Shown here: positions 1 through 64,000 of the stretch, piece by piece
Layout of the letters: every line of letters begins with the position of its first letter
Numbering within the stretch: position 1 is the first letter of the stretch
Assembly: GCA_053919585.1 (NCBI GenBank)
Contig: CM132796.1
DNA: 64,000 nt
Origin: Euprymna scolopes
Taxonomy: Eukaryota
Reading direction: 5' to 3' (one strand)
Made by a program: the position numbers and the translations under genes
The notes under the pieces: generated by a model
What the model was told of the DNA's origin: nothing
Seen by the model: the letters and a program-made list of their open reading frames with translations, nothing else
Database searches by the model: none

Positions 1-560
1 TATATAAGAACCGAATTATAAAGTAGAATTTTACGCGTGAGAAACAATGAAAATATTATTCCTAACTTTTCGGCGACGTTTCGACGCAAACATTTCAAAC
101 ACATCCTTTATAGACTAAGCGAAAATATAGTTGAACCACAAAATAAATCATGACGAACGATTGGTTAAGGATTTACTAATGAGGCGCCGACCATCTAAAT
201 AAAAAAAAAAAATAATAATTTTCAGGCCCAAATGTTTTCGCAGTTACAAACCAATGTAATATTTGTGGCGTATACTTAAATAACAGTTACTAAACGCGAG
301 GATGGTAGGAAATAAAAACGCTATAGAAAGACACCGACGGTAATTTATTTTTAGCGATTTCAGATTCGGTCTTCCTTACTTGTCTCTGCGGGTGACGTAG
401 GTATTCAGTATACACGTCAAATAGTTCATGTTAGATACCCACTTACTCCGTTGATAGCCGAGGAGAGTGTACCCCAGGGAAACTATTTATATTAACCGAC
501 AAAAAGCAGAAGCGAAATGTACGAACGAAAGAAGAATCGTCTTCCATTTCAAAAGATATA

Positions 561-642
561 TATAGAGTGGCCCAGAAGTAACGACTTATTTTAACTTTAA
601 CTATAATTTTAAAATACGTCCCTACTTCTGGGCCATGCTGTA
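561..642. mobile_element. Tiny Tc1/mariner-type MITE relic
   Basis: Inverted repeat tggcccagaagta (568-580) / tacttctgggcca (623-635), with TA-rich flanks and no coding capacity. Confidence 0.45.
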
Positions 643-783
643 TATAAAATATATATGTTTACATCAATAGTTATGTATATATGTGTATATAGATAAATAG
701 TACGCTTTTATTTTTTTCATTTTCTTAATAATGAAGCACTCTGCAGAGATCCACTCAGACGCTCTCACACCCTCATTCAAATA

Positions 784-870
784 CTCTCTCTCTCTATCTC
801 TCTCTCTCTCTCACACACACACACACGCACACACGCATATACACATATGTATGTATATGTATATATATAT
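784..870. repeat. Compound (CT)n-(CA)n-(TA)n microsatellite
   Basis: Directly visible; explains the low-complexity ORF 731-952. Confidence 0.9.
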
Positions 871-1039
871 GGTATTTCCATGCGCGGCGAACTTTAAAAA
901 ATCACAGAAAATATTTTTTTTATATAAATATGTTATTTATTTCAAAGATTAATTTTTGGCATTTATAATTCAAATAAAATTTAAAGCATGTCTCCGGCGA
1001 TGCGCTTGTATATTGTGTTATTTAGAGGTCCAAATTTCT

Positions 1040-1280
1040 CAACTATAAACATGCGATTAGGCTGTGTTTCGGTAATGACGCGTCAAATGTTGTCTGTCAA
1101 GTGATCTATTGTGTCTGGTTTATCAGCATATATACAGGACTTTAGATATGCCCAAAGTAAATATCTAATGAGGTTTACTCGCACGAATGATGTGATAAGT
1201 TCATTTTGTGAAATCATTGGTTCATGCAATGTTATTTCCATGTTGCTCAATACTGTTGAAACCACATGATGAATTGCCAA
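1040..1280 (-). pseudogene. Tc1/mariner-superfamily transposase C-terminal relic
   Basis: Translation LLWAYLKSCIYADKPDTIDHLTDNI resembles the FLWGYLKxxVYxxKPxTxxxLxxxI motif that follows the last catalytic residue. Confidence 0.6.
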
Positions 1281-1922
1281 ATCAAGCTGAACTAAAAATA
1301 ACCGATATTTATCACATTAGAAAAAGAAGGAAAATTGAGTTGTTTATTTAAATTTAGCTGCTTTAAAAAAAAACTATATCCTAATGAATGTGAGTTTATC
1401 AACGTTTGGTTGACGAAATCACAGTTATATAAACTCCTCGCACATAATACATAGTAAAATATTCATCAATTTTGGAACTAATTTATGCTTGAAAAAACGC
1501 CTGATTGTATTTCAACATAATCATCAAACAACCCATCTTTTGTTAACGTTGTGTCTATTGAAATACATTCACCCGCTCTCGGTGTATTTTGTTTGATCCC
1601 TCCGTTTGTATTGCCTACGTTATCTATTACTTTTACTCCCATCAATGTCTACCTGTGTTGGGAGCAGCAGCAGCAGCAGCAGAAACACATGTAAATGACC
1701 AAGCCAGCTCCACGATGTGACGTCATATTAAAGACAATAAAAAGACACATGTGGTGAGGAGCACTGAATGTTCGGAGGAGTGGTGTTAAAGACGTGACGA
1801 GAGAAGCACGTGTGCGAGACGCGTAGGTGGCGTCATACCAGAGACGAAAAATCACATGCGTTCGGAGAAGGAGGAGGAGAACTGAACTGTTGAAATATTT
1901 AGAAAAAATGCGTTGTTGGAAA

Positions 1923-2391
1923 TCTAATTTATAAAACTCACTATGTCTCTCTGTCTGTCTTTTTGTTTGTCTGCCTGTCTCCATATTTTCAAACTCTATA
2001 TCTTCTGAAACTAAAAGTCACAGAGCGGCGCTAGGGGCCTCAAATGATGCGATTTTTTATGAACCGTTCTTTTGTGGCTCTTTAGCCGGTTAAAATATTT
2101 TTTAAGGTGTCAAAAAGAGATAAAATTTAAAAGAATTGTTACACATTTTGCACATTCATCTAAGTTTATATTTAATCAATCCATATGCGTGTCACATTAG
2201 TACAGTGGTGACGTCACCAGCTTTGAATACTACAGTTTTGCTTTCGGTTTCGATTCTAGGTAATGGCACCTAATTACTTTTTTTTACTTTTGAAATCACG
2301 ACAATAATATATACACAATCTGCACAAATTAAAATATTATATTGAGGCGTATTTTATGACCGGACAAAGCCGGATACCCCCTCCGTGCTAG
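1923..2391 (+). mobile_element. Non-autonomous Helitron-like element
   Basis: Starts a|TCtaatttataaaa, has a (gtct/gttt)n tract, and ends with hairpin ccgg-acaaag-ccgg followed by CTAG|t. Confidence 0.6.
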
Positions 2392-3679
2392 TGTTACAAG
2401 AAAAGGCTCCCTTTTCTTGTAAGTAAGAAAAACATTAAATAAGGAAAAATGAGATAGGATAGACGAGATTCGAACCTCGTAAGCAAGGTTCAGGAATAGG
2501 GCTAGAAATGGAATTTACCCATTGTTTAGTTTTCACATAAAATAGTTTAAATATGATATTTGGAAAAGAATTTAATTATTCAATTTTCTTATGAAAACGG
2601 AATTAAAATAAAGTCATATAGAAAACGAACGATAGAAAATTAAAAACATATTAAAAAATACGTTAGGTAAAAAAAATAGGTTAGTTAGAATTGTTGTCTG
2701 CAGACAAGTGAGAATCACGACTCTTCAGGCCACGTGAGTTCTCCACTTGAGTTCGATCACGGTTTTGGACATGCGTATGACGTCATGGAGAAATGAATTC
2801 TCAATATATTTTGTTAGTTTTAGACAGACAGAGAGTCGGACAGACAGAGGTGGGAGTCGAGTTAGAGAGGAGCTGACATCGCCAGAGACACAGTCCCCTT
2901 TTTTAGAAGCGAAGGGTTAGAGGGTTTTAATCATGCAGTCAACTTTTGAATTCCTGGCTGTCATCATAATTGCAATCGACCGAATATGATAAAAGAAACA
3001 TCATATTTTGTAACTGCCGTCCTCGTTGTCGTCTTTATACCAAATTGAAGGTAATGTGTAATCTTATATCAACTTGTTCCACTCATGTTTATAATGAATT
3101 TTGTGTATAAACCCATCTAAGTAATGCCTCTCCGTCTTAAGAAATGTGTCTCCCTCTCTATCATAAGTAATGACTGTTCCCCCTTGTGTCATAAGAACCG
3201 ACCCCTCCTCTCTAAAACATGTGTTAAGAAGAAACATTCACAGAACTGTATAGATGTCTCTCTCTTCTATCCCCCTCTCATCGTGTATTACATGTCCCCG
3301 TCTCTCTTTAAAATGTACCCGATATATGTCACCACAATATGAACACCGGGCGATACAACACTAGTGCCGGATATAAAAGTTTTTGTTAAGAAAGGAAGTA
3401 AGTCAAGTTTTCTTTTCTTCTGTCTTCTTTGCGATAGAATCTACAACGTGTTGGGCCCGTTAAAATGTAAAGACACCGTTACAAAAGGGATACATTACAC
3501 CTGCCTTGCCTTCTCTTTTTCTCTTTGTTTTTCTTGACAGCTACAGCTCATAGAATAAATAACGGAAAAACAAAATATGAAATTGCCCATTATACACAAT
3601 ACGATATCATTAATTGTAGCAATTTTATTTAATCTGAAGGTGGAAAAGAAAGAAAAAACAGAGATAATAGCAAGCAAAA

Positions 3680-5412
3680 GTTGTGTTCCAAACAAATATA
3701 GCGTTACTTCTACACACGAACTAATACAAATATCTAAATCGGATAACAAAATAATTGCTTCTCTTGATGTAGGAAGTGTATTCACTAATGTACCTGTATC
3801 AGAAACAATTGATATAATTATCAACAACATTTATAATAATCCGTCATTCCCTTCACTTAAAATTAATTTTTAAAATATTTAAAAAATACTATGAATCTGC
3901 ACTACACGAGTACCTTTCTATGATCCCAACGGTAACATATATACCCAAATATATGGAATGGCAATGGGATCAGTCCTCGGCCCGACTTTAAGTGAATTCT
4001 ACATGGCAGATCTAGAGAACAAAATATTTAAAAATAACATAAAGCCCCCTATATATGTACGTTACGATGACGACATTCTTTTTTTTAGCTGAAAATAATG
4101 AGCAGGTATACCAACTACAGAAATTAAAAAAAAATGCAATCCTTAAGTTAACAGTAGAGTTGAATAATAATAACATTTCAATTCTATACGTCCTTATTGA
4201 TAAGTCCAATAGTACATTCAACACTTCTGTATATAAAAAAGCAACCAGCTTAAATTCCAGCCTCCTTTACTTTAAAAGAGAATGCTCACAAAAATATGCA
4301 ATAGTCATAATTAAAAATTTATTAAATCGCGCTAAAATGATATCATCCACAAAAAACACAACTCATTGAAATAAAAAAACATTAAACAAGTATTCATTAG
4401 CGATCATTTTCCGAATTACATTGTTGATGAACAAATAAAACAAATACTACAATCCCTTGAACATTAATAATATTAGCCAGCACCGTAATGCAAACTCCAT
4501 TAATATATTTTACCAAAATCAAATGACACCTAACTTCAGAATAGAAGATAATGCAATTAAAAATATCGTTCGTAGATATTTGACGCTTATTGGTAGCAAC
4601 TTTAAAATTAATTTTTTTATTTACTTCAAGAAGTTTAGAACACAGAACCACGTGGTTAGAAACAATTCATCACCGGTTATAAAAATGTTGGAACAAACCA
4701 ATGTAGTGTATAAATTCAAATGCTCTCTAGGAGAATGTAACTTCGAAAATAAATATAAGAATAGTACATACATAGGGCATACAACGACTACGTTGTTCCG
4801 GTGAATCACCACGCATTTAAACAATACTAGCACGATATATCAACATTTAATAAAAGAATACAACTATCCCCCTACAATCTAAGAAAGATCCTTGTCGACA
4901 ACACAAACATTATACAACGTCAAAATAATCTTCAAAAATTAAAAAAAAAATATTGAATCGTCATATATTAGAACTCACCACCCTACTATAAATAATATTA
5001 CATTCGAGAAAAGCAGTAATGTGTTAAAATGTATTGCGTAGCGTGTAATGGACGAACTTTGCCAATAGTGCCCACGAACTCGCTGATTTTAATATTCTAA
5101 TTTTTAATCGACTTATATTTTAATCGACATCTCATCGACTTTATATATATTTAACTTACCTTCACCTAATGCGGTTTTATGTATATTTTACTTTTCATAT
5201 TTTAATTTCGATTTTCGCTCCTTATCACTTTTACTTTCTCATCACCTGAAGATGATTCGTGGACGGATCGAAAGCGCTCGTGACAGTGGCGATCATGGAA
5301 CCTTCATCAACATTTTCGATTTTGATATAAAAAAGATTATACGGAAAATCGAAAAAACAAAAAAAAGAATCATAAAGCAAAGTATCTTCGTTGCATTTAA
5401 TAATGTTTGCTT
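3680..5412 (+). mobile_element. Penelope-like retroelement (PLE), 5'-truncated and frameshifted: RT + GIY-YIG endonuclease + 3' pseudo-LTR
   Basis: RT motifs IASLDVGSVFTNVPV, GMAMGSVLGPTL and YVRYDDD; GIY-YIG VVYKFKC...YIGHTTTTL (about 4700-4795). The 3' repeat carries a hammerhead and then an ORF N-terminus-like stretch (IRKIEK...FNNVCL) before the gap. Confidence 0.9.
5242..5283 (+). ncRNA. Minimal type I hammerhead ribozyme in PLE pseudo-LTR
   Basis: tcac-CTGAAGA-t-gattc-gtggac-ggatc-GAAA-gcgc-TC-gtga: stem I tcac/gtga, stem II gattc/ggatc, palindromic stem III A-gcgc-T. Confidence 0.85.
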
Positions 5413-5872
5413 ANNNNNNNNNNNNNNNNNNNNNNNNNNNNNNNNNNNNNNNNNNNNNNNNNNNNNNNNNNNNNNNNNNNNNNNNNNNNNNNNNNNNNNN
5501 NNNNNNNNNNNNNNNNNNNNNNNNNNNNNNNNNNNNNNNNNNNNNNNNNNNNNNNNNNNNGGGAGAAATAGAGAGAGAGAGAGTGTGTGTGTGAGAGAGA
5601 GAAAGAGAGAGCTCCAGAACTCCACTTTACCTCTTTTAAACTTGCGATTTTTAAATTCGTCATGGAGGAAAATATTCGGCAGCAAATCACAGGGAAGCGT
5701 CAGGCTAATATTTTTACCTCTGTATAGTTTATTGCCAGAAATATATTTCCGTAACTTGTTATCAGGCGGTGATCTCGTATTGAGTACTTTAAATAAATAA
5801 AAAAAATCGATAAATAAATGATTATATCTTCTCATAACATTTTATTAATACATAAAATAATATATATATATA

Positions 5873-5908
<36 letters not shown>

Positions 5909-5952
5909 AGAAAGGGGAAGAAAGATATAGCATAATCACGTTGACACATCGA

Positions 5953-6010
5953 TTAAGCCACGTTGAGCCTGGCCAGTATTAAGATGTGTGGCCATTTGGG
6001 AATTCCACGT
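5953..6010 (+). other. 5S rRNA-derived fragment (internal control region), possible SINE3-type relic
   Basis: ttaagccacgttgagcctggccagtattaagatgtgtggccatttgggaattccacgt is colinear with the 3' half of animal 5S rRNA (TTAAGC..GTCGGGC..GGTTAGTACTT.GATGG..GACCGC.TGGGAA). Confidence 0.55.
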
Positions 6011-7239
6011 TTATCTAGTCATTCCTTCTCAGCCAGTCTTGGGATTCTCCTTATCACTAGACGCAAGCAATGCCGATTCAGGAGGCGCATGTTTGGGAGT
6101 GCTCAATTCGTGTCCCACAATTTCATGCACAACTACTTTCATGTGGAGTGTCCATTGTCTCTGGAGACTGTTCGGAGGCATCGTAAAGATAGGTAGATAG
6201 AGAGATATATAGCTAGATAGAGGGAATGAGTGAGTGACTGAGTGGAAGAGAGAAATGGAGGAATAAAGAAAAGGAGAGGGGAAGATGGAGGGTATAAGGA
6301 CTTTTTAACATTAAAATTATNNNNNNNNNNNNNNNNNNNNNNNNNNNNNNNNNNNNNNNNNNNNNNNNNNNNNNNNNNNNNNNNNNNNNNNNNNNNNNNN
6401 NNNNNNNNNNNNNNNNNNNNNNNNNNNNNNNNNNNNNNNNNNNNNNNNNNNNNNNNNNNNNNNNNNNNNNNAGGACTTCTTTAGAAATTATCTTTCTCAA
6501 ATAGCAGCCACCGTGCACGCATACCAAATGACAAGGAGGTTTCAAGAAAAAGGTCATCCACTATAGTTTCGCTACTTCAGGTCACTTGGCAGAAGAGTAA
6601 TATGATAATTTTGTTTTACTTTGCACCTCATCCCCTTGTCGCTTCATCGCCATACAGCAACACTCAAACTGTCATCTACGAGTATTATGTATTTTGTTTT
6701 ATTATTATTAATGCTCTTGTTATTATTTTCATGATCATCATCAACAACCACACAGAATGAACACACTGTTTTTATTTACGTACTTTTTATCATGACTCAC
6801 TGTCAATTCTTCCCTAAGATCTCAGCAATTTTCTTTTCTTCAAACGTATCGCATTTCAACACTGAACAACACACGAACGACCACATATCCCTACCTCAAC
6901 TACCCGACAGGCAAACGCTTCGAACAATTTGCGACATCATCAAAACGTTGTCGTTTATCGCTTTTATTTCCCAGAATGCTTTTCGTTTTACTAAGCTCTT
7001 AACTGACCATTAAAGAATATTTTTTGCATCGTATTTAGGCTTCATGATTTTATTTTATTTATTCTAGGCCTCCGGATTTTTACGATGCAAACGTTGTCTT
7101 TTAATATCATATTACGTGTTCGTCGCTTTATAAAACATTATCTGTACCCAAGTTTTATTACAGTTTGATGTTATTCGAAACTTAATTCCTACATTTTCAC
7201 TACCAATGCTACAAATACCTACACGGTTCGAATTTAAAT

Positions 7240-7936
7240 GAACGGCTCACTACTTCGACAAACTTCCGGGATTGATCTTCACTCCTGGCCTGAAATGGAA
7301 CACCTACATTCGATCGACTGCCAAAATCACTGGAAAGAACAGTGGAATCTTTCTACCGACCCAGAAAGTGTTTCACTCACGACACAATTATCATGTACAC
7401 CCTAAGATGGAGTACTGTTGTCACATCTGGAGAGAAGTTTTTAAGAGCACCGATTTCCTATCTTGACAGGGCACAAAACCGTTTCGAAATTTCATCTCCT
7501 TACTTCTTTTTCTCACAAAAAAAAGACGGAGCGAATTTGTCTACGTTGTATTGTAGATTTTATGGATGGTGCTCGACTGAGCTTGAATCTATGTGACCCC
7601 CCCTGTAAAACTTTTGTAACAAATACCCGTCTAACTACAACATGTAACGTTTTTCCTCATGCTCTGTATGTGTCTATTTTTTCTTTTCTAGAAATGTCTG
7701 CCTGCGGAACATAATACAGTGGTGTTGTTTCTCAGCTAATTATAACATGGTCTTTTTCAAGTCTAATGTAAATAATTTCCCGTGGAGCCGTCCGCTTAAA
7801 TTATTAAGCCCTACTTAAGTCCCACGATTACTGGTCCTGTTCTCTCAAATCTACCAAACTCTTATTAACTATTATCTTAGAGTGGCCTCCGGGCCTTGAT
7901 AATCAGTGACTCCTGAATAATAAAAAAAAAAAAAAA
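7240..7936 (+). mobile_element. CR1/Jockey-group LINE 3' fragment
   Basis: PKMEYCCHIW, LDRAQNR, LYCRFYGWCSTEL; tail gagtggcctccgggccttgataa then poly-A. Confidence 0.8.
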
Positions 7937-8179
7937 CACTTTTAAGGCCTTGTTATTTTTCCGACATTAACCCTGGTTAAGCTGGCTCCATTCAGAAAAT
8001 CTTCCGCGTCCCGAACGAATAATAATCAGACAGTACGGTCCCCACTGTAGCAGATACGCCTGTAAGGCCACCATGGTTTCAGCGGCGAACCCCATAAAGG
8101 CGATGGTCCAGGATTAGCTTGATATTCTGTTTCACCTTCTGAGCGACGTTTCAACTGGCCACCGCGTCGTGTTTTGTGT

Positions 8180-8310
8180 TTTTAAACTCTACGTAGGGGA
8201 TCTTTTAATGGTTTTGTAGAAAACCATGCGTGATGACGAAGAGCGTGACTGAACCAGCGAAAACGTCTCGAGAGGAGAGATTGCTGCAAAGAGAATATAT
8301 TGTAGAGAGA
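8180..8310 (-). pseudogene. RTE-clade LINE ORF C-terminal relic
   Basis: SRRFRWFSHALR resembles the RRLRWFGHVLR motif. Confidence 0.45.
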
Positions 8311-9786
8311 CCGAAAATTAAAACCATTTAGTTGACGATAGTCACTTGTCATTAATACAATTAAAAATCTTATTGCATTACAAAAGATAACAAGTATCAT
8401 TATTTTTCTCTTAATATTATAATCATTATTATTAGCACTCAACATATATCGGCTGGCGATAAATAACTCATCGGTATTGTGATCTGCACCCACTGTGCAT
8501 TATCTGGCGATAACTTATCCATTTGGAACCATTGCTTATTGAACATTTTAGAATATTCCATTTTAATAATAAGGGAATTCAGTATAATAATGGTTGGTGC
8601 GATTTGGAATATTCCATTGTTATGTTAAGGGATGTTCAGCATGATGACGCTCGAAGCGAATTAGCGTATTAATATATATATATATTATTATCATATAGAA
8701 TATTGTTAATATATTATTTTCATATAGAAGTATATAGTTTTGCAATCTGGTTTCCATATGTGTTCGTAGTAAATTAGATGATGTTGCTGGCAAAAGTCAT
8801 TCGTCCTCTAAATCCTCGTAGATATTTGAAGAAATATTAGAAATTGCTCGAATCAACATAGAGTGAGAGAAGCGGATGAAGAAATATATATAACTAATTG
8901 TTTCATGTTATTCCCATCAAAGTTATAAGAAATCAAGGAACCTCTTCTAATTCAACGCTTAATCTCGAGAGGTGCGTGGATATTCTTGTGTTCAATTAAA
9001 TTTCCCTTAATCTCCCAAATCTTGGGTTACTAAAGACGTGAAATAACATTGAGTTTCTTGTGCCAAATTAAGCAGTAAGCTGTGTTATAGTATTTATTCC
9101 AGTGGCCCTTTGATCTTAGCAAATTTCAGGACAAGAATTAATCTAGTCTGGTGGAGTATCCAACTTAGTACTATTACTATAATAAACATCACTTGTAGAA
9201 AATACAACTTCCTCACATATGCCAGTACTTCAAATAAGCGTGCACATCTCCGACAGTTCCTTATTTGTTGAACTGATTATCGTAGATACATCAAATGGGT
9301 GATATAAAGACATAGCAAAACCAGTACCCATGAAACACACCTGATAATCCGTCAAACTATATTTATACTTTAATCTAAAGTCGTATTATCTCTTATTGTC
9401 TTTTTTTCTGCATCTTTCCCCTTTGCATTAATCCCGAGCTATAGCGGGTTTCTCAATAAAGGGTTTAAGTCTCCGCTTGACAAACTCACAGGCTTAGTCG
9501 GGATGGAAGCCGGTTTAACCGGGATCATTACGCAGTGTATCTGTTCAACTCATTATCGACGTTTTCCTTTGTATGCTTTTCGGCGACTTCTAACGCAACA
9601 ATATGTTTCCGGCCGGTGTCGTTATTGAGCTTGATCACATGTCCATCCGTGGGACCAGTCTTTGTTTCATCTTGTTCTTAATTGTACGTAGCGTACCGGA
9701 TGTCCATACTACCGCCAATCGTCTGTAACACTAACTGTAGCACGCTTTGCTAACCTCTTAACTAATAAAAAGTAGACCATCAGGTC

Positions 9787-9998
9787 AAGATCAAATATGA
9801 TTCGGGAATCTTAGGTAGATCGACCTCCAGAGGTATTGTGATGAATGTACAGTGGGCAGGATAACCGTAGACATCTATTCCCAAACTTTTGAGTGGCCTC
9901 GTGCCTAATTCTTTGTTTAATTCTGTGATTTTTTTTGTGTGTGTGAACTTTCAGAGTAAATAAAATATATAACTCAAAGTGTAGTATCTGTTCTGATC
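9787..9998 (+). mobile_element. U2 snRNA fragment interrupted by a short retroposed insert (9796-9973)
   Basis: aagaTCAAA | 178-bp insert ending ggcctcgtgcctaatt...aataaa | TCAAAgtgtagtatctgttct. Removing the insert and one TCAAA restores AAGATCAAAGTGTAGTATCTGTTCT of U2. Confidence 0.65.
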
Positions 9999-10323
9999 CA
10001 TTAAGCATGATATGAGTAAAAACGTAACAGAACGGATTTTCCGGGCAAACTGCGGTTGCCCCCCCCTGCATGCCTTTCGGGTTAAAACGGATAAAATTGA
10101 TACTTTTGTGCTTATTAAAAAAAAAAATAATTTATGCCTTGGATTTTTATAAAACTTTCTAAAAAAGTTGTTACTAACTGATTTCTACATAATGTTATTT
10201 GTATATACTTTGCGATAACTCTTGACCGTGCTCAAGGGGCTTTTTAAGCCTAATAAAACACTCCATTTTGGGGACTATTTTACCATATTTGTCCAAAATT
10301 TTCTGTGTATGTCTATTTAGCAG

Positions 10324-10746
10324 TTTTGCATGGTGCTGAAATCAAATTTAAATATGTTTGCGCCTTAGGGACATTTGGGGCTAAATAAGGAGTGGGCAAA
10401 TGATGGACTCGGTCATTTCTTTTTTTGCATGGTGAAGAACTCAAATTTAAATATGTTTGCGCCTTAGGGACATTTGGGGCTAAATAAGGAGTGGGCAAAT
10501 GATGGACTCGGTCATTTCTTTTTTTGCATGGTGAAGAACTCAAATTTAAATATGTTTGCGCCTTAGGGACATTTGGGGCTAAATAAGGAGTGGGCAAATG
10601 ATGGACTCGGTCATTTCTTTTTTTGCATGGTGAAGAACTCAAATTTAAATATGTTTGCGCCTTAGGGACATTTGGGGCTAAATAAGGAGTGGGCAAATGA
10701 TGGACTCGGTCATTTCTTTTTTTGCATGGTGAAGAACTCAAATTTA
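10324..10746. repeat. 99-bp tandem repeat, about 4.2 near-identical copies
   Basis: Period 99 (tgcatggtg recurs at 99-bp spacing); gives the 33-aa repeating ORF 10313-10741. Confidence 0.95.
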
Positions 10747-11339
10747 CATATGGTAAGGCCTAAAACTGCACCGTTTGTTCATTTCCACCAGGATTTGATG
10801 CTCTCTGGGGACTTTTTGGGATAAATGGGGGGGGCCAAATGTTGAACATTGTCATTTTTTATGCTTCGTTCACTGTGCACTCACGGAGGACCATGCATGC
10901 TTCACTTGATAAATTTTATTTCCCTTTAACGGATTTTATCTAGTCGAAAATGAATCCGATTAGCCTAAGCATGTGTCTTTTTAATGTTTTTTTTATCGAA
11001 TTGAAATGAAAGGCTAACTATTTCCAATATGATTTGTGTACATCGAGAGAACACTTAATATGGTCAAAGTGTTGGAACCAGACATACTTCAAACCAATTA
11101 AACTAGCAAGTTGCTGAAAACTGCGTGAAAATAAGCTTAATTGTTGAAATTACGGGCTTAAAAATAAATAATTCTGTAGAGTTAAGTCTTTACCGGATAT
11201 ATAATATTGAATAGGTTTGATAAGTAAGTTTAGACAACTTTCATAGCAGCTAGACGAAAATAATAAATTATCAGATATTAGTTGTGGTAACATTAGAGTC
11301 GGTACATAGAGCATTTAAAGTCGCAGGATACAAAATTAT

Positions 11340-11780
11340 CTTCGAAATATAGTGGGCAAGGACCTTTTCTAACACGTTACGCTTTCTCACACAAGAAACG
11401 CTGCAAGTCTCTGTTTTATTGTCATTTTTATGGTAAGTATTCGACCGAGCTTCAATATATTGACCCTTCTCTAAAACATTCGTCACAAATACCCGTCTAG
11501 CTAAGACAACCATCAAGAGCACTCTCTCTATCTCTGATTAAAACTAAACAAAACTCTCATGAGCAGAGTTTATTTTCTAGAACTGTCGGCTTATGGAACA
11601 CAATCATGTGGAACTACTTTTTAGCTGACTAAAACATGGTAATTTTCTAATCTAATGTAACTAAGTCTTGTAAATCCCTACTAAATTTCCACCATTACTG
11701 ATCATGTATCACTATCTAATACTTCACCTTTATCCACCGGGTCTTGATAAACGGTGACCCCCTCCATCCCAAGTAAAAGA
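11340..11780 (+). mobile_element. Degenerate CR1/Jockey-group LINE 3' fragment
   Basis: Colinear with 24850-25390 (acaaatacccgtctagct, ttttctagaactg, gggtcttgataaacggtgacc tail). Confidence 0.7.
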
Positions 11781-12444
11781 GAAATTCTTCAGATATCACT
11801 GGTTGAACCAATGTTCAATTTCGTTTAATAGCATTTGTAAATAAGGGTTCTTCCGCGGCATTTGATTTTGTATTCCAACTTTACTTGTTGGATTTGTGGG
11901 CTTTGAATTTACTTTCTACAACCTTGTGATACTCGTTTCTTTTTATCCCTTAATGCTCGCATTCCAAGAGCGAAACTTCCAGCAAAATGAAAAACAGGTT
12001 TATGACGTTTCTGAAGTTTTGAAATAAGGATTGTGCCATTAAATTGGCTGGTAAGCAGCAAAACAAAATGAACCAAATACAATAAGCAAAAGTTCAACTA
12101 GAATTCGTCACTGTCAACTTTCTCTCTCAACTTCCAGCACGTGTTCTCCCCACTTCCTCTGCCAAAAGGCATTTTATTAGAAAACTGACCCCCATTCCAT
12201 TTGCATACGTGTACAGTGGAAGATGAGATCTCGTGAGATTCCACGAGACTACACCTTAAAAAATCCATGGCTGCCATCTTTAATTCCTCTTTCTCTCAGA
12301 TCCCATCCGAGGTAAGTTGTATAACAGCACAATACACACACACGCGGGCGTTTTCTATTTTGATCATTACATTCAACTCTACAGATTGGTTATTCGTGTT
12401 ATTTGGATTCATCAGATTACTGTTCTTATCTTGAGTTTTATTTT

Positions 12445-12486
12445 CACAACGTTTCAGTCGATGTAACCTTCGACCTTCTTCAGGTG
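12445..12486 (-). ncRNA. Minimal hammerhead ribozyme motif (solo PLE-type repeat)
   Basis: Minus strand: cac-CTGAAGA-a-ggtcga-aggttaca-tcgact-GAAA-cg-TT-gtg. Confidence 0.75.
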
Positions 12487-12739
12487 TATCTCGTCGAACT
12501 CGGGAATGTTTCTGTCGAACTCTGGGTTTAGACAGGATTTCGAATGGAACCCTTTATTTACTTCATGGGGGGGGGTAGCAGGGCAGCATGCTGTTATTCC
12601 CTCGGCCGTGACCGGATAGCGATCCTAAGTCATTCGCAATTGTATTTTTCGGTCGCTTACACTGAGTATTGAACCAAACCCTCGATTATAACAGTAATCT
12701 GAATAACCTGAATAGTAGAACTTATCTTTTTTATTATTA

Positions 12740-13078
12740 TTAAATTTTCACCTCAAACAAGGCACAGTGCCACTTTGAAGTAGGGGAATCCGATCGGGAA
12801 CATAAGTTGCCGGGATATTATAAAAGGAAATGGCCAGCAAGTTGTCTGTTCACATTACACTTGAACTTCTGCATGCCAGTACAGTTGAGAAAGCTGGGGA
12901 AGAAACTCTCGGAGTAGAAGGCTTTCTTACACTTAGGGATCTCTACTGTGTAGGGTGGGATTAAGCTGCTTGTAGGCCGAGTCGGGGGTATTTACGTCGA
13001 GAGGGTACAAGTGCTTGTAGTTCGTCAGATCATTCAGCATTAAAATACTTGTAGAACAAGCAGAGGGATGCAACATTA
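12740..13078 (-). mobile_element. CR1/Jockey-group LINE 3' fragment
   Basis: Reverse complement matches 51540-51805 (gcatccctctgcttgttctacaagtattttaatg; gcatgcagaagttcaagtgt). Confidence 0.75.
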
Positions 13079-13865
13079 TATATGCTCATCTAAAAATATA
13101 AGAAACCTAACTTGTGTAGTCTGACAAAAACAAGACGAACATAATTAACCGATTTAACTCGACTTCCTTATTTGATTAATAATCATTGTTACTATTGTAA
13201 TTTAATTTTCCTTCTCTCTGCTGCCTGATTTGTTAATAATTTAAATCTCTGTTTCGTTTATGGTTTAACAATTTGCATCTCTCTCACTTCTTTCTTTAAT
13301 CGCGTTTCTTTTCCTTTTTTTAATATTTCGAAAACCCGCCATTGTCAGGATGCTGAATCTCGGTTGACAACAGCAGGAAGGGAGGCGTAACTTTATCTCT
13401 ACTTTGTCACGAAGTGAACTTTGAGCGTGATCTTCGACAAGATTCTAGCCATCGCTGCCCTTCGTTAAGCTCTGTGCAACAACAGCCAGTAAAATGTCAA
13501 GCGTCTTCTAATTATTGTTTGAGTCACTGACACCGCTTATGTCACGGAGAAAATTATGTAGAAGCAGCCACAAAGCCTAACACAATAACCACATTACAAC
13601 AAGTAAAAAGATGAATAAAAAATGAATGGAAAAAATGTGTACATGGTTTGGTCATTCTAAGATGTGCCTTCGCGTCGCAATAACAGCTCCGTCGGTTTAG
13701 TTAAATGGAGACATCTTATTTTTTATGCATCTAAACATTTCTACAAGAGGCACTGGTCGTTGGACATTTATCATTCTAAATGCTGCAATACTATTTTATT
13801 ACATTTGACGTTGAAAATGTAGGAACATTTGTCTGGAAACAAGTAAAGGACGTGTAACATGCAAA

Positions 13866-14545
13866 TCTATATATCTATATATGTACAAAAGTGAACATAT
13901 GTGTGTGTGTCTGTCTGTGTACAGTTCTCTACTAAATAACTCTGGCAATTTTCGGGCTACAGACTCGAAAGTTGACATATGGGGCATTGAGATTTGGGAA
14001 AATCTTTTAAATCGGGTTTCGACTAGAAATTTTGCAGGTTAAATGTATGCATGTAAATATGTCTGCCTACAACTTTCGAAAATGCAGCGGATTTTTACGA
14101 GATCGCTACCATTTTGAGGGTCGACCCTTTGGACGACAAATATTGCAAAATTGGTCAAAAACATTAACCCCTTCACCTTCAAGTAGTGTTTTTCGCTGAT
14201 ATTTTCGAAAGTCATCACCTTTTTTCGATTGTCTATACTTAATTTTAACATATGTCACTTCCGGTTTAACGATGAGCGCAAAAGCTAACGCGCCACTTTT
14301 TTTTTACTTTCTTTTCCTCGTTCGCGGTACGGATTCGAGCGTGTCTGCCTATTACCACTTTTTTGCGCTCCAAATTTTCCTTTTTTGTTTTTTTTGGGCT
14401 CAACCAACACCCTTACACACACCTTTACTTTCTTTTCTACCTTCGCGTCACGGGTTCGAGCCTGCCTGCCTTCTACAACTTTTTTTTATTATTTTGCTCA
14501 ACATACACTTACAAACACCCGGACAACGCCGGGCACCCAGGTTAT
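13866..14545 (+). mobile_element. Non-autonomous Helitron-like element, family A
   Basis: 5' a|TCtatatatc, (gtct/gt)n tract, aataactctggcaattttcgggctacagactcgaaa core, 3' hairpin cccggacaacgccggg; homologous to copies at 16748, 25995 and 26421. Confidence 0.7.
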
Positions 14546-15307
14546 TAAACAATTAAAGCCAAAATATATAGGTTAAAAACAATTAAAATATAGTATACTT
14601 GCATAAATAAAAGAAATACACCAATAAAATTATAATAAATAGTAAAACATTATATACTAGCAAAAATGATATATAATAAAATATAGTCGGAAAAATTAAA
14701 AAAAAATAAACATATGATGTGCTAGGAAATATAGTAATACATACTAACAAAAAAATGATAATAAAAAATATAATAGTCTAACAAAAAATAAAAGATAATT
14801 GATAACATGAAAATCAAAATTCAATATACAAGCAAAAATAAAAATATAATATATAAGCGATAAAATATTTATAACTAAAAATATAATACAAGCAAAAAAG
14901 TAATATACTAGAAAAACGAAATACTAAAGGTTTAACATACTAGAAATAATAAACAAAATATATAAATATTAAATAAAATATATAAATAGCAAATAAAAAT
15001 ATAGAAAAAAATTGTGAAAAATTATATAATATACTAGCTGAAATATAATTATATGATTACATATACTAATAAATAATGGTAAGTAATTAATACATTATAT
15101 ACTAGCAAAGCAAAAATAATAAACAATAAAATATACAACGAAAATAATAAAAATATCCTAGCAAAAACAATAAAAAAATCATATACTAATATTAATATAA
15201 TAAATAATAAAAATATACAAACAAAAATAGTAAATCATGAAAATAAAATATACTTGGAAAAATAATAAGTAAAATATAGAAGCAAAAATAAAAAATATCA
15301 TATACTA

Positions 15308-16582
15308 CGAGGGGCGTGAAATAAGTAATGCCACTGACCCACTTCCAGTTGTCTGATTTGACTGAAATTTTTCATGTGCAATGATTTATATTTATAGGGG
15401 TTATGTGGCAAATTACAGCTCTGAATTCATTGTGGTATCTGTTTTACAGGTGTTTGAACGGAGCCAGGTGAAAAATGGAGTCTGTTGAATGTCGAGCAGT
15501 AATCCGGTGTTTGTATTTGAAAGGTCGCACACCACAGGAGACTTTTGCTGAAATGAAAGAAACTTATGGTGATAATGCCCCATCATATGATTTTGTAAAA
15601 CGCTGGCATTGTGAATTCAAACATGGCCGGAAGTCTGGTCGCTCCCCTTCTGCCATTGATGAGGCATCTGTCCGTCAAGCTGAGGCTGCCATTTTGAGAG
15701 ATCGGCGCATTACTATTCGCTAAATAGCCCAAGATATCAAGATTAGTACATGATCTGTGGAAACTATCATTCATGAAAATTTGCATATTCATAAGGTGTC
15801 TGCCAGATGGATTCCCAGGTTGCTCACACCATTCCAGAAGCGAGAACGCGTCGTGTGGTCGATGATGAATTTAGAGATGTGCCAAGAAGATGAGCCAATT
15901 TCTTCAAAAGACTGATTATACAGGATGAAACCTGGCTTCATCACTATAATCCAGATACCAAAGCCTAGTCAATGCAGTGGAAGCACTTGGGCTCACCACC
16001 TTCAAAGAAAGCAAGGATGCAGTCCTCCGCTGGCAAGGTCATGCTCACCGTCTTCTAGGATCAGGACGGAGTAGTGATGATAGATTTCCTGGCAAAGGGT
16101 ACCACAATTACAGAAGCCTATTATGCTTCACTTTTGATGAAATTATTGGAAGCTATCAAAATCAAGAGGCGGTGCAAGATCAGCAAAGGTACCCTCATCC
16201 TGTAGGACAACGCTCCAGTCCACAAATCGCATGTCGCCAGATCAGAAGCACAGGCATGTGCTTATGAAATCCGCCTCCATCCTCCCTACTCTCCTGACCT
16301 TGCACCCTCTAACTTTCACCTTTTCCCAGCCAGCCATGAAGTTGTTTTTAGAAAGGAAAGCGTTTCCCAGATGATGCAGCCTTGATTTCTAAAGTCACGT
16401 CGTGGTTGGAGGACCAACCTAGGGTGTTCTACAAAAACGGTCTCCAGAGCTGCATCAAACGATGGGAGAAATGCATAACTGTGGGTGATTCATATGCAGA
16501 GAAAGACTAATAACTGTTCCAAGTTTCGTTGCTCTACTGCTATAGGAATTGGGTCAGGGGCATTATTATTACACGCCCATCG
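15308..16582 (+). mobile_element. Full-length mariner DNA transposon (1275 bp)
   Basis: TA target duplications at 15306-7 and 16583-4; TIRs cgaggggcgtgaaataagtaatgccactgaccca / tgggtcaggggcattattattacacgcccatcg. Confidence 0.95.
15475..16510 (+). pseudogene. Mariner transposase pseudogene (stops and frameshifts)
   Basis: HTH N-terminus, WIPRLLT, DETWLHHYNP, DNAPVH, HPPYSPDLAPSNFHLFP. Confidence 0.93.
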
Positions 16583-16747
16583 TAGCAGCAATACTAATAA
16601 AGAAATACACTATCACAAATTATAATAAATAAAACATATACTAGCAAAAATAACAATATATAAAAATATACTTGCAAAAAATGATGCCAATAAAATATTA
16701 TATACTAGCCAAAAATATACTTACATAAATTGTAAAATAAAAATAAT

Positions 16748-17100
16748 CTATATATCTATAACAGTGAAATAGTCTATGTATCTGTCTGTGTGTGTGCATT
16801 TTCCTACCAAATTACGCGCTCAATTTTCAGTCTATAGACTCGAGATTTGACATAAGGAGTATAAAGATGTGGGGAAAACTTTTTAATTGGTTTTCAGCCA
16901 GAAATTTGTCTGTCAAAGGGTCAAAGTTCAACGATTTGACCTTTGAAAACTCTACCAAACTCCTCCGACAATTTTGGGCCTAAAATCTTGAAATTTTTAG
17001 GTTACATTTGCATGGATCAAACATTTTAACTTGATTTTAGACCAAAACAATATACGTTAAGGGGTCCAAATTGCGGTCAATTAAAAATAAATGACCTCTT
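16748..17100 (+). mobile_element. Non-autonomous Helitron-like element, family A, 3'-truncated
   Basis: TCtatatatctataac start; homologous to 25995-26420 (aaagttcaacgatttgacctttgaaaactctaccaaactcctccgacaatt). Confidence 0.7.
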
Positions 17101-17619
17101 CGGTCTCTACGCTTTAGTATAGTTTTTTTTTTCATAGATATATTTTAATGCTATGGTTTATACACGTATTGCACGCTGTTAATTTTCGTCATCGTTGGGG
17201 AACTCGGATACGAGTATACGCTTTTTTCATTGAGACTTCCTACGGTGCCAAACGAGTCCTATCTTTACACAGAAGAAGCGGCTACAGTAAATATTTTAAG
17301 GGTTCACATGTTGCTGTGCTCCAACTATTCTGTATTTCTTTTTGTATCGTATTTTGTTTTCTGTTGCTTTCAAAAATGTTGGTATTTTCATATGTTGTTG
17401 TTCTTCACCTCTTTTTGTTGGATACATTAACTACCCAGTTGTTTGTGTCAGTTTTAGTCGCCTAAAAGATTAATTTTAGGTGATCTTTAAAGCGACATTT
17501 TAATGATCCACGTGATCTGGTTTGAATGATCTTCATCGTACAGTATATCGATACTCAATATCTGACTGTGATAGTTTCTATATATAGATTATATCAGATC
17601 TCCCTCTGCGTTTCATGTT

Positions 17620-20600
17620 TAAAATGAATGTATCTTCTACAGTATCAAACCTGACGGGATGGTTAATTGTATGTATAGACCGTTTCATACACCCAAAAAT
17701 GTTCCAGCAAAAGCCTAACAGCCAGCCGTAGTTCTCTCCAGAATGTGCTTCTTCCATTGCACGTAGAAATCACTTTTTCCATTGCTGCCAACGTAACAGA
17801 TGTTCTGAGATTAAAGCCGCCTTAAGGTCCGCCAGCAACTTCTTTTAAAAAAAGTAATAAACAATGCGAGAGAGTTGTATGCTCTGTCCGTCAAGACCAA
17901 AGTGTGACCTTACACGTGACCTTACACGACCTTAAACCTCTGATCGCGGCCCAGTTATGATCTGCAACCTGGTCGGTACAGTTATGATCTTAACCTTGGT
18001 CGATGCCCAATTATGACTATCCTAGTCACCGGGTAATTAATTATGTCGACTGGGCAACCAGGTCTGCCAACCGTTAGTACGTCGCGTCACCCAGTGAGTC
18101 CTTGTCAAGGCGTAGGAGGACTCTTCTCGGTTGCACGGTCCTCAAGGCCTATTCTTCTTGATCGTCTAGTTGGTCGTCCTGTTGACTGGGTGTTCGTTGA
18201 CGGGAACGGGGTCACAAGTGGCAATTAAAAGAAATAAAGTTACATGGAACAACAGCACATCAGCAACAAACTCCGGAGGTTGGTTGATATATAATGTATT
18301 TAGGAAATTCATAAACGATTATCTACAGACGTATGTACAATTGAAGATTAAATGCAAGCAAGCAATTAGATTTGTGAATGAGCTTCTTGTTGTTGAAATA
18401 CTCGGTCGGAGTCGCGGACCGTTGTAATTATCGTTAAGGTGTTCTGGCTGGTCTCTTCCTAGGTCCTCTGAATTCTATAAAGTTGCAAATTGAGCTCTCT
18501 GGCGACCAGCGAGGGGGAGAGAGAAGTTGGGTGGCTGGATTCCTCTACCGAGACCTTTATCTCTGTCGCTCCAAAGATCTCTCTCTCTCTCTCTCTGTCT
18601 TCTCTCTTCTTCTATCTGATTAAATCGAGTTTTACAGATCTTATATAGTAAAACCCTTGAATAATGACGACGCTAACGTTCGTCTTCGACCAATCAAATT
18701 GATTGATAACAATCCACCTGATTCCTTCTCATTGGTCAATTTGGCTTGTGGCAGGTATTATTTTTCCGCCCCCAATTTCCAAAATCAAATTGACTCCTCC
18801 CCAACTTGCCTTACCCCGCCTTCTCGATAATGTTTTTTTTCCATATCATCAACTGATAATCAGAGGAAATATTAGTTTTAGCTTGTAATAGATCACCATT
18901 TTTCATCTATTTAAAAATATCCGTTTGATCTCCTTTCCTCTTTGAACTATTTGTTTTGTAAAAACATCCGTGTGATTTAAAAAATAATATTCTTTACATG
19001 TCAGAATTCCCATTAGCGCCCAAAACGATTTGCCAAGTGACCTTTTTAGATAAGTCATAATTGGAAATAAACACTGGCTTGCTTTTGAAGTCCTTTGTGC
19101 ATCGGCAGGTTGAGTATTTCCCTAAAATATTCTATTTACGCCCAAAACATATTATCATTCTGAAGTTTCTCTGATAATACATATTAAAAAACAATTCATG
19201 TCGAACCTTGGGCTGACGTCATTAATTCTTTTATCAGGCCCGATCTGTTTCGTGTGTGTGTGTGTGTGTTTCTCAGATCAAAAACGATCCGACATTTCAC
19301 CTGTCAAACACCACATTTCAAGCCGACCAACATTTCAAATCTCTGTTTCGGAATACTATTGTGTTAGCTCGTTTAGTTCAAATGCGAGCGTATTTTGGTT
19401 AAAAATGTTTTAAGTAATCTTTCGCTTTGAAGTTTAGCATGCGATTTCTATTTTTATCCCCCGACCGTATGATATTTCAACAACAAGCTTTTGACCCATA
19501 AAAATATTAACTAAAAATAAAATAATTTTATTTTCTGTAACCGGCGTTCGCCCGGGATTGAATATTACATTTAACACAAAAAACGTCACATCGACCCTAC
19601 TGATCTGATGTGGCCCCTCTTTGGTGTTACAAAAGTAGCTGAAATGCGGCCAGGGTCCCATCAGGTTTGGCAAATAGAAAACAGAATCCAGAGCAGAAGT
19701 GCGTACTCTATCCCAACTATCATCAATGGATCTGAGGTAATCTCGTCAGCATCAGACAAAGCCAAACTCTTTGCCAAGATCTTTGCAGCTAATTCTACCC
19801 TTTATGACCAAGGCCACTAACCCCCGGTATTTCCTCCTATATCTTAAATCACGATATGCGACATACAAATATCTGTACGTGATGTTGCCAAGCTAATCAA
19901 AACCTTGATTCCAGTAAAGAAGCTGGCCCTGACGGCATTGCAATTATAGTGTTCGAAAAGCTTCAACCATAACTAGCGCCCATACTAAGTTATTTAAGCG
20001 TTGTCTTAAGGAAAAATGCTTCCTAACACCTTTGAAAATCTCATCACTATGCCCTGTATTTAAGAATCCAAGTGATAGATCAACTCCCTCTCAGTACAGA
20101 CCAATACGTCTCCTGTGAATCATGAGTAAGCTGCTGTAATCCGTGTTAAATAGAGAAGTAGTCAACCATCTCAGCAAACACAACCTTCTTAGTTACGTGA
20201 AATATGGTTTCCGTTCTGCTAGATATACAGCAGACGTGCTCACAGTTATATCTCATAGGATTAGCGAATCTCTCGACGGAGGCTTTCTCTCAAGGGCAAT
20301 CGCTCTTGACATATAAACAGGCCTTTGATAAGCTATGGCATAATGGATTACTTAACAAGATATGTCTTCTCAATTATTAAATAATTTCTCTGATAGGTTC
20401 ATAAGAGTAGTGGTTGATGGGTAGAAATCAGAAGCTCTCAGTATTAATGCTGGAGTCCCTCAAAGGTCCATCCTGAGCCCAACTCTCTTCCTGATCTACA
20501 TAAATGATCTTCCAAATCACATCCTTACATCATTCGTAGACATTTATGCTGACGACAATACAATCTATGGTAGCACAACAAAGACTATAAACAACCAAGT

Positions 20601-20730
20601 TCTCTCTGATTCTCTTTCCTCTAATCTTAGGCACGTGGTACAATGGGAAAAGACGTGACTGGTTACTTTTAATGCATCCAAAACCAAGCTTCTATCTCTA
20701 CACCATCTATGAATACCTCTTGCCGTGCGT
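17620..20730 (+). mobile_element. CR1/Jockey-group LINE ORF2 (RT) relic, split by a solo LTR
   Basis: RT motifs GPDGI, YRPIRLL, YGFRSAR, AFDKLWH, GVPQ..ILSPTLFLIYINDL and YADD. The frame ...VKTK|VAEMRPGS joins across the insertion. Confidence 0.88.
17903..19631. mobile_element. Solo LTR (1729 bp), Gypsy-like 4-bp TSD
   Basis: TGTGAC...GTTACA termini flanked by aaag duplication (17899-17902, 19632-19635); non-coding interior. Confidence 0.8.
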
Positions 20731-21102
20731 TCTGTTTTCACTTGTTATGGTACCAGCCGCCAAAAAAAAAAAAATCATCTTTTATAGAAATAAAACAAGC
20801 TGAAATACTCATTCTAGAATAGTGTCTATTATTAGAAATATGGCGTCTTTTAATAACTTTAAGGAATTGTCTGCCTACATACTAGGAATCAATTTATATA
20901 TTATTATAGTAAAACTTCCGGAAGGAAAGAAAAATTGCAGGGAAACCCCAACTGAAGTTATAAACTTATGTAAACATGCGCTGCGCACAATGTGTTGCTG
21001 CTTCATACAAATAGTAGACGTTGCAAGCATAATTTAATTAAAATGCAAATTTTTAAATAAATATTTTTGAATATAGCTTTTTGTTTCCATAACCTTTTAG
21101 AT

Positions 21103-21870
21103 TGTAGTATTAGTAACGTAAAGTCGGAAGAGTTTAAAATCTATCCTTAAAAAAGGTTTCCTTTAAAGATTTTAAAGTGGTCTTCAATTTTTGATCAGCA
21201 GTGTAATTAAAATATCGGCTTGTGTAGAAATTTTATTTTCCGCCTTCTGTCTTTCTTTCTCACTCACTCCCCTTCTTCTTTACCCCCTTTCTTGGTGTAT
21301 CTTGTGCTGCTACTGCTTGTTATATCACGTGTTGAGATGTGTGCGTCATTTTGTTGGAAGTTTTGAACACGAATAAGAAGTCGGCTCGCTATCCCGCGTC
21401 AAGAGAAAAGACGTTAAAAGAAATCAGTGGTTTGGTTTCTTTTTCTTCAATCGGGATTCATCAAGGAAGACGACACAGAATTAGTCAGAAAAGACTGTTT
21501 AAAAAATCAGTTGTAAACGAAATTACAACGACCTCTTCACGAGGAAGAAAGAACTATTTTAAGGCCTAGAATTGGTCTTGTAAAAAAAGAATACTAACTC
21601 CAGTGAGCCGTTAAAATTCACGTCAAAAGGAACTAATAAATCTTCTATAGAAATACATTACACCACAGAAGATTTGGATTATTTTCTTAGATTACAGAAC
21701 CAAGAGGGTTTAAATTTGCTCGAATGAGAACAATTAAGTTAATGGCGCAAAGGAGATAATTTACATACACCCTCTTTAAAAAAGATTAAGTGTTGACGTG
21801 TTTTATTTAAGTTCTTTGACACGCAGTAAGCCCTGACTACACCTATATTCTTACCCCTACTATCCCTTAC
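21103..21870 (+). mobile_element. Possible degenerate solo LTR
   Basis: tgtag...ttaca termini and non-coding interior; the flanking duplication is imperfect. Confidence 0.25.
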
Positions 21871-22089
21871 AATATTGTTAATGGAGTTCTTTGAGAACCG
21901 CCAGAGGAACTAATTTGGCAGACACTGTTATTGGTGAACATAAAACTGATTATCTCTTTCCCTATTTACCTTTCCATTTATTAAAAAAAAACTGTTAATC
22001 GTAGTATTCTTTCGCTTTTTTCCTTCTTGTTATGCAATGGGATAACCTTCATTGGACGTCATGATAAAATTCCCGTTACTTAGAAAGAC

Positions 22090-22450
22090 GGACCTGTTAG
22101 AAGGACTTAGCACAATCAGAATTGAATTAAAAGGAGCGTGAGGATAATGGACTTGACTTAATTAGGTGATAATGTTATTCATGGATCTACAACTGACGAG
22201 TTTCAATATGCATTCAAAACAATTTATTCCGCATTATCTATAATGGGCATGTGCGAAAACACAATAAAATCTAAATTTATGACATCACTGTCCATTGACG
22301 AGTAGATAACCGACAAGGTTTGAGGTGTTGATTTAAAAGATGCGGAGACTTTTGTCTACCACAACTCCAGTGTTACCGTCTAGTCAAGGCACGGCTGAAG
22401 TCGAACAGCGCAGCAAAGTTTTACTTCGTGTGACTGCTTCGTTGCTTGTA
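22090..22450 (+). pseudogene. Highly decayed RTE-like RT fragment
   Basis: GVDLKDAETFVY resembles G..LE.VE.F.YLG; a degenerate (Y)ADD-like region lies upstream. Confidence 0.35.
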
Positions 22451-23109
22451 GAAAAGGAGAAAAACATCCTTGACAAACAATACATGTCTAATAAGTGATT
22501 ACCCAGACCATCTTTCTCTAGAGCTCCGAAACCTGACCGTGAAATAATTAACGATAATACTCTTCATAGCCCCCGGCACTTTTACCACATGGATCGACAA
22601 CCTGCTTCTGTGAACGACCTAATCTGCCGTCTTGTAACACGTCATCGCTGATTTCGTCATGTTGCCTGTAGTCAAGCAGAAAGATTAATTCGAGAATTCC
22701 TCCACTCGCCTTCTCTACGAATTGACGCAATCGTATTGGTAGGCAGCTGACATCTCTTGACCCAAATAGAAGACTTGCATGAAAGCTCGCTGAAAAACTA
22801 GTTGTATTATTGTTAAAATAAACAGAAAATTTAAATGAAAAGCGAATGCGAAGCTTTGCATCTTGTGATTACCCATCTGTCAGTAAAAAGGATTTCGCTT
22901 CACGAGTGTAGATTTTTATAGTTTAGACTGATCTACATATATAAAAAAATAATTAGCATATGTGAAGAGAAACAATTACAAGAAGCCTCTCCAACTGCCG
23001 GTATCTATGAAAAATAAATCCCTACATGAGAATTATTCCTTCAAATTTCTACGCGTAACATTCACAGGAAATATGAACTAGAACAAATGCATTGAGGACA
23101 TTACGAAAG

Positions 23110-23700
23110 CTGACGCAAGGTAGGTGGGCTCCCTCTATCGTGCTAGAAGACTACTCACACGTGAGAGAATCCTGTACCTCTACGAGGCCACCATTCACCT
23201 ATACATGGAGTATTTTTGCTACATCTGAGCTGGTGCATCTACCACTAGTCTCTCCCTCTTGGGTAGGGTGCAAAAAAAGGATCTCCAATCATATAGGTCC
23301 CACTTTGTTAACTAGGCTCCAACCCCTGTCCCATCGCCGCAATGCTGCATCCATTTGCATATTTTATAAGTATTTTAATGGAAAGTGCTCTGGGTAACTC
23401 ATTGCACTTGTGCCCACTCGATGTACATATCCCCGGCAAACCCGCTTAACAAAATCACGCCCCTTCACTGTTGAGGTTCCTAAATGCCCGAAAGTTTTCT
23501 ACTCTAATAGATTCTTCCTTAGAACGGGCTACACTGAAATTCTCTACCTGCTATCTGCTTCCCTAAACTGTACTAATATGCAGAAGTTCAAATGCAACGT
23601 AAACCAACACTTTAATCTTTCTTAAACATGGCCCCAATTAGTAGCCTCTTACGTCCAACTTGCAATATACCTTGATTGGGGTGAAAGTGAGTAAAAAACA
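23110..23700 (+). mobile_element. CR1/Jockey-group LINE 3' fragment
   Basis: LQPLSHRRNAASICIFYKYFNGKCS; ccttgattggggtga tail. Confidence 0.85.
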
Positions 23701-23859
23701 AGAAAGAAATCTGGAAAAAAGTTGAAAAGACTGATGGGAAGTTGATTTTTTAGAAAGCGGGACTGAATCGGATAAGTATTGTTTTGGGAGTTACATACCG
23801 GTTGTCCAGAATCTAAAGTGGACTTAAAATTCTGCAGAGTCTGAGACTAGCGCTGAATG

Positions 23860-24775
23860 TATAACACTGCATGACGACCGATGTTCCACTTTTTCCCGAC
23901 CCGTCTTATCGGTTATTCCTATTCTCTACATGTCCCCCACCTTATGACCGCAACACCTGTGTTTTATGGTCACTTGTTGAGACAGTTCTATATAGTTGTG
24001 AGTTGGTCCTAGCATTTGTGGAGACAATGGTGTTACTCTCATGCTGCGTCGTGGGATCGGACTCGTTAATTTGTGCCTGATAAGGTCTTGATTATATATC
24101 TCTATATACGCGTCAGATGTGTCGTCTGCCATCTGCCATCTCTACGTCATCATCCGTCTTTTCCAGGTCCATCCTCTCATTTATGTCACACGAGAATACG
24201 CTATCCTTCATTCTTGGCCTTTGGGGAGGTGATTGAAAGAGTAGTTGTATGTGGGAATACTCTAGTGTTTCATGATAGGTTGGATCTTCCGGGGAAAACA
24301 ACTGCATAGTATGATCCTGTCGCTTTCATCCAACCGTATCCGGTATTGTCTATTACCGAAGATCTCGACAACTCTCCCCAATTTTGCTCATCGTCGCGGA
24401 TATGACCCCTCCTGATTCGGCACCTGAACGGATTCGCCAACTTGAAACTTTTGGGGGGGACGGCTGTACATGTTGTGCTGTTTTTTGTTTAACACATGCC
24501 TTTTTTCTATAGCCCTTTGTCTTAATTCTTTACTTTCCATCCACTGATCGTGAATCGCAGGGAGTTGATCCCTTATTGTTCGACCATATAAAATTTCGGC
24601 TAGTGATAATCCGATGTCCTGGTGGGGCGTGTTCCTATGAGTTATCATTGTCTAAGCAACTCGCTCGTGGCGTAGGTGGCCGTAGCCATCAATGCAGTCC
24701 ATAAGCTGTTGATTGTTTATATGGCCAGTTTGGCTTGGCCATTACTTTGGGGATAATGTGCCCAGTCCCACATAG
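23860..24775 (-). mobile_element. Gypsy/Ty3 LTR retrotransposon integrase C-terminal relic
   Basis: AHYPQSNGQAKLAI, HRNTPHQDIGLSLAEILYGRTIRDQLP, FQVGESVQV; purine-rich tract near 23885-23900 on the minus strand. Confidence 0.85.
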
Positions 24776-24849
24776 AATTGTTTAGTTTAGTTTTTTTTTT
24801 CATTAAGCCGGAAAAGCGCGATTGTAAAAACATGGTAGAATGGAAAATT

Positions 24850-25390
24850 ACTGCTGCCATATCTGCTAAAACCAGCCTATCCTGCCTTGACAGAGTACAA
24901 AATAGACTTCGTGGCTTAGTGGGGAATGCCCTTTTCTCTACCCTGCAACCTCTCTCCCACAGAAGAGACGTTGCGAGCCTATCCTTGTTTTATCGTTATT
25001 TCCATGGCAGGTGCTCGTCTGAACTCCAATCTCTGGTTCCCCCTCGCCAATCTTTCACGAAAAACACCCGTCTAGCTGAATCCACTGTGAAAAATTTCCC
25101 CCACTCTTTATCTGTGCCTAAATCAAAACGTGGATTCCATGAACAAAGCTTCTTTCTTAGAACTGCACGCCTATGGAACTCTGTTCCGTCTGCCTGCTTC
25201 CCACCTGACTACAACTTGGATGTGTTCAAGTCCAACGTTAACAAATTCCTAATGAACCGCCCCCTTAAAGAAACACTTCATCAAATCTCCACACAAATGT
25301 AATGTAATTGCAATAACCCTTATCCCTGAGTGGCTTCCGGGCCTTGATAAGTGGTGACCGCTGTGTAAAAAAAACAAAAAACAAAAAAAA
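24850..25390 (+). mobile_element. CR1/Jockey-group LINE 3' end, well preserved, with A-rich tail
   Basis: LDRVQNRL...LQPLSHRRDVASLSLFYRYFHGRCSSEL...SFFLRTARLWNS; tail gagtggcttccgggccttgataagtggtgacc + poly-A. Confidence 0.92.
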
Positions 25391-25920
25391 ACAGATAAAC
25401 TGTTTTAGAACACGTTTTTAGATGCGAAAAATATATATTATTTCGTAATTAATTTCAGATTTCAAAATCCTTCACGAGAGAAGTTCTTGAGTTTTGTTGG
25501 TATTTTATTCCTCGGAAGTAAAAGTACAAACGTTCAGCCTCATCGAGGGGGCTAGCTGGTTTTGCAGTTTATCTCTTTATTCTATATTTTTTTCATTTTA
25601 AGATGCGTTTACTTGCCAACACTTTTTCAACGTCATATTCGGCCATCGTGCGCTTTCCGGCTTAATAAATAAAAACAGAAAACTAAAGAGTCCTACGTGC
25701 AATACCAGCTGACGTGACCTCGACAAAAAAACAAAAAAACAAAAACAAAAAAAAAAAACACTAAGATGGACTTTTTTCTTTTACTTCCGGAGGAGAAAAA
25801 AAAAACAAAAAAAAACGTAAGAACTCTTTCTCTGATGTGAGATTTTTAAATTTGTAATTGATTAGAAAAATAAAATAACATTTTCGCATCTGAAAGCGTG
25901 TTTTAAAACAGTTTGTCTGT
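25391..25920. mobile_element. MITE / fold-back element with long imperfect TIRs (about 130 bp)
   Basis: acagataaactgttttagaacacgtttttagatgcgaaaa...cggaagtaaaag mirrored by cttttacttccg...ttttcgcatctgaaagcgtgttttaaaacagtttgtctgt. Confidence 0.8.
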
Positions 25921-25994
25921 TTATTCTATATTTAGCAAGTCAAGACGCTTTTATGTGCCGACACTTTCAACTTAACACACACACACACACACAT

Positions 25995-26853
25995 ATCTAT
26001 CTATCTATTATATCTATAAAACTGTGTGTCTGTGTGTCTGTGTGTCTGTGTGTGTACATTTCCCTACGCAATAACTCTGTCAATTTTAGGGCTACAGACT
26101 GGAAATTGGATATACAGGGTACTGAGATTTGGAAAAATCGATGTGATTTGGTTTTCGGCCAGAAATTTGGCGATTAAGCGGTCAAAGTTCAACGATTTGA
26201 ACTTTTAGAACTCTACCACACTCCTCCGACAATTTTTGGTCTACACACTTGAAATTTTAAATATAGGTTCATTTGACATGGATCTAACTTAATAACTCAA
26301 TTTGAGCCCAAAACAATAAAAAGGGGTCATAATAGGGCTCAAAGTAAAAAAAAATTGACCGCTTTTCTTTGCTCAACATACACCCCCAAATACCCGGGCA
26401 ACGCTGGGCACCCATGCTAGTATATCTCTAAAAGTGAACCTGTCTGTGTGTCTGTTTATCTGTGTGCGCATGTGTGCACATTTCCCTACGCAATAACTCT
26501 GTCAATTTTCAGTCGACTCGAAATTGGGTATACAGGGTACTGAGATTTGGGAATATCTTTGTGATCAGTTTTCGGCCAGAAATTTGCCTGTTAAGGGGGC
26601 AAAGTTCAACGAGTTGACCTTTGAGAACTCTGCCAAACTCCTCCGACAATTTGGGGTCTAAACACTTGAAATTTTAGATATAGGTGCTTTGAACATAGAT
26701 CTAACTTAATAACTTGATTTGAGCCCAAAACAATAATTTTAAGGGGTCATAATAGGGGTCAAAGTTTTAAAAAAATTGACGGCTTTTTTTCTTTTCTTTT
26801 GTTTTTTGCTCAGCATACACCTCCAAACACCCGGGCAACGCTGGGCTGAAATG

Positions 26854-26857
<4 letters not shown>
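25995..26857 (+). mobile_element. Two head-to-tail copies of non-autonomous Helitron-like family A
   Basis: Each copy (about 430 bp) ends cccgggcaacgctggg...CTAG (26420) or CTAA (26857); followed by (TA)n. Confidence 0.85.
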
Positions 26858-26910
<53 letters not shown>

Positions 26911-27754
26911 ACTTGTGAGACGATTATCTAGTTTACTCGCTCCAGGTCCTCTCCAGTGACACAAGTATCACACAAGTCTTACTAACAAGTATCAAACAAT
27001 ATTTGCTAACCTGTTAAACACAATGCGGCCGTAAGGTATCAATATATCACCGAATTTTGAAAGACTAAGTATCGACTAAGTATTGTTTTGTTATTTCACT
27101 AATTATTTTTGTATCAGTATCGACTTACGATGTACCGCTTTTATGGTTTTAGTATCAAATCTCACAAACAAGAAATGAAAGAGAGAGAAATTCGGAAATA
27201 GAAACAATAAAAAGTACTAGCGTGAAATGATCAATAAATCAATAGCATTATCTCTAAACTTTGGAATGTTTCCATAGTTTCCATAAAACTTAGGTATCGA
27301 CTAAATTATATCTCTCGCGGAATGCGTGTTTCAAATCCATTCAAAATAGGTTTTATTTTAAATACAGCGACACAAGACATAAAAACGTGTTATATCAGGA
27401 GATACTATAGAAAACTATTTTTGACAACGATTAGGAAAGCTGAAAATAATTGCTTACAATCGTTTTAATTTATTACTAGCAGGACCCGTGGAAATTCCAC
27501 GGTAGTTAAAATCTTGTAAAACACATCAATAAGAAATTCCTTATTGTTATATTACAAAAATGAACGTATGGAAGCAAGTAGAACAAACAAAGAACTGTAA
27601 TTAAAACTTTTATTGATGGCCAATGCGATCGTAACTGATGCTGTTGATATTGTCAGGAAGTGCTGGTGATGATTGAGGCGGTGAGGGACGTTGATCAGCT
27701 GCTTGGAGTGAGAATAGTGGTCAGTCAGCAGGTTCAGGGGAGTCAGACTGTGAA

Positions 27755-28075
27755 TTAAAAAAAAACTGTGTGACATTGTTGACATCGATTTTGTGAAAGT
27801 TCTGATGACCACAAGTTGTTTAATATTTCAGGACATCTTGGATTACATGTATAGGTAAGGAATAGGTCTGGCTTTCCATATTTACAGAAAACTGCCATTG
27901 CATCTTGATACAGTTGTTGAAGATTCCTAGGACTTCCTGTAAATGAAGATGGTAGAATAACTGGTACACCAGAATCGCCATCTTCATTCCTTGCTAAATG
28001 ATCCATTAAGCCAGAATATTGAGCAGTTCTTGGTTGACTGATAACTTTTAATGAAGTTAAATAAGCAACCGTCAA
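27755..28075 (-). pseudogene. Helitron Rep-domain fragment (motif 1 region)
   Basis: VILPSSFTGSPRNLQQLYQDAMAVFCKYGKPDLFLTYTCNP. Confidence 0.92.
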
Positions 28076-28517
28076 CTTTTACATATGCAATAGACTTTTT
28101 ATTTATTTTAAATTTTATTCAATGAAGATTTGGAAATTCACAAATATTTTCTAAGTCGAATTAGTGATATAGGTTTCAATTAATGCATCACAACTTCCTG
28201 ATAATATAAATAGAACACTTTGAATTTTCTTTACAAAAGTTTTTTCCATAAAAACATTGTAAGCTGTTATAATATTCAGACTCTTGTGTATTACATGCAT
28301 AGAAAATGAAGTGTTTCTGTAAATCTTACGAAATACAGTTAAATTTTGATTTTTCGATAATCAAAATGATGTGAGGTAGGTTAAACAAACTGTACACTAC
28401 TTTTTCATCAAATTATGAATTTTAAATATAAGGAAAGCAATTTAAAAAAAATTTTTTTCCAAAATCATATTTACATCCAAGTTAATTTTTAGATTCCATA
28501 GCTGTTCCTGATTGTTT

Positions 28518-30030
28518 TCATAACACTTCACGGTAAACAATATTCTTAGTATATGTTACACCACGCTTTCTGCCCTGATTATCATCTCTATGCAGTTGCA
28601 TTACCTTAAATTTCACACTGTGCTTAGATCGAGCTCTTGAACATGCCACATACAGCTGACCATGAGAAAATACAGGTTGTTGAAGATATATACCAACCTT
28701 ATCCAAAGTTTGGACTTGTGCTTTATTGATGGTTAGTGAATATGCTAATCGTATTGCAAACTGTATCTGATGAAATGCAAACGGAACATTTGTATCACTT
28801 GGCTTTAACTTAATTCTTGGAATGATAACTGTGGAACCTCTATTAGATCCATTAATTAAAATAGCAATGATGCTGTTTTGATGACATTCTTTTATTTTCA
28901 TCCTAGTTCCATTACAAAGTCCTTGATTTATGGATAAATTTCGCAGTCGCATTACTATTGCCCCTATTTTCACATCAAGTCGGTGAGGTAACATTCCAGA
29001 TGGAGTTAATGAATTTATGTACTCGATAGGATAATTTTGAAGTTCAGCATCATCATCGGAGATGTAATCTGCACTTAAATATGTATTTATGCCTCCGGGA
29101 AGATTATTTAGAATTTCTACATTTACTGTTAAACATTCTGTATTTTTTAGAGTCATGATGATTCAATTTTCCATTTCTTGAGGGCTGCAATCAAATATTT
29201 CTGAGATTAGAGAACCATTACATACCGAATAGTCAGGAAAATCTATGGCATCTACAGGAACGTCATTAAGACTGCTCGTTAGTGTACTATTACAAAGATG
29301 AAGGAGCCATCTAGAAAACTCCTGTTCATTTATGTTAGTTCTGACGTTTTGTGTTAGTTGTAATTGACTAAAATGATGCCACAATGGGCATCTTTTAAGA
29401 CAGGTGTCTATAATAGATGTAGGTGATCCATGTGGCACTACTGGTAAAATTTGCCTGAAGTCACCTCCAAGTATGAGAAATTTTCCACCAAATATTTTAT
29501 CGTTACCCATTATATCTTGTAAACATCTATCTATAGCAAGCAGTGCATGATTAGGTATCATAGAGGCTTCGTCTATGATGAATACCTTTACCTTTCTCAA
29601 AAATGAAGCATGCTCTGATACAGGAGAAACGTTACAGACACCGGTTTCTGTCAGAGGTAAAGGTAGTTTGAATATACTGTCGAGTGTTTTCCCTGAAGTT
29701 AGTAGCATTGCAGCAATGCCACAGTGGCGGTTACAGTACTGCTGGAGGTGAAGTAATCATATAACATGTTGAATAAAAAGGTTTTTCTGATCCGGCTGGG
29801 GCATCTAAATAGAAGCAATTGTTGTGTGGGGCTTCTTTTTCAGTTGCCATGACAGCCTTGATTATAGTATTAAAGACCTCTAATTGTTCATTGTTTAACA
29901 ATTCAACATTAGGCCCGTTTGTATTTCGAGTCATATTATCCATTGGAGGATCACCTGTTGGTTCAGGTAAACCCATTGCCTGGCAAGAAGAACCATGCTC
30001 ATTAAATATTGCTTTTATCAAATGAATAAC
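28518..30030 (-). pseudogene. Helitron PIF1-family helicase domain, frameshifted and partly deleted
   Basis: LNNEQ..FYLDAPAGSEK (Walker A), IIDEASM, GGDFRQILPV, GLCNGTR, LAYSLTINKAQ.QTL, FSHGQLYVACSR, TKNIVYREVL. Confidence 0.95.
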
Positions 30031-30046
30031 TTGGGGGATATGTATA

Positions 30047-31143
30047 TACACTGGCCCCCGCCCTTTGCGGCCCGGGCGACAAGATCAAAGTGTAGTATCT
30101 GTCCGGCAGATACTACACTTAAGATAATTTGTACCAGTCAATGGAGGGGAAACCCTCTATACTGGGACAATTATTATTTTTGGTAACCAGAGTGACCCCT
30201 TTTAGGGGAGCTGGTTTTTACCTCACATTAAAAACGGCCTTGTGCCTAATTTGCTCAGTGGGGGAGCAAATAAATACCATCTGTTCCGGCAGATGCTGCA
30301 CTTAAGATAATTTGTACCAGTCAATGGAGGGGAAACCCTCTATACTGGGAACCGCCTGGGTAATACCTAGGAGGTCCACCCTCCCAGGCCTTGCCACCGG
30401 GCTTTCCGGTGGGGCAAGTTTATTGCTTGCTGCCTGAGGCGCCTCGACCGGGGAATGCCGACGGGGTTACTCAGGCAATTTTTAAAATTGCAGGAGTGCC
30501 CCTCCTTTAGGGGAGCCTGCGGGGTTCCCACTTTCCGGCCTTGTGCCACATAATGCTGATGTGGGCAGCATTTAAATAAAAACCCTCTATACTGGGACAA
30601 TTATTATTTTTGGTAACCAGAGTGCCCCCTTTTTGCCTACTTTTAGGGGAGCTGGTTTTTACCTCACATTAAAACGGCCTTGTGCCTAATTTGCTCAGTG
30701 GGGGAGCAAATAAATACCATCTGTTCCGACAGATACTGCAAGCTATGACTAGCAAAGACCAGATGTGGGGGCAACCCCACATGTCTGACCTTTAACCAGC
30801 TCCCATTTCCCACTTCTCGGGAGCTGGTCCCCCCTTTCCCTTCCCCCTCCCTTCACTCCTCACATTAAAAATTGGCCTTGTGCCTAATTTGCTCGGTGGG
30901 GGAGCAAATAAATACCATCTGTTCCGACAGATACTGCAAGCAAAGACCATATGTGGGGGTAACCCCACATATCTACCTTGGTCAATGTAGGGGCAACTCT
31001 TCATACCAACAGTTCCTATCCAACTCCCATTTCCCACCCATCGGGAGCTGGTCCCCATTTCCCTCCCCCCTCCCTCTCTCTCTCCACATTAAAAAACGGC
31101 CTTGTGCCTAATTTGCTCAGTGGAAAAGCAAATAAATACAAAC
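30047..31143 (+). mobile_element. TSD-flanked array of four GC-rich structured units joined at U2 snRNA-like sequence
   Basis: 15-bp duplication tgggggatatgtata (30032-46, 31144-58); 22-nt U2 match at 30081-30102; units 2-4 begin atctgttc (30279, 30719, 30917); all units end ggccttgtgcctaatttgctc..gcaaataaatac. Confidence 0.75.
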
Positions 31144-31429
31144 TGGGGGATATGTATAATATATCCATTAATCCACTACACTTTACCGTAAAATTCGGCT
31201 AAAACAGTTGTTGACGAATTACCTCCTTTGAATCGATATCGTCTGCTTGTGACAATTGAAGCGAAAACCTTATTAGGTATTAAATGCTAAAACATTTTAA
31301 TACAGCTGGCTAATTGGCTATAAAGTAAGTTATTCCGATCTTTGATCTAACAGTTTAATTTAAAAGAAAGAGCTTAACATTTTCTTGTATCTTTTTTTTA
31401 TATTAAGAAAAATGTAAGCATCATGCTGA

Positions 31430-32570
31430 AATAAAAATGCCATTCTTAATAAGGGGAGAGGGTTTGACTATTCTAAATCTTCACCTAAATAACCATTTAA
31501 TGAAAAAAAAAGTTTAAAATGTTCTTGTATCTTTTTTATAATTTTTGTTAAATAAGAAAAATCAATAAACTTTGATAACACTATTGTAAGAATCATGCTG
31601 AAAGCCATTCTTAATATGGGGAGGGGGTAACTATTCTGAAACTTTACCTAACAATGTAAAAAAAAAATAAGGGAAAAATATATGTATGAACAATAAATAT
31701 TTCTTCAGTTAAAAAAATTATAGTGTAAATCTTTAAATAAGGAATAAATATTTATTTAAACCATAATTATTGAAACAGTATTTTACTGCATAAAAAAACG
31801 GTTATGGGGAGAAGGGTTAACTATTTTGAACCTTCTCCTAAATAGCCATTTAATGAAAAGAAAATTTAATGGTCTTGTATTTTTTTTTTGTATAATTTGT
31901 TTTAAAATAAAAAAAATAAAAACTTTGATACCGCTATTGTAAGAATCATGCCTAAAGCCATTCTTAATATGGGGAGGGGGTTGTATCTTTTTTATAAATT
32001 TTGTTAAATGAGAAAAATCAATAAACTTTGATAACACTATTGTAAGAATCATGCTGAAAGCCATTCTTAATATGGGGAGGGGGTTAACTATTCTGAAACT
32101 TTACCTAACAATGTAAAAAAATAAGGGAAAAATATATGTATGAACAATAAATATTTCTTCAGTTAAAAAATTATAGTGTAAATCTTTAAATAAGGAATAA
32201 ATATTTATTCAAACCATAATTATTGAAACAGTATTTTACTGCATAAAAAACGGTTATGGGGAGAAGGGTTAACTATTTTGAACCTTCACCTAAATAGCGA
32301 TTTAATGAAAAAAAAATTCAATGGTCTTGTATCTTTTTTTTGTATGATTTGTTTTAAAATAATAATAATAAAAAAACTTTGATACCGCTATTGTAAGAAT
32401 CATGCTGAAAGCCATTCTTAATATGGGGAGGGGGTTAACTATTCTGAAACTTCACCTAACAATGTAATAAAAATAATGGAAAAAATATATGTATGAACAA
32501 TAAATATTTCTTCAGTTAAATAAAATATACTGAAAATCTTTAAATAGGAAATAAATATTTCTTTAAATAA
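31430..32570. repeat. Internal tandem/direct repeats of the Helitron (about 350-450 bp period)
   Basis: aagaatcatgc..aaagccattcttaatatggggagggg recurs near 31589, 31941, 32044 and 32395. Confidence 0.85.
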
Positions 32571-35500
32571 ATTAAATTGTAAGTAATGAAACAAAGTGTT
32601 TTATTTCATATTAAAAAAATTGTCGTGTCCATTTTTTATAGTATTTAAATATGTATGCTCTGTCGGTGGGCATTAGAAGATGATGAATGCCTGTAAAAGA
32701 AGCAAATAAAACAGACAAAATATAAATAATAACTATGTAAACAACGTGAAGATGTATAAATGTTACAAAATTACTCGATTTGGCATTAAATAACACGAAA
32801 AAAGATTGATATGCCGTAAAACAAAAGCAAAACAGAACAAGACGTAAAATATGTTTTGACTATGTTACTCAGTGTATTTGCGAATGGTGACTTTGGTTAT
32901 TTATTTAATAAAGTCATTCTTGACTTTTGTAACATTTATTTCGAAACATATTTTTTGTTGTGTAAATAAAAAGTAAATAAAAAAAACATAAAGTGGCACA
33001 GTAAAAAAAAAAACGAACTCGTAACGTTAAATGTAAAAAATATATTTATTACTGAATAAAATAGAATAAACGTTCCTACAATAATAAACAGAAGGCATCG
33101 TTAAAAATGTAAGTAAAATACTATTTAAACTGTGGAACGATACCTTCTATGCATAATTTCCTTTAAAATAATCCGGAACCATAAATAGACAGTTATTATT
33201 ATTATTAATTTTTTTTTCTGTTCGGGAACTTTTGGGAAATAAAAGGGGTTACTGATTTTTAACTGATAAAGATTAAACAATAAAGGGAGATAATTCACAT
33301 TAATTAATGTTTGCGATGATGATGACGCGTTTCATTAATTAATGTTTGCGATGATGATGACGTGACACCGTACGTACAAGCAAATTAATATATAGATTAA
33401 TACGAAGCCCGTTTCAAAAGTAAAGCCTACTATTATTATATTCCATAAATAGGCGTACATATTTAAAAATGACGGGGGCATATATTACGATTATGAGGGA
33501 GACATTTATACAGTTCTTATACTCCTTGGGAACTTCGTATTAACCGTTCTTATAACACAGATAGAATGATAATGATATTTATATCAGGCAGGGGAATGTT
33601 TTTCTTTAAACATATCGAAGAGAGAGTGATATGATTCACAGTCCTTAACACAGAAAAGGGGAGATGCATAATCTTTTAAGGGTTACACAATGTTCATTAT
33701 AAGGTGATAAACGCAATTACCTTCCGTTCGTGATGAAGGGTGACACAAGACAACAGTTACAACATAATGATGACTTCTTTATTCATCTGATCGGCCGGTC
33801 GGTGACGTCAGGAATTCAAATTTGGATCTACATAATCTAAATGTTCTGCCTTCGCTTCCAAAGGTTCAGCTGACTGACTTAAATCTGAGCCTATAATATG
33901 GAGAAATATCCTTTGTCTATGACGTCAGAAGTGTTTTTCAAACGTGAACAATTTCACGTGGCTTTACATATGTTTGTCCAACACACTTTTGACAAACAAA
34001 AGAATCCTCAATTCTAATCTAACCTATTTTAAACAATATAATTTAATTTGCATTATTCATTCTTTTACTGACATATTTAATATTCACATTTCTAAAAGAA
34101 TTAACTCTAACATTCCATTTCTTAACTTTGCCTCCATGGTTCGATTCTAGGCTTATCCTAATCTCATTTTTACTTATCTAATATTCTTCTTATTTACATG
34201 GAAAGGGGACAGCCCTTTTCCATGTAACTCTATTTTTTATCTAAAAAGTTGAAAAGCTACAAAGACATAAGTGGTGCATTTTAAACAGGCGATCCTTTGT
34301 GCAACGGAAATTATTTTTCTACATAGTTACCATCATTATCAATGCACATCTTTTGCTAGAAATTAAATGACGCATCTCAGTTTCTACTGAACGTTTATAA
34401 CAGGGGTCGCTTTCGTAAAGTCTGATACCATCAATATCTACAACACAAAGATGATACTTTCAAGTTATGAATGTATAAGTTAAGTCACCATAATAATGCA
34501 ATGTGGAACCCCCTCTGATCAATTCGGGCGGAAATAACAATACGAGGCATTATTTTGGTACACCCCCTGTATATTTCTTTATTTTATTGTAAATCTTAAT
34601 TCTTATTTATTGCTTCAGTGGATACTTTATTTGCTCTTAATCTTTATTTGAATCTTGTGTATTTCATTTACCAGAATTTTATCATTTAATTGATTTTGCC
34701 TGTTTAATTGTACATAGTATTTGCTTTTAATGTCTTAATTGTATATCACATTCGCTTTTTAATTCTTTTAGTGTTTATTATAATTGATCTTACTTCCTGA
34801 ATTGTACATTTTACTTCTTCTTATTCCTTAATTCAATATTTTAATTAGTTTTATTTGCTCAATTATATATTTTAATTAATTTTACCTGCTTTATTGTATA
34901 TTTTATTTGCTTTTATTTGCTTAATAGGATGTTGTATTTGTTTTTAATAACGTAATATACATTTGACACTGCTTTTAATTGCTTAAACGTATTTAGTTAT
35001 TAATATGTCAGGAATTAATCCAATGATATATAGTGACTTAAAATGAGAAAATATGTATTTTCAAAATTAGGACATAAAATTGAAAGGTAAATACTTTTCA
35101 TGAATGTATAAATATTTTTTGGAGATAAAAAAATCTCAGTAAGACTTTGGGAATTCTGTCTACATATTTTTCCCGCAGAACCGATATTTTATGCTGTGAG
35201 GAACCTATAATAAATAAGACAATACTGTGGTATATATATACAGGGTGACCCAAAAAAACGGATCCCAACTCTAATTAGGCCCGTTTCTTAGTGTTTTGTC
35301 CGTATGAAACGTGACTTTGGTCATAACTAATTTATTATATTCAAAACATCACGTCAAAACACTAAGGTCTTTGTCCTTTTTTCTCCGTTGACTGTAAAAT
35401 GCTCAGAAAAACAATTGAATATCNNNNNNNNNNNNNNNNNNNNNNNNNNNNNNNNNNNNNNNNNNNNNNNNNNNNNNNNNNNNNNNNNNNNNNNNNNNNN

Positions 35501-35630
35501 NNNNNNNNNNNNNNNNNNNNNNNNNNNNNNNNNNNNNNNNNNNNNNNNNNNNNNNNNNNNNNNNNNNNNNNNGTACAAAATAGTATGTTACATGAAGACG
35601 TTTTAATTGCATTTTCACGCCAAACAATAT

Positions 35631-35700
35631 ATTGGTTGATTGGTTGGTTGGTTGTTTTATGGCATACCAACCCTTTTGAGGCTATTAAATGCCGAATCCA
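35631..35700 (-). mobile_element. Probable SINE/LINE 3' tail ending in (ccaa)n
   Basis: Minus strand ends ...gccataaaacaaccaaccaaccaatcaaccaa. Confidence 0.35.
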
Positions 35701-35959
35701 GTGATCTTAAAAAAATTTCTTTAATAGAATATATCGGTTTAATTGTTTTCAAGTTGGTTTCTATTCAACCCATAGTTGGGGCCCTAACAGGTACAACCAT
35801 TCCAGGTCAGAGGGGATCTGGAAGCAATGGCAATAAAAAGGTGTCTCCACACTCTCCAAAGAACCAAAACTGGGGCCTCACTATCGGATATATATTAAGG
35901 CCATATCCAGGACCACTTCAAACACGACACCGTACTAATTTGATGTAAGGGCCTATTAT

Positions 35960-36545
35960 TTGGGACATAATTTGCATGGATACCAAGTAAGGAGTTGAGC
36001 AGTAAGGAGTTTACACTACACTTGAACCTGCATGCCATTACAGTCAGGGAAGCAGAGACCCGGAAGAGAATTTCAAAGTCTAGCAGTCCGAGGGAACAAA
36101 CTCTTAGAGTGGAAGGATTTCTGGGAACCCCTACTGTGCGGTGGTGGGATTTTACTGATTGTCGGGTTTGACAGAGGTATTTACGTTGAGGGATTACAAG
36201 GCCGCATAGTTCAGAGTACCTACTATTAAAATACTTGTAGACCAGGCAGAGGGATGCAACATTTCGTGGAGGTGACAGTTTGAAGCCTAATTGACAGTGC
36301 GAAACTTATTAGGTTGGCGACTCTCTTCTGAACCCAGTCTATGAGTGAGAGATTACTAACAGATGCACCAGCTCAAATGTGGCAATACTACTCTATACAT
36401 GAGCGATTGGTGGCCTTGTAGAAGTAAAGGATACTCGCAAGTGGTGAGTAACTTTCTAGCAGCATCGAAAGAAATCACCTTTGCAGCAGCTTAGCAATGC
36501 CCTCAATGTAGCTGTTCAAATTAATGTTCTGTATGAACGTTAAGC
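35960..36545 (-). mobile_element. CR1/Jockey-group LINE 3' fragment
   Basis: Reverse complement colinear with 51215-51805 and 12740-13078. Confidence 0.8.
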
Positions 36546-39500
36546 CGGATTACTTTTAGGTAATGTATTTGTAATTTATCGTAGAGCTAACTATATGTCT
36601 ATAAAATCAATATACTAGCCACGGATTAGTACTATAATCATACCCATTTGTTAACCTTGGTTCGTATCGAGTCAATAGTTTTTCCTTCTTTTTTGTTGGA
36701 ACTGCATAATTAATAACTTATTTGTGTGTGTCGAACGTCCCCTGCAATCTTATTGTCAGCAGCACGTATTTTGCTCATCTGATCCATGTTTCTTTTGTGA
36801 ATAACCATGTAAATCATCATTGCCATCTATCCGTTTTACAGTAAGATTTAGCATTGTATAATATGAGAAAGAACATTTTTTCTCTAAGTTGGAAGTGGAT
36901 TTTATGATATATTTTTCACGGCGTTGTTTTCTATGAGTTAACAATAATTGATCAAACACAGTTTTTAATTATACTTACAAACCATGATTATTTGGAAGAA
37001 CGAACATTATTATACTATATACCTACAAAAGATCTTGAATGAGTTATTCGGGGGAGTACTAACTCTCTTAAACGCTCGTTTTGAATGTTGAACTTTTGAA
37101 GAGTTCTACCTGATTATTGCTTTTCGCATGATACGGTAAGATTGTAATATCTTTCACTAAATATAAGACAGAATGAGTGTAAATTCTCTAGACATGGATC
37201 GCATTATTTTTTAATACCATGGACGACCAGATCAATGGTAGAATAAATTGAAACACCTATTCTTACATATGTAGTTGTTTTATTTTTACTTATGATATAC
37301 TATTTCTGTTCATTTCGAAAGACTGTCGCCCATTATTACGTAATAGAAACAAACCATTGAGTCAGTAGTATCTATGTGGATATTAGACCACGGGTGGTCA
37401 ACTTTCAGCTTATGTTTGATATTTATTGCAAATGTCTTATGCCCTTGTTTATACATGCCGAATACATATAGGTTCTAATGCGATTTCCATTCCCACTGCT
37501 GAGACGACATATGAAATTTTTTTCTGTAAAACTGAAGGAATAACTATTGAATCACCGGACGTAACTACTTTATCAACGATTGAATCAGATTCCGAAACAT
37601 GTCGAAGTCTTTTATTTGACTTTTAAATTAAAAAAAAGTCGTCTGACGCCTATCTTCTCAAATGGCTTTGTGCAATATATCTTTAACTTCTATCTCAGTT
37701 TAAATGGAGGCAATGACTGGCCTTAAAGATGTTGAGCATGTTTTGAAATAAATCAAGATTATCCGACAGCGTGACTACCTTTTAACGATGGGATACACTC
37801 AATTCTGTAATTATAATTGAGGAGAACGGTGTATTATTTCTACAGATTGTTTACAGTATCTCCTGTATTACTGTAACCTTATCCGATAACCAACACTCTG
37901 TGGCCTCAGTCGCAATGTAGACAAAGAATAGAAAAGGACTTCAACTCGCGCTGTCTTTGTAATAACGACATCATGCCCTCATTGTAATGTCCGTAAAACC
38001 ACTTACCTGATCTCGGACGTCATCTATGTCTCTCACGTGATCTCGTATGTTATCCGCTTGTTATAGATTTTTACTTTACTGGTGTCGTCCGCGCTATGTA
38101 ACATTACTCTTCTCAATCAATAACACACAATATATTCCATGAACAAATCGATGACATTTGGTGATCAGAAAAAATATTCAGTTCTATTCTTGACAAACTT
38201 TTATCTTATGTAGTAGTTATGTAAGAAACCCGTGAGTGATATATTCTAGCGATCCGGGTTAGGATGTATTATACAGGCTCTAATGCATTACGAGCTAGCA
38301 GAAGTTGTCCCAATGTTTTCAAGATATGGATTGTACTAGATCGTCTGTAAATGTTTATTCTATTAAAACTATAAATAGCGCCAATGTAATCTGGCTTTAT
38401 TATATGAGTTTTATTCGTAGTTTTAGGAAGGAGTCGGTTCTTAAGATTTTAGATAGGAAATATCCAGTAGAGGAAAAAGGCATATATGTATATTTACGAG
38501 CTTATGCTTGTAAATATACATATATGCCTTTTGCCTTATATGCCTTTGATGAGGATGCACGAACAATAAAGACATATAACTTAATAAAGGACAAGTAAGC
38601 ACGCATTACTGTAGAGAGGTGTATATAGAAAGAGATAAGTAGAAAAAGAAATAAATAGAAGGCGAGAAAGCTAATGAAATAGAAAAAGGAAACGGAAAAG
38701 AAAACTACTGATGTCAAAGCAAGACTATGAGCAAATGAAAAAGGGGGTCTCTATTGAATATATTTGTTTATTTTTTTCAAATGCTTCATCGTATTTTGTT
38801 GTCCGAATATAATTTTCTTTTTAATTTTTAAATTCATTTAAAAAAGCACGAAAAATGTGCATATTTTCCACGAGCACATTATTATGATTTGCGAAAAAAT
38901 ATTGTAGTGGTCTTACATTTTACAGAGCCGCAATGTTTTTTTTATAAAACATAGCTGCACTTTCGGTTTCGTCTTCTTCCATCTTGAAATTTGACCAAAG
39001 TATTTTACTATTCCATGAAAACATCGCATTTTAACCAATTGTCTTGTATTTTCTTAAATACTTCCTAAGCATGTAATTTGCGCTGCTCTGTGCTTAAACC
39101 GATCATTAAAATCTCATCTAGGCTTGAATTCCAGTTCAGTAAGTAAAGAATTTCTTACCTGTTGGAAAACGGCTCGTGCAACCCTAATGAAATATAGTAA
39201 TCTCGAATCATTAGAATGCCATCTAGGTACAATTGCCTAAATTCAAGTTCGTAAAATATAGCATATATTACTTGTTTGAAAATAGGTGGTGCAAAATTTG
39301 CTCATAAAATTAAATTGTATACGTAGTTTATGAAGCAAGTTACTGATACATGCGTTAAGTTTTATTGTATATATTAAAATAATATTCAATATTATATTAC
39401 ATTTTAAAGATAATTTCTTTTATAGAGTGACGTGAAACTAAATATTGATTAAAAAACTGTTTTTAATCTAAGTTAAGTTTCGTCATTATACGAAGAACAT

Positions 39501-39546
39501 CGCCTGAGTGAAGAGATTACAATTCCGTGTAACAGCATAATGTAAT

Positions 39547-39603
<57 letters not shown>

Positions 39604-39606
<3 letters not shown>

Positions 39607-40450
39607 TTCTTGCGGTGTTTAACTTAAATTCCGATGAAAATATCTCTAGCAAAAGTTTATTGATCAAAATAAGCACCATCAGAATCAATAATTTTACCGA
39701 CATAACATAAAAAGCTTGTGGTCTGATGGGGATGAAGTCACTGAAGGTGTTTTTTTGATATCGCTTAGGTTTGTGAAGCATTTCTCATGCAGACAGTTTT
39801 CAATATGCTTGAGAACGTGGAAGTCTGTAGGTAAGAGGTGTGGAAATTATGGCGGATTATGCAGAGTTTAGTAGCCCAATTGGTTCAACTACTGTAACTT
39901 TTCTATTGACTAATGCCAAGTATTTTTGTCGGAGTTTCTGGTGCCTTTAATCCATTTGTTGACAGTACTTCTCCGTCGTAATGGTTTCGCCTGCATTAAA
40001 AAAAATGTAAAAGATGTGACCAGTCGCAGATCACTAGTCAGCATGACCTTCTTGTGGTACAAGTCTGGTGTCGTGAAACTTTAATACAGTTTTGTCCTTC
40101 CTATCTCTCAACTGGTTGAAAATCGTATATGTTACATCTAATTCAGGAGAAAAGGTACCGTGTATTGGTTTAATCTAATCTTCTTCTAATTCGTCTTCAG
40201 AAATACTCGTCACTGCAACGAAATTTCTTAAACAAGCATTGTGCTCTGCGTCCAGTTGTTGTTACTGGGTAAAACGCTTCGTTGATATCGCGAACTATTT
40301 CAGCAGATTTTAGGTTTAACTTGATTCGAAATAAGAGAATTGTGCTAATTTGCTTTTTTCATCTTATACTCAACGTTCTGAAAAAAACATAATTGTTTTA
40401 AAACGATTGTAATTTAAACGATTAGATACAGCGAAAACCACTCTTAAAAT
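39604..40450 (-). pseudogene. Decayed mariner element (second subfamily)
   Basis: Minus strand: KKVML, GETITTEKYCQQMD, KLRQKYLALVNRK, HNPP*FPHLLPTDFHVLKHI, DSDGAYFD*. Confidence 0.8.
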
Positions 40451-40883
40451 GAAAAGCAAAGGTATTATTACGAAAACCTATTTGAAAATACATCATTTGA
40501 AATAAAAAAATNNNNNNNNNNNNNNNNNNNNNNNNNNNNNNNNNNNNNNNNNNNNNNNNNNNNNNNNNNNNNNNNNNNNNNNNNNNNNNNNNNNNNNNNN
40601 NNNNNNNNNNNNNNNNNNNNNNNNNNNNNNNNNNNNNNNNNNNNNNNNNNNNNNNNNNNATGTGTACATATATGCATACGTATACGTGCTTATGTACATA
40701 TATATATACACATATGTATATACATCTGTATACATANNNNNNNNNNNNNNNNNNNNNNNNNNNNNNNNNNNNNNNNNNNNNNNNNNNNNNNNNNNNNNNN
40801 NNNNNNNNNNNNNNNNNNNNNNNNNNNNNNNNNNNNNNNNNNNNNNNNNNNNNNNNNNNNNNNNNNNNNNNNNNNNNNNNNNN

Positions 40884-41524
40884 GTTTGTGTGTATGTTTG
40901 GATGTCTGCTAAAAACTTTCGCCAGACGCGACGAAAATTCACAAGCTCGGTATCACAGCGAAGCTCCATCCTTTGCTCGAAAAATATCGAAAAATTGGCC
41001 AAAAACGTTCACTTTTTCACCCCGAAATCGACAATTTTCGACAGGGTGGGGGTCAACAAAAACGGTCCTCTAGTGACAATGATCGATTCTACGCATGCGT
41101 CAGATGACGTAGGGACCTGATTTACTTTAAATAGTTGAAAAACTTAATGTACGTCGCTTTAGCTCAATTGGTTAAGGCGTTGGTTCATTATCTAAACGTT
41201 TTGGGTTCGAATCGTGGTGTGAGATATTTTTTTTTGTTTTTCGATTTTTTAAATTTAAATATTGAATCAGTGTTATTTAAGTTATTTTTCACGTAATGTT
41301 CGTTTTTCTGTTTTTTTTTAACTTCGCTTATTCTTAGCGACACCCAAAAACACCCGGGTACCCACCGATTTTTTAAATCTTAATATCGAAACAGGCTTAT
41401 TTAATCCATTCTTCACGTGTTCTTTTTTCTGTTCTCATCGTTCGTTTGCCTTAGCTTTTTGTGTTTTTTTCCCGCTTAAGTGTTAACGTTGTTTTCGTTT
41501 TTTACTTCGCTTATAACAAACGTA

Positions 41525-41557
<33 letters not shown>

Positions 41558-41764
41558 AACGCATGACGACTTCCGGCCGCGCACCTGTCAATTTGATTCT
41601 TACTTAAATAAATTAAAACATCTTTCACTAACTCATTTTGGCTGGCCGGTTTTATTTTCAAACTTCGCCTCAGGGCTTCGGGTTCGATCCTACCCCCGGG
41701 TTTTTTTTTATTTAACACCACACACACCTACAAACACCCGGGCAACGCCGGGTACCCCCGCTAG
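40884..41764 (+). mobile_element. Non-autonomous Helitron-like element containing a tRNA-like segment and (CGT)n
   Basis: 3' hairpin cccgggcaacgccggg + CTAG|t (41761-4); the 5' end lies in the N gap. Confidence 0.7.
41153..41225 (+). other. Degenerate tRNA-derived sequence (A and B boxes)
   Basis: tagctcaattgg (A box) and ggttcgaatc (B box) at tRNA spacing; the acceptor stem does not pair. Confidence 0.6.
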
Positions 41765-43439
41765 TATATACATATATATATATACATATATATATGTATA
41801 TATATATATGTATATATATTTATTATGACATCAAGCTCAATATCCTCTTAATTACTTTTTATTTTCTGAAATTCTTCTGTTAATTTTTGTAGAGTTAAAC
41901 TTGGTTCAATTTTATAAAGGTTTGTTAAAACGCGCATAAATTGTTCTTGTATTTTCAGTTGCTGGACCTGTAATTTAATCAGTTGTCTCTATATATGTCT
42001 AACATTTTCGTCCGAGTTTTTTATTAGAACATTTTTGATGATCGATTGATACTACTATTTTTTTTTATCTCTGTTATTCTCTAATTGGTCTAGAGCTTCC
42101 AGATGGGGGCGTCCATGGAAGCGGTTGGTATTAATAAAGAACGTATAGATTATATTATATTTAAATAGTGTTCGGTTTAAAGCAAGTTTTATTCGCCCTT
42201 ACGTCCAATCCAAAAGTTTTATATTTTATAAAAAGAATTTTAAAAAACGTACACGGCACAGAATGGATTTTGAAATATTTAACAGCGAGGCCGATACTAA
42301 ACAAACACAAAATCTGTTGACTATGTTAAATTGCGTAGACAGAAAAGGAAAAAGGCAAAAAAATATATTTCTCACACCTTTTCTATTTTTGTTACGGAGC
42401 AGTTCAAGTTTTATTTATTTTTTGTTTCATCCGCTTTGAAGACAATGACTGTTCTGACATAGAGGTTCACACGTGTTCATTTTTTCGTCATCAGTTCTCT
42501 GTGCAATACGAAATGCTTTTTTCCGTTTATTTCCATAATAAACTGCTGCATTGGTTTTTAGAAAAAATACGCGTCTTGGAGATATTTAAACTTGAAATTT
42601 CTACCTGTTTTTTTTATTATTCTTATATCGCTAGTGTTGTACACACTAGAGTGCTTGCTTGAGTTTCTTTCGAAAAATCACTGAATCGAGGGCTGTCATT
42701 GTTGTGCCATACTGGCTGTTTAAACTTGTTATCTCTGCGATAGTTTTTCGAATTCCCTCGTCGCCACTGTTATGTCCCCGTTTAAGAGCTCACAAGGAAA
42801 AGAGAACACGGGAATAAGGAAACAAATGAATTGACAGGAACATGCAAAAGAAAAGGTTGTTCGTTCAAACAACTTTGATCGTCCACCGAAAATCGACTCA
42901 ATATTTATTCACGTAATAAATACAAAACACATGAAATGTGACACAATGCAAGGGGGGTAAGTCTGGGCTTAACTTGTATTTTAAATTAACTACTAACAAT
43001 CGGCAAAAGAAAATCTCTCCTACGACTTACTTATAATAGAAAATGATAATATATACTTTATGTAGGAAATTTGGAAAATAAAAAAGTTATATACAACAAA
43101 CATAAAATATTTACAATGAGAAATATTGTTAATATATGTACCCCCTCCGGTAGAGACTGTGGCAGATTAGTTCTGTCAGTCGGAAAAAATAAATGTAGCT
43201 TCCACTGACATGTAAATAAAACAAAACCTTTTTAGAATGTAAGTAACCTTACATTTACAAAATAACGAATCTGTCAGATAATTTAGGACAGAGGTGAGAT
43301 TTATCAACCAAAAAATAGGGTCCAAAAAGGGGCTTATTACATTACATGCTAAACACGTTAAAATTTGGAAAACTCACCAAATAACTGGGTCAAAAGAATG
43401 GATTGCAGTTCTTTTTGGCTACCCATTATTCTGTAACCC

Positions 43440-44300
43440 ACCTCAAAGTACCATTCAAAATTAGATCCAATCAAACGACAGACGCCAAACTTTTACGCAC
43501 CTAGCGTTGAAATCTGCTGAAGAGAGTTTCAACTTCTCTAGGCATTTATAAATGGTTTTTGAAAAGGTGCACAAACTGGGGAGCAGTAAAGATTTAATCC
43601 ACGTAAACTTCTCTCGCATCGATAATATCACGCCTCTCATAACCGCTAGTAGGCAAAGAAATGCATAGTATTCTTCATAATCAGTGCCCAATTGCAAGTA
43701 ACCGAAAAAGCCTTCAGGAAAAAGAATTGTCTGTTCAACATACGAACCGCGTAGCATTCAATTAACCTACACAACAAGCGCAATATAACGCAGTAAAAGA
43801 AGTTCCCAGTTCACGTCGAACACAATTCGTTGTCTCTGCTATGCCTGCTGCGTAAAGAGTTTTGCCGACCCAGAGTGCATTTCTTATCAGCCAGATGAGT
43901 GATGCCCCATAATTTTGAAAACAACTCATCCCGGACGGCCAAGGTCAACTTACATGGAGCTTTGTCTTCTTAAGATATAGTGCCTTACAGGACAACCGCC
44001 GGGTGTCAGAGCGGCTTTCCTTCACACGTAGCATGAACTTCAAGGCACGGCGACATTCGCGATAAAAATCATTCGCCTATGCAAAAAATAACCATTTACC
44101 AAACACCGTTTTATTTACTGGATATTTTCCGGTGCAAGGACTCAAGTTTGCCCAGCTGGGCAAACTAGGGTTCTTATGTTTTAAAAGACCACAAAAAGGT
44201 GGTGGTCTTGATCGCTTTTAATACTTCCAACACAGTTTTCACCAACTGGATATCTTGATCAAACCAGAGGAAGAGTATCTTGCCCAGCGATTACTTACCA
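43440..44300 (-). pseudogene. L1/Tx1-clade non-LTR ORF2 C-terminal relic
   Basis: FYRECRRAL..SCKALY, LIWLIRNALWVGKTLYAAGIAETTNCVRR and FLCLLAVMRGVI resemble the zf-RVT region. Confidence 0.5.
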
Positions 44301-47300
44301 TAAACGTTAATATTTTTCGCGTTTGGAAAGTTATCTGGGTTTGCAACGCTTCCTTCTTCACCGTCTTAAATGCAAACAATTTTTTATGGGTGCAACTTTT
44401 AGACCCTTATTTTCTAATAGGGTTCCTCTCACGTTTTTGAGAAAGGGTAGGCATAGGCGTGGAAGGATGGCATATTTTGGGGAATACTGCATAGAGTGGA
44501 GGACGAGGAGAACCTATAAGAAGTGGTCTCAACTTATTTCTTATTTTAAGTGGAATGGACTTGTTTTTTCTCTTAGGTACAGAATTGACTGGGGAAGAGG
44601 TCTCAGCTCTGAAAGACGTAATAAGAGGGATAAACTTAAATACCTTTTAGATAGTGTAGATTTAACAGTAGGAGAGTGTCTATATTTTTTTTATTGGTAA
44701 AAAGCTTTGAGATATTTGATGTTAATGGCAAAGGGTTTTTAATCATCTTTTCTGCAGTTGTCTAGCTTATTTTTATAGTATGGTCTTATATTTTTCTTCT
44801 CCAGGATGTTCAATATACGTACTCGCATTCGAGACAGAAGCTGTGATATACTGATTGCAGAAGCTTAGAAAAGGTATCTGGTATGGTCGGGCCACCTGCA
44901 TTGAGGTTTCGGTTCCTTATACTATCGAACAGTACAGAAAGCTTCAACAGGTCCGCCAGAAAAAAAATCTTATTCAACCCGGTTGCATGTTCTATCCAAA
45001 GAACTAGCCATACGTCGCAGAGTACGGATTTGTGTTGCGGCTACCGCCGTGTGAGTTACGTGTGTAAAAACAAATAGACTTCAATATGTGTATTAGTGTA
45101 TACGTTTTGTGAATAAGACACCGTATGTGTTAATCCCGGATTGAGTCATATGCGTTTAAGTGTGCATAAATAAAATAGACATATAATTAAGATGTGTGTA
45201 CATTAACGTGCTTGTTTTCTTACTGTGCAAAAGTCTTAAAAGTATCTACATTTTTGTCTTGTTTATTAATCTATGAAAGTCTCGCATTATGTGTAGCTTG
45301 CGTGCCGAGAGACTTGTCTGTTGTCTTTGAAACAAATAAATAAAAGAGAACCAATGTTTTATAGTACTCACTGTGATACCATCCATCCAGCGCGGCCGTA
45401 GCCGATATTGAACTCAGTACACGAGATTCGAATCTTGTCGGTAGCTGAATACTTTATGCTTCGCCACGGTTATCAAGGGTATTTTTTATCGTTACGCCAT
45501 CACTAGACACGGCTTAAGAGAGTCCAATCTAACCTTGAGAGAAGAACAGACCGTTCCAGTTTTTCAACCTGGTATTTTACCCCGCAGTATTTTACCTCGC
45601 TGTGATTACGAGATGAATATATATTGCCTGGCTATTGATTGAAAAAACACTGATTAGATATTTTGTCGTATCAAGAAGTGATGCCTAAATTAAATATTCA
45701 GTTCATTTAATTAACATGCGCATTTGTGCATGCTTGAGATCAAGTTTACAACTATGTTGAAAAAAAGTGTCTCTTCAAAAAGTCAATAAGTAAAACTAAA
45801 CGAAAAGTAAGAAATCGATTAACTGGAAAATAACATTTTGAAAAAAAAAACAATTTGATTATTGAAGTTCAATTCGTGGTTTTATGTCTAGCTGTTGATT
45901 GATCGAACACCTGTTTATGAGATCGAACTGTTAATGCCCGAATAGACAAAATTGAACGTAGGAAAATGTCTTCAAAAGATCAATAACAAAACCGTCCTCC
46001 ACGTTTAACTAATATAATAGAAATGGCGAGATTTCCGTTTAGACATTTGTCTTTGTATCACCTATGAAGGATGCAGAATTAGTTGTGCAAAGTCTTACTC
46101 ATCTCCAATTACAAGGCACGTATGTTGATTTATACTATGTTTAAATCCGTCGTGTTTGCATCCAATGTGTAACTTGTTGTTTATTAAGCCTACCATCAGG
46201 GGTGACTGACTAATCTGTACGAAACGTAGAGCGTTACTAAATTACGTAAAAAATAAATATCACATTCTTTAATAAGTTCAGTCCTGCTAAGCGCACAGCC
46301 TTACAAAGTATTTTAGCCAATGATGTCCAACTTATTTTAGAACCTTGAATTTGATCGTAGACTTAGACCATTACGAGTTCGGTTAAAGTCGAAATTTGGA
46401 TGGAATCTTAATTCAGATATTAGTAATATTGATATATGATTCTCTTTGATGACAATAATCACTAAGCCAACACAAAACTGATAAAAGTTTTTCAGTTGTC
46501 GAGATTTTCATATATAATTTCGGTAACTATCATACAATATAACTAAGTAAGGCCAAAATAAAAATTTAGCCCAGGCCTATGTTGACAGACTGAATTAGAG
46601 CTTTGTACTCACGTGGAAATATCTACAAACTGAAACCTATTTTAAATACTGTTATTTTAATACTTTTTTGAGAGAGTAATAAAATAGAGTACGAAAAAGT
46701 CAATAATAAAAACCAAAGCGATGAAAATGAGCAAACATTTTTAAAGTGCTTTTCATTGTGCTTTAAACTGAAACATTCATTCGGAACGCGCCCCGGTCTT
46801 ATCAAAGAACCTACTGTTGATGTTATATGTCGCGCTATTAAGCTTGTGTGGTAATAAACCATCTCAAAGGAACTTGTAGTGTTACGCTGTATAAGATATA
46901 CATTTTGGTCAAAATCACTTGTTTCTATCTTTCAGGAGATTATTTCAATTATAGATTATCGATGCTTATCGAAGACATTCCGAAACAAACAAAAAAATAT
47001 CTAAGAATCTGCCAGTTAAAAAAAATACTTTCGTGAGAAATTTCATAGAAATCGACCCAGCTATTTTCGGGTCTATAGGGAATGATCTCGCAGACACTCA
47101 AACACAGTTACTTTTATATAATAGTAGAAAAATAGATAAAATAATATATATATATTAAAGTTACATGGGTATTAAATTATGGTATGAATTCGATTTTGAT
47201 GTAGTTATTTGTTATGTTTGAAATTTATGAGAATCGTGTAGTGCGTGTCATATTTCGTTTGTGCTTGCTGCCAAATGTTTTTCACGCATATAAATAAATT

Positions 47301-47479
47301 ATCACAGGAGAGTGAAAATATTGCCAAACACTCTAGAAATATAGAAATGAAAGCAAAAAGTCTAATATATAAAACAGCAATAATCCGTGTTAAAATGAAG
47401 CATTATTGTTATTTCTTCACAATATAATAAAACATTTTTTAAAAAGAAAAAGATGGAAATAATTTTTGAATGCACCAGA

Positions 47480-50400
47480 GACAAAAACGAAATAAAGTAA
47501 ACAACAAAATAGAGTACACAAAAACTAATTAATTAAATAACGAAACAAAGTAAACAAGGAAACAGAATAAACAATGCCAAAAAGTACAAGTAAGTAAAGT
47601 AAAAACGAAAACACGTAAACAACAAAATAGAGTAAAAACGAAGCAAAGTAAACAACAAAATAGAGTAAAAACGAAACAAAGTAAACAACAAAATAGAGTA
47701 AAAACGAAACAAAGTAAACAACAAAATAGAGTATAAACGAAAATACGTAAACAACAAAATGGAGTAAAAACGAAGCAACGTAAACAACAAAATAGAGTAA
47801 AAACGAAACAAAGTAAACAACAAAATAGAGTAAAAACGAAAAAGGTAAAAAGCAAAATAGAGTAAAAAGGAAAAAGTTAACAAAAATCTAGCAAAAACGA
47901 AACATCATAAACAACCAAATAGAGTAAAAACGAAACAAAATGAACAACAAAATAGAGTAAAATTGAAAAAACGTAAACAACAAAATAGAGTAAAAATGAA
48001 AAAAGTAAACAACAAAGTAAAGTAAAAACGAAACAAAGTAAACAGCAAAATAGAGTAAAAACGAAACAAAGTAAACAACAAAATAGAGTAAAAACGAAGC
48101 AACGTAAGCAAGAAAATAGAGTAAAAACGAAACAACGTAAGCAAGAAAATTGAGTAAAAACGAAACAAAGCAAACAATAAAATAGAGAAAAAACGAAACA
48201 ACGTAAACAACAAAATAGAGTAAAAACGAAACACGTAAACAAAAAATAGAGTAAAAACACACCAAAGTAAACAACAAAATATGGTAAAACGAAACAACGT
48301 AAACAACAAAGTAGAGTAAAAACGGAACAACGTAAACAACAAAATAGAGTAAAAACGAAAATACGTAAACAACAAAATAAAGTAAAAACGAAACAAAGTA
48401 AATTCATTATTTCTTCACAATATAATAGAACATTTTTTAAATAGAAAAAGATAGAAATAATCTTTGAATGCACCAGAGACAAAAACGAAATAAAATAAAT
48501 AACGAAATAGAGTAAACAAAAACTAATTAAAGTAAGCAACGAAACAAAGTAAACAAGGAAACATAATAAACAATCCCAAAAAGTACACACCGAATGAATT
48601 AAACAATAGAACAAACAACGGTAGAGAGTAAACAACGGTATAGAGTAAAAGACAAAAAAAGTAAACTACTACATAGAATAAACAATAACACAGAGCAAAA
48701 AATAGAGTAAACAGCCAATGAGAGAAAGCAATGGAACTAGAGTATACGACGAATTATAGGTAAGCAACAAAACAGAGTAAACAATTAAACAGATTAAAAA
48801 AACTAAACAGATTAAACAACGAAATAAGCTTAACAACGAAATAAAGCAAACAACTAAAGATAATAAGAAACTCACTAGAGTAAACAATTAAATAGAGTAA
48901 ACAATTAAATAGAGTAAACAGCTTACAAGAGTAAACAACGACTTTAATAAATAAAATAAACAACTAAATAGAGTGAATAACTAAACAGAGTAATCAACGA
49001 AATATAGTGAATACCGAGGTAGGGTAAACAATTAAACAGTGTAAACAGCAATCATAGGTACACAAAGATAAGAATACACAACAAAAAAGGAAACAATTAC
49101 ATAGAGTAAACAACGAAATAAGTCAAGCAACAAAACAGAGTAAACAAATAAGGTTCACGACGAAATAGAATAAAGAACTAAAATAGAATAAATTACTAAA
49201 CAGAGCAAACAACGACATGAAATAAACAGTAATATAAAGTAAAAAACAAAATAAAGTGATTAACTAAATAGTGTCACAAATAAACTTGTTATACACCAAA
49301 CAGATTGAACAAAGAAAATCAGTAAACAACTTAGCAAAGCAAACAACAAAATAGAGTTAAAACGATATAAAGTAAACAACAAAATGGAGTAAAAACGAAA
49401 CAAAGTAAACAACAAAATAGAGTAAAAACGAAACAAATTAAACAACAAAATAGAGTAAAAACGAAGCAAAGTAAACAAAAAATAGGGTAAAAACGAAACA
49501 ACGTAACCGACAAAATAGAGTAAAAACGAAACAACGTAAACAACAAAATAGAGTAAAACGAAACAAAGTAAACAACAAAATAGAGTAAAAACGAAACAAA
49601 TTAAACAACAAAATAGAGTAAAAACGAAACAAAGTAAACAACAAAATAGAGTAAAAACGAAACAAATTAAACAACAAAATAGAGTAAAAACGAAAGAAAG
49701 TAAACAACAAAATAGAGTAAAAACGAAACAACGTAAACAACAGAATAGAGTAAAAATAGGAACAACGTAAAAACAAAATAGAGTAAAAACGAAACAAAGT
49801 AAACAACAAAATAGAGTAAAAACGAAACAAATTAAACAACAAAATAGAGTAAAAATGAAACAACGTAAAAAACAAAATAGAGTAAAAATGAAACAAATTA
49901 AACAACAAAATAGAGTAAAAACGAAACAAAGTAAACAACAAAATAGAGTAAAAACGAAGCAAAGTAAACAAAAAATAGAGTAAAAACGAAACAACGTAAG
50001 CAACAAAATAGAGTAAAAACGAAACAACGTAAGCAACAAAATAGAGTAAAAACGAAACAAAGTAAACAACAAACTAGAGTAAAACGAAACAAAGTAAACA
50101 ACAAAATAGAGTAAAAACGAAACAAATTGAACAACAAAATAGAGTAAAAACGAAACAAATTTAACAACAAAATAGAGTAAAAACGAAATAAAGTAAACAA
50201 CAAAATAGAGTAAAAACGAAACAACGTAAACAACAGAATAGAGTAAAAATGAAACAACGTAAAAAACAAAATAGAGTAAAAACGAAACAACGTCAACAAC
50301 AAAATAGAGTAAAAACGAAACAAAGTAAACAACAAAATAGATTAAAAACGAAACAACTTAGACAACAAAATTGAGTAAAACGAAACAAAGTAAACAACAA

Positions 50401-51170
50401 AATAGAGTAAAAACGAAAAAAGTAAAAAGCAAAATAGAGTAAAATCGAAACAAATTAAACAACAAAATAGAGTAAAAACGAAACAACGTAAACAACAAAA
50501 TAGATTAAAAACGAAACGAAACAACGTAAACAACAAAGTAAAGTAAAAATGAAACAAAGTAAACAACAAACTAGAGTAAAAACGAAACAACGTAAACAGC
50601 AAACTAGTGTAAACACGAAATAACGTAAACTACAAAATAGAATAAAAACGAAACAAAGTAAACAAAAAATAGAGTAAAAACGAAACAAAGTAAACAAAAA
50701 ATAGAGTAAAAACGAAACAAAGAAACAACAAAATAGAGTAAAAACGAAAAAACGTCAACAACAAAATAGAGTAAAAACGAAACAACGAAAACAGCAAAAT
50801 AGAGTAAAAACGAAACAACGTAAACAGCAAAATAGAGTAAAAACGAAACAACGTAAACAACATAATAGAGAAAAAACGAAACAAACTAAACAAAAATAGA
50901 GTAAAAACGAAACAATGTAAACAAAAAATAGAGTAAAAACGAAACAAAGTAAACGACTAAATAGTGTGAATAACGAAATGCAGTAAACAAGGAAATGGAG
51001 GAAACAAAGAAATCAATTCAACAACGAAATAGAGGAAACAACGGTACATAGTAAACAAACAATTGGAGTAAATAGCGAAATTGACTTAACAACAGAATAA
51101 AGTAGATAACGAAGCAGTAAACAGTAGAATTGATTAAATTAACAAATAGAGTAAACACTGAAATTTTTTC
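47480..51170. repeat. A-rich satellite: 33-bp unit arrays (about 47600-48400 and 49330-50950) with diverged 16-17-bp-unit flanks
   Basis: Unit aacaacaaaatagagtaaaaacgaaacaaagta; produces the 11-aa FTLFRFYSILL pseudo-ORFs. Confidence 0.95.
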
Positions 51171-51214
51171 AATTACATTTTCACCCCACACAATGCACAT
51201 TGCCACGTGAATGT

Positions 51215-51805
51215 AGTGGGCTACTATCAATGGCTAAAGACTGTACATCTTTTAAACTCCTCGGCCTACTGTTCACAGGAAACATGAGTTGGAACACTTA
51301 CATTGAGAGTATTGCCAGGACCGCTAGAAAGAAGGTAGTTTCTCTCTACCGTGCTAGAAAGCTTCTAAGGCTCGAAAGTATTCTGTATATCTATAAGGCC
51401 ACCATTCGCCCATGTATGGAGTATTGTTGTCATATTTAGACTGTTGCATCTGCCACTAGTCTCTCGCTCCTAGACAGGGTTCAAAAGAGAGTCGTCAATC
51501 TGATAGATTCTGAACTATTATCTAAGCTTTAGCCTCTGTCTCATCGACGAAATGTAGCATTCATTTGCCTGTTCTACAAGTGCTTTAACGGTTAATGCTC
51601 CGACGAACTGCAAGCACTTGTACCTCCTCGACGTAAATACCCCGGACAAGCCCGAAAAGCAGCTAAATCCCACCCCTTCAGAGTAGAGATCCCTAGATAT
51701 AAGAGAGCCTTCTACTCCAGTCGTTTCTTTCCCAGAACTGCTAGACTTTGGAATTCCCTTCCGGATCTTTACTTCCCCAACTCTACTGACATGCAGAAGT
51801 TCAAA
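51215..51805 (+). mobile_element. CR1/Jockey-group LINE ORF2 C-terminal fragment inserted in satellite flank
   Basis: LLGLLF..NMSWNTYI, IYKATIRPCMEYCCHI, LDRVQKR, LSHRRNVA. Confidence 0.9.
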
Positions 51806-53308
51806 TAAATTAAACACCTACATAGAGTAAAAAAAAACAAAAAAACAAGAAAGTAATCAACCAAAAAGTGTAAACAAAAACAAAACAGCATAATAAACAA
51901 TCCAATCAAGTTAACCATAGTATTTAGTGAAGCAAAGTAAAAAACGAAATTGAGTAAGAAACTAACCAAAGTAAATAACCGCAGAGTAAACAACGGTAAA
52001 TAAAGTTTGTGTTATTATTCGTTATGAATTCACTCAAAAGCAAAACGATTAATAAAATAATTTTGTTCATATATTTCCGATTTTTTTTACTTTTCATGAT
52101 ATCCAGAAAATCTTTTTTTCGTTTTCATTTTTATTATTTTTATAATTTATTCTTAATTTATTGGTTCATTTAATCACTGTTTGTGGGGTTTTTAATATTA
52201 TTATTTGTCTTTTCGCTTAATTCATAATGTTTGTTTGTTGCCTATTAAATTTATATTGTATCGTTATTTTTGTTTCACAAATAAATAATTTAAAATATAA
52301 TATCTTTTCGAATAATCGACATTATTTTTCGTCCTGGGTTAACGAAGAAATATTCATCTAACGCTGAAATAATTTTAATTTATGCCACAATCCAGTCGTT
52401 TATCAGAGACGGATTAAACTTATAACTAACTCACTCATAGTATGAAGGCACGTAAATAGAAATGCATGTAATTTCATACATAACAATAATTTCTACCTGA
52501 CAAAAAGATTAATATTGTAATTTAATAAACACACCCACCCACATATATCTATAATATTTTAATTAAATATTAACAATTATTTTTATAAATAGAGACACTA
52601 ATTTTTCCTGATTATATCCTATACTATACAAGTTCTACACATTTGGACGAAGTAGACGAAGCATATATTGACGAATCTAGACGCTTGGCATTCATAGACT
52701 GCCTTCGGGCGGATGTGGGCAACAGATCTCTCAACGTACCTTTGGCGGATTTCCAAGCCACAGGAACTCGACAACGGCATGTTCTAGCGTAAGGAGAATT
52801 ACACACGAGATTGAAAGCACCAAAAGACGATATAGGTTATGGCCATACTGGTTTAAATAATTCCGACGAATTTCTGCAGCTGGTGATCAGGATCAAACCG
52901 AACTATTTTAATTAAGGCATTGTTCGTGAAAAGCACTGTCTTATTGTCGGCATAGGTGACGTACGTTTTATTTTAACATTCGACTTAAGTAATGAATAAT
53001 ACAACTCAACTATAAAAGGTTATTGTAATAAGGGGGGTGAAGGTTTATATGACGGAAGTTCGACAGTAAGATGTTTGTTCAAATTACCTTTTTTTGTTTC
53101 TACAGCGTGGATGCATGCGAAATGACGTCGCTAGTAATAAAAAAAGACTATAAAAAAGGAGAAAGACGACGATCACGCGAGAGACTTGCAGCACGGAACG
53201 AGATAACGTTCGATATCACGTGAGAGAGTAGATGACGTTCAAGATCAGTTTAGGGAAGACAACCACGTGGGTGACGTCACGACCGTCACAATGTGGAAAT
53301 AAATTTCG

Positions 53309-53650
53309 TTAATTTTTATTTTATTGCGAACTATTATCCTCATCTTTATTAGTTGTTGTTTCACAACGTTTCGGCCAACTATTCCCCAGGCCTTCGTCCG
53401 GTAGTAACAGCGACGGGATAGGAACTCCGAATTTCCTCTGGCCGGCTTTGGCTTATTTGGCAAAAACGTGGTGAGATGATAACAACTACGGAAGGCAGTA
53501 ATTGCTGTGGATACAGTTAGGAGATTCAGAGTTCTTATCCGTCGCGGTTACCACTTGACGAAGGCCAGAGGAATAGTTGGTCGAAATGTCGTGAAACAAC
53601 AACTAAAAAAAAAGATGAGGATAATAAATCCGCAATAAAATAAAAATTAA
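53309..53650. mobile_element. Inverted pair of PLE-type repeats, each with a variant hammerhead
   Basis: Arms 53309-53437 and 53519-53650; hammerhead-like motifs at 53361-53403 (-, core CGGACGA) and 53552-53593 (+, core TTGACGA). Confidence 0.75.
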
Positions 53651-54598
53651 TAAATAATACTCATCTCAATCATGAATTCTAATTAATATATAAATTTCAT
53701 TGTTTAAAAGAAAAGGCGAATTGAAGTACTTTTATATTCTTTTTCTATTTTGCGATTTAGTTTATAGCGTGTTCTAACGTTACAAAGGTTAGAGTTGTCT
53801 ATGAATTTTGGTTGGTTCTATGTTTAAAATACAACGGAAACTATTAAAAAGATCGATAAACCTATTTTTGTTGCGTATTATTGGTTTTTCTGTTCAAAAT
53901 TCTAATTTTTGGCGCTGTGATCCAATCAGCCTCAGTGGTAAGGGATAACCCCCAGAGGAGGGGTTAAAGAGAACTTAATTAGAGCTATGGTTGGAAATTA
54001 CCCCCCAAAATAGCCAGCGAAAGATGAATAAGACCTTTTTTATTTTAAGACAGGTCCAGAATGACTGCGGGTAATCCTGCATGTTAGAAAAAAATGGCGT
54101 GGTTGCCGATGTGAAATACATTTTCTTTGTAACGGAAAAAACATCAAAGTTAAGAATATGAAACAATATTGCTGTAAGCGTGATTATTTGGCGATACTTA
54201 GCCGATTGTTTGGGCTAAAAATTTGACCCAAGGGTCAAGGACTGAAGCCGCACGGTGCATGAGAAAATCGCCGAGGGGAACCTTTGTTCTGTGGAAATCA
54301 ACTTAATTGGAGTGTATGGGGAATGCGGTTGATTATCCAATCAAGATGAACCTAGGTGTAACGGATTGGACGATGATTGGTTAGATGGGAAACCCATGTC
54401 TGTTTCGACCCACACTACTTCTTTCATAAATAAGGCATACATAAGGCACTGCCGAGCAGAGAAAATCAGTTTTTTTTTAAACTCAGGTTTTGGAGTATGT
54501 TTGACTTGAAAGGAAACTGCCCATCACTTCCACACTCCAGCCCGTTCAAGAAAGCACTCGTCCTTTAACCGATTTATAAACAAGAAATCGGTTGTTAC

Positions 54599-54690
54599 TG
54601 GAAGTTACGATAGTCGATATTGTTTCTGGCATGAACCCGGACTTGATCTTGATAGACTAAGACCGCGTTCATCGACTATCGTAACTACCA
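54599..54690. repeat. Short inverted repeat (20-bp arms)
   Basis: tggaagttacgatagtcgat / atcgactatcgtaactacca. Confidence 0.7.
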
Positions 54691-54826
54691 GAAAAAAAGT
54701 TGTAATCGACATTTTCATTCTTTTTATTTTTAATTCTCTTGTAAAAAACTGTATATGATCATTTTTATTTTTCTCTTTTTATGAATAATGAATTTCATAT
54801 GAAAACTACAACCAGAGTCAGCGTCA

Positions 54827-54908
54827 ATTGTTGTTGTTGTTGTTCTTCTTCTTCTTCTTCTTCTTATTATTATTATTATTACTTACTTACTTACCTACTT
54901 ACTTACTT
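54827..54908. repeat. Compound microsatellite (tgt)(tct)(tat)(tact)
   Basis: Directly visible. Confidence 0.9.
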
Positions 54909-56158
54909 AAGGAGAAAAAATAAGTTGAATGATCTTTTTTTAGTGAATGAAAGAAGAGAGAAAGGGTCATCAACTGCTACATCCAGCGTCATATCAACCC
55001 TGTCTTCGTGAAAGCGATTGAGACCGTGTCGCAGAACTTTTGTGAATGTTCGAGCTGAACAACCTAGGACTACACTTGTACCGGTGTTGACACAGCGGTC
55101 TTCTTCGTTTTTTCATCTTAACTGAGGGAGCTCGAGTTTCTCGCACCATGTTATAGCGCTATACAGAAAAAATACGATATTTTTAAAAACATATATACTA
55201 ATCATATTGCTCACTCTCTTCACTCATTAACCCTTATTCTCGAGTTGACTCCGGCCCTTGATAAGAAGCGATTCCTCTGTAAAAGAAAAGGTAAAATAAA
55301 TTTGTTAATCAACTATATGTTTTTAATTCTTAAATACACGCTCGTTATATTTTTAAACTACTCCATTCGTGAAATGAGATTTCATTTCTCGACATCACAA
55401 AATTAATTTTATTTTCTTTGTTTTTAATTTCTTTGATACAGCAAGTTTTTGACTCTCGCAATCCTTCAAAATTAGCATGTATTTAATGGTTTCATCTTTC
55501 CACGCTTAGGTTGTCATAACGGGATTTGCATTATAGATAAATATTTAAGCCTTTAGTAAAATCTCATATCGAATATCGTACTCAGATATTAAAACGATTA
55601 ATATTAAAAGTGAAATGAGTACAAAAAGAAGTTACTAAACTAATAAAATAATTAATGGGGTTTATTATAAGAATACTAGCAGTGATACCCGTTGTTCGGA
55701 ATTGAATGAAGATTAACGAATCTTCCACANNNNNNNNNNNNNNNNNNNNNNNNNNNNNNNNNNNNNNNNNNNNNNNNNNNNNNNNNNNNNNNNNNNNNNN
55801 NNNNNNNNNNNNNNNNNNNNNNNNNNNNNNNNNNNNNNNNNNNNNNNNNNNNNNNNNNNNNNNNNNNNNNNNNNNNNNNNNNNNNNNNNNNNNNNNNNNN
55901 NNNNNNNNNNNNNNNNNNNNNNNNNNNNNNNNNNNNNNNNNNNNNNNNNNNNNNNNNNNNNNNNNNNNNNNNNNNNNNNNNNNNNNNNNNNNNNNNNNNN
56001 NNNNNNNNNNNNNNNNNNNNNNNNNNNNNNNNNNNNNNNNNNNNNNNNNNNNNNNNNNNNNNNNNNNNNNNNNNNNNNNNNNNNNNNNNNNNNNNNNNNN
56101 NNNNNNNNNNNNNNNNNNNNNNNNNNNNNNNNNNNNNNNNNNNNNNNNNNTGTGTGCA

Positions 56159-56336
56159 GGGCGTTTGCTCAGTTGGTAGAGTGCTTGCCTTGCATGCAAG
56201 AGGCTCGGGTTTCGAATCCTGAGTTCGGATGTGTCTAACTGATGAGCCCAAATGAGGGCGAAACTCGAGTCTTGGACTTCCGGTTCTTTGACTGTCATGG
56301 CTCTTGTGAGCTGCGACGTTGTTTGGCTGTGGAATT

Positions 56337-56338
<2 letters not shown>
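56159..56338 (+). mobile_element. tRNA-Ala(TGC)-headed SINE-like element carrying a hammerhead ribozyme
   Basis: D arm gctc/gagt, anticodon arm cttgc-ct-TGC-at-gcaag, T arm with ttcgaat. The acceptor 3' strand is replaced by a hammerhead; the element ends at a (TA)n tract. Confidence 0.8.
56233..56277 (+). ncRNA. Type I hammerhead ribozyme with canonical core
   Basis: gtctaa-CTGATGA-gccc-aaatga-gggc-GAAA-ctcgag-TC-ttggac; GUC cleavage triplet. Confidence 0.9.
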
Positions 56339-56410
<72 letters not shown>

Positions 56411-59106
56411 TAAAGTGTACGAATACAAAACGTTAATATACAAAAGGGAATGTATTATTTAAAGCCATTAGGGACTGGAAGCATACCACCCTCCACCAGA
56501 AACTATGTTCTACATTGTATAACGCAAAAAAAAAAAGATTGACATACAGTATAACGAAATATAACCACGTAGGAGAAAGTCTAATATTTTTTGGAAAGCA
56601 TTCAGTTCAAAACAAATACGACTGAGATATCGACATCTATTTTATTTTTATCTTTTGCGTTTTTATGTTTCTTTAGTTATATTTATTTTATTGTAGTGTA
56701 TTTTTGAATAATTACATGAGCAACTGTATGTAGTTATCAAACGAAATGCACGACATCTGTGTTCCGAGTTCGAATCCAGTTCGTTCCACAAAAATCACTT
56801 TCACTTAGGATGTTGGCATCCTTCTGGTGTTCCCTCAGGTAAGTACCCAATACATTTCTGGAAGAAGAACGTTATTGTGTAAACCAATGTCAACAATAGT
56901 AGAATCTTTGTTTTAATACAATGTGATGATGATAAACACCTCTTATTGAGAACACGGTGAATTTCATATTTTATTTATACTCTATATTGAAATCGATCCA
57001 GACAAGGCATTAAGCCACTAGAAATGTCTTATGTGAAGGTGAACTGGCAAGCTTCTGCTGGGGACATCCATATTTTTCTGAATTTTTAATGACGTTTTTT
57101 TTTCAAAAATTTTTTTTTTTTTCAGTAGTGTGGAAAGAAAACGAAACCCAATAATGTGGAATTTTATAATGAAGCAAGGGTTGTCTACTCACTAACCGTG
57201 TCAATGTATTTCTGTATTAATTTGAAAATACTTCTGATCCCTTTTCCAAAAATGGCATATTCTTTTTTTTAATTATAGTGCCGATAGCAAGGAACGAAAG
57301 AAACCCAGTAATGTTGACATTTATAGTGGAGCAAGGGTTGCCTAATCATTAACCAAGACAATGTATTTATGTGCTCATATGGAAATCCTAAAAATGACTT
57401 TATTATTATTTTTTTTTTATTATGGTGGCCTTGGTGGGAACAGAAATTATTTCATATATGTTGTACAATAACTGTGGAGAGTATGTTAAATTGTCTCATA
57501 TATGCATTTAAATTACCCTCCGAGAGTAGGTAAAAATATTTTAAATATGTGTTGTACATTACTCGTCCTAGCAAATTTAAAATTCTTTCATATACGTGCT
57601 GTAAATTACCCATCTTAGAGAAGGTACAATTATTGCATACATATGTTATACCCATCGTAGCGTAGGTAAAATATTATTTTGCTCGAGATATGGAATGCAC
57701 ATAGGCATAAAAAAAAATTCTTCAAGTCTAATAATAATAATAATATGATCAGAAATAACATATACGGTCCCGAGGAACGCCGGGTAGCCCTGGTAGTTTC
57801 ATATAAATCAATGTCATGTCTTCCAATACCATTTATGTGATTAGCGTTGAAAATATATACAGCACGTAGCAATTCATACATAGCACAGCAATTTACAGAG
57901 ATTCCGAAATAAAACAATTTTAGGCAACAGCCAAAATGGCGATAGTTAGTTATCTCATAGTCAATAGTTGGTTTCCGTAATTATTCTTAGATTTGAAAAG
58001 ATTTTTATGTAGTATTTTCAAAATAGTTGTATGATAAACTATTTTAAAAATAAATTTAATTCATTTAGAAACAATGGTAATAAATACATCTACAGAGGCA
58101 TTTCTGAGGACTATTTAATGAAATCTTTAGAATGCTTTGATTCTGATATATTTAATTTTAAATTTCCTATGAGATCAGAGGTTTTGAAGTTGACATAACA
58201 TTATTGATTAAAACAAGAGTTTCTAAAAGAAATATAAATGCAAATGTTATTCATAATAATATTGGTTGACAGAGTAACTTATGTAATTAAATTCCGCAAA
58301 TCAAATAATCAATTATCATTCCTCTCGCATCTGGTATTTTCTGCTAATGCTTAGCTGGTTTGTTAGTGAAATAAATTGGTGGTTATCTCATGTTACTGGG
58401 TAAAAAAAACTTTACCTAATTTGATATTAATTGTTCCAAAATCGAACGACACGTCAGAAAGAGAATTCTGGTATGATCGAAGCACTGTACTGTATTCTGG
58501 TAAGATCGAAGTCTGCATTTTGGAATATGATAATATTTCGTATTGATTTTGTTCGTACAAGGCGGGATCAAAACGTAATCACAGTAGGTCTGTGCATGTG
58601 CGTATGTCTCTGTGTAAATAATTAACCACTAAACTTTTAAACTACCAGGCACGTTACAGTGAAATTAATAGGAAACAGTAATCATACACTAGGGATGTTT
58701 TATAAAGAATAACATTTTGTTTGTCTGGATAGAAACACGTACAGAAGTTGAAATAAACAATTTCATTTTAACTTGCCGCTAGATTTGTATTAGTTTGCGC
58801 ATGCGTAAAAGTAATTATTGCTGAAAGTGGATTAATTCTAACATTTCTTCTATCTCTCTGTCGGGTAAGCTCAAAAGATAAGGAGCGCAACTGGGACGCT
58901 AAATGTTTTGGTTTCGATTCTAGCTGGTGGCACTCAAATCATTTGTTTTTGTTTTACGTTTTAAATAAGTACTATATATTAGGTACAATATAATATTCAA
59001 TACACAATAATAATAAATACGAAATTTGTACGAATTAAAATATATTTAAACGTATTTTACGACAAACAAGTTTGGGCACTCCCCTCCTTGTACCTCATAT
59101 TAAATA

Positions 59107-59371
59107 TTTTTATAACGCGTTTCAAGTCTTGCTTAGCTCTAGATATTTTTTATATGAAAGTTTTTTTTAATTAAAATTTTTGAAATTTCTTCCTGGAAAA
59201 TATTTTATTTCTGCTAGCACCGATGGTGTTTCTAAAAAGATTGTGAAACACAATCGGTGCAAGCAGAAATAATTTTTATGCAAAAAGAAATCCCATAAAC
59301 TTTTAACTAAAAAACAAATTATATGAAAATATCTGAAGATAGCTGAACAAGGCTTAAAACGCGCTATAAAA
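59107..59371. mobile_element. Fold-back / MITE-like long imperfect palindrome
   Basis: ttttataacgcgttt...atttctgctagcaccgatggtgtttc mirrored by gaaacacaatcggtgcaagcagaaat...aaacgcgctataaaa. Confidence 0.8.
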
Positions 59372-59418
59372 CTATTAAAAAATATTCAAAAACGATAAAA
59401 GACCGAAAAACCTAGAAC

Positions 59419-59504
<86 letters not shown>

Positions 59505-59751
59505 TTTCTCTCCCCTCGCAGTGCTTTTTTAATTGCTTTGTAATGGCTTTATTAAATTAAATTATTGGTTTTAGTTGTCCGTTTTTTGGCACCTTTAGTT
59601 TATAAAGGATCCCCCTTTGCTCCTTTTTTTCGTCATTAATATTATTTAACTGTAATCGATTTCTCTTGATGAGATGATGACCAATGGGGCTCTTAAGATG
59701 TTTCCGCTTATTTTCAAATATATTTGTAAATTCTGTACCACCAAACATTTA

Positions 59752-59801
<50 letters not shown>

Positions 59802-59802
<1 letters not shown>

Positions 59803-60800
59803 TAGCTGTACCCTGCCACGCGTTGCTGTGGCTCAATTTGGTGTAATGAAAAATTCCAATAAAAAGAGAAAATGCATGTTTCTTATATTCTTAGTACAGC
59901 AATCCACTCCAAAAAGTAAAAAAAATGAAAAGAAAATAGTACTCTTACAGAATTGGATCCTGATCCTCGGGATTACCGTCAATCATAGCTTGGGCTCAAC
60001 CAACAATCACTCGATAAAGCTGAACGTAGAAAAAATTTGGAAACGCTAAATGTCTTTTTTTGTTTTCTGTATACAAAAACGTGAATTAGTAATTAATATT
60101 TGAGTGATGGGGGGGGTACTATACACAGATTCGAAAAAAGTTGTCCAAAAGCAATTAAATGAAAGCAAAGGTAAGGTAAGTTACGTTTCTACCTAACTGG
60201 ATAATTGTTTAGTGTTTTTATGTAATGTAAAATGTTTAATCGGCTGGAAAAACAGAAATGGTTGCAGAATCTGTTGAATACGTTAAGTTTGGGAAAGTAA
60301 GTTGAAAACTAAAAACTATACAATACAGTGTCAAAAATCCACCGAATATATGTTACCATGACATAGGCTGATATAATCCGTGGGTTTCTGACAGTATTTT
60401 GTATAGTTTTTTTTTTAGTTTTAACTCACTTTCTCAAACTTAACGTAATCAACAGTGTCCGCCACCATTTGTATCTTTCAAATACACCGATAAACACTGT
60501 TTTTCGAGCTGACTAAACGTTACATTGTTATCAAAGGCAAGAAAAGTAAATGTTCTACCTAACTGGATAAGATTGTAGTGTTTTTGTGTTATGTATAATG
60601 CTTAATCGGTTCAAAAACATGCAGTGTTTATCGGTATATTTGAAAAATACAAATGGCGGCAGACTGTATCGAACACATTAAGTTTGGGGAAATTTTGGGA
60701 AAATGAGTTTAAACTAAAAACTATACAAAATACTGTTAGGAACTCACTCAATATATGTTACTGTGACGAAGGCTGACATATAATCAGTGGTTTTAAACTT
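59802..60800 (-). mobile_element. Non-autonomous Helitron-like element 3' part with internal inverted repeats
   Basis: Minus strand ends gccacagcaacgcgtggc-agggtacagCTAG|t next to (TA)n; the upstream limit is uncertain. Confidence 0.6.
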
Positions 60801-61624
60801 TTGCTCGATACAGATGACGACTTTTAAGAGTCCCTTTTAGTGATTACTTGGTTTGAGGATATTATACAACTAAACAGTAAATCTGCCACCCAAATCCGGT
60901 ATTATTTTACTTTAAGACCCGTCTTATGTTCGTTTTCAACGAAATATTTTATTGTAGATTTCAGTGGACTAAAAACGAATCTGCGAACCGTTTCCGTCGC
61001 AAAAAGAATGTTTTCATGATATGAAGAAATTACTTTTTCGAAAAGTGGGTGATCACTTTTCAATGTAAATTTAACTTAGAATGACCAACTACTTTCCGGC
61101 CACCTAAGAGAGGGCCAAAACACCCCCCGCCCCGCCAACCAATTTAAACAGGTAATTTTAAAGGATTTTCCAAGAGTAGAAAGAAAGCCCCCCCCCCCAA
61201 AAAAAAATCGTGGCCACAAAGTGGGTGATCATTTTTCGTTAACTTATTATGGAAAAGGGGTTCTTCACTTTTTTAAACTAACATTTTTTCATATTTTGGA
61301 AACTTCTCGTTTGCCTTAATTATAAATGTCATTTTCGTTTTCAGCGACATCGAAAACCTAGAAGTGTGGTAATTTTAAAGGAATTTTCGAGGGTGGAGTA
61401 ATTCTTCATACTTACCTTCTTTTTTTTTCCAATAAGATAAGAAATTAAGAATTATACAGATTTATTTTAGGTGGGCTTCGCCAGGAAAACTTTTAAAAAT
61501 AAAAAAGTAAGATAAAAAAATGGTGCTAGTGCACTTACCGATTCGCGCTATTTTTTAAATCGTATTTCCAAGTTTAATTAAAGTTTTATGATATGTTTTA
61601 TTTATTCAATTGTAAGGTTAAAGT

Positions 61625-61682
<58 letters not shown>

Positions 61683-61986
61683 ATTTTAAAAATAGGGATT
61701 TTTTTACCCATCTATTAAATAGATAGTTAAATGTTGTAATGCGAAAGTCGTCAGCGTGTGGTGCACGTGAAAGGCTCATTTCTACCGAAAATGAAATGGC
61801 GGACAGTCTCGCAGTTAAGAAAAATATTTTTATTTTATTTAATATATTTTTTATAATTTGCGATCTTAATGCATGTTAATAACATGCAAACATTCCTTGA
61901 CTTTATAGATAAATTTTCTGAAAATTTCAATTAAATTGGTAACGTAGAAATATGGTTTTATTCACTTTGAACGAACCAAGAATTAC

Positions 61987-62036
<50 letters not shown>

Positions 62037-62260
62037 GTATATATATATATAAAATAGACGGTTCAATCAGTTAAACATCTTATACAAGATCGAAGCGCTC
62101 TATACAAAATCGCACTAGAATTTGGAGATAAACTAAACGACATTTATTCAGTATGTACAACCGATTAATCGAAAACAAATAAAATACAAAGCGAACAACT
62201 CTTGCTAAATTTAAATTTCCACAAATTGGTATAATTTAACAGTGTACGATTTATTATGAG

Positions 62261-62422
62261 GGCTATGACAACGGAATATTCTTATTGTTTTGACTCTTGG
62301 GTATAGATCCGACATAATTAATCAACCGAGAACCACATCAGTCTTGATAAAAGCATATAAGATATTAACAGATACACACTCGAGAGTCAAAACAATCAAC
62401 AGAATATGCTGTTGTCCTAGCC
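62261..62422. mobile_element. Small MITE with about 40-bp imperfect TIRs
   Basis: ggctatgacaac..attgttttgactct / agagtcaaaacaat..gttgtcctagcc. Confidence 0.65.
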
Positions 62423-63622
62423 TTATTTATTGTATATGAATATGTATCGTCAGTTTGACCTATCAAAACACGAGTAAATAAAAATGGCGATCGATTTTGT
62501 TTGATGATGGTAGCTAATTTTGAACAAAAATAATAGAAAAAAAAATCTTAATATACTATTAACCTAAATCTAGGGTTAAGAGAGAAGTAGTCATTCTAAA
62601 TATTCATTTAATGAATAAAACAATCGGAAAAGTGCACTCATGGGTCAGCCATATTGCATTTTTAGTCTCTCCAAGACAAAAATGGTATAGATGAAAAAAA
62701 TATGCATATGGTTAAGAAATAATTTCAGAATGTAAAAATTAGGCAAGTCGATTTTAAATTTATTTTTCTATTGCTTTTAAAATGTCATTCGTTTTGCATT
62801 TCGTTTGTTTTTGATTTCTTGGCTGTTAACTATACTGCATGCTTGTTAACTAGAAGGAACGTTCCAAACGCAATGGATCTTATATTTTTCAATTTCGATC
62901 GAGTGGATCAGATGAGATTGCAAATTGCATCGCTACGATAATTGAACCTATGCATTGATGTCCTTAAAGTTTCATCTATCTGTTGCAGATATTGGCAGTG
63001 CGGGTTTCTAAGAAACCAACTTCTGTTATGAACGTGCGCCAGAAACAGAGATGCGGCATCAAATTCATTCATTCAAAAAGAAAACTAAACCGATGACTAT
63101 TAACCGATACCTGTTGAACGTTTAGGAAGCCATTACAGCTGATGTCAGTACAGTTAGGAGATGGTTTCCCCGATTTTAGAGGGTCAACAGAGACGTGAGT
63201 GACAAAACGCACTACGTTGCCCATGCACAGCCACCACGGCATCGCTGGAAAAAAGTGCATTGAAATAATAAATTCAGAATAAAAACGTTCACTCGTCTTA
63301 ATGGTACTACTCCAGTCTTTATAGCTCTTCAACATTTTTCTTTTGTGAGTTTAAAATAGGATACATTATTTTGAAATGATATTCGTATTATTGGTAAATG
63401 TCAGTAGTTTTGTTTCTTTAAATGTTTAGCGACTAATTACCAACTCTAATGTGACATTTAAAAATCACACAATAAACTTTAAAAATTAATTCTGTCTCGA
63501 GAGTTTTCTTTTTCATTCTGGTTGTTTTAGTTATAAGCAATTATAAAACTGATGACCCGGAAAAAAGATGATCATATCCAGACAAGAAGAAAATGATGGA
63601 ATTGTAAATTAAAACAATTAAA

Positions 63623-63671
<49 letters not shown>

Positions 63672-64000
63672 ATACTAAAGAGATAAACGATAATGCTTTA
63701 AATAACATTGGTCTGCGAAGTTTCAACGGTAAAGCATCTGATAAGTGATTCTAGGGTAATTTGCTATGCAGAATCTAAAAATCACACGCATTTTGTTCAA
63801 TCAGATCACGTGTTTGAGATACGAGGCGGTAAAAATAATTAAAAGCGTCATTTAATGTTATTAATTCCTTTTAATTTTGAAAAAAAAAATATTGACAAAA
63901 GAAATATTTTTCTTGCATAGTTCAGAAGATAAAGAGGATATATTACAGAAAATCTAATCATGGATGAAGGGATTTTTCAGTAAATTTCTCTTGTATTGGG

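What the first reader, a model, noticed from the sequence alone, without database searches (positions are those of the whole stretch)
30047..31143. Tandem array of structured RNA-like units punctuated by the U2 snRNA branch-point sequence and its antisense
Seen: a 1.1-kb GC-rich insert with a 15-bp TSD and terminal AATAAA. It opens with 22 nt of U2 (AAGATCAAAGTGTAGTATCTGT), folded back at once by a 14-nt antisense copy (cagatactacactt). Each later unit restarts at U2-like ATCTGTTC plus a degenerate antisense arm and ends with the same hairpin-AATAAA tail. Unit interiors differ in sequence but keep hairpins, including GNRA loops (gaggg-GAAA-ccctc, atgtgggg-GCAA-ccccacat, atgtgggg-GTAA-ccccacat) and ccagctccc/gggagctgg. 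Established: the GTAGT|ATCTG region is where U2-specific retrotransposons (Keno, Utopia) insert; site-specific elements build tandem arrays; U-snRNA-derived SINEs are rare. Inference: an apparently uncharacterised non-autonomous, U2-linked retroelement family that carries or regenerates its own target and an anti-U2 arm, with the array retroposed as a block into a Helitron. This is the best candidate for a novel system in the window.
Basis: partly seen in the sequence, partly recalled or inferred. Interest (0 to 1): 0.85.

Follow-up and report, generated by a model that had tools for sequence, protein, structure and literature searches.

The report
U2-headed SINE stack, grown in place
The 1.1-kb insert is a pile of short non-coding retroposons that carry a piece of U2 spliceosomal RNA at their front end; that piece is the landing site of U2-gene-specific LINEs, so later copies landed inside the first one and built the array on the spot.

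Summary
Window 30047-31143 is a 1,097-bp insert between perfect 15-bp target-site duplications (TSDs). It starts with a leader holding an exact 22-nt copy of this genome's own U2 snRNA (nt 23-44). A 14-nt perfect antisense arm follows.

The insert holds four SINE-like units: A, A carrying a nested 229-bp SINE, D and E. Each ends in the same tail. After each internal tail comes TCTGTTC, which is the published Keno/Utopia junction in U2.

The family is very large. I counted about 30,500 U2-leader heads and about 46,500 unit-to-unit junctions in the 5.9-Gb, mollusc-like genome.

One part is refuted for this locus. The array did not arrive as a block. A paralogous Helitron copy on another chromosome has the same TSD, leader and 3'-terminal E unit (92% identical) but quite different units in between. 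The founder was therefore leader+E, and A, A[nested] and D landed later in its leader.

The exact partner LINE, the source of transcription and the role of the anti-U2 arm remain open.

This scan had already met the family on other DNA of this genome (s1-275095, s1-247296, s1-279852), with similar readings.

Verdict: a new variant of a known kind (Keno-type targeting plus SINEU-like heads).

The parts
30032..30046 (+). left copy of the 15-bp target-site duplication (host Helitron sequence)
   Evidence: family D9, 15/15 identical to 31144-31158. The same duplication flanks the array at the paralogous locus L077.
30047..30080 (+). GC-rich 5' extension of the founder's leader. It replaces U2 stem-loop I.
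   Evidence: The same leader variant (..CGGGCGAC then AAGATC) has 1,191 genome copies. It is 85% identical to the leader at paralogue L077 and is also seen in L015.
30081..30102 (+). exact copy of U2 snRNA nt 23-44, including the branch-point-recognition GTAGTA. This is the pseudo-target.
   Evidence: 22/22 to the genome's own U2
30103..30109 (+). spacer CCGGCAG. Together with the preceding TCTGT it is a degenerate U2 nt 40-53 (inference).
   Evidence: the commonest spacer is CTGTTCCGGCAG (196 of 301), and intermediates towards U2 TCTGTTCTTATCAG exist
30107..30120 (+). anti-U2 arm, complementary to U2 nt 30-43 in the leader. It is the start of unit A.
   Evidence: pair I1, 14/14. Family variants keep A or G opposite U35 and U38.
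30110..30279 (+). unit A (first copy): body plus tail. The tail is 30236-30279.
   Evidence: Other genome copies are 97-99% identical.
30280..30292 (+). inter-unit spacer TCTGTTCCGGCAG (U2 nt 40-46 plus a degenerate remainder). It has the look of a target-site duplication.
30293..30719 (+). unit A (second copy), interrupted by the nested SINE
   Evidence: Halves 30293-30350 and 30580-30719 align to unit A.
30351..30579 (+). nested 229-bp SINE with its own tail of the same architecture. An 18-bp TSD lies at 30333-30350 and 30580-30597.
   Evidence: (family D4). The RNA reads and contigs also show the uninterrupted form (joint 30332 to 30580).
30720..30732 (+). inter-unit spacer TCTGTTCCGACAG
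   Evidence: family D1
30733..30917 (+). unit D: body with a GCAA-loop hairpin and the CCAGCTCCC/GGGAGCTGG stem, then the tail
30918..30930 (+). inter-unit spacer TCTGTTCCGACAG
30931..31143 (+). unit E, the founder. It is the oldest unit and is shared by descent with the paralogous locus.
   Evidence: 92.0% identical to the last unit of the L077 array, against 72-79% to the other units there. The tail variant is the same one as in L015.
31144..31158 (+). right copy of the 15-bp target-site duplication
9784..9990 (+). a second member of the system in the window: a short tailed element inserted in a U2 fragment (CAAGATCAAA | element | TCAAAGTGTAGTATCTGTTC) with a 5-bp duplication
   Evidence: the tail fold is
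27755..29708 (-). host: degenerate Helitron fragments (PIF1 helicase, Pif1 2B domain, Helitron_like_N)

Best explanation
The insert is a stack of SINE-like, non-coding retroposons. They are mobilised in trans by APE-type LINEs whose natural target is the 5' part of the U2 snRNA gene.

Anatomy of an element. Each element RNA has four parts:
- a U2-derived leader, up to about nt 6-47 of U2;
- a short arm complementary to U2 nt 30-43;
- a family-specific structured body;
- a 3' tail, made of a GGCCTTGTGCC mini-hairpin, a second stem-loop and an A-rich end. This tail architecture is shared with the LINEs.

History of this locus. A founder (leader plus unit E) inserted off-target into a Helitron copy by target-primed reverse transcription, making the 15-bp TSD. 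Its leader is a copy of the LINE landing site, so it was hit again. The bottom strand was nicked at the Keno/Utopia position, before TCTGTTC. Each new copy was joined upstream through the leader. This left the leader at the 5' end, a short U2-derived spacer between units, and the founder at the 3' end. D, the A unit carrying the nested SINE, and A arrived this way, singly or as a multi-unit RNA.

What is shown: the anatomy, the family size, the LINEs in true U2 genes, and growth in place.
What is inferred: the nicking and joining steps, which LINE did it, and how the RNAs are transcribed.
For: 1. Junctions. Of 306 unit tails in 39 loci, 240 are followed by TCTGTTCC, about 12 by U2 nt 6-46 and 5 by nt 27/28-46. 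Published Utopia and Keno 3' flanks start at U2 nt 39, which is TCTGTTC (PMC4640811).

2. Family size. There are 46,549 tail-to-unit junctions and 30,487 leader-to-unit heads genome-wide. The same U2 segment occurs only 1,538 times in true-U2 context.

3. LINEs in the real U2 array. The 764-bp U2 tandem array is interrupted by two LINE families. LINE-A (L043) is flanked by U2 nt 1-47 and nt 22-199. LINE-B (L044) is flanked by U2 nt 1-47 and nt 1-199. ORF2 has Exo_endo_phos, RVT_1 and zf-RVT domains. LINE-A has many copies with 97-100% identical uninterrupted ORF2.

4. Shared tail. A 17-nt motif is identical between LINE-A and units A, D and E. All families share the two-hairpin architecture. 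The tail stems of two nested-SINE subfamilies differ by two compensatory double changes.

5. Growth in place.
- Paralogue L077 has the same TSD. Its flanks are 93-95% identical, its leader 85% and its last unit 92%. Where the window has A, A[nested] and D, it has three other units.
- L015 has the same leader variant and the same founder type but other units between them, and its own 17-bp TSD.

6. LINE-A itself lands in such leaders away from the U2 array and forms LINE-LINE tandems.

7. Solo units and arrays with TSDs of 10-19 bp occur at non-U2 sites.

8. The family is present in polyA RNA at 100-400x against about 1x for the flanks. Reads cross the unit junctions.
Against: - No LINE with exactly the A/D/E tail end (hairpin plus AAATAAATACCA) was found. 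The two LINEs sampled in U2 genes join at U2 nt 21|22 and 0|1, not at 39|40.
- No A, D or E unit was found in a genuine U2 gene, so the source of leader-bearing transcripts is unknown.
- There is no age gradient along arrays for families A and D.
- The trimer A-A[nested]-D recurs, once as an 842-bp tandem period. Block copying or unequal exchange therefore also contributes.
- Tx1-clade membership of the LINEs was not tested.
Confidence: 0.8

Rival explanations
1. Block retroposition only. Arrays are assembled at a few master loci, transcribed through several units and copied whole, so the window's four units arrived together.
For: - One TSD pair flanks the whole array.
- The trimer A-A[nested]-D recurs in many loci and as an 842-bp tandem period on C45.
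- There is no age gradient along arrays.
- RNA reads cross unit junctions.
Against: - Paralogue L077 shares the TSD, leader and last unit but none of the three units between them.
- L015 has the same founder and leader with different inner units.
- The recurrence of the trimer in my loci is biased, because the loci were chosen by similarity to this very array. At least 11 further hits begin only in a tail, so the unit in front of the nested copy there is not A.
Confidence: 0.1
2. End-to-end template jumping. During one reverse-transcription event the enzyme jumps from the 5' end of one unit RNA to the 3' end of another, making concatemers without any re-targeting.
For: - The junctions are uniform.
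- Such jumps are known for R2 reverse transcriptase in vitro (my own knowledge).
- The SINEU paper invokes template switching for head addition (PMC4494074).
Against: - It needs unit RNAs that begin at U2 nt 40, whereas array heads begin at about nt 5-13.
- It cannot explain the different inner units at a shared insertion site.
- The junction coincides with a known endonuclease site in U2.
Confidence: 0.05
3. Satellite-type amplification. The units are a tandem repeat expanded by unequal crossing-over or replication slippage, and the U2 resemblance is incidental.
For: - Long arrays with regular periods exist: 281 bp on C1 and 842 bp on C45.
- D units within one array are slightly more alike than between arrays, 0.064 against 0.077, p = 0.02.
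Against: - Tens of thousands of dispersed short arrays and solo units have TSDs.
- The units carry LINE-type tails.
- The U2 match is exact, is 22 nt or longer, and is repeated about 30,000 times.
Confidence: 0.03
4. A functional structured non-coding RNA locus, for example a U2 decoy or regulator, rather than a mobile element.
For: - Predicted structure is strong.
- The arm is complementary to the U2 branch-point-recognition region.
- The family is present in polyA RNA.
Against: - The locus sits inside a dead Helitron between TSDs, and the family has tens of thousands of copies.
- No Rfam family matches at E up to 10.
- Inner units are not conserved between paralogues.
Confidence: 0.02

Closest known systems
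Keno (APE-type, Tx1-clade LINEs specific for U2 snRNA genes)
   Same: APE endonuclease plus RT LINEs sit in genuine U2 genes here. The dominant 3' junction of the short units is the published Keno/Utopia position, where the flank starts TCTGTTC. Keno was reported from vertebrates, lancelet and cnidarians (PMC4494074, PMC4640811).
   Different: The two LINEs sampled in the U2 array join at U2 nt 21|22 and 0|1 and leave duplications of 26 and up to 47 bp. Clade membership was not tested. The host is a mollusc-like genome. Here the bulk of the family is non-autonomous and lives outside U2 genes.
SINEU (crocodilian SINEs with U1/U2 snRNA-derived heads, mobilised by Tx1-Mar LINEs)
   Same: Short non-coding elements with a U2-derived 5' end and a LINE partner related to U2-targeting LINEs. 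Some partner LINEs also carry U2 heads. Tandem SINEU-3 copies that sandwich a TSD were explained by sequential insertion (PMC4494074).
   Different: Here the head is only the first 46 or so nt of U2, and the body is not U2-derived. The head itself is the target, whereas SINEU targets a Mariner element. Stacks reach more than 14 units. Copy number is in the tens of thousands. SINEU was stated to be absent outside crocodilians.
Utopia (restriction-like-endonuclease LINEs in U2 genes)
   Same: Same insertion position in U2. Occasional tandem insertions and arrays within U2 gene clusters (PMC4640811).
   Different: Utopia has a PD-(D/E)xK endonuclease. The LINEs here have an APE-type endonuclease.
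R2/R1-type rDNA elements co-transcribed with their target
   Same: The logic is the same: upstream target sequence on the RNA helps to form a precise 5' junction, and repeated hits on a repeated target occur (my own knowledge).
   Different: Those elements stay in rDNA. Here the target fragment travels with the element and seeds new landing sites across the genome.

Membership tests
Keno/Utopia-type U2-site-specific retrotransposition | The 3' junction lies at the conserved U2 position, so the flank begins TCTGTTC (nt 39 in standard numbering, nt 40 in this U2) | tested here: met
   All three internal junctions in the window and 240 of 306 in 39 loci. The site is taken from PMC4640811.
Keno/Utopia-type U2-site-specific retrotransposition | Copies reside in genuine U2 snRNA genes | tested here: not met
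   For units A, D and E, only 7 genome hits have the tail followed by true-U2 downstream sequence, and none of them is a real U2 gene. The feature is met for LINE-A and LINE-B in the 764-bp U2 array.
Keno (Tx1 clade) | The autonomous partner encodes an APE-type endonuclease and a reverse transcriptase | tested here: met
   Pfam Exo_endo_phos, RVT_1 and zf-RVT in the 1,145-aa ORF2. ORF1 has a CCHC knuckle.
Keno (Tx1 clade) | Phylogenetic placement of the RT within the Tx1 clade next to Keno | not tested
SINEU | The 5' head is derived from U1 or U2 snRNA | tested here: met
   22/22 match to own U2 in the window. Heads reach U2 nt 6-47 in other copies.
SINEU | Short, non-coding, high copy number, with a 3' tail shared with a LINE | tested here: met
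   Units are about 170-215 bp. There are more than 77,000 junction or head matches. The tail motif and architecture are shared with LINE-A and LINE-B. The exact partner is unresolved.
SINEU | Sequence relationship to the crocodilian SINEU-1, -2 and -3 families | not testable with these tools
   There was no access to Repbase or Dfam consensus sequences.
SINEU-3-like (internally deleted U2) | The body is also derived from U2 | tested here: not met
   Local alignment of the A, D, E and nested-SINE bodies to U2 nt 48-199 is no better than shuffles.
Pol III SINE (tRNA, 7SL or 5S head) | The head matches a tRNA, 7SL or 5S RNA carrying an internal promoter | tested here: not met
   No tRNA, 7SL or 5S Rfam match at E up to 10 on 29900-31300. 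The 17-nt 5S-like start of the nested SINE was not tested further.
Retrozyme / ribozyme-bearing tandem retroelement | A self-cleaving ribozyme in each unit | tested here: not met
   No ribozyme family matches the insert at E up to 10, apart from a chance-level 16-bit RAGATH-13 row. The window's hammerhead lies elsewhere, at 56233.

The most novel reading that the evidence does not exclude
The anti-U2 arm may be a working part of the element. The 11-14 nt at the start of every unit, and of several unrelated bodies, keep complementarity to U2 nt 30-43 just upstream of the nick site, with A or G opposite the two U's. The arm might pair with the target's top strand, with the element's own leader, or with U2 snRNA itself. 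In that way it would help to choose or license the landing site. That would be an RNA-guided component of target choice in a LINE/SINE system, or a sponge for the branch-point-recognition region of U2.
Probability: 0.12. Interest if true: 0.8.

Novelty: new variant of a known kind. Interest (0 to 1): 0.55.

Why it matters
snRNA-headed SINEs were described only in crocodilians, and Keno was reported only from vertebrates, lancelet and cnidarians. Here a mollusc-like genome holds tens of thousands of U2-headed units.

The head is also the landing site. The element therefore spreads its own target and stacks on itself, and its partner LINEs use the same pads away from the U2 genes.

The paralogous locus gives a rare natural before-and-after view of one array growing in place.

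The family also places about 30,000 extra copies of the U2 branch-point-recognition sequence, each beside a matching antisense arm, into transcribed DNA. This makes a possible effect on splicing or on target choice testable.

Tried and rejected
- U2-derived bodies. By eye, unit A looked like U2 stem-loop IIb, the Sm site and stem-loop III. Alignment against shuffles gave no support. Rejected.
- Rfam on the insert at E up to 10: no U2, tRNA, 5S or 7SL match and no credible ribozyme match.
- Standard U2 pattern without the extra A: 0 hits. The genome's U2 has the extra A.
- Empty-site search. A 44-nt pattern of left flank, one TSD copy and right flank, with up to 3 mismatches, gave 0 hits. The only paralogue found is also filled.
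- Reading frame across the removed insert. The host frame continues only 17 nt past the junction, so the test says nothing.
- Age gradient along arrays. It is flat for A and D, and negative for E on only 4 arrays. Uninformative.
- Bodies against LINE-A and LINE-B UTRs. Results are marginal at best. The nested SINE against the LINE-A 5' UTR was reached by 1 of 300 shuffles, and D against the LINE-A 3' UTR by 2 of 300. These are leads only.
- Partner LINE with the exact A/D/E tail. Not found among the LINEs in the U2 array. A pattern joining the LINE-A 3' UTR to the hairpin tail gave 0 hits.
- Read laying. The family is too repetitive for locus-specific conclusions, and no empty allele was seen.
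- Two calls to search RF00004 in the genome failed for technical reasons. Pattern searches replaced them.
- HDV-like or hammerhead processing at the 39|40 junction was considered. The local pairing is a plain hairpin and no core motifs are present. Rejected.

Full report
**1. The observation**

The stretch 30047-31143 lies between two perfect copies of TGGGGGATATGTATA, at 30032-30046 and 31144-31158. It is richer in G+C than its surroundings, 0.44-0.52 against 0.25-0.41.

At 30081-30102 it holds 22 nt that are identical to nt 23-44 of this genome's own U2 snRNA. I recovered that U2 from a 764-bp tandem gene array (L036:591-789 minus strand, Rfam U2 at 161 bits). The 'extra A' in AAGATCAAAG is native to this U2, and the standard pattern without it has no hit in the genome.

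A 14-nt perfect antisense copy follows after 5 nt.

The tail motif GGCCTTGTGCC occurs five times in the insert and six times in the window, against 0.37 expected. Every internal tail is followed by TCTGTTCCGRCAG and then ATRCTRCA.

Predicted folds are far more stable than dinucleotide shuffles: z = -6.0 for leader plus unit A, and -9.0 for its first 95 nt.

So the description is accurate, with three corrections:
- A 34-nt GC-rich leader extension precedes the U2 piece.
- Only the first junction contains the branch-point-recognition sequence.
- The five tails are four units (A, A, D, E) plus one 229-bp SINE nested in the second A, with its own 18-bp duplication.

**2. Family and genome context**

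The genome has 5.9 Gb in 925 contigs. RNA runs labelled as mollusc hold the sequence.

The whole insert finds thousands of candidates. Exact counting by pattern, allowing up to 2 mismatches, gave:

| Pattern | Matches |
|---|---|
| Tail followed by TCTGTTCCGRCAGAT | 46,549 |
| U2 segment followed directly by the unit start | 30,487 |
| Same U2 segment in true-U2 context | 1,538 |

In 39 fetched loci, 240 of 306 tails are followed by U2 nt 40-46, about 12 by nt 6-46 and 5 by nt 27/28-46.

Arrays begin, directly after host DNA, with a U2-like leader that starts around nt 5-13.

The unit bodies are not U2-derived. No Rfam family fits the insert.

**3. The partners**

The real U2 array on contig C9 is interrupted by elements of about 7.1-7.6 kb.

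- **LINE-A (L043).** It lies between U2 nt 1-47 and U2 nt 22-199, which is a 26-bp duplication of the target. It has an 880-aa ORF1 with a CCHC knuckle. Its 1,145-aa ORF2 has APE-type endonuclease, reverse transcriptase and zf-RVT domains. Many copies across the chromosomes have 97-100% identical uninterrupted ORF2.
- **LINE-B (L044).** It is 74% identical to LINE-A in nucleotides. It lies between U2 nt 1-47 and a complete U2. This is either a 47-bp duplication or the loss of one repeat.

Both LINEs, units A, D and E, the nested SINE and the short element at window 9784-9990 share one tail architecture: a GGCC..GCC mini-hairpin, a second stem-loop of variable sequence and an A-rich end. Seventeen nt of the tail are identical between LINE-A and units A, D and E. 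Two subfamilies of the nested SINE differ by two compensatory double changes in the stem while keeping the loop.

The published 3' flank of both Utopia and Keno starts at U2 nt 39, that is TCTGTTC (PMC4640811). This is exactly the dominant junction here.

**4. How the array was built**

The decisive evidence is a paralogue. On contig C8 (L077) there is another copy of the host Helitron region with an array at the same site and the same duplication.

| Feature compared with the window | Identity |
|---|---|
| Flanks, 300 bp each side | 93-95% |
| Flanks, over kilobases | 88-93% |
| Duplication | one mismatch in the left copy |
| Leader | 85% |
| 3'-terminal unit | 92.0% to the window's E, including the unusual ATACAAAC end |
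| Units between leader and last unit | window has A, A[nested] and D; the paralogue has three other units, 72-79% to E |

The founder was therefore leader plus E, inserted once. The host copy then duplicated. Later elements landed in the founder's leader independently in the two copies.

L015 tells the same story. It has the same rare leader variant and the same founder subfamily with the same tail variant. It also has its own 17-bp duplication, and other units in between.

A sample of 20 loci chosen only by that leader variant (1,191 genome copies) shows solo units and arrays of 1 to more than 14 units. A crude search found duplications of 10-19 bp in 8 of the 20.

LINE-A also lands in such leaders away from the U2 array. 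A copy on C14 is preceded by an E-unit tail and a leader of U2 nt 6-47, and is followed by U2 nt 22-47 and another LINE-A. Several pairs of LINE-A copies about 7.6-7.8 kb apart fit this.

**5. Mechanism proposed**

Shown:
- a leader-bearing founder at a non-U2 site;
- later gain of units between leader and founder;
- junctions at a known endonuclease site;
- LINEs of matching tail architecture in true U2 genes.

Inferred:
- The LINE endonuclease nicks the bottom strand of the leader before TCTGTTC, and the tail of a unit RNA is reverse-transcribed from that nick.
- The second nick falls some 7-14 nt downstream, so a short U2-derived spacer is duplicated. The spacer CTGTTCCGGCAG looks like a decayed U2 nt 40-53, and intermediates exist.
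- The upstream join uses homology between the incoming RNA's own leader and the resident leader. This would explain why a single leader remains at the 5' end.

Multi-unit RNAs probably also move. The trimer A-A[nested]-D recurs, once as an 842-bp tandem period, and polyA RNA reads cross the junctions. My loci were chosen by similarity to this array, however, so that recurrence cannot be quantified.

**6. What remains open**

- No LINE with the exact A/D/E tail end was found. The two LINEs in U2 genes join at other positions.
- No A, D or E unit sits in a true U2 gene, so the source of leader-bearing transcripts is unknown.
- The anti-U2 arm is present in at least five body types. It varies only between A and G opposite U35 and U38 of the leader, which keeps an RNA hairpin of about -16 to -22 kcal/mol. 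Transitions are the commonest changes anyway, so this is weak evidence of selection. Its function is not established.

**7. Comparison and verdict**

The system works like Keno/Utopia targeting combined with SINEU-like heads (PMC4494074). It differs in four respects:
- the head is only the first 46 or so nt of U2;
- the head is itself the target;
- stacks are long and very numerous;
- the host is a mollusc-like genome.

Searches of the paper library found no description of it. Repbase and Dfam could not be consulted.

This scan has already noted the family on other pieces of this genome, with similar readings. My analysis reached the same reading independently. It adds the LINEs in the true U2 array and the paralogue that shows growth in place.

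Noticed in passing
window 56167-56277: A type I hammerhead ribozyme (45 bits; gathering score 34) lies directly after a tRNA-like segment (33.5 bits). It is a different SINE or retrozyme-like element, already noted by the scan as s1-292385.
   Followed up: no
window 9784-9990: A short tailed element is inserted in a U2 fragment after GATCAAA, with a 5-bp duplication (TCAAA). The tail is of the LINE-A type (AT-rich second hairpin). This is a different junction position from the main family.
   Followed up: partly
window 31525-32436: A 452-bp unit is repeated twice at 95% identity, with an inner 103-bp repeat, in the AT-rich sequence just right of the insert. The paralogue L077 also has this region.
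   Followed up: no
window 30351-30579: The nested SINE starts with 17 nt that recall the 3' part of 5S rRNA (from memory, not tested). Its body shares two collinear short modules with the LINE-A 5' UTR, GCCACCGGGCTTT and CCCCTCCTTTRGGGGAG. The alignment score was reached by only 1 of 300 shuffles.
   Followed up: partly
L002, L003, L005, L007, L013, L016, L022-L024, L026, L029: Many arrays end in a different unit, 'F', whose tail is GACCCTGGTGTCTAA .. GTAAATAGGTACA. Where a duplication is visible it is only 8-10 bp, against 15-19 bp for arrays ending in A/D/E-type tails. This hints at a second LINE machinery.
   Followed up: partly
L053:1520-2900 and L054: A non-coding element of about 1.4 kb starts like unit A (U2 nt 40-53 with one change, then ATGCTGCACTT and a GAAA-loop hairpin). 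It contains a further internal U2 leader. It often sits at the 3' end of arrays.
   Followed up: no
G000:C1:30311069-30313871 and G000:C45:69138727-69142455: Long regular arrays occur: a 281-bp period in which every unit keeps its leader, and an 842-bp period of the trimer A-A[nested]-D. These are probably secondary tandem amplification.
   Followed up: no
window 30250-30272 and all A/D/E tails: The tail hairpin GCTCAGTGGGGGAGC resembles a tRNA D-arm with a box-A-like GCTCAGTGG. No box B was seen downstream. This is probably coincidence.
   Followed up: no
L062, L065, L070 (5' ends): A sub-lineage of the leader carries a 47-nt GC-rich 5' extension, ACAGTCGC .. GGCGGCCC, directly after duplications of 12-19 bp. 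The U2 stem-loop I part has therefore been replaced by another hairpin in full-length elements of that lineage.
   Followed up: no
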